Positions 1-32,000 of a DNA stretch of 32,000 bases are shown here, piece by piece. A program made the position numbers and the translations under genes. This stretch comes from Xanthomonas campestris pv. campestris str. ATCC 33913 (GTDB lineage: Bacteria; Pseudomonadota; Gammaproteobacteria; Xanthomonadales; Xanthomonadaceae), in contig NC_003902.1 in assembly GCF_000007145.1 (NCBI RefSeq), forward strand, positions 4,496,497 to 4,528,496. The letters run 5' to 3'. How positions within the stretch are numbered: position 1 is the first letter of the stretch; each line of letters starts with the position of its first letter. The notes beneath the pieces are model-generated. The model was given only the letters and a program-made list of their open reading frames with translations. It did not search any database and was not told the DNA's origin.

Positions 1-1949
<1,949 letters not shown>

Positions 1950-2005
1950 CTATCGATGCAGGTGTAACGAAATGCAAACGCTGCCGCGCAGACGCACACA
2001 GCCAC

Positions 2006-2035
2006 AAAAAAAGGCGCGACCTTGCGATCGCGCCT
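2006..2035 (-). terminator. Rho-independent terminator downstream of the lipoprotein gene
   Basis: 8-bp perfect stem AGGCGCGA (2012-2019) / TCGCGCCT (2028-2035) with an 8-nt loop. It is preceded on the plus strand by A7 (2006-2012), which is a U-tract after the hairpin on the minus-strand transcript. It lies 87 nt after the stop at 2122. Confidence 0.7.
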
Positions 2036-2121
2036 CAGGTCCCACGCTGCGGGAGAGAGTCGCAGCATGGGTGAGCTTGATTGACACCTGCGCGCGTACT
2101 GGCCGCGCAGCACGCTGCGGC

Positions 2122-2682
2122 TTATTTCACGGTGAAGGTCTGCGGGCTGCCGGCCGGCTTGCCGTCGACCATGACCTGCGCGGTGTAGCTACCGGCCGGC
2201 CAGCCATCGGGCTTGCTGAAGCTCAGGTTGGTGGTTTCGGCGCCGGTGGTGGTCAGTGTCGCGTTCTGCTCGCCCGCCACCTGCCCGTCCTCGAAGGTCA
2301 GCTTGGCCGAGACCGGCACATTGCTGGCGCTGCCATCGGTCTTCACCGAAACGATGATGGTGTCCTTGTTGCCCAGTGTGGTGGCCGGCGTCACGCTCTT
2401 GTCGGCGCCCGCCTTGTTCCCCACTGCCACGCTGGACACCGTGACCGCCGCGCCACTGGCTGCGGCCGTATCAGTGCTGGCGGCGCCGGTGGCAGTGCCC
2501 TGCGCGGCCTGGTCACCGGCCGGCGGTGTGCTCGCGGGGCCTGGAATGTCGGAGGTTGCGGCGCCGGAGGTTGGATCCTGCGACACGCTGGAATCGTCAT
2601 GGGCTTCCTTGCGACAGCCGGACAGTGCCAGAACGCCGGCAAGTGCGAGGACCAAGGTGCTGGATGCAGATTTGCTACGCAT
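2122..2682 (-). CDS. Lipoprotein of unknown function (Ala/Thr/Ser-rich linker plus beta-rich C-terminal domain)
   Basis: ORF 2122..2697. Preferred start is the Met at 2682 (MRSKSASSTLVLALAGVLALSGC), giving a signal peptide with lipobox LSGC. Terminator downstream. Confidence 0.7.
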   Translation of the reverse strand: MRSKSASSTLVLALAGVLALSGCRKEAHDDSSVSQDPTSGAATSDIPGPASTPPAGDQAAQGTATGAASTDTAAASGAAVTVSSVAVGNKAGADKSVTPATTLGNKDTIIVSVKTDGSASNVPVSAKLTFEDGQVAGEQNATLTTTGAETTNLSFSKPDGWPAGSYTAQVMVDGKPAGSPQTFTVK

Positions 2683-2753
2683 GGGATCGATCTCCAAGAG
2701 TCACGGTAAGGGTGTGTGCAACAGGCCGCGGCAATGCGCAGGTAGCGTGGTGG

Positions 2754-3050
2754 CTACGCTTTCGGCGGTAAACGCAACACCTGGCCCGGAAAAATCGTGT
2801 CGGGATCTTTCAGCGTGTCGCGGTTGGCTTCGAAGATGCGTGGCCACGAGTTGCCGTCGCCGTAATGGCGCTTGGCGATCACCGACAGGCTGTCGCCTGC
2901 CTGCACGGTCACCGACTCGTCGCCGATGATTTGCGCGGTGCTTTCCACGCTGGAACGTACATTGGAAAAATCCGGCGATGGCACGACCTCCGCGGTGCTG
3001 TCGACCGTGGACGTGACATTGGAAAAATCTGCTTTCTTGTCGACATTCAT
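2754..3050 (-). CDS. LysM peptidoglycan-binding domain protein (98 aa)
   Basis: The C-terminus VTVQAGDSLSVIAKRHYGDGNSWPRIFEANRDTLKDPDTIFPGQVLRLP is a canonical LysM motif. The N-terminus contains a tandem 17-aa repeat (ADFSNVTSTVDSTAEVV / PDFSNVRSSVESTAQII). Confidence 0.8.
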   Translation of the reverse strand: MNVDKKADFSNVTSTVDSTAEVVPSPDFSNVRSSVESTAQIIGDESVTVQAGDSLSVIAKRHYGDGNSWPRIFEANRDTLKDPDTIFPGQVLRLPPKA

Positions 3051-3154
3051 TGCCGCGCTCCCTGTCCATCACGATGATGCGCAGGGTGCGCGGAGCGCCG
3101 TTAAGTGCTGATCGCGCCGCCGTGAAGCCGGCGCGAGTACCCACAATGTGCGCC

Positions 3155-3970
3155 TTACTGGCGCAGATCGCGGAAGATCGATAGCGGCGTGGGCATCTGC
3201 GGCGAGGTGCGCACCGGATTGATGTCGAGTCCGCCACGGCGGGTATAGCGTGCTTCCACCACCAACCATTGCGGCGCGCAACGCACCAGCAGGTCCTGAA
3301 AAATGCGCTCCACGCATTGTTCGTGGAAATCGGCGTGGTCGCGGAAGCTGACCAGATAACGCAGCAATCCTTCGCGATCGATCGGCGCGCCGCGGTAGCG
3401 CAGCGTGACGCTGGCCCAATCCGGTTGCCCGGTGACCGGGCAGTTGGACTTGAGCAATGCAGAGGCCAGCACTTCCTCCACCACCGTGCCTGCATGGGTG
3501 GCCAGATAGTCGGCCTTGGGCGGGCCGTAATCGTCGATGGCGATGTCCAGTGCGTCGATCGATTCGCCCTCGCCCACCGCATCGATCGGCGGCAATCCGA
3601 ATTCCACCGACACATCGGCACCGGCACGTGTGGACAGATCGGTGGCGATGCGTGCACGTACGGCTTCGGCGCTGTTGAAGCGGGTGGCGTTGAGCGAGTT
3701 CAGATACAGCTTGAGCGACTTGGATTCGATCAACGCCGGCGACTCGCACGGCACGTGCAAGGTGGCGGTGGCCACGCATGGTTTGCCGTGCGCATCCAGC
3801 CAGCTCAGTTCGTAGGCATGCCAGCGATCGCGGCCGACAAATGGCAGCGCTCCGCGCAGGCCGATGGCCGCGCGCCCGGCTGCACGCGGGATCGGAAACA
3901 GCAGTGACGGGTCGTAGCCGCTCGGGTAGGCGACTTCGCGACCGAGGGAAGAGTCTTCTGGGGTATTCAT
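3155..3970 (-). CDS. queF: NADPH-dependent 7-cyano-7-deazaguanine (preQ0) reductase, two-domain type
   Basis: 271 aa. Long collinear similarity to E. coli QueF as I recall it: ...YELSWL..., [75 protein letters not shown]. Confidence 0.92.
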
Positions 3971-4090
3971 GCCGCCATTTTAGGGCGGCCGGGCTGGCCG
4001 TGAGGTGTATGGCGACGCGGGCGCAATCACCTGGATCGCCGCGGCGATCGGGCCGCGTCACGCGGCCCGTCGCCTAGCGGCACGTCCCCT

Positions 4091-4125
4091 GAAAACCGGG
4101 AATCGCCCAACCGCAGCCGATTCCC
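4091..4125 (-). terminator. Candidate rho-independent terminator of the amidohydrolase gene, built from a GGGAATCG/CGATTCCC repeat
   Basis: 8-bp stem GGGAATCG (4098-4105) / CGATTCCC (4118-4125) with a 12-nt loop. On the minus strand it is followed by GGTTTTC (plus-strand A4 at 4092-4095). It lies 20 nt after the stop at 4145. A second GC hairpin, GGGCCGCG-TCA-CGCGGCCC, is at 4050-4068. Confidence 0.5.
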
Positions 4126-4144
4126 GCTTCCCGCTTCTCCAGCC

Positions 4145-5449
4145 TCAGCCCTGCTGCAGATAATCCAGCGACACCTGCAACAGCGCACGCAGGCCGACAT
4201 CCAGCGCCGATTCGTCCAGCAGGAACTGCGGCGAGTGGTTGCTGGGCGCGGTGGCCGGGTCGATGCCCTTGGCGGTGGAGCCGACGAAGAAGAACATCGA
4301 CGGTACCTGCTGGGCGTAGAACGAGAAATCTTCCGCGCCCATCTGCAACGGCGGCTCGTAGACGTTGTCTGCGCCCACCACGGCCTGCAGGCTGGGTAGC
4401 ATCTTGGCCGTCAGGGCCGGGTCGTTGACGGTGGCCGGGTTGCCGTCCTGGTCGGGCACCTGCGCCTCGACCTTGGCGCCATGCGCGGCGGCGGTGTGTT
4501 CGGCCACGGTCTTGAGGTCGGCAAAGATCTGCTGGCGCATGCCTTCGTCGAAGGTGCGGATGGTGCCCACCATCTCCACGTCGTCGGGGATGATGTTGTA
4601 GCGGATACCGCCCTTGATCGCGCCGAAGCTGACCACCGCCGGCTGCTTGGACAGATTGGCGCGGCGGCTGACCACGGTCTGCGCGGTGCCGATCATGTCG
4701 GCGCTGGCCACGATCGGGTCGATGCCGTTCCACGGTGCCGAGCCGTGGGTCTGGCGGCCGATCATCTTGATCGCAAACCGGTCCGAGGCCGCCATCAGCG
4801 GGCCGCCGCGCACCGCGATCTTGCCGGCCTGCACGCTGGAGAACACGTGCAGGCCAAACACCGCCTGCGGCTTGAAGTCGGCAAACAGGCCTTCTTTGAG
4901 CATCAACGAGGCGCCGCCTTCTTCATTGCCCGGCGCGCCTTCCTCGGAGGGTTGGAAGATCAGCATCACCTCGCCCGGCAACTGTTCGCGCATGCCGACC
5001 AGGGCCTCGGCCACGCCGAGCAGGATGGCGGTGTGGGCGTCGTGGCCGCAGGCGTGCATCACCCCCACGGTCTCGCCGCGGTATTGAGAGGTGGCCTTGG
5101 AGGCGAACGGCAGACCGGTCTGTTCGGTCACCGGCAGCGCGTCCATGTCCGCGCGCAGGGCGATCTTCGGGCCGGGCTTGCCGCCCTTGATGATGGCCAC
5201 CACGCCGTGATGGGCGATGCCGGTGCGCGGCTTCAGGCCCAGCTTGCGCAACTGCGCGGCCACGGTGGCGGCGGTGCGCTCCTCGCGGTTGGACAACTCC
5301 GGGTGCTGGTGGAAGTCGCGGCGCCACTGCACCACCTTGGCCTGCAAGGGCGCCGCAGCCGCCTGGACTTCGGGCCGGGGCGCGGCCTGGGCGGCGGCAA
5401 GCGTGGGCAGGGCAAGCAGCAGGGCGCTGCTGAGCAGGCGATGGCGCAT
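4145..5449 (-). CDS. Secreted M20D-family amidohydrolase (hippurate hydrolase / N-acyl-amino acid amidohydrolase-like)
   Basis: 434 aa. N-terminal signal peptide MRHRLLSSALLLALPTLAAAQA. M20D signatures are HQHPELS, RADMDALP, MHACGHDAHTA and SEEG. Confidence 0.85.
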   Translation of the reverse strand: MRHRLLSSALLLALPTLAAAQAAPRPEVQAAAAPLQAKVVQWRRDFHQHPELSNREERTAATVAAQLRKLGLKPRTGIAHHGVVAIIKGGKPGPKIALRADMDALPVTEQTGLPFASKATSQYRGETVGVMHACGHDAHTAILLGVAEALVGMREQLPGEVMLIFQPSEEGAPGNEEGGASLMLKEGLFADFKPQAVFGLHVFSSVQAGKIAVRGGPLMAASDRFAIKMIGRQTHGSAPWNGIDPIVASADMIGTAQTVVSRRANLSKQPAVVSFGAIKGGIRYNIIPDDVEMVGTIRTFDEGMRQQIFADLKTVAEHTAAAHGAKVEAQVPDQDGNPATVNDPALTAKMLPSLQAVVGADNVYEPPLQMGAEDFSFYAQQVPSMFFFVGSTAKGIDPATAPSNHSPQFLLDESALDVGLRALLQVSLDYLQQG

Positions 5450-5708
5450 TGAACATTCTCCAATCGGGATGCCTCACTGTAGTGCACCGGCGCCGCGCCC
5501 GGGCCACAGTGGGGTGCGATTCAGCCCCGCGGTCAACCGCAACGACCGTGGCGCGTTGCCGCAGCACCACGCCAGTGAATCGGCCTGTCGCGCAGGGGGG
5601 TGGCCCGTTACTTCAGTAACGTTCCAACCTGCGAGCGCGACGATATGCTTTGCTCAGCCGCCCCCACGGACGCACCTACGCGCCCGGCCCGCCATCAGGA
5701 GTTGTCGA

Positions 5709-6947
5709 ATGTCGCGTTTCTGGAAGATCTCACTGCTGGTCGTGGCGGTGCTCGTCGTTGTGTTCGTTGCAATGCGCATGATGGGCGGGGGCCAGCAGGG
5801 CAAGCGGCCAGGGGCGCCGGATGGCAATGGCACCGAAAACAGCGGCCCGGTGCCGGTGACTGTGGTGCCCGCCGCCACCCAGGACGTGCCGGTGTACGCC
5901 ACCGCGCTGGGCACGGTGACCGCGCTCAACACGGTGACGGTGAACCCGCAGGTGTCCGGCCAGCTGATGAGCCTGAATTTCCAGGAAGGCCAGGAAGTGA
6001 AGAAGGGCGCTTTGCTGGCGCAGATCGACCCGCGCACGCTGCAAGCCAGCTACGACCAGGCGCTGGCCGCCAAGCGCCAGAACCAGGCGCTGCTGGCCAC
6101 CGCGCGGGTGAACTACCAGCGCTCCAATGACCCGGCCTACAAGCAGTACGTGTCGCGCACCGACCTGGACACCCAGCGCAACCAGGTGGCGCAGTACGAG
6201 GCCGCCGTGGCCGCCAACGATGCACAGATGCGCTCGGCGCAGGTGCAGTTGCAGTTCACCCGGGTCACCGCGCCGATCGACGGCATTGCCGGTATCCGCG
6301 GCGTGGACGTGGGCAATATCGTCAGCACCACCTCCACCATCGTCACCCTGACCCAGATCCGCCCGATCTACGTGTCCTTCAGCCTGCCCGAGCGCGAGCT
6401 GCCGGCAGTGCGCAGCGGCCAGGCCGCCACCCCGTTGCCGGTGGCCGCGCTGGACCGTGGCGATGCGCATGTGATCAGTGCCGACGGCAAGCTCGATGTG
6501 ATCGACAATCGCATCGCCGCCGATAGCGGTACCTTTGGTGCGCGCGCGATCTTCGGCAATGCCGACAACGCGCTGTGGCCGGGCCAGTTCGTCAACGTGC
6601 GGCTGCAGCTGCGCACCATCTCCGGCGGCACCGTGGTGCCGACCCAGGCCGTGCAGCGCGGCCCGGATGGCGATTACGTGTACGTGGTGGGCAGCGACAG
6701 CACCGCGCAGATGCGCACCGTGGTACAGGGCGTGGAGGTGGACGACAGCCACGTGCAGATCACCAAGGGCCTCAAGCCCGGCGAACGCGTGGTGACCGAA
6801 GGCCAGTTCCGGCTCAAGCCGGGCAGCAAGGTCAGCGCGCTCAAGCCGGGCGAAACCCCGCCCGAGCCCACCGAAGCCGAGCTCAAGGCGGCGCAGGACA
6901 AGAGCCGCGGCAGTGCCGGCGGCCGGCGTGGCGGCGGCCCGCGCTAA
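5709..6947 (+). CDS. mdtA: RND efflux periplasmic adaptor (membrane fusion protein), MdtA/MuxA type
   Basis: Within ORF 5217..6947. The in-frame ATG at 5709 gives MSRFWKISLLVVAVLVVVFVAM (membrane anchor). This is followed by typical MFP motifs (GTVTALNTVTV.PQVSGQL, F.EGQ.VKKG.LLAQIDPR, coiled-coil region, TAPIDG..G). The upstream part of the ORF is an Arg/Ala-rich GC artefact. Confidence 0.9.
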   Translation: MSRFWKISLLVVAVLVVVFVAMRMMGGGQQGKRPGAPDGNGTENSGPVPVTVVPAATQDVPVYATALGTVTALNTVTVNPQVSGQLMSLNFQEGQEVKKGALLAQIDPRTLQASYDQALAAKRQNQALLATARVNYQRSNDPAYKQYVSRTDLDTQRNQVAQYEAAVAANDAQMRSAQVQLQFTRVTAPIDGIAGIRGVDVGNIVSTTSTIVTLTQIRPIYVSFSLPERELPAVRSGQAATPLPVAALDRGDAHVISADGKLDVIDNRIAADSGTFGARAIFGNADNALWPGQFVNVRLQLRTISGGTVVPTQAVQRGPDGDYVYVVGSDSTAQMRTVVQGVEVDDSHVQITKGLKPGERVVTEGQFRLKPGSKVSALKPGETPPEPTEAELKAAQDKSRGSAGGRRGGGPR

Positions 6948-7040
6948 CTCGCGACCACAGGCAACGGTATTCCCGTTGCCTGTGTGCGTCGGCGCCATCC
7001 GCGCCGGCATCGATTGACGTCTTCAGCAAGGACACCCCCC

Positions 7041-10000
7041 GTGGGCTTTTCGACCATCTTCATCCGCCGTCCGATCGCCACCTCGCTGTTGATGGCGGGC
7101 ATCCTGCTGCTGGGCATCCTGGGCTACCGGCAACTGCCGGTCTCGGCACTGCCGGAAATCGACGCGCCCAGTCTGGTCGTCTCCACCCAGTATCCCGGCG
7201 CCAACGCGACCACCATGGCCTCGCTGGTGACTACGCCGTTGGAACGCCAGCTCGGGCAAATCTCCGGGCTACAGATGATGACCTCCGATTCGTCGGCAGG
7301 CCTGTCCACGATCATTCTGCAATTCTCGATGGACCGCGACATCGACATTGCCGCGCAGGACGTGCAGGCGGCGATCCGCCAGGCCACCCTGCCCTCGTCG
7401 TTGCCCTACCAGCCGGTCTACAACCGGGTGAATCCCGCAGACGCGGCGATCCTCACGCTCAAGCTCACCTCCGACACGCTGCCGCTGCGCGAGGTCAACC
7501 GCTACGCCGATGCGATCCTGGCCCAGCGCCTGTCGCAGGTGCCGGGCGTGGGCCTGGTGTCGATCGCCGGCAACGTGCGGCCTGCGGTGCGCATCCAGGT
7601 CAATCCGGCGCAGTTGTCGAACATGGGCCTGACCATGGAGTCGCTGCGCAGCGCACTGACCCAGACCAATGTCAGCGCGCCGAAGGGCTCGCTCAACGGC
7701 AAGACCCAGTCCTACAGCATCGGCACCAACGACCAGCTCACCGACGCGGCGCAGTACCGCGAAACCATCATCAGCTACAACAACGGCGCGCCGGTGCGGC
7801 TGGCCGATGTGGCCAAGGTGGTCGATGGCGTAGAGAACGACCAACTTGCCGCCTGGGCCGACGGCAAGCCGGCGGTGCTGCTGGAAATCCGCCGCCAGCC
7901 CGGTGCCAACATCGTGCAGACGGTGGAGCAGATCCGCAGCATCCTGCCGCAGCTGCAGGGCGTGCTGCCGGCCGACGTGCACCTGGACGTGTTCTCCGAC
8001 CGCACCGAAACCATCCGCGCCTCGGTGCATGAAGTGAAGTTCACCCTGGTGCTGACCATCTTCCTGGTGGTGGCGGTGATCTTCGTGTTCCTGCGCCGGC
8101 TGTGGGCCACCATCATTCCCTCGGTGGCGGTGCCGCTGTCGCTGGCCGGCACCTTCGGGGTGATGGCGTTTGCGGGCATGTCGCTGGACAACCTGTCGCT
8201 GATGGCGCTGGTGGTGGCGACCGGATTCGTGGTCGACGATGCGATCGTGATGATCGAAAACATCGTGCGCTACATCGAACAGGGCAAGAGCGGGCCGGAG
8301 GCAGCAGAGATCGGTGCGCGCCAGATCGGCTTCACCGTGTTGTCGCTGACCGTCTCGCTGGTGGCGGTGTTCCTGCCGCTGCTGCTGATGCCCGGGGTCA
8401 CCGGGCGGCTGTTCCACGAGTTTGCGTGGGTGCTGTCGATCGCGGTGGTGATCTCGATGCTGGTGTCGCTGACGCTGACGCCGATGATGTGCGCCTACCT
8501 GCTCAAGCCCGACGCGTTGCCCGAAGGCGAAGACGCGCACGAGCGCGCGGCCGCTGAAGGCAAGACCAACCTATGGACGCGCACCGTGGGTGTGTACGAG
8601 CGCTCGCTGGACTGGGTGCTCGACCACCAGCCGCTGACCCTGGCCGTGGCGATTGGCGCGGTGGCCTTGACCGTGGTGCTGTACGTGGCCATCCCCAAGG
8701 GCCTGCTGCCCGAACAGGACACCGGCCTGATCACCGGCGTGGTGCAGGTCGATCAGAACGTGGCCTTCCCGCAGATGGAGCAGCGCACCCAGGCGGTTGC
8801 CGCCGCGCTGCGCAAGGACCCGGCGGTGACCGGCGTGGCCGCCTTTATCGGCGCAGGTTCGATGAACCCCACGCTCAACCAGGGCCAGCTGTCGATCGTG
8901 CTGAAGACGCGCGGCGACCGCGACGATCTGGAAACCGTGGTGGCGCGCCTGCAAAAAGCGGTGTCCGGTATTCCCGGCGTGGCGCTGTTCCTCAAGCCGG
9001 TGCAGGACGTCACCCTGGACACGCGCGTGGCCGCCACCGAATACCAGTATTCGATGGCGGACGTGGACAGCACCGAGCTGGCATCCTGGGCCACGCGCAT
9101 GACCGAGGCGATGCGCAAGCTGCCAGAGCTGGCCGACGTGGACAACAACCTGGCCAACCAGGGCCGCGCGCTGGAGCTCAGCATCGACCGCGACAAGGCC
9201 AGCATGCTGGGCGTGCCGATGCAGACCATCGACGACACGCTCTACGACGCCTTCGGCCAGCGCCAGATCTCCACCATCTTCACCGAGCTCAATCAGTACC
9301 GCGTGGTGCTGGAAGTGGCGCCGGAATTCCGCAGCAGCACTGCGTTGATGAACCAGCTGGCCGTGGCCAGCAACGGCAGCGGCGCGCTGACCGGCACCAA
9401 TGCCACCAGCTTCGGCCAGGTGACCTCGTCCAACTCGTCCACCGCCACCGGCGTGGGCAACCAGAACACCGGCATCGTGGTCGGCGCCGGCAGCATCATT
9501 CCGCTGGCCGCGCTGGCCGAGGCCAAGGTCACCAACACGCCGTTGGTGGTCAGCCATCAGCAGCAGCTGCCGGCGGTGACCATCTCCTTCAACCTGGCGC
9601 CCGGGCATTCGCTCTCGCAGGCCGTGGCGGCGATCGAACAGGCGCGCGCAGACCTCAAGATTCCCACCCAGGTGCATGCCGAATTCGTCGGCAAGGCCGC
9701 CGAATTCACCGGCAGCCAGACCGACATCGTGTGGTTGCTGCTGGCCTCCATCGTGGTGATCTACATCGTGCTGGGCGTGCTCTACGAGAGCTACATCCAC
9801 CCGCTGACGATCATCTCCACGCTGCCGCCGGCCGGTGTCGGTGCGTTGCTGGCGTTGATGGTGTGCGGGCTGAGCCTGTCGGTGGACGGCATCGTCGGCA
9901 TCGTGCTGCTGATCGGCATCGTCAAGAAAAACGCGATCATGATGATCGACTTCGCGATCGAAGCCCGCCGTACCGGCGTCAACGCGCACGAAGCGATTCG

Positions 10001-10289
10001 GCGCGCCTGCCTGCTGCGGTTCCGCCCAATCATGATGACCACCGCCGCCGCGATGCTGGGCGCGCTGCCGCTGGCGCTGGGCACCGGCATCGGTTCGGAA
10101 TTGCGCCGCCCGCTGGGCATCGCCATCGTTGGCGGCCTGCTGCTCTCGCAGCTGGTCACGCTGTACACCACCCCGGTGATCTATCTGTACATGGAACGCG
10201 CCGGCGAGCGCGTGCGCGATTGGCGTGCACGGCGTGCCGCACGCCGCGATGGCGTGCCTCCGGCATCCACGACGGAGCGCCCGGCATGA
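7041..10289 (+). CDS. mdtB: RND multidrug efflux permease subunit, MdtB/MuxB type
   Basis: Within ORF 6984..10289. The GTG at 7041, preceded by AAGGA, gives VGFSTIFIRRPIATSLLMAG..LPVSALPE, collinear with the E. coli MdtB N-terminus. Conserved RND motifs run throughout (ATGFVVDDAIVMIENI, GIVKKNAIMMIDFA, RFRPIMMTT). Confidence 0.92.
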   Translation: MGFSTIFIRRPIATSLLMAGILLLGILGYRQLPVSALPEIDAPSLVVSTQYPGANATTMASLVTTPLERQLGQISGLQMMTSDSSAGLSTIILQFSMDRDIDIAAQDVQAAIRQATLPSSLPYQPVYNRVNPADAAILTLKLTSDTLPLREVNRYADAILAQRLSQVPGVGLVSIAGNVRPAVRIQVNPAQLSNMGLTMESLRSALTQTNVSAPKGSLNGKTQSYSIGTNDQLTDAAQYRETIISYNNGAPVRLADVAKVVDGVENDQLAAWADGKPAVLLEIRRQPGANIVQTVEQIRSILPQLQGVLPADVHLDVFSDRTETIRASVHEVKFTLVLTIFLVVAVIFVFLRRLWATIIPSVAVPLSLAGTFGVMAFAGMSLDNLSLMALVVATGFVVDDAIVMIENIVRYIEQGKSGPEAAEIGARQIGFTVLSLTVSLVAVFLPLLLMPGVTGRLFHEFAWVLSIAVVISMLVSLTLTPMMCAYLLKPDALPEGEDAHERAAAEGKTNLWTRTVGVYERSLDWVLDHQPLTLAVAIGAVALTVVLYVAIPKGLLPEQDTGLITGVVQVDQNVAFPQMEQRTQAVAAALRKDPAVTGVAAFIGAGSMNPTLNQGQLSIVLKTRGDRDDLETVVARLQKAVSGIPGVALFLKPVQDVTLDTRVAATEYQYSMADVDSTELASWATRMTEAMRKLPELADVDNNLANQGRALELSIDRDKASMLGVPMQTIDDTLYDAFGQRQISTIFTELNQYRVVLEVAPEFRSSTALMNQLAVASNGSGALTGTNATSFGQVTSSNSSTATGVGNQNTGIVVGAGSIIPLAALAEAKVTNTPLVVSHQQQLPAVTISFNLAPGHSLSQAVAAIEQARADLKIPTQVHAEFVGKAAEFTGSQTDIVWLLLASIVVIYIVLGVLYESYIHPLTIISTLPPAGVGALLALMVCGLSLSVDGIVGIVLLIGIVKKNAIMMIDFAIEARRTGVNAHEAIRRACLLRFRPIMMTTAAAMLGALPLALGTGIGSELRRPLGIAIVGGLLLSQLVTLYTTPVIYLYMERAGERVRDWRARRAARRDGVPPASTTERPA

Positions 10290-10326
10290 CGGCCGTTGGC
10301 GTCATCGCTGTTCGGTCTTCCGGCTT

Positions 10327-10404
10327 GCTGCCACGCCTGCGCGCACGCAGGCATGGCAGCCGCGTGGGCGTTTGCCCACTCCCGATTCCCGATTCCCAAT
10401 TCCC
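10327..10404. repeat. Structured intergenic spacer: two hairpins followed by three tandem heptamers (GATTCCC GATTCCC AATTCCC)
   Basis: Hairpin 1: GCTGCCACGCCTGCG (10327-10341) / CGCAGGCATGGCAGC (10346-10360), 15 bp with one mismatch and a 4-nt loop. Hairpin 2: GTGGGC-GTTT-GCCCAC (10364-10379). Heptamer run at 10380-10404, ending 12 nt before the mdtC ATG. The same GGGAATCG/CGATTCCC plus GCTTCCC GCTTCTCC motif recurs at 4098-4140. Confidence 0.6.
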
Positions 10405-10416
10405 GGCGCCACAGCC

Positions 10417-13400
10417 ATGAACATCTCCGCGCCCTTCATCAAGCGCCCGATCGGCACCTCGTTGCTGGCGATCGGTTTGTTCGTGATCGGATTGATGTGC
10501 TACCTGCGGCTGGGCGTGGCGGCGTTGCCGAATATCCAAATCCCGGTGATCTTCGTGCACGCCACGCAGTCCGGCGCCGACGCCAGCACCATGGCCTCCA
10601 CGGTCACCGCGCCACTGGAACGCCACCTGGGCCAGCTACCCGGCATCGACCGCATGCGCTCCTCCAGTTCGGAGAGCAGCAGCATGGTGTTCATGATTTT
10701 CCAGAGTAATCGCGACATTGATTCGGCCGCGCAGGATGTGCAGACCGCGATCAACTCGGCACAGTCCGATCTGCCCTCCGGGCTCGGCACGCCGATGTAC
10801 CAGAAGGCCAACCCGAACGACGACCCGGTCATCGCCATTGCGCTGACCTCCGACACCCAATCGGCCGATGAGCTCTACAACGTGGCCGATTCGCTGCTGG
10901 CGCAACGGCTGCGGCAGATCACCGGCATCAGTTCGGTGGATATCGCCGGTGCCTCCACGCCAGCCGTGCGCGTGGATGTGGACCTGCGCGCGCTCAACGC
11001 ATTGGGCTTGACCCCGGACGACCTGCGCAACGCTGTGCGCGCGGCCAACGTCACCTCGCCGACCGGCTTTTTGTCCGACGGCAACACCACCATGGCGATC
11101 ATCGCCAACGATTCGGTGGCCAAGGCCGCCGACTTCGCGCAGCTGGCGATCTCCACCCAATCCAACGGGCGCATCGTGCGCCTGGGCGATGTGGCCACCG
11201 TCTACGACGGTCAGCAGGATGCCTACCAGGCCGCCTGGTTCAACGGCAAACCCGCGGTGGTGATGTATGCCTTCACCCGCGCCGGTGCCAACATTGTCGA
11301 AACCGTGGACCAGGTGAAGGCGCAGATTCCCGAGCTGCGCGCCTACCTGCAACCCGGCACGACCCTTACACCGTATTTCGACCGCACGCCCACCATCCGC
11401 GCCTCGCTGCATGAAGTGCAGGCCACGCTGATGATCAGCCTGGCGATGGTGGTGCTGACCATGGCGCTGTTCCTGCGCCGCCTGGCGCCCACGCTCATCG
11501 CCGCGGTCACCGTGCCGCTGTCGCTGGCCGGCTCGGCGTTGGTGATGTACGTGCTCGGCTTCACCTTGAACAACCTCAGCCTGCTGGCGCTGGTGATCGC
11601 GATTGGCTTCGTGGTCGACGATGCGATCGTGGTGATCGAAAACATCATGCGCCACCTCGACGAGGGCATGCCGCGCCTGCAGGCCGCACTCACCGGCGCG
11701 CGCGAGATCGGCTTCACCATCGTGTCGATCACTGCCTCACTGGTGGCGGTGTTCATTCCGATGTTGTTTGCCAGCGGCATGGTCGGCGCGTTCTTCCGCG
11801 AGTTCACCGTGACCTTGGTGGCCGCCATCGTGGTTTCGATGCTGGTGTCGCTGACGCTGACGCCGGCGTTGTGCAGCCGCTTCCTCTCCGCCCATACCGC
11901 GCCGGAAAAACCCAGCCGTTTCGGCGCCTGGCTGGATCGCATGCACGACCGCATGCTCGCGGTGTACACGGTGGCACTGGATTTTTCGTTGCGGCATGCC
12001 TTGCTGTTGTCGCTGACGCCGCTGGTGCTGATCGCCGCCACCATCTTCCTGGGTGGTGCGGTCAAGAAAGGCTCGTTCCCGCCACAGGACACCGGCCTGA
12101 TCTGGGGCCGCGCCAATTCCAGCGCCATGGTGTCGTTTGCCGACATGGTCAGCCGCCAGCGCCGCATCACCGACATGTTGATGGCCGACCCGGCGGTGAA
12201 AACCGTGGGCGCGCGGCTGGGCTCCGGCCGCCAGGGGTCCAGCGCCTCATTCAACATCGAACTGAAAAAACGCGACGAAGGCCGGCGCGAGACCACCGCG
12301 CAGGTGGTTGCGCGCCTGAGCGCCAAGGCCGACCGTTACCCGGATCTAGATTTGCGCCTGCGCGCAATCCAGGACCTGCCCAGCGATGGCGGTGGCGGTA
12401 CCAGTCAAGGAGCGCAATACCGCGTGTCGCTGCAGGGCAACGATCTCGCGCAACTGCAGGAATGGCTGCCCAAGGTGCAGGCCGCACTGAAAAAGAACCC
12501 GCGCCTGCGCGATGTCGGTACCGACGTGGATACCTCGGGCCTGCGCCAGAACATCGTGATCGACCGCGCCAAGGCCGCGCGCCTGGGAATTTCAGTGGGT
12601 GCCATCGACGGCGCACTGTATGGCGCGTTCGGCCAGCGCTCCATCTCCACCATCTATTCGGATCTCAACCAGTACAGCGTGGTGGTCAATGCACTGCCAT
12701 CGCAGACCGCCACGCCCAAGGCACTGGATGAAGTGTTCGTGCCCAATCGCGCCGGCCAGATGGTGCCGATCACCGCGGTGGCCACGCAGGTGCCGGGCCT
12801 GGCGCCGCCGCAGATCACCCACGACAACCAGTATTCGACGATGGATCTGAGCTACAACCTCGCACCGGGCGTGAGCACCGGCGAGGCGGATCTGATCATC
12901 AAGAACACCGTGGAAGGGCTGCGCATGCCCGGCGACATCCGCATCAGCGATGGTGGCGGTTTCAACGTGCAACTCAATCCCAATTCGATGGGCGTGTTGC
13001 TGCTGGCCGCAGTGCTCACCGTGTACATCGTGCTGGGCATGCTCTACGAGAGCCTGATCCACCCGGTGACCATCCTGTCCACGCTGCCGGCCGCCGGCGT
13101 GGGCGCGCTGCTGGCGTTGTTCATCACCAACACCGAGCTGTCGGTGATTTCGATGATCGCGCTGGTGCTGCTGATCGGCATTGTCAAAAAGAACGCCATC
13201 ATGATGATCGACTTCGCACTGGTGGCGCAGCGCGAGCATGGCAAGGATGCACGTGCGGCTGCACGCGAGGCATCGATCGTGCGCTTCCGCCCGATCATGA
13301 TGACCACGATGGTGGCGATCCTGGCCGCGGTGCCGCTGGCGGTGGGGCTGGGCGAAGGCTCGGAACTGCGCCGGCCGCTGGGTATCGCGATGATTGGCGG

Positions 13401-13557
13401 GTTGGTGTTCTCGCAGGGCCTGACCCTGCTCAGCACCCCGGCGCTGTACGTGATCTTTTCCTGCCTGAGCGAGCGCTGGAAGGCGCGCCGCGCGCGCAAG
13501 CGTGCACAGCGGGCCGAGCGCGCCGCCGCACGCCGCCCGGCAGCCTCCGCACACTAA
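10417..13557 (+). CDS. mdtC: RND multidrug efflux permease subunit, MdtC/MuxC type
   Basis: Within ORF 10225..13557. The ATG at 10417 gives MNISAPFIKRPIGTSLLAIGL, collinear with E. coli MdtC. RND motifs are IGFVVDDAIVVIENI, GIVKKNAIMMIDFAL and RFRPIMMTT. No outer-membrane factor gene follows. Confidence 0.92.
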   Translation: MNISAPFIKRPIGTSLLAIGLFVIGLMCYLRLGVAALPNIQIPVIFVHATQSGADASTMASTVTAPLERHLGQLPGIDRMRSSSSESSSMVFMIFQSNRDIDSAAQDVQTAINSAQSDLPSGLGTPMYQKANPNDDPVIAIALTSDTQSADELYNVADSLLAQRLRQITGISSVDIAGASTPAVRVDVDLRALNALGLTPDDLRNAVRAANVTSPTGFLSDGNTTMAIIANDSVAKAADFAQLAISTQSNGRIVRLGDVATVYDGQQDAYQAAWFNGKPAVVMYAFTRAGANIVETVDQVKAQIPELRAYLQPGTTLTPYFDRTPTIRASLHEVQATLMISLAMVVLTMALFLRRLAPTLIAAVTVPLSLAGSALVMYVLGFTLNNLSLLALVIAIGFVVDDAIVVIENIMRHLDEGMPRLQAALTGAREIGFTIVSITASLVAVFIPMLFASGMVGAFFREFTVTLVAAIVVSMLVSLTLTPALCSRFLSAHTAPEKPSRFGAWLDRMHDRMLAVYTVALDFSLRHALLLSLTPLVLIAATIFLGGAVKKGSFPPQDTGLIWGRANSSAMVSFADMVSRQRRITDMLMADPAVKTVGARLGSGRQGSSASFNIELKKRDEGRRETTAQVVARLSAKADRYPDLDLRLRAIQDLPSDGGGGTSQGAQYRVSLQGNDLAQLQEWLPKVQAALKKNPRLRDVGTDVDTSGLRQNIVIDRAKAARLGISVGAIDGALYGAFGQRSISTIYSDLNQYSVVVNALPSQTATPKALDEVFVPNRAGQMVPITAVATQVPGLAPPQITHDNQYSTMDLSYNLAPGVSTGEADLIIKNTVEGLRMPGDIRISDGGGFNVQLNPNSMGVLLLAAVLTVYIVLGMLYESLIHPVTILSTLPAAGVGALLALFITNTELSVISMIALVLLIGIVKKNAIMMIDFALVAQREHGKDARAAAREASIVRFRPIMMTTMVAILAAVPLAVGLGEGSELRRPLGIAMIGGLVFSQGLTLLSTPALYVIFSCLSERWKARRARKRAQRAERAAARRPAASAH

Positions 13558-13697
13558 GAGCGGCTAACAAAACGTAGCGAGCAGCCGTCAGGTGGGTGCG
13601 GACGGCGCGGAGGAACCGGAATGTACGTGGGTACATGAGGATTCCGAGCACCGGCCGCGCCCGCCCGGCGGCTGCGCAGTAGTTTTGATAGCTGCTC
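13558..13697. mobile_element. MITE-like 140-bp imperfect palindromic element flanked by TAA direct repeats
   Basis: Terminal inverted repeats are GAGCGGCTAACAAAAC (13558-13573) and GTTTTGATAGCTGCTC (13682-13697), matching 14/16. The interior pairs arm-to-arm over most of its length, with two 1-nt offsets and mostly transition mismatches. The apex is ATGTAC-GTGG-GTACAT (13621-13636). It is flanked by TAA at 13555-13557 (the mdtC stop codon) and TAA at 13698-13700. No ORF inside. Confidence 0.55.
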
Positions 13698-13804
13698 TAA
13701 GCTGCGGCGCTGTGACCACGTTGGCCCACGCGGGCCGGCGTGGTGGGGCGTGCGGACCGCTCGCGTCCGCTTGATCGGATGCAACTGAAAAATCTCCGCA
13801 CGCG

Positions 13805-13831
13805 TGTCGATCTGCCGCGTGCTGGTTCGTC
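13805..13831 (+). promoter_or_regulatory. Candidate ECF-sigma-dependent promoter upstream of the YciI/DGPF gene
   Basis: TGTCGA (13805-13810), a 17-nt spacer, then CGTC (13828-13831), about 58 nt upstream of the ATG at 13889. This is the general ECF -35/-10 architecture. As far as I recall, TGTCGA / CG(A/T)C is the motif proposed for ECF42 sigma factors upstream of DGPF genes. Confidence 0.4.
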
Positions 13832-13888
13832 GTGTCTGCAATGGCCGCAGTGAGCGGTCATCCGCCCGACATCACGAAGGAGATCCGC

Positions 13889-14308
13889 ATGCGCTGCATG
13901 GCCATCATCAAGGCAAGCCCCGAATCCGAAGCCGGCATTCTGCCCAGCGAGCGCCAGCTCACTGCGATGGGTGCGTTCAACCAGGAACTGCTCAACGCCG
14001 GCGTCCTGCTCGGCGGTGAGGGGCTGCATCCCAGCGCGCGCGGGCTGCGCCTGCAGCTGGATGCGCACGGCAGCCGTGTCACCTCCGGCCCGTTTGCAGC
14101 CACCGGTGAATTGATCGCCGGCTTCTGGCTGCTGCAGGTCAACACACTGGACGACGCCGTGGCGTGGTTGAAACGCATGCCCAATCCCGACAACGCACCG
14201 ATCGAGATCGAATTGCGCCCGGTCTTCGAGGCCGAGGACTTCGGCACTGCATTTACTGCCGAGGCACGCGCTCTGGAAGACGCGCTACGCCAACAACTCG
14301 CCCACTGA
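13889..14308 (+). CDS. YciI-like / DGPF-domain protein (139 aa)
   Basis: Within ORF 13832..14308. The ATG at 13889 is preceded by AAGGAG (13877-13882). The sequence MRCMAIIKASPESEAG...GEGL.PS..G.R......VTSGPFA.TGELIAGFWLLQV...DDAV.W..R.P is typical of the YCII-related (DGPF) family. Confidence 0.85.
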   Translation: MRCMAIIKASPESEAGILPSERQLTAMGAFNQELLNAGVLLGGEGLHPSARGLRLQLDAHGSRVTSGPFAATGELIAGFWLLQVNTLDDAVAWLKRMPNPDNAPIEIELRPVFEAEDFGTAFTAEARALEDALRQQLAH

Positions 14309-14331
14309 TCCCCGCACCCTGGAGACCGCCC

Positions 14332-14765
14332 ATGCACGTCACGCCCTATCTCTATTTCAACGGCCATTGCCGTGAAGCCTTCGCCCATTACCAACGCGTC
14401 CTCGGTGGCGAGTTGATGCTGATGACCTACGCACAGATGCCGCCAGACACCCGCGATGACGGCTGCGCCGACGTGAGCGCCGCGGCACCGGACCAGGTCA
14501 TGCACGTCACGCTCGCCGCAGGCGAAGCGCCACTGCTGATGGGCTCGGACATGCCGCCCGGCCAGCACGCGCCGGGCGGCTCCAACATCGCGGTCGCTCT
14601 GAACTTCGATGACAACGCCGAGGCAGAGCGCGTGTTCGCGGCGCTGGCCGAGGCGGCCAGATCGGTATGCCTATGGAGGAAACCTTCTGGGCCGAGCGCT
14701 TTGGCATGTGCGTTGACCGGTTCGGGATCCAGTGGCTGGTCAACGGACGCTACCAGCAGAGTTGA
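14332..14765 (+). pseudogene. VOC/PhnB-like (glyoxalase fold) gene with a 1-nt frameshift
   Basis: The ATG at 14332 (RBS GGAGA at 14321-14325) gives MHVTPYLYFNGHCREAFAHYQRVLGGEL...MHVTLAAGEAPLLMGSDMPPG...NFDDNAEAERVFAALAE. After 14652 the conserved C-terminus GGQIGMPMEETFWAERFGMCVDRFGIQWLVNGRYQQS* continues in the +1 frame (stop 14763-14765). The sequence reads GAGGCGGC where GAGGGCGGC would restore a single ~145-aa ORF. Confidence 0.75.
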
Positions 14766-14799
14766 CCCCAGCCGTTGCGCTCGCTCACAGGAGCTGCCC

Positions 14800-15156
14800 A
14801 TGCACCCACAGCGCGCGATGGATGCACATATCGTGTCACTGCCGCTCGCCATCGCGTTCTTCCGCGCGATGGGGCTGCGCCTGCTGCCCTGTAACGTGTG
14901 CGAGGACTGTTTGATGTTGCGGGGTATGTGCGCAGTCGCCACGGTGCAGTGTCTTGCGCCGATGGCACGGATGACGCAGCAGCCGTGCACCGCGTGCAGC
15001 AGGGCGAGCTGGAGCGCGCAGCGCACACCGTCGCGTGTCGCCGCGCACACCACGCCGCCTGCAGAAACGCTGCTGCAGCATCGCTGGCAGACACAGCGCA
15101 CGCTCGCACGCTGCGGCGATGCAGATGTCTTGCACAACCTCTGCGAACCGGGCTGA
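14800..15156 (+). CDS. Hypothetical Cys-rich protein (118 aa)
   Basis: The ATG at 14800 is preceded by AGGAG (14789-14793). My hand count of third codon positions gives about 80% GC, which is coding-like for this genome. It has 9 Cys, including CNVCEDC-x6-C and CTAC. I recognise no family. It is the 3' part of the chimeric 330-aa track ORF 14164..15156. Confidence 0.35.
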   Translation: MHPQRAMDAHIVSLPLAIAFFRAMGLRLLPCNVCEDCLMLRGMCAVATVQCLAPMARMTQQPCTACSRASWSAQRTPSRVAAHTTPPAETLLQHRWQTQRTLARCGDADVLHNLCEPG

Positions 15157-15213
15157 GCCATGCAGGCGCGCTGCGGCGCGTCTTGCTGGCAACACGCGGG
15201 AATGCTCTGATCG

Positions 15214-16491
15214 GTGCCCATGGCTGCGACCGACATTTCCGCACTGCTGGACACCCTGTGGCGCCGCGAGGCCTCACGCATCATCGGTGCGTTGGCACGC
15301 CAGCTCCGCGACGTCGGTCTGGCCGAAGAACTGGCGCAGGATGCGCTGGTCGCCGCACTGGAGCATTGGCCGCGCAACGGCATTCCCGACAACCCGGCCG
15401 CGTGGCTGATGACCACCGCCAAGCACCGCGCCATCGACCGCCTGCGCCACTATCAATTGCAGCGGCGCAAGCAAGATGCGCTGAGCTTCGAGATCGAGCG
15501 CGAACAACAAGCCGCCAGTGCCGCGCAGCTCGTCGATCCCGATGATGACCTGGGCGATGACCAACTGCGTTTGATGTTCGTGGCCTGCCACCCGGCGCTG
15601 GGAACCGATGCGCGTGTCGCACTGACCCTGCGCCTGCTCGGCGGCTTGAGCACCGATGCGATCGCACGCGCGTTTTTGGTGCCGGAAGCCACCATCGCCC
15701 AGCGCATCGTGCGGGCCAAACGCACGCTCAGCGACAAGCAGGTGCCGTTCGAAGTGCCGCGCGGGAGCGAGCGGCATGCACGGCTGGCCTCGGTGCTGGA
15801 GGTGCTGTACCTGATCTTCAACGAAGGCTACGCGGCCAGCGACGGCGACGATGCACAGCGGCCTGCGCTCTGCCACGAAGCGCTGAGCTTGATCGGCGTG
15901 CTTGCCGAGCAGATGCCCACTGCCGCCGAGGTGCATGCATTGCGCGCCCTGATGGCGTTGCAGGCCTCACGTAGCGCGGCGCGCAGCGATGCCAGCGGCG
16001 CACCGGTGTTATTGCTGGAGCAGGACCGCAGCCGCTGGCATCAACCGCTGATCCAGCTCGGCCTGGCCGCGCTGGCCCGCGCGCAGCAGTTGGGAGGTGG
16101 CGAGAGCAGTTACGCCTTGCAGGCTGCCATCGCCGCCTGCCACGTCACCGCCGCGCAGGCGCAGGACACCGACTGGCCGCGCATCGCCGCGCTGTACACA
16201 CGGCTGGCGCAGCGCGTTCCCTCACCGGTGATTGCACTCAATCGCGCCGTGGCCATCGCAATGGCCGAAGGCCCAGCCGCAGGGTTGGTGCTGGTAGAGG
16301 CCTTGCAGCAGGACAGCGCACTGCGTCACTACCATCTGCTGCCCAGCGTTCGCGGCGACCTGCTCTACAAGCTCGGCCGGTTTGACGAAGCACGCGCTGA
16401 CTTCCTGCATGCCGCCACGCTGGCCGGCAACGCACGCGACAAGACATTCCTGCTAACCCGCGCCGATGCCTGCTCCGGGTTGCCTGCGTAA
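15214..16491 (+). CDS. ECF-type RNA polymerase sigma factor with long C-terminal TPR-like extension (ECF42-like / DUF6596)
   Basis: 425 aa, starting at GTG 15214 or ATG 15220. Sigma-2 region: ASRIIGALARQLRDVGLAEELAQDALVAALEHWPRNGIPDNPAAWLMTTAKHRAIDRLR. Sigma-4 region: LRLMFVACHPAL..DARVALTLRLLGGLSTDAIARAFLVPEATIAQRIVRAKRTL. About 200 aa of helical extension follow. It neighbours YciI/DGPF and VOC genes, as is typical for this group. Confidence 0.85.
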   Translation: MPMAATDISALLDTLWRREASRIIGALARQLRDVGLAEELAQDALVAALEHWPRNGIPDNPAAWLMTTAKHRAIDRLRHYQLQRRKQDALSFEIEREQQAASAAQLVDPDDDLGDDQLRLMFVACHPALGTDARVALTLRLLGGLSTDAIARAFLVPEATIAQRIVRAKRTLSDKQVPFEVPRGSERHARLASVLEVLYLIFNEGYAASDGDDAQRPALCHEALSLIGVLAEQMPTAAEVHALRALMALQASRSAARSDASGAPVLLLEQDRSRWHQPLIQLGLAALARAQQLGGGESSYALQAAIAACHVTAAQAQDTDWPRIAALYTRLAQRVPSPVIALNRAVAIAMAEGPAAGLVLVEALQQDSALRHYHLLPSVRGDLLYKLGRFDEARADFLHAATLAGNARDKTFLLTRADACSGLPA

Positions 16492-16601
16492 CGCGCGCGT
16501 TGTCGTTTTACGTGCTGGCTGCGCCAAACGATTAGATGGGCTCGGTGCGCGTACCGCAGCCCCAATGTGGCGCGGCACGCGATACCAACGCCACCGCCTG
16601 G

Positions 16602-17969
16602 CTACACCAGCAACGCCCGCAACGAGTCGCGCTCCAGCTGCGCATACAGCGCAAACTCGTCATGCACCGGCGCGCCCAGTTCGCGTTCGAAGGTGCTCTT
16701 GCTGGCGTGCGCGGCATAGGCGCGCTGCTCGGCGCCGCCCAGATTGGATTGAAAGATGCCCGCCGCGCTCACCGGCAGGAAGTCTTCGTAGATGATCGGA
16801 TCGGCGCGCACCAATCCCAGCGCGATCGCGGTTTCGGCCGGCATCGCGGCAACCTGCGCCGGGTCGGCGCGGCCGGCCTCGGTGAGCGCGTAACGGAAAT
16901 ACCCCAGGCCTTCCTGGCGCAGCACCGCTTCATCATCGGGGAACGCAACGAACGCGGTCTGCAGCACGGTGGCGTAATCGCTGCCGGTACTGCCGGCGCC
17001 CTCGGTCTCGCGCGCCTGCGCCAGCAACGCGTCGTACAGCGCGCGGCCCTTGGGCGTGAGTGCAAGCCCGCGCTGCTCGATCTCGCCGAAGCGCGCGGTA
17101 TGCGTGCCCTGCTCGGCCTGGCCCGTTTCGCCCAGGAAGCGCACCGGCTCTTCCAGCGCCTTGAAGCTGGTCTGCCGCAACAGGATCGGCACGCGCCGGC
17201 GTGGCGGGCCTTCGATGACTGCCTTGGCCTCGATGCCGGCGCGCTGCATCTGTGCCTGCGCCGCATCGATATCCAGCGTGCGCGGCGTGAGGTGATTGAT
17301 ATGCGGGCCGTGGAAACTCACCACGTCGGCAATCAGTTTGTGCGCCTGGCTCAACGCGCGGTAGGTGGGCAACGCCACTGTTGCATCGCCATGCCAACGA
17401 AAGGTTTCCAACGCCTGCGCCACGAACTGCTGCGCCTGTGTCGCATCCAGGCCGCCGGCACGCTCGTGCTGCTCGATCAGTGATAGCGCCTCGGCAGTGA
17501 AGATCTGGCGTTGCGCCAGGATCTCCGCCGCCTGCGCGCGCAGCGCCGGATCTTCGATCAATTCCAGGCGCAGCAGCGAGGTGAACACGCGGAACGGATT
17601 GGCCGACAACGCTGCATCGTCGATCGGGCGGAAGGCGGTGGAGTGCACCGGCACGCCCGCAACAGAGAGGTCGTAATAGCCCACCGGATGCATGCCCATT
17701 ACCGCAAACAGCCGCCGCAACGTGGCCAGCTCCTGTGCCGTGCCGACCCGGATCGCACCATGCCGCTCCAGATCCAGCCGCGCGCGCTCGTCGTTGCGTT
17801 GCAGCCGCGCCGCCAGTGCCGGATCGGCCTGCAGGGTCTGCGCGTTGACGTCGGCCACCAGGGTCATCAGGTCGCCATACAGCGGCACCTCGGCGCGATA
17901 CATGTCTGACATGGCCTGCGCAAACAGGCTGCGGATCTGGTCAGGGGAAACAAACACGGTCTCGCGCAT
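16602..17969 (-). CDS. DUF1338 family metalloenzyme (YdcJ / HglS-like 2-oxoadipate dioxygenase/decarboxylase)
   Basis: Within ORF 16602..18386. The in-frame ATG at 17969 gives MRETVFVSPDQIRSLFAQAMSDMYRAEVPLYGDLMTLV (455 aa), the typical N-terminus and length of DUF1338 proteins. The upstream 139 codons are Arg/Ala-rich and look non-coding. Confidence 0.8.
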   Translation of the reverse strand: MRETVFVSPDQIRSLFAQAMSDMYRAEVPLYGDLMTLVADVNAQTLQADPALAARLQRNDERARLDLERHGAIRVGTAQELATLRRLFAVMGMHPVGYYDLSVAGVPVHSTAFRPIDDAALSANPFRVFTSLLRLELIEDPALRAQAAEILAQRQIFTAEALSLIEQHERAGGLDATQAQQFVAQALETFRWHGDATVALPTYRALSQAHKLIADVVSFHGPHINHLTPRTLDIDAAQAQMQRAGIEAKAVIEGPPRRRVPILLRQTSFKALEEPVRFLGETGQAEQGTHTARFGEIEQRGLALTPKGRALYDALLAQARETEGAGSTGSDYATVLQTAFVAFPDDEAVLRQEGLGYFRYALTEAGRADPAQVAAMPAETAIALGLVRADPIIYEDFLPVSAAGIFQSNLGGAEQRAYAAHASKSTFERELGAPVHDEFALYAQLERDSLRALLV

Positions 17970-18225
17970 GGGACAGTCTTGGCAGTGCCGGCCACTGCCG
18001 ACGTTGCCCCATTCTCGCCGACCCTGCCGGCTGGCGGCCAGCTGCACGGCAGCATCGGCATCGCGTGTTGGCTGGCAGACAGCAGTGCTGCCAGGCGCCG
18101 TTCGGCGGTACTCGCGCGCCATGCTGCGCAGTGTCGCGTCATTGCGCCGTGCCGCCGTCATCGGCAACTCCATCGCAGCGCCCGTTGCGCCTGCACCATC
18201 GCGCTGCCGCGCGACAGCTACCGCG

Positions 18226-18849
18226 CTACAACCCGGCTTGCACCGCTGCTTCGGCTGCCTCGCTGGCCTCGCGCGCCGCTTCCAGGCGCTGGGTATGGTC
18301 ACCCAGTTGGCGGCGCAGCAGCGCGTCCAGCGTGATCGGCCGCTCCCAGCGGTCGTAGCTGGCCACGATCGCGTGGCGCAACGCACGCAGGTGCGCCGTG
18401 TCTGGCGCCACCGATAGCCGCGTGATCACACCCTGCCAGCCGTCGTGATGGTCGCGGCTGAAAGCGCGCACGGTGTCGCGGCAGGACAGCTGCAGCGTCT
18501 GCGCCCAGAAACACGCGAAATAGATGTCCCCCGCATGCCAGCCGTGCACCTGCAGCAGCGCCTGCACATAGCCGCGGCGTACACCGGCGTAGCGCGCCAC
18601 CTCGTCCATGAAACTGTCCGGATAGCGCTGCGCGTAGCTGCCCATATCGGCCAGATGCTGGTCCACCCAGGCGTCGCCGGTGCCCGGCATCACTGCCGGC
18701 GCGGTTTCCTGTCCCGTCGCGGCAGCGGCCGACGCAGGCGCTGCTGGCGCTGCCGCACTCTGCGCCGCGGCCCATGCAGGCAACAGCAACAGCAGCAGCG
18801 CCAGCAGCAGCGGCACGGTTCGAAGCGACAGGGCGCGCAACACAGGCAT
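18226..18849 (-). CDS. Secreted hypothetical protein (207 aa)
   Basis: Within ORF 18226..18897. The Met at 18849 gives the signal peptide MPVLRALSLRTVPLLLALLLLLLPAWAAAQ. I recognise no family. Confidence 0.6.
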   Translation of the reverse strand: MPVLRALSLRTVPLLLALLLLLLPAWAAAQSAAAPAAPASAAAATGQETAPAVMPGTGDAWVDQHLADMGSYAQRYPDSFMDEVARYAGVRRGYVQALLQVHGWHAGDIYFACFWAQTLQLSCRDTVRAFSRDHHDGWQGVITRLSVAPDTAHLRALRHAIVASYDRWERPITLDALLRRQLGDHTQRLEAAREASEAAEAAVQAGL

Positions 18850-18896
18850 GCGCAGATGATGCCGCAAGCATGTGCGGCTGTCAGGCCGGTGGCGCA

Positions 18897-19463
18897 TCAG
18901 CGCAGGTCGTACACGCCGTAGTAGTGCACTTCACGGCAGCCGCTGAGATCGCAGGACCCGATGTAACCCGGGCCGACATACCGCTGGCGCGCATCGCGGT
19001 TGTGCGGGCTGCTGTACGGGTCCGGGCCGTACAGCCCGTTGCCGTAGTACATCTGCCCGTAGGGGCGGTTGCGGCTGGCACCGAGCCGGATCGCGCCGTA
19101 GCCGTAGCCATCGCCGTAGCCGCCACGTGTCCAGGTGCTCGCGCCGTCATCGCCAGCAGCGTGGCGCGCACCTGACAGTGGCTGTAAACGCGCCACGCTG
19201 TCGCCTTGCGCGTCCACATAGCCGTTTTCAGGATCGAACCGCACCTTGCGCACATACACCAGTTCGCCATCGATGCGGCGCGTCTGCAGCTGCACAAAGG
19301 TGCCGCCATCGTCGTAGTAAGGCTGGCCTTGCCGGAACACCACCTCACTGGGGTTGACGCGCTCTTCCTCGAGCTCCGCTGCCAGCAACGGCGAGGAACA
19401 GCACAGCACCGCCAACACCAAGGCACGCGCAGTGGACGCTTGCAGCAACCAAAACACCTTCAT
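18897..19463 (-). CDS. Secreted hypothetical protein with Gly/Tyr-rich C-terminal region (188 aa)
   Basis: Within ORF 18897..19676. The ATG at 19463 is preceded by GAGGAGG (complement of 19472-19478). Signal peptide MKVFWLLQASTARALVLAVLCCSSPLLAA. The C-terminus contains GGYGDGYGYG and YGQMYYGNGLYGPDPY plus a CDLSGC pair. Confidence 0.6.
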   Translation of the reverse strand: MKVFWLLQASTARALVLAVLCCSSPLLAAELEEERVNPSEVVFRQGQPYYDDGGTFVQLQTRRIDGELVYVRKVRFDPENGYVDAQGDSVARLQPLSGARHAAGDDGASTWTRGGYGDGYGYGAIRLGASRNRPYGQMYYGNGLYGPDPYSSPHNRDARQRYVGPGYIGSCDLSGCREVHYYGVYDLR

Positions 19464-19572
19464 CAGATTCCCTCCTCGCTCGGTGGCGCGCCGCGCCGCT
19501 CCAAAAAACGTCCTGTCCACTGCAGTGCGGTGGAACGCGCCGTGCCGTCCTACCCGGCAGTGCAGGCTCAGC

Positions 19573-20325
19573 TTACTGCTGGCGCCCCGCCTGCGCATCC
19601 AGCGCGCGCACGGCGGCCGGCCAACCGGATGGGTCCGGCACTTCGCGCAGGCGCGGCTCATCCGCTGCCACGCCATGGTCCTGCTCGTGTGCCCAGGTCA
19701 CCGCATACGGTGTGTAGATGCCCCAGCCACCGATCGCCAGCACCGGCTCGACATCCGAACGCAGCGAATTGCCGATCATCACAAAGCGCTCCGCAGGCAG
19801 ATCGAATTCGCTAAGCACGCGCGCATAGGTCTGCGGATCCTTCTCGGACACCACCTCGATGCGCGGAAACAGATCGCTCAAGCCCGACTGTTCGATCTTC
19901 TGCTCCTGATGGAACAGGTCGCCCTTGGTGATCAACACCACCGCGTAGTCGGCGGCGATTGCAGCCACCGCCTCGCGCACGCCGGCAATGACCTCCACCG
20001 GGTGTTGCAGCGTGGCGCGGCCAATCTCGACGATGCGCTGGATGTCGCGTGCCTCGATGCGCGCCTCGGTTAGCTCGATCGCGGTTTCGATCATCGACAA
20101 GGTCATGCCCTTGGCACCGTAGCCGAAGATCTTGAGATTGCGCCGCTCTACTGCCAGCAGATGCTGCTGCATGCGGCTGTCGCCCAGGTCCAGATAGCCG
20201 GACAGGATGGCCTCGAAGTCCGCTTCGGCCGTGCGGTAGTAATCCTCGCTCTTCCAGAGGGTGTCGTCGCCGTCGAAGCCGACCAGTTGGATCGCCTGGC
20301 CGTCGCGCTGTGCAATGGGAGTCAT
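19573..20325 (-). CDS. HAD-superfamily hydrolase
   Basis: 250 aa. HAD motif I is FDGDDTLW. Later motifs are VLITKGD and MIGNSLRSD. Confidence 0.8.
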   Translation of the reverse strand: MTPIAQRDGQAIQLVGFDGDDTLWKSEDYYRTAEADFEAILSGYLDLGDSRMQQHLLAVERRNLKIFGYGAKGMTLSMIETAIELTEARIEARDIQRIVEIGRATLQHPVEVIAGVREAVAAIAADYAVVLITKGDLFHQEQKIEQSGLSDLFPRIEVVSEKDPQTYARVLSEFDLPAERFVMIGNSLRSDVEPVLAIGGWGIYTPYAVTWAHEQDHGVAADEPRLREVPDPSGWPAAVRALDAQAGRQQ

Positions 20326-20491
20326 CGGGCAAGTCTAGCAGCGCGCATTGCCGTGTTCAGCGTGGCTAGCGGCGTGTGGCGGGCCGTCGCCAACGCAGGC
20401 TGCATCAACCGTCGCGCGCGGTTGGAAGATGCTGATTGCTGGCCACGGCAGCGCGCCTGTTGGCGGCGGCACCGGCCTATCATCCGCGCCT

Positions 20492-20926
20492 TCAGTCCCC
20501 CGCCGCGTCGCCCGGCCCGGGTTGGTAACTGGCGAATTCGTCCCGCGACAGGCGGCCGTCGCCATTGCTGTCGAACCGGGCGAAATTCTCGCGCAGCACC
20601 GGGTCCGCGCCGGCTTCCGCAGCGGTCAGCGAGCCATCGGCATCGCTATCCAGGCTGCGGAAACTGCGCGGGCCCAGGGTCCCGGCCTGACTGGGCAGCG
20701 CCGCTTCTGCACCGCCTTTTGCACCGGATGTCGCCGCGGGCGCCTTGGGCAACAACGGCGTGCTGGCCGGTGCCGGCGGGTCAATCGGCAGCGGCGCCAT
20801 GGTCTGCGTGCTCGATCCAGGCGCGGCCGGGGCCGGCGCAGGCGTGACAGGCGGCAGTTCCGGTGGGGCGGCCCACACCATGCCCGTTGCCGACAAGCCG
20901 ATCAGTAGCGTGAGACGCACAGACAT
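20492..20926 (-). CDS. Secreted EF-hand calcium-binding protein with Pro/Ala-rich linker (144 aa)
   Basis: Signal peptide MSVRLTLLIGLSATGMVWA. Two canonical EF loops, DSDADGSLTAAE and DSNGDGRLSRDE. Confidence 0.8.
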   Translation of the reverse strand: MSVRLTLLIGLSATGMVWAAPPELPPVTPAPAPAAPGSSTQTMAPLPIDPPAPASTPLLPKAPAATSGAKGGAEAALPSQAGTLGPRSFRSLDSDADGSLTAAEAGADPVLRENFARFDSNGDGRLSRDEFASYQPGPGDAAGD

Positions 20927-20971
20927 AGATGACCGCCAAGCACAGGAAAGCAGTGCACGTTAACCCGGTAG

Positions 20972-21010
20972 ACGTAAACAGAACGGGAGCGACCCTGGCA
21001 GGCCGCTCCC
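20972..21010 (-). terminator. Candidate terminator for the upstream EF-hand gene
   Basis: 7-bp stem GGGAGCG (20985-20991) / CGCTCCC (21004-21010) with a 12-nt loop. On the minus strand it is followed by GTTCTGTTT. It lies about 157 nt after the stop at 21167, so the assignment is tentative. Confidence 0.35.
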
Positions 21011-21166
21011 GTGTGTTGATCCTAACAATGTTCTCAGCGCGCGCGGCGCTCATGCAGTGGTTGGCTGATTTCGCACCTCCATCGTCATGTCAGTGGGTAA
21101 ACATCGCGTTGAGTTCTACATGTTTCTGCCGGTTGGAAAGAACGCTACAGCTATGAGGGTTGCAGC

Positions 21167-21514
21167 TTACTGCCCCTGCGAACCGGTCGCGCCGCCGCTC
21201 TGCTTGGCGACGAAGGCCTTGTACTCATCCGGGGTCAGCTTGCCGTCGGTGTTGCCGTCCGCGCTATCGAAAATCTGCGCAAGACCCGCATTGACCTGCG
21301 CTTCCTGCTTGCTGATGGCGCCATCACTATCGGTGTCTACACTGGCCCAGGTCTGACCACCGCCAGACTGCGGCTGTGCGCTGGTGGCCGAGCTACCGGT
21401 CTGCGCCGGCTGCGCAGCATCCTGGGAGGCGCTCTGCGCCATGGCCGGCAGCGCCAGAGCGGCAGCAAGGGCGGCGGTGGCAGCGATCAGCGAGGTGCGG
21501 TTACGGGTCTTCAT
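21167..21514 (-). CDS. Secreted EF-hand calcium-binding protein (115 aa)
   Basis: Within ORF 21167..21694. The ATG at 21514 is preceded by AAGGAGA (complement of 21521-21527). Signal peptide MKTRNRTSLIAATAALAAALALPAMA. EF loops DTDSDGAISKQE and DGNTDGKLTPDE. Confidence 0.8.
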   Translation of the reverse strand: MKTRNRTSLIAATAALAAALALPAMAQSASQDAAQPAQTGSSATSAQPQSGGGQTWASVDTDSDGAISKQEAQVNAGLAQIFDSADGNTDGKLTPDEYKAFVAKQSGGATGSQGQ

Positions 21515-21737
21515 GGGTGGTCTCCTTGTCTTGGGAATGCACGGTGTCGCCGCACATGACACCACCCTACCTATCGCAAATGAACGTTCAACCCGCCCTG
21601 ATTTGCCGCAAAACGTCCTCTTAACCACCCAACAATTCTTTGCGTTTAGGCGGCTGTTAGGCATGCGTGAGCCAAACAGAAGCGCCCCATTCAATCACCG
21701 CGAATTTGAGACTTGAGGCTCGTTTTGATGGCCGCTT

Positions 21738-22115
21738 TTACGCAGCAGGCGCGTCATCGTCCCACGTCGCGGAACTGAACAATCGCCAACCCAGCACTAC
21801 ACCGGCGATCGCACCGGCTACTTCGAGCACCACGCGCGAGCCCAGTTCATTCGGGTCGTGGATCTTGGCCAATGCCACGCGCGCATACAGCGGTGATTCG
21901 AGCCGCACCACGCTGGTGTAAACCAGATGCCACATGTCGTAGCCGGCGCCGATGGCCACCGCCAACAGGCAGGCGATGCCCAGGGTGTGCCCATGGGTGA
22001 ACTGCAGACGCCGGCCCAGGTGCTCGACCCCGGCAAACAGCAATACCCCGATCACCAGGGCGATCAGGCCGGCTTCCAGCGATCCGAGCAGGCCAAAGTG
22101 CAGAGGCAAATTCAT
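21738..22115 (-). CDS. Small integral membrane protein, unknown function (125 aa)
   Basis: 3-4 hydrophobic segments (GLIALVIGVLLFAGV, LGIACLLAVAIGAGY, VVLEVAGAIAGVVLGW). I recognise no family. Confidence 0.55.
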   Translation of the reverse strand: MNLPLHFGLLGSLEAGLIALVIGVLLFAGVEHLGRRLQFTHGHTLGIACLLAVAIGAGYDMWHLVYTSVVRLESPLYARVALAKIHDPNELGSRVVLEVAGAIAGVVLGWRLFSSATWDDDAPAA

Positions 22116-22352
22116 TAAAAGGCGTTCCAGCGCGAGAGACGCCCCAGTCTAGCCGCAGTGCGCGGGGCAACCACGCGCGGCACTGTGGTTGGCGCGCCAC
22201 TGGATCGTGCAGCCAGCGGCCGCTGCCGCAGCACCGGTGCGGCAAGCGAAGCGAAGTGGGCTAACGCCTCATTCCACTCATTCGTTCGGCGGCGCAACAT
22301 CGTTACGCGGTGGACTGTTCGCTCGCCAGACCTGCGCAAAGCCGCCTAGCGC

Positions 22353-22550
22353 TCAGGCGTCGTCCTGCCCACGTGCGCTGACCTGCGCTTCGCCTTCCTC
22401 ATCCCACTGCACGCTCACCGAAATGGGCTTGCAACAGACCTGGCAGTCTTCGATGTAATGCTGGTCGCCGCCGGACAGATCCAGCACCAGGGTGATCCAT
22501 TCCCCGCAATACGGGCAGGCGATATCGACGAAGCGTTCCGGATCGGACAT
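22353..22550 (-). CDS. CPXCG-motif cysteine-rich (zinc-ribbon-like) small protein
   Basis: 65 aa: MSDPERFVDIACPYCGEWITLVLDLSGGDQHYIEDCQVCCKPI, with a CPYCG ... CQVCC pair. The start lies 10 nt after the dipeptidase stop, and a GAGGAA Shine-Dalgarno overlaps that stop, so the two are probably co-transcribed. Confidence 0.75.
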   Translation of the reverse strand: MSDPERFVDIACPYCGEWITLVLDLSGGDQHYIEDCQVCCKPISVSVQWDEEGEAQVSARGQDDA

Positions 22551-22560
22551 GGCAGGTTCC

Positions 22561-23265
22561 TCAGTTGACCGGCACGTCGTAGGCGGTGTCGGGCGTGGGT
22601 TCCGGACGAAAGGTGAAGTGCCACCATTCCATCGGGTAGTTGACGAAGCCCTGCGCCGCCATTGCGCGCAGCAGGCGCTGGCGGTGTGCGCGTTGGGTTG
22701 CGCTGATGTCCGGCGCGTCGGTATGTGCCCGGGCGTCGAAGAAATCGAACGGCGTGCCCATGTCCACCGGCGCGCAGGTTCCGCGCTTGCAGGTCAGTAA
22801 CCCCAGATCGAGCGTGGCCCCGCGGCTGTGCCCGGAGGTCTCGGCGATGTAATCGCCCAGCAACGCGCGCTTGTCCACGCGCGGGTAGTACTGCGCCTTG
22901 GTCGACTGCGCCTGCAGATCACGCGCCCATGCGACGAACGCCTGCACCGCACGCACCGGGCGATAGCAATCGAAGACCTGCAGGCGCTCGCCATCAGCCT
23001 CCACCGCCCGTGCCACCCTTGCCAACGCCTCGGCGGCCGGCCGCAGCAGGTAGCAGGTCGGTGCCGCATAGCCCGGCACCACGCGGCCAGTGAAGTTGTC
23101 GCGCCCGGCGTACCGCATGTCGACATCGATGTTGGGCGCAAGGGTGCGCACATCGATCAACCCCGCTTCTGCAGCCGTGGTGGCTGGCGAGATCGTGGGA
23201 GTGGCCGCTACATTGAATTCTGCGCATAGAACAGCTAGTGCGAGCGACCACCGCCAAACACGCAT
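22561..23265 (-). CDS. ddpX: Periplasmic D-alanyl-D-alanine dipeptidase (M15D, VanX/DdpX-like)
   Basis: Within ORF 22561..23337. The Met at 23265 gives the signal-like MRVWRWSLALAVLCAEFNVAA; the alternative start is 23337. Family motifs are D.RYAG.DNFTG, VFDCYRP, SGHSRGATLDL and EWWHF. Confidence 0.85.
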   Translation of the reverse strand: MRVWRWSLALAVLCAEFNVAATPTISPATTAAEAGLIDVRTLAPNIDVDMRYAGRDNFTGRVVPGYAAPTCYLLRPAAEALARVARAVEADGERLQVFDCYRPVRAVQAFVAWARDLQAQSTKAQYYPRVDKRALLGDYIAETSGHSRGATLDLGLLTCKRGTCAPVDMGTPFDFFDARAHTDAPDISATQRAHRQRLLRAMAAQGFVNYPMEWWHFTFRPEPTPDTAYDVPVN

Positions 23266-23580
23266 CGAGGTGCAGACGGTCTGCGAGGTGTTATCTGCGC
23301 TGAAGCATGGGTATGGCATGCGCCAAGCATAGGACATCGGCCCGTTGGGCGGGATACGCGGAGATGGTCAGAAAGACACGCTTGCCGGATCGCATGCTGC
23401 CATGCGGATCCGACCAAGTTGGATCAGTTGTTGCTGACTTTGGACTTACGAATCAGAAAACAGAGATCACGGAACGATACATATCCAAGCAACGCCGACA
23501 CTTGGGCAGCACCAGCCCGGTGGATCACCGGGTGGCGACTGCTGTCTCAACAGGTCACAACATCATCCGCATAAGCTTGC

Positions 23581-24942
23581 TCAGCGCGCCGGGCCCGTCT
23601 GTGTCTGCGCGGTCTGCGTGCGCTGCTGCGCGTCCTGACTTTGCCGCTGCGTCTCCGCTGTGAGCTGTTGCTGGCTCTGCTCCAGCGGCACCGCTGCGGC
23701 CTGTTGCTTGTCCACGTAGGCACGATTCACATCGAGCGAGTTATTGGGGTTTCGCTCCACTGCAATCAAGCCCTTGCCATTGGTACTCGGCACCAACTCA
23801 TCGATACGCGACATACCACTCACCTTGGCTTCAAATGCCACTTGGCCGGCGGCGCGTTGCATCTCATCGCGATTCTGGAAACCGCCGTTCGGCCCTTGTT
23901 TTTCCAGCTGCTTGACGGCCTGATCGAATAGCGGGTTATCGCGGCGCAGCTGCTCAACTCCCTCTTGCCGTTGCACATTCTTGTCGATAGATGCAAGTGT
24001 TTCCGGGCCAGCCTTGCCATCCACGCCTTTCAACCGATTTTCCTGCTGGAACTTCTCTACCGCAGCCTCGGTTTTGGGACCATATGTGCCGATGGCATCC
24101 TTCGCATCCAGATATCCCAGCTTGGAGAGCTTTTCCTGCAACTCCTTCACTGGAGCGCCCTGCTCATTGCGCTTCAGGACCCCATCGCCCTTATCTACAC
24201 TATGGGCGCCGTGCTTTTCCAGCTGAGAACGGTCATGTGCTGCAGGCTCTTGGCTCGCCTTGGCAACCGTCTTATCCGGGTCTGCCAGTTTGATCAGATC
24301 CGCTTTCTCGTTCTCAGCGCGATCCTTCAGGGAATCCAGCGTTTTTTGCTTCTCAACACGAGGAAAAAGCCCCTTGACGTGCTCGGCTTTGTAATCCTGC
24401 ACTGCACTAACGATGTCCTTGTCGGAAAGCTTGGAGAGCTCGTAATCTTTACCAAACTTCTCTTCCAGCCCCTTCAAAAAAACGCCAGATCCGCCGGGCT
24501 TTTTATCGCTTCCCGGACCGTACTGCACAGCAGTGCTCCACAGCGCATCCTGCACAGCCGGACCACGGTCGGACAGATCCACGCCTTTGTCGCTCAGTCG
24601 GTCCACCAGTTTGTCGTAATGCGTCCGCTTGATGTAGTCGTGCTGCTCCTGCGGAAAAGAAGCATCGGTCCTAGCCAACTCCTTCCACTTGGCACTGAAA
24701 TCGGCAGAGCCAGGCGTCAAACCCGCAAAATCGTCGGTGTATTTACTCTTCTTCACGAAGGCCGCAACGGTACCTCCAACGATGACATTGCCTTCCTTTG
24801 TCTTGACCTGGGACGTCATCTGATAAGAGCCGTAAGAAACACCGCCCGGATCATCGATACCGGACGACACTGTACTTGCGCCTCGCCCGCCGGTTTCGTA
24901 ATGCTTAGAGGTTTGACCCAACTCCCAGTCCTTGTTGCTCAT
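23581..24942 (-). CDS. Putative antibacterial T4SS effector (X-Tfe-like): lysozyme-like N-terminal domain + PG_binding_1 domain + C-terminal XVIPCD
   Basis: 453 aa, no signal peptide, RBS AAGGAGA. aa 1-215 carry HYETGGRG...DDPGGVSYGSYQ (muramidase-like signature). aa ~252-320 read VKELQEKLSKLGYLD...YGPKTEAAVEKFQ...GKAGPETL (peptidoglycan-binding domain 1). aa ~335-453 read NPLFDQAV..., GMSRIDELVPSTNGKGLIAV, RAYVDKQQAAAVPLEQSQQQL, then a Gln-rich tail. That matches my recollection of the Xanthomonas VirD4-interacting protein conserved domain. GC is clearly lower than the flanks. Confidence 0.8.
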   Translation of the reverse strand: MSNKDWELGQTSKHYETGGRGASTVSSGIDDPGGVSYGSYQMTSQVKTKEGNVIVGGTVAAFVKKSKYTDDFAGLTPGSADFSAKWKELARTDASFPQEQHDYIKRTHYDKLVDRLSDKGVDLSDRGPAVQDALWSTAVQYGPGSDKKPGGSGVFLKGLEEKFGKDYELSKLSDKDIVSAVQDYKAEHVKGLFPRVEKQKTLDSLKDRAENEKADLIKLADPDKTVAKASQEPAAHDRSQLEKHGAHSVDKGDGVLKRNEQGAPVKELQEKLSKLGYLDAKDAIGTYGPKTEAAVEKFQQENRLKGVDGKAGPETLASIDKNVQRQEGVEQLRRDNPLFDQAVKQLEKQGPNGGFQNRDEMQRAAGQVAFEAKVSGMSRIDELVPSTNGKGLIAVERNPNNSLDVNRAYVDKQQAAAVPLEQSQQQLTAETQRQSQDAQQRTQTAQTQTGPAR

Positions 24943-24996
24943 CGCACATCTCCTTATCTAAGAACCAAATTACAGTTGTCACGAGAAACGCGGAAT

Positions 24997-25548
24997 TCAA
25001 AGCGATTCAAGCTCGGCTGCTCGACTCGCCGTCATGTCGAGACGGCATTCGGCAGCATCTACGCGCCCCGCCTGCCCGCTATCGGGATCGTAGTAACACT
25101 TTTCATCGCGATCAGCGATCCATTGCCGCTGCTGATCGCGCAGCTTGCTCTGCTCTGTGCCATCCAGCTTCGCAATCAGCGCCTTGTAGACGTTATTCAG
25201 GCGGGAATCCTGGTACTCGTGCTCAGCAGAGATGCAATCCAGCATTGCCGGGGTTGCACCTGCGGCGTTAGTAATGCATTCGTCATAGGAAGGTCGCAGC
25301 AAGGGTGAATCTCCTTTTGGTTTTGATGACCCAGGCGCAGCCTGCGCCTGGGTAGCTTGCGGACTGGAAGGCTGTGCATCAGCGGCAAATGCCACATCGT
25401 CGGTAGGTGAGGCGGACGCTGGCGCACTGGATCCGTTCGGTGAAGCAGACGCGGTTGATTGAGCTGGCGTGGAAGATTCGCCACTACATGCAGCCAGCAC
25501 GCATAGCGCAAGCAGACATGAAAGACGAAGGACTTTGACGGTGACCAT
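24997..25548 (-). CDS. Lipoprotein with DUF1311 / LprI (lysozyme inhibitor) domain; putative cognate immunity protein (X-Tfi)
   Basis: 183 aa. Lipobox signal peptide MVTVKVLRLSCLLALCVLAAC, then a Ser/Ala/Pro-rich linker. The C-terminus is YDECI...MLDCISAEHEYQDSRLNNVYKALIAKL......LRDQQRQWIADRDEKC.........AECRLDMTASRAAEL, the DUF1311 Cys/helix pattern. It ends 54 nt upstream of the effector start on the same strand. Confidence 0.7.
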   Translation of the reverse strand: MVTVKVLRLSCLLALCVLAACSGESSTPAQSTASASPNGSSAPASASPTDDVAFAADAQPSSPQATQAQAAPGSSKPKGDSPLLRPSYDECITNAAGATPAMLDCISAEHEYQDSRLNNVYKALIAKLDGTEQSKLRDQQRQWIADRDEKCYYDPDSGQAGRVDAAECRLDMTASRAAELESL

Positions 25549-25618
25549 TGATGGAATTCATCCTTTTGGCTTGCACGGATCGGGGTGGGAGTTCTAGACG
25601 ATCAGTGAATCAGTGCCC

Positions 25619-25624
25619 ATTATA
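25619..25624 (-). promoter_or_regulatory. Perfect TATAAT -10-like hexamer upstream of the immunity-effector pair
   Basis: The complement of ATTATA at 25619-25624 is TATAAT. It lies about 70 nt upstream of the ATG at 25548, in an AT-rich 140-bp spacer. I found no convincing -35 at 17 bp. Confidence 0.25.
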
Positions 25625-25689
25625 TTTCCAGCTGCGGTGGTAGTCCTTCAAGGACACGTTCAATAAGAAGGAGACCTTAAACAACATTT

Positions 25690-26607
25690 TTAGCGATCCA
25701 GCAGCGGCGTATATGCCTGCTTCGCCGCGTCATAGGTGTAGGTGACCGCGTCATTTGCGCCGAGGGTGCGGATCTTGCCTGGGCCGGAAACGGTGGTGCC
25801 CTGCATGACCACCCGCAGCGACGGCATCCGGCCGGATTTGGCCGGCTCGAAGCTCAGCGTGCCGGTGCTGGTGACGCATTTCATCGTGCCTTCGTCGTCA
25901 CAGGCTGCGCTATTGTCGTCGCCGGTCACCACGGTGCCCAGATAGACCCAGCCCTTGTAATCGCCCAGGTCGTTTTTATTCGGGTCGAACGTAAAGATGG
26001 CAAAGCCTGAGAGGGTGACGCCGGTGGCGAACCGGGTGGTCGGCACTGCGAGCAGCAGATGGCCGTCCTTTGTCTGCGTGCTCTGGGGTTTGCGCTTCTC
26101 ATCGAGCGGGTCGGCTCTTTCGTTTGCGCCAAAATCGCCCGCCCATTGCTGCGCGTGGAAGAGCGTCCAGGTCGGCTTGCCGCCTGTCTCGTCCAGCACA
26201 TAAGTGGTCTGGCTGATACTCACCCCGACGTTGGGATCAGGGATGTCTTCCTCTTCGGATTTGCCGTATTTGCCCGGCCCTGCATTGGCAAACCCGGTGT
26301 AGTAGTGCTTGCCGCCGAGGTCGAAGCGGTAGCCGTACCAAAAGGTGGCGGTCGCGCCGTTATCGATGGTGTAGGACTCCGAGCCATCGCCCTTCATCCC
26401 GTAAACATCGTTCAGCACCTTGCCGGGCGTGGGCACCTCCACGGCAACGTGTTGCGGCTGCGCTGCGGGTGACATCGCCGGTGCGGCCTGCGCGGCGGTG
26501 GCTGTCGCTGCCGGCGTGCCCGCAGGCGCCGCGTCGCTGGCCTTCTCCGAGCAACCGCCCAGCATCAGCATGGCCGCCGCCCACAGCAGTGTCTTCCTGA
26601 GCCTCAT
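25690..26607 (-). CDS. Lipoprotein of unknown function (305 aa), possibly a second immunity-type protein
   Basis: Within ORF 25690..26649. The Met at 26607 gives MRLRKTLLWAAAMLMLGGC (lipobox), followed by an Ala/Pro linker and a beta-rich domain (FWYGYRFDLGGKHYYTGF..., GWVYLGTVVTGDDNSAACDDEG). I recognise no family. Confidence 0.6.
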   Translation of the reverse strand: MRLRKTLLWAAAMLMLGGCSEKASDAAPAGTPAATATAAQAAPAMSPAAQPQHVAVEVPTPGKVLNDVYGMKGDGSESYTIDNGATATFWYGYRFDLGGKHYYTGFANAGPGKYGKSEEEDIPDPNVGVSISQTTYVLDETGGKPTWTLFHAQQWAGDFGANERADPLDEKRKPQSTQTKDGHLLLAVPTTRFATGVTLSGFAIFTFDPNKNDLGDYKGWVYLGTVVTGDDNSAACDDEGTMKCVTSTGTLSFEPAKSGRMPSLRVVMQGTTVSGPGKIRTLGANDAVTYTYDAAKQAYTPLLDR

Positions 26608-26829
26608 CACGCGACATCCTTCCAGGTTTTGGCGGGCCGATCCTAGCAAGAATGCGCGGTAGACCCAGTAGATTTCGGAAGCCAGCCCACCGGATGTGGG
26701 CGGATTAAGTGCTTGGCTTCAACCCGGGCCTGCAGGAAGTCCGCGGGCCATCCTTTGCCATGTGGCCCGCGCGGGCATTCTGCCTTCGATCGCCGGCCGA
26801 TCCAGCGACTCGGAGCGAACCCGTGGGCG

Positions 26830-27630
26830 CTAGTTCGCCTCGGGCGCAGCTGCCGGAACGAGCGCCGTCGCCGGTACCGTCAACGGCCGCGTCAACGCAA
26901 ACAGGATGTGCAGATCTTCCGCATCCAGCACCTTGGCGTCATTGCCGCGGAAGTGGTGATGGAAGGCCTGCAGGGTAGCGGCGGGGTCGTCCAGGCTGTA
27001 GCCGAGCAGGGCCAGTGCCTGCCAGGGGTCGAAGCCGGCGGGCGCGGCGGGGCTGTCGGCGGCCGGCCAGCGGCCGAAGCCGGCATCGGCCAGGCGCTTC
27101 CACGGGAACAGGGGACCGGGGTCGTTCTTGCGTGTGGGCGCGACATCTTCATGCCCGACGATCTGGGTGCGCGGGATGCGCAGGCGCGTGCACAGGTCCT
27201 CCAGCAACACCAGCAGGCTGTCGATCTGCGCCGGGGCAAAGGACTCGTGGCCGTCATTGTCCAACTCGATGCCGATCGAGGCCGAGTTGATATCGGTAAT
27301 GGTGCCCCAGCGCCCGGCCCCGCCATGCCAGGCGCGTGCGCTGTCGGCGACCAGTTGATAGCGCCGGCCATCCTCGCCAATCAGGTAGTGCGCACTGACC
27401 CGGCCGCCGCTGTTGCGGCCGCGCAAGGTGGTCAGGCTCTGCTGCACGGAGTGCTGGTCGGTGAAATGCAGCACGATCAGGATCGGGCGCCGCGCATCCT
27501 GGTTTGGCGACGGCACCCACTGGGCCAGCGGGTTGCGCTGCGGCGCATGCGCGCACGCGCCCAGCAGCAGCACCGCCGCGCACAGCGCGGCACGTGACCA
27601 CAGGTGCAACGCACGAGGACGAGGGGGCAT
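26830..27630 (-). CDS. amiD: N-acetylmuramoyl-L-alanine amidase (amidase_2 family, AmiD/AmpD-like), exported, probable lipoprotein
   Basis: Within ORF 26830..28020. The ATG at 27630 is preceded by AAGGAGA. Signal MPPRPRALHLWSRAALCAAVLLLGAC. Amidase_2 motifs are IVLHFT, SAHYLIGEDG, RAWHGG, SIGIELDN and GHEDVAP.RK.DPGP.FPW. Confidence 0.85.
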   Translation of the reverse strand: MPPRPRALHLWSRAALCAAVLLLGACAHAPQRNPLAQWVPSPNQDARRPILIVLHFTDQHSVQQSLTTLRGRNSGGRVSAHYLIGEDGRRYQLVADSARAWHGGAGRWGTITDINSASIGIELDNDGHESFAPAQIDSLLVLLEDLCTRLRIPRTQIVGHEDVAPTRKNDPGPLFPWKRLADAGFGRWPAADSPAAPAGFDPWQALALLGYSLDDPAATLQAFHHHFRGNDAKVLDAEDLHILFALTRPLTVPATALVPAAAPEAN

Positions 27631-27783
27631 CCGGTTCTCCTTCAATGACAGCAAACGCAGGCAGGTGCGACGCGCGCCGGCCTGGGCACACGTGCGGGTG
27701 AGCGCCGCGCGGGCACAGCGCAACGCGACTAGACTAAACGCTTCGCAGCATGCCGGCCGCGGCCATCGTCGAGAACTCCTGCC

Positions 27784-29193
27784 ATGCCCGTGTCGCGCCC
27801 TCTGTGCTTGTGGTTGCTCTGTCTGGTCGTGATGCTCGCCAGCGGTGTGGCGTGCGCGGACAGCTCGCCTTCCCTGCAGGCACCGTTCGCCGTGGACGAC
27901 GCGCAGCTGCAGGCCGATTACTGGATCGCACGCAGCGACACGGCCAACGCGCCGCGCATGCCGGGCACGCAGATCGCCGCGTTCAATGCACGCCTGTTGC
28001 GTGACGATGCCTCCATGCACGGCCTGGCGCGCCTGCCCGCCACGCTGACGGCCGCGCAGGTGCGCGCATGGATCCAGACGCTGTCGTCAACGCCAAGGCG
28101 CACGCTCTACAGTACCGATGGCCAGACGCTGACTGCAGCGCAGCTGGATGCATTGCGGCAATCGCTGGCGCTGGGTGCGTTACCCGCACGAATCACGCCG
28201 GCCTATGCCCTGGTGGTGCAGCGCGCCGCCTTGCGCACCTTCCCGACCACGCAGCGGGTATTCACCACTCCAGACGACCGCGATATCGACCGGTTTCAGG
28301 AGTCGGCGCTCTACCCCGGCACGCCGGTCGCCGTGCTGCACACCAGTGCCGATGGTGTGTGGCGCTTTGTGCTGGCCGAAAACTACGCCGCCTGGGTCGC
28401 CAATGATCAGCTGGCGGTGGGCCCGCGCGCGCAGGTGCTCGACTACGCACAACGCGGCCCGCGCCTGGTGGTGACTGGCGCACGCGTGCAGAGCGCCTAC
28501 ACGCCGGAATTGCCGTCGGTCTCCGCACTGACCCTGGACATGGGCACCAACCTGCCGCTGCTGCCGCGCTGGCCGCCACAGACGCCGGTCAACGGGCAAT
28601 TGCCGCTCGCCGCGTACGTGGTGGAACTGCCACAGCGCGATGCGCGCGGTGCTCTGCAGCTGGTGCCGGCGCTGGTGCCGCGTGGTGCCGATGTGCACAT
28701 CGGTGCGTTGCCGCTCAGCGAGGCAGCACTGCTGCGCCAGGCGTTCAAGTTCCTGGGTGAGCGCTACGGCTGGGGCAACGATTATGCAGCACGCGATTGC
28801 AGCGGCTTCGTGCTGGATGTCTATCGCAGCCTCGGCATCGCGCTGCCACGCAATACCGGCGACCAGGCGCGCAGCCCGGTGCTGCACAGCGTGCCCTTCG
28901 ATCAACGCGCTCCCTTGCCACAACGGCAGCAACAGCTGGCGCGGCTACAGGTGGGCGACCTGATCTACATCCCCGGCCACGTAATGCTGGTGATCGGGCA
29001 TGTGCAGGGCGCGCCGTGGGTGATCCACGACGTGGCCGGTGCGGGCTACCGCGATGCCGCCGGCGCCCTGCAGCGCGCGCGCTTGAACGGTGTCTCGGTC
29101 ACGCCGCTGCTGCCGCTGCTCGCCGGCGACGGCACCCCCTTCATCGACCACATCACCCGCATCCAACGCGTCGCAGCCACGGCCTTGCCATGA
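27784..29193 (+). CDS. NlpC/P60 (C40) peptidase with N-terminal SH3b-like region; YkfC-like gamma-D-glutamyl-L-diamino acid endopeptidase
   Basis: 469 aa with a signal peptide. The catalytic region is FLGERYGWGNDYAARDCSGFVLDVYRSLGIALPRNTGDQ ... GDLIYIPGHVMLVIG. It is divergent from amiD, and its stop overlaps the epimerase start (ATGA at 29190-29193). Confidence 0.85.
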   Translation: MPVSRPLCLWLLCLVVMLASGVACADSSPSLQAPFAVDDAQLQADYWIARSDTANAPRMPGTQIAAFNARLLRDDASMHGLARLPATLTAAQVRAWIQTLSSTPRRTLYSTDGQTLTAAQLDALRQSLALGALPARITPAYALVVQRAALRTFPTTQRVFTTPDDRDIDRFQESALYPGTPVAVLHTSADGVWRFVLAENYAAWVANDQLAVGPRAQVLDYAQRGPRLVVTGARVQSAYTPELPSVSALTLDMGTNLPLLPRWPPQTPVNGQLPLAAYVVELPQRDARGALQLVPALVPRGADVHIGALPLSEAALLRQAFKFLGERYGWGNDYAARDCSGFVLDVYRSLGIALPRNTGDQARSPVLHSVPFDQRAPLPQRQQQLARLQVGDLIYIPGHVMLVIGHVQGAPWVIHDVAGAGYRDAAGALQRARLNGVSVTPLLPLLAGDGTPFIDHITRIQRVAATALP

Positions 29194-30284
29194 AAATCAC
29201 CGGTTTCCGCCTGGGCATGCTGCGCGTGCCGTTGAAAACCCCGTTCAAGACCGCGGTGCGCACGGTGCAGGCCATCGAGGACGTGGTGGTACTGCTCCAG
29301 ACCGACGGCGGCCACATCGGCTATGGCGCCGCGCCCGCCACCGCGCTGATCACCGGCGAGACGCATGCCAGCATCATCGCCGCCATCACGCACTGCATCG
29401 GCCCGCGCCTGGTCGGCCAGGACGTGGCCGATCTCAACCGCTTATGCGGGCTGGTGCAGCAGGCGCTGGAGCGCAACAGCAGTGCCAAGGCCGCGGTGGA
29501 AATCGCACTGTACGATCTGTGGGCGCAAGCGTTCGATGCGCCACTGTATCAGCTGCTGGGCGGCGGCACTCCGCGCATCACCACCGATATCACCATCAGC
29601 GCCAATCCCATCGAGGTGATGGTGGCCGATGTGCACGACGCGCTTGCGCGTGGCTACCGCGCGTTGAAGATCAAGGTCGGCAAGGACATCGACTCGGACC
29701 TGGCCCGCGTGCAGGCGATTCACGCTGCCGTGCAGGGCCGCGCGTCGCTGCGGCTGGATGCCAACCAGGGGTGGACGCCCAAACAGGCGGTGCGCACCAT
29801 GCGCACGCTGGAGCATGCAGGCATCGCTCCAGAGTTGCTGGAGCAGCCGGTCAAGGCTGCCGACCTCGATGGCCTGGCGTTCGTCACCGCCCATATCGAC
29901 ACCCCGGTAATGGCCGACGAAAGCGTGTTCGCGCCGGCGCAGGTGATCGACCTCATCCAGCACCGCGCAGCCGACATCGTCAACATCAAGTTGATGAAGA
30001 CCGGTGGGCTGTCGCAGGCCATCCGCATTGCCGATATCGCTGCGCTGTACGGCATGCCGTGCATGATCGGCTGCATGATCGAATCCAGCATCAGCGTGGC
30101 CGCCGCAGTGCATCTGGCGGTGGCCAAGGCCGACAGCATCACCCTGGCCGACCTGGACGCGCCGGCGCTGGGGCAGTTCGACCCCACCGAGGGCGGCGTG
30201 CATTTCAATGAGGCGCAGATTCATATCGACGACGCGCCCGGCCTGGGCATCCGGCGCATCCGCGGGCTGGAGCTGTTGCCCTGA
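29190..30284 (+). CDS. L-Ala-D/L-Glu (dipeptide) epimerase, enolase superfamily (YcjG/YkfB-like)
   Basis: Within ORF 28797..30284. The ATG at 29190 gives MKITGFRLGMLRVPLKTPFKTA. Motifs are AKAAVEIALYDL, ALKIKVG, LRLDANQGW, EQP, ADES and NIKLMK.GG. Confidence 0.88.
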   Translation: MKITGFRLGMLRVPLKTPFKTAVRTVQAIEDVVVLLQTDGGHIGYGAAPATALITGETHASIIAAITHCIGPRLVGQDVADLNRLCGLVQQALERNSSAKAAVEIALYDLWAQAFDAPLYQLLGGGTPRITTDITISANPIEVMVADVHDALARGYRALKIKVGKDIDSDLARVQAIHAAVQGRASLRLDANQGWTPKQAVRTMRTLEHAGIAPELLEQPVKAADLDGLAFVTAHIDTPVMADESVFAPAQVIDLIQHRAADIVNIKLMKTGGLSQAIRIADIAALYGMPCMIGCMIESSISVAAAVHLAVAKADSITLADLDAPALGQFDPTEGGVHFNEAQIHIDDAPGLGIRRIRGLELLP

Positions 30285-30447
30285 TCGGCGCACATGCCGT
30301 GCAGCGCTGCGTTGCATCCACCGATGCGCAGGCGCGCGCGTTGCTGGGTACAGTAGCGATCAGGCGTGCAGTGCCGAACGGCAATACGTTGCGCGCCGCC
30401 CCCTTTGCAGCGGTGTCTGCCGCTGGTCAGTGATCACTGGAGTCTGC

Positions 30448-31224
30448 ATGCGCATCGCTGTGTTGTTTCGATCCTTCGTGGTGCTGGCGGTCCTGCTGAG
30501 CAGCAGTTCGCCAAGCAGCGCCGCCCCGGTGCCGGCACTGGAGGCGGCACGCGCCCTGATCGTGGTGACCACTGCGGACTGGGACAGCACCCAGGCACGC
30601 CTGCAGGCCTTCCACCGCGTGGATGGCCACTGGCAACCGGCCGCACCGGCGTTTGCCGTTGCGCTGGGCCAGCATGGCAGCGCCTGGGGCGAGGGCCTGC
30701 ACCCGGCCCAGACCCAAGGCCCGCAAAAACGGGAAGGCGACGGCCGCAGCCCGGCCGGCATCTTCGCCATTGGCCCTGCGTTCGGCTATGCGCCGCAGAT
30801 CGACAGCGCCCTGCCGTACCAGCCGATGCAGGCCAGCCACTACTGCATGGATGTGCCCAGCTCGCCGCTGTACAACCGCATCGTCGATGCCGACCAGGTG
30901 GGCAAGGCCGCGGTGGCCGGCTCGACCGAACCGATGCGCCTGGATCTGCGCCACCCTGGTGATGCGCGCTACCAGGAAGGGTTTGTGATTGCGCACAACC
31001 CACAGGCGATTCCCGGCCGCGGCAGCTGCATCTTCGCGCATCTGTGGCGCAGCCCAGGCCATGCCACCGCCGGCTGCACCGCGATGGCCCCCGCCGACAT
31101 GCAACGCTTGCTCGCCTGGTTGAAGCCCGAGGACGCTCCGCTGTTCGTGCTATTGCCGCGTGCCGAGTACGCGCGCCTGCAACGCAGCTGGCAGTTGCCG
31201 GCACTGGCGCAGGCCACGCCATGA
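30448..31224 (+). CDS. Secreted L,D-transpeptidase-fold (YkuD-like) protein
   Basis: Within ORF 30208..31224. The ATG at 30448 gives the signal peptide MRIAVLFRSFVVLAVLLSSSSPSSAA. The catalytic-type motif GSCIFAHLW....ATAGCTAM has the His ... Gly-Cys of the YkuD fold. Its stop overlaps the next start (ATGA at 31221-31224). Confidence 0.75.
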   Translation: MRIAVLFRSFVVLAVLLSSSSPSSAAPVPALEAARALIVVTTADWDSTQARLQAFHRVDGHWQPAAPAFAVALGQHGSAWGEGLHPAQTQGPQKREGDGRSPAGIFAIGPAFGYAPQIDSALPYQPMQASHYCMDVPSSPLYNRIVDADQVGKAAVAGSTEPMRLDLRHPGDARYQEGFVIAHNPQAIPGRGSCIFAHLWRSPGHATAGCTAMAPADMQRLLAWLKPEDAPLFVLLPRAEYARLQRSWQLPALAQATP

Positions 31225-32000
31225 GCAGCCAGGGCAATGAATCTCCCGCGCTGGTGCGCGCGGTCAGCCGCTGGCAGATCGTGGGCTTGTCGATCAACGA
31301 TGTGATCGGCAGCGGCATTTACCTGCTGCCCGCGGCCACGGCCGCGCTGCTGGGGCCGATGAGCCTGTGGGCGGTGATGCTGGCCGGCCTGGCAGTGGCG
31401 TTGCTGGTGCTGTGCTACGCCCAGGCGGCCAGTTATTTCGATACGCCCGGCGGGAGCTATCTGTATACGCGCGAAGCCTTCGGCCCGTTCACCGGCTTCC
31501 AGATCGGCTGGATGATCTGGCTGACACGCATCAGTTCGGCTGCGGCACTGAGCAACGGGCTGGCCGATGCGGTGGCGCGCTTCTGGCCGGCCGCCGGCAG
31601 CGACGGCTGGGAACGTCTGCTGGTGGTGGTGGGCTCGCTGGGCTTGCTCACCGCCATCAACGTGATCGGGGTGAAGTCAGCCGCACGCACTGGCGTGGCG
31701 CTGGTGATCGGCAAGCTGGTGCCGTTGCTGTTGTTCGTGGCCATCGGCCTGTTTTACGTGGATTGGTCGTGGGCCTTTGCCGGCAGCACGCCGGACCTGC
31801 GCGACCTGGGTAACCTTGGCGAAGCCGCGTTGCTGTTGCTGTTTGCGTATGCCGGCTTCGAGAACATCCCTGCCGCTGCAGGCGAGTACCGCAACCCGCG
31901 CCGCGACGTGCCGTTCGCCTTGATCACCATGATCGTCACCGTGACCCTGATCTATGCCGCCGTGCAGGTGGTGGCGCAGGGCACCCTGCCCAATCTCGCG
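31221..32000 (+). CDS. APC-family amino acid permease (N-terminal 260 codons; continues past the window)
   Basis: Absent from the track because it is open-ended. My translation reads MSSQGNESPALVRAVSRWQIVGLSINDVIGSGIYLLPAATAALLGP..., FAYAGFENIPAAAGEYRNPRRDVPFALI, which are typical APC transporter motifs with multiple TM segments. Confidence 0.8.
   Translation, partial: MSSQGNESPALVRAVSRWQIVGLSINDVIGSGIYLLPAATAALLGPMSLWAVMLAGLAVALLVLCYAQAASYFDTPGGSYLYTREAFGPFTGFQIGWMIWLTRISSAAALSNGLADAVARFWPAAGSDGWERLLVVVGSLGLLTAINVIGVKSAARTGVALVIGKLVPLLLFVAIGLFYVDWSWAFAGSTPDLRDLGNLGEAALLLLFAYAGFENIPAAAGEYRNPRRDVPFALITMIVTVTLIYAAVQVVAQGTLPNLA

Follow-up and report, generated by a model that had tools for sequence, protein, structure and literature searches.

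The bacteria-killing X-T4SS, with its effectors (X-Tfes) and immunity proteins (X-Tfis), has been well described since 2015. In the X. citri prototype pair XAC2609/XAC2610, the effector combines a GH19 hydrolase domain, a PG_binding_1 module and an XVIPCD with a Gln-rich tail, has no signal peptide, and is encoded just downstream of its lipoprotein immunity gene, whose product is reported to have a PliI/Tsi1-like fold. More generally, X-Tfes end in an XVIPCD of about 100–120 residues with conserved motifs; X-Tfis are typically lipoproteins encoded upstream (PMC7777525), and they guard against cis-intoxication that is independent of the T4SS (PMC10933484). Toxin modules common to the two secretion types, T4SS and T6SS, were described in 2019: the Smlt0332-type X-Tfes (including XCC3567/XC_3909) share their toxin domain with T6SS VgrG proteins (Sgro et al., 2019). 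A T6SS counterpart is the V. cholerae pair VgrG3C/TsiV3 (4NOO, 4NSO), in which the toxin domain is part of an extension of the VgrG3 spike that also has a peptidoglycan-binding module; in 4NOO, TsiV3 plugs the catalytic cleft. VgrG3C-type X-Tfes are in turn found in Lysobacter capsici, Luteimonas aquatica, Rhodanobacter sp. and a strain of X. citri, each with a three-domain architecture, an LprI-family gene upstream, and virB4/virB6/virD4 adjoining.

We analysed here a 32,000-nt stretch of the X. campestris pv. campestris ATCC 33913 chromosome (NC_003902.1, positions 4,496,497 to 4,528,496; hereafter the window), in which an original prediction had placed an XVIPCD-type antibacterial effector with an upstream immunity gene. 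Our reading, to which we assign a probability of roughly 0.9, is that the pair constitutes a toxin–immunity module of the bacteria-killing X-T4SS with a cell-wall-degrading toxin. It has the same overall layout as XAC2609/XAC2610, from which it differs in its toxin domain (VgrG3-like, PF21277) and its immunity protein (helical, LprI/DUF1311), as well as in lying away from the vir cluster and in being known from sequence alone. The gene belongs to a known family, in which it is nothing out of the ordinary, and was already known, with Pfam models available for all three effector domains; its identity offers little that is new, since the NCBI cluster already bears the name 'XVIPCD domain-containing protein'. 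The pair would be a clear-cut case, provided by nature, of a T6SS-type toxin–immunity system (VgrG3C/TsiV3-like) re-tagged for T4SS delivery.

A VgrG3-like toxin domain is joined to an XVIPCD

The 453-aa open reading frame, the motifs quoted from it in the original prediction and the Gln-rich tail were all found in the translation (Table 1). An exact-sequence look-up matched the protein to AAM43048.1 and AAY50914.1, which are identical, and from the accession order we infer that its locus tag is XCC3802. Exactly the same protein is shared by hundreds of X. campestris assemblies, among them the complete genomes CP062066.1, CP017308.1, AE008922 and CP000050, and a 288-aa truncated variant was found in 22 contigs.

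Table 1. Coordinates of the features of the effector–immunity locus (positions in the window).
Feature	Position	Strand	Basis
Effector gene, candidate X-Tfe, 453 aa	23581..24942	-	ORF, Pfam and PDB matches, exact-sequence look-up
VgrG3-like C-terminal toxin domain (chitosanase-fold, lysozyme-like), aa 8-213	24304..24921	-	PF21277
PG_binding_1 peptidoglycan-binding module, aa 261-318	23989..24162	-	PF01471, E 2.2e-18
XVIPCD (aa 333-428) and Gln-rich tail to aa 453, ending QTGPAR	23584..23946	-	PF20410 and 7MU9
Spacer between immunity and effector genes, 54 nt, AAGGAG 7 nt before effector ATG	24943..24996	-	sequence
Putative X-Tfi immunity lipoprotein gene, 183 aa, AAM43049.1, XCC3803 (inferred)	24997..25548	-	PF07007 and gene order
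Signal peptide and lipobox Cys22 of immunity protein	25483-25548	-	pattern [LVI][ASTVI][GAS]C
LprI/DUF1311 four-helix domain, aa 83-183 of immunity protein	25000-25302	-	PF07007
XCC3804 lipoprotein, 319 aa (305 aa in newer calls)	25690..26649	-	GC3 0.79, native GC
Effector-immunity module, ~2.5 kb, lower GC	23194..25694		synteny and GC profile

The three-part architecture proposed for the effector holds, the PF21277, PF01471 and PF20410 matches each scoring far over the respective gathering score. Its N-terminal part, which had been described as 'enzyme-like', can be refined to a VgrG3-like C-terminal muramidase domain: PF21277 is matched over its entire length (profile positions 1–183 of 183; E 2e-71; 240 bits versus a threshold of 27), and this domain is homologous to the V. 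cholerae VgrG3C structures 4NSO (E 1e-36) and 4NOO_A (E 2e-32). E16 and D31 of the effector are invariant across 23 homologues, with identity down to 39%, and align with chain positions 15 and 30 of 4NOO_A. We take these to be E827 and D842 of VgrG3, provided that the chain spans residues 813–1017; D842A is the published inactive mutant of VgrG3. The Glu/Asp pair being kept, we regard E16 and D31 as putative catalytic residues.

At the C-terminus, the profile check that had been set beforehand for the XVIPCD gave a clear match to PF20410 (X-Tfes_XVIPCD; E 1.4e-20; 74.2 bits versus a gathering score of 24.9; profile positions 5–100 of 101), and residues 334–428 matched 7MU9, the solved structure of the XAC2609 XVIPCD, with E 6e-20. 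The tail that follows (QQQLTAETQRQSQDAQQRTQTAQTQTGPAR) closes with six residues, QTGPAR, which comprise Arg, small residues and Pro but nothing acidic and so fit, by inspection, the rules for functional XVIPCD tails, whose last ~6 residues contain Arg and many small or hydrophobic residues, with no acidic ones (PMC8740702). Inspection also agreed with the claim that the effector has no Sec signal, its N-terminus (MSNKDWELGQTSKHYETGG) being hydrophilic, without a signal-peptide-like stretch, and occupied by a Pfam domain from residue 8 onwards. With dN/dS values of 0.08–0.16, purifying selection acts on the effector and also on its XVIPCD.

Among possible identities, XAC0466 was rejected as a direct orthologue on grounds of length (584 aa with the XVIPCD at 488–584, versus 453 aa). 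The effector is likewise not the X. campestris X-Tfe of Table 3 in Sgro et al. (2019), which corresponds to XCC3567/XC_3909/xcc-b100_0624 of the Smlt0332 family; as its locus tag shows, XCC3567 is a different gene from XCC3802, and its toxin family is probably different too.

UniRef names the effector 'VgrG-related protein'. Taken literally, this would make it a T6SS effector, a reading that can point to a toxin family named after the T6SS spike VgrG3 and to an immunity protein with a TsiV3-like fold (a weak match; see below), but which we hold to have next to no probability. VgrG (gp27/gp5), PAAR, MIX and Rhs domains were all absent from the Pfam matches of the effector, in which the toxin domain comes first and the C-terminus is an XVIPCD, and the homologues are embedded in T4SS rather than T6SS clusters. 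Moreover, X. campestris pv. campestris is not known to have a T6SS. Whereas VgrG3 is built into the T6SS spike, the effector would thus be a candidate for T4SS delivery via its XVIPCD.

An LprI/DUF1311-family lipoprotein is encoded upstream of the effector

On the same strand, a lipoprotein gene had been predicted 54 nt upstream of the effector gene; the gap is exactly that, and the product bears a signal peptide and lipobox (MVTVKVLRLSCLLALCVLAAC-SG; lipobox LCVLAAC), joined by a disordered Ala/Ser/Pro tether to a four-helix domain. This domain, assigned to PF07007 (E 2e-21; 76.8 bits versus a cutoff of 22), is modelled by AF2 with pLDDT >90 over residues 83–183. The lipobox Cys and the hydrophobic core are kept in 15 long-form homologues, and also at loci L023 and L033, and C91, C105, C151 and C168 are invariant in homologues. 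Current RefSeq calls start the gene late, yielding proteins of 101 or 82 aa, an annotation error that loses the lipoprotein signal explaining the site of action. A cytoplasmic 101-aa isoform translated from an internal TTG (with AAGGAG 8 nt upstream) was also considered and is unlikely, because the four invariant Cys and the periplasmic target favour the exported form.

The best Foldseek matches of the immunity protein were the DUF1311 structures 6AR7 and 3GI7 (TM 0.72, normalised by target). Next came TsiV3 (4NSR, 4NSO_B, 4NOO_B) with TM 0.59–0.67 by target and weak E values of 1.1–3.0, in alignments of 82–93 columns with 20–22% identity. With the TsiV3 family model PF20889, the protein remained under the gathering score (17.9 bits versus 28.4; E 0.003), and when the PDB was searched with a profile built from 23 immunity homologues, 6AR7 (DUF1311) alone was recovered, and not TsiV3. 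The protein is best described as LprI/DUF1311, and its relationship to TsiV3, with which it may share a small helical fold class, is weak.

Gene order is conserved and related pairs lie in vir clusters

That the immunity gene precedes the effector gene, as the original prediction had it, proved to be a conserved arrangement, found at eight or more loci from six genera, with recurrences in five distant genera. In eight loci, an LprI-family gene lies directly upstream on the same strand, and every homologous effector that was examined has an LprI gene upstream. Homologous pairs reside within T4SS (vir) clusters in four genera: those at L087–L090 stand among genes for VirB4, VirB6/TrbL and DUF4189, joined by VirD4 in L090. 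The vir-cluster X-Tfes of L. capsici, L. aquatica, Rhodanobacter sp. and X. citri introduced above are just 43–55% identical to the X. campestris effector but have an architecture identical to it, and they differ from the X. campestris copy in that the latter is a satellite located between the amidase gene and ddpX. The window contains no T4SS structural gene, and within it the pair is rightly described as a satellite locus. In V. cholerae the order is the reverse, with the immunity gene tsiV3 downstream of VgrG3.

The spacer in Table 1 is likely a bicistronic junction, and the immunity and effector genes are probably co-transcribed. A scan of 23000–27000 for promoters and terminators yielded no consensus promoter, and no terminator either in the spacer or directly downstream of the two genes, the counts being no higher than the shuffle expectation.

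Proposed mode of action and the presumed X-T4SS of the host

An X-T4SS is a chromosomal system of virB1-11 and virD4, with an N0 domain in VirB7. The one that the effector would use is probably encoded elsewhere in the genome, the basis for its presence being the listing of X. campestris pv. campestris strains B100, 8004 and ATCC 33913 as X-T4SS carriers (Sgro et al., 2019; PMC6536674). A search with an X. citri VirB4 fragment returned partial or metagenomic VirB4 entries only, and no named X. campestris protein. In the X-T4SS literature we found no report of killing activity for X. campestris pv. campestris, and in the papers searched no mention of XCC3802–3804; nor did we find any experiment on the effector gene.

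In the model that we favour, the effector, which lacks a Sec signal, would be synthesised in the cytoplasm and be recognised by the coupling protein VirD4 through its C-terminal XVIPCD and Gln-rich tail. When cells touch, the X-T4SS would then inject it into a competing Gram-negative bacterium, where the PG_binding_1 module would anchor it on the cell wall and the VgrG3-like domain, with its putative catalytic E16 and D31, would cut the glycan strands and cause lysis. The periplasmic LprI/DUF1311 lipoprotein, with its possibly TsiV3-like fold, would bind and block the toxin domain, mainly shielding the producer from toxin leaked into its own periplasm.

An alternative in which the pair is intact but the X-T4SS no longer fires also deserves consideration. 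The module would in that case be kept as a selfish pair, akin to an addiction system, with the lipoprotein as antidote to leaked toxin, or mainly because the immunity gene defends against VgrG3-type toxins of other bacteria. This would accord with a vir locus that is fragmented in ATCC 33913 and 8004, with virB5 and virB6 elsewhere (PMC6536674), with the role of X-Tfis in countering T4SS-independent cis-intoxication (PMC10933484), with the proposal of Sgro et al. that immunity genes can be useful without their effector, with the probable orphan immunity gene XCC3804 adjoining the pair (see below), and with the truncated 288-aa variant. Nonetheless, we consider it unlikely: the listing by Sgro et al., in which these strains are included, required all twelve T4SS subunits (PMC6536674), the effector and its XVIPCD appear to be under purifying selection, and the effector is identical across hundreds of assemblies. 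An injected, cell-wall-degrading toxin with its immunity lipoprotein remains our preferred reading.

The module occupies a low-GC islet at a variable amidase–ddpX site

GC content is 56.2% in the effector gene (GC3 0.645) and 57.6% in the immunity gene (GC3 0.538), versus a window mean of 65.5% and GC3 of 0.79–0.82 in flanking genes. The effector value lies 5.8 SD under that of same-size windows elsewhere in the window (z = −5.8), and a 200-nt profile gave GC of 0.47–0.59 across the module. The lower GC that had been noted from single lines is thus real, but the contrast drawn there was overstated, the '80%' line being a local peak (74% over 27001–27200).

In ~11 Xanthomonas species the site between the amidase gene and ddpX is empty, and in these genomes homology is lost from ~23190 to ~26885. 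L011, which has the 319-aa lipoprotein only, aligns to 26675..25695 of the window and resumes at 23193. The islet boundaries originally proposed, 23338..25689, agree with the bounds that synteny sets (~23194..25694). Furthermore, relative to X. hydrangeae, dS is 0.07 for the effector gene and 0.10 for the immunity gene versus 0.74 for the flanking ddpX, and the tenfold lower effector value points to recent transfer. Composition and codon anomaly, empty sites and dS together support the suggestion that the module was acquired horizontally. When the surroundings of the islet were searched for target-site duplications, IS ends and att-like repeats, the only matches were short, in two copies and of chance quality, and the neighbourhood gene lists include no tRNA or integrase. 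These results speak for homologous recombination and against a mobile element. By such transfer or recombination, the pair would have entered a variable site inside a murein-recycling cluster.

The neighbours of the pair (YkuD, L-Ala-D/L-Glu epimerase, NlpC/P60, amidase and DdpX) are all murein-turnover enzymes, and a predicted peptidoglycan hydrolase with a peptidoglycan-binding domain might, in this setting, be a housekeeping autolysin of the recycling cluster and no weapon at all. We judge this very improbable, since the effector has no export signal that would take it to its own cell wall by the Sec or Tat route, carries an XVIPCD, is of foreign composition, and is missing from the same cluster in the ~11 species mentioned; moreover, its homologues are located in vir clusters and a dedicated, putative inhibitor gene adjoins it. 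The evidence thus favours an X-T4SS toxin inserted among murein-turnover genes.

XCC3804 lies within the variable hot spot yet outside the low-GC module. Inclusion of this lipoprotein gene in the islet was rejected on its GC3 of 0.79 and on L011, which has the lipoprotein without the pair. It is not present in the empty-site genomes; a paralogue stands directly upstream of 635–657-aa effectors with a PGB module and XVIPCD at the same site in four loci (L008, L009, L070 and L023), and in Luteimonas a 42%-identical homologue stands upstream of a related X-Tfe. Judging by these arrangements, XCC3804 is probably an orphan immunity gene, its cognate effector being another X-Tfe of SLT-like type; an SLT-type X-Tfe of 651 aa is encoded by X. 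arboricola CFBP 7645. At the opposite end of the module, the coding DNA at 23512–23922 shares 82.6% identity with the XVIPCD end of another X-Tfe, which occupies this site in X. arboricola. Taken together, these comparisons provide evidence for one chromosomal site at which alternative toxin/immunity cassettes would replace each other.

More tentatively, and with odds that we put slightly short of even, the amidase–ddpX site may serve specifically for the exchange of X-T4SS toxin/immunity cassettes. Toxin domains and immunity genes would be swapped there by homologous recombination, anchored by the XVIPCD-coding 3′ end and by resident lipoprotein/immunity genes, with orphans such as XCC3804 left behind. 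Were this so, the site would parallel, for a T4SS, the C-terminal toxin swapping and the orphan-immunity arrays known from T6SS, CDI and Rhs systems, with the difference that an N-terminal toxin would be exchanged against a constant C-terminal delivery tag. The cassette site and its probable orphan immunity gene are relevant to the question of how Xanthomonas species come to differ in their effector repertoires.

Effector domains and conserved residues

The original prediction described a 453-aa ORF, which was recovered on translation together with every sequence block quoted there and its Gln-rich tail, and its proposed three-part architecture was borne out by three Pfam domains, all well over curated thresholds: T6SS_VgrG3-like_C (PF21277; aa 8-213, E 2e-71), PG_binding_1 (PF01471; aa 261-318, E 2e-18) and, in the profile check of the claimed VirD4-recognised C-terminal domain (XVIPCD), X-Tfes_XVIPCD (PF20410; aa 333-428, E 1.4e-20, 74.2 bits against a cutoff of 24.9). 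A search of solved structures matched the N-terminal domain to the C-terminal domain of Vibrio cholerae VgrG3 (4NSO, 2.5e-36; 4NOO, 2e-32) and the C-terminus to 7MU9 (E 5.9e-20), solved by NMR and entered in the PDB as "VirD4 interacting protein conserved domain". E16 and D31, invariant in an alignment of 23 homologues with identity down to 39%, aligned with chain positions 15 and 30 of 4NOO_A, which we take to be VgrG3 E827 and D842 provided that this chain spans residues 813-1017, as assumed from the known protein length. D842A is a published inactivating mutation of VgrG3 (PMC11323562). The last six residues, QTGPAR, combine Arg with Pro, Ala and Gly and include no acidic residue, and Oka et al. 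found such a tail to be necessary for translocation (PMC8740702). As predicted, the hydrophilic N-terminus carries no signal peptide by inspection, and dN/dS (0.08-0.16) places the effector under purifying selection. In the protein cluster of the effector (P0125), 22 X. campestris contigs encode a form truncated to 288 aa, which suggests occasional inactivation in some strains.

Pairing with the probable immunity gene and link to the X-T4SS

The lipoprotein gene expected upstream is a 183-aa ORF on the same strand, 54 nt from the effector. We inspected the gene neighbourhoods of five distantly related homologues of the effector, from Luteimonas aquatica (55% identity), Lysobacter capsici, an X. 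citri strain and Rhodanobacter sp. (43% each) and Solilutibacter silvestris (78% in the toxin domain). All five loci have an LprI-family gene on the same strand, 45-73 nt ahead of the effector gene, and in the first four the pair sits amid VirB4, VirB6/TrbL and DUF4189 genes, in Rhodanobacter sp. directly ahead of VirD4. XAC2609/XAC2610 of X. citri 306 occupy that same vir-cluster position (PMC6536674); immunity (X-Tfi) genes lie upstream of their effector (X-Tfe) genes and often encode lipoproteins (reviews; PMC7777525), and X. citri X-Tfis guard against T4SS-independent cis-intoxication (PMC10933484). The Pfam and structure matches and the conserved gene order support the earlier interpretation as an X-T4SS effector with its immunity gene, the two having, in every respect that could be tested on sequence, the properties of a cognate X-Tfe/X-Tfi pair; V. 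cholerae VgrG3C/TsiV3 is related to its toxin-immunity core. Systems of this kind are already known, and the gene already carries a matching annotation (NCBI cluster "XVIPCD domain-containing protein"; UniRef "VgrG-related protein"). Modest novelty is limited to a cassette hot spot, a probable orphan immunity gene and an apparently truncated immunity annotation.

AAM43048.1 (ATCC 33913) and AAY50914.1 (8004) have exactly the sequence of the effector, and AAM43049.1 and AAM43050.1 those of the two upstream proteins; since AAM43050.1 is XCC3804, accession order makes the pair XCC3802/XCC3803. A search for these three locus tags in one literature library found no mention. Hundreds of X. campestris assemblies encode exactly this effector protein, at an unchanged chromosomal location. 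No T4SS genes were found among the window genes, in agreement with the original prediction; these include QueF, an M20 peptidase, an RND efflux operon, an ECF sigma factor and peptidoglycan-recycling genes. The presence of an X-T4SS in this genome rests on the literature: Sgro et al. reported a complete system in X. campestris pv. campestris B100, 8004 and ATCC 33913 and pv. raphani 756C, its locus being split in ATCC 33913 and 8004 (PMC6536674). The window also holds a full-length Rfam match to the Xanthomonas small RNA sX9 (RF02228; 95.3 bits against a gathering score of 44).

Features of the window and of compared loci (L-numbers) of other genomes
Feature	Locus	Position	Strand	Remarks
sX9 RNA	window	13562-13636	-	
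ddpX	window	22561-23337	-	258 or 234 aa depending on assembly
Effector-immunity module	window	~23194-25694		homology breakpoints
Amidase-ddpX site	window	23194-26885		
DNA shared with X. arboricola gene	window	23512-23922		82.6% identity
Effector ORF	window	23581..24942	-	453 aa; ORF translation
Immunity gene	window	24997..25548	-	183 aa
Internal TTG	window	25300-25302		
XCC3804	window	25690-26649	-	319/305-aa lipoprotein, native GC
Amidase ORF	window	26830-28020	-	
Murein-peptide turnover genes	window	26830-31224; 22561-23337		
XCC3804 family	L008	6886-7668		
XCC3804 family	L009	6546-7394		
XCC3804 family	L023	4420-5553		
XCC3804 family	L087	6012-6935		
Alternative X-Tfe cassette	L008	7838-9793		
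Alternative X-Tfe cassette	L009	7547-9520		
Alternative X-Tfe cassette	L023	5710-7617		
Alternative X-Tfe cassette	L070			
P0012 (S. silvestris)	L091	4001-5086		361 aa

The probable immunity protein

The immunity protein matches LprI/DUF1311 (PF07007, E 2e-21) and, below threshold, the TsiV3 family (PF20889; E 0.003, 17.9 against 28.4 bits), TsiV3 being the immunity protein of VgrG3. Its AlphaFold2 model has a four-helix domain (aa 83-183, pLDDT >90) and a disordered tether (aa 17-78). Foldseek against the PDB ranked DUF1311 structures first (6AR7; 3GI7, TM 0.72 normalised by target) and TsiV3 chains 4NSR, 4NSO_B and 4NOO_B next (TM 0.59-0.67, 20-22% identity), in alignments spanning nearly the whole of TsiV3 at E = 1.1-3.0. 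Because these E-values are weak and a sequence profile searched against the PDB did not reach TsiV3, we class the protein as LprI/DUF1311 and describe its model as putatively TsiV3-like, in fold only.

All 23 aligned sequences share four invariant cysteines, and their linker is of low complexity and varies. The 15 long-form sequences (56-68% identity to the query) keep a signal peptide with its lipobox Cys (consensus ...LC..TAAC), and the orthologous loci L023 and L033 carry the same lipoprotein signal. RefSeq/PGAP-style calls now give 101 or 82 aa where older annotations have 183, the shortened start being an internal TTG with a good RBS (AAGGAG) ahead; such calls lose the signal peptide and lipobox kept across those homologues. 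Since this signal is conserved, the long form is favoured and the 183-aa annotation appears correct.

Composition and history of the islet

The predicted drop in GC is real, but its contrast with a line of "about 80%" was overstated because that line is a local peak. The effector has 56.2% GC (GC3 0.645), the immunity gene 57.6% (GC3 0.538) and the spacers 43-56%, against a window mean of 65.5% and neighbour GC3 of 0.79-0.82; effector GC lies 5.8 SD under windows of equal length elsewhere in the 32 kb. GC3 is also low in the X. citri vir-cluster (0.56) and Solilutibacter (0.60) homologues, and thus not peculiar to the X. campestris copy; the Xanthomonas sp. NCPPB 1128 and Lysobacteraceae copies have 0.91-0.94.

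We surveyed the site with ddpX as query in one genome per species, followed by tblastn/blastn on 80 loci. The amidase gene adjoins ddpX, leaving the site empty, in X. hortorum, X. codiaei, X. bromi, X. euroxanthea, X. phaseoli, X. cissicola, X. cannabis, X. nasturtii and several X. arboricola strains; Xanthomonas sp. Leaf148 has an XCC3804 homologue alone, and the pair is present in X. hydrangeae (97% aa identity), NCPPB 1128 (77%) and one distantly related Lysobacteraceae bacterium, whose effector is 77% identical but whose ddpX only 62%. Between X. campestris and X. hydrangeae, dS is 0.07 for the effector and 0.10 for the immunity gene against 0.74 for ddpX, values by which the module is estimated to be much younger than its flank. 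The surroundings of the islet yielded neither an IS element nor an integrase, a tRNA or repeats on its flanks, which makes recombination between related loci the likeliest route of entry.

The surrounding genes serve murein-peptide turnover (YkuD-like L,D-transpeptidase, L-Ala-D/L-Glu epimerase-like MR_MLE, NlpC/P60 with SH3b, Amidase_2 and VanX/DdpX-type D-Ala-D-Ala dipeptidase). Homology to empty-site genomes breaks off within both flanking genes, leaving out ~145 nt at the 5' end of ddpX (longest ORF) and ~55 nt at the 3' end of the amidase ORF; cassette exchange may have remodelled the ends of both.

Alternative cassettes, XCC3804 and effector mosaicism

X. arboricola CFBP 7645, X. floridensis and X. 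campestris pv. asclepiadis carry another X-Tfe of 651-657 aa at the amidase-ddpX site, with PG_binding_1, XVIPCD and an SLT-like N-terminal region unrelated to that of the window effector, each preceded by an XCC3804 paralogue; in NCPPB 1128 the two kinds of pair stand in tandem. XCC3804 itself matches no Pfam family and lacks a partner effector in X. campestris. Since its family lies directly upstream of SLT-like X-Tfes, both at this site in other Xanthomonas (635-657 aa) and in Luteimonas, where it directly precedes a 597-aa X-Tfe with the same SLT-like N-domain (42% and 59% identity), XCC3804 is probably an orphan immunity gene.

Identities of the window effector differ by domain: 79% (XVIPCD core) and 91% (tail) to the X. 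arboricola protein, 77% and 61% to the NCPPB 1128 toxin-type orthologue, 83% (core) but only 50% (toxin domain) to a Luteimonas effector, and 78% in the toxin domain to a Solilutibacter protein whose C-terminus differs. Together with the single short stretch of DNA common to the X. arboricola gene, these differences identify it, by sequence comparison, as a mosaic protein. The Solilutibacter protein (P0012) has neither PG_binding_1 nor a Pfam-detectable XVIPCD, and its C-terminal tail is highly Gln-rich (..QQQQQNQAFQQQQQQSQTMSMGLG); it may carry a divergent XVIPCD missed by the Pfam model.
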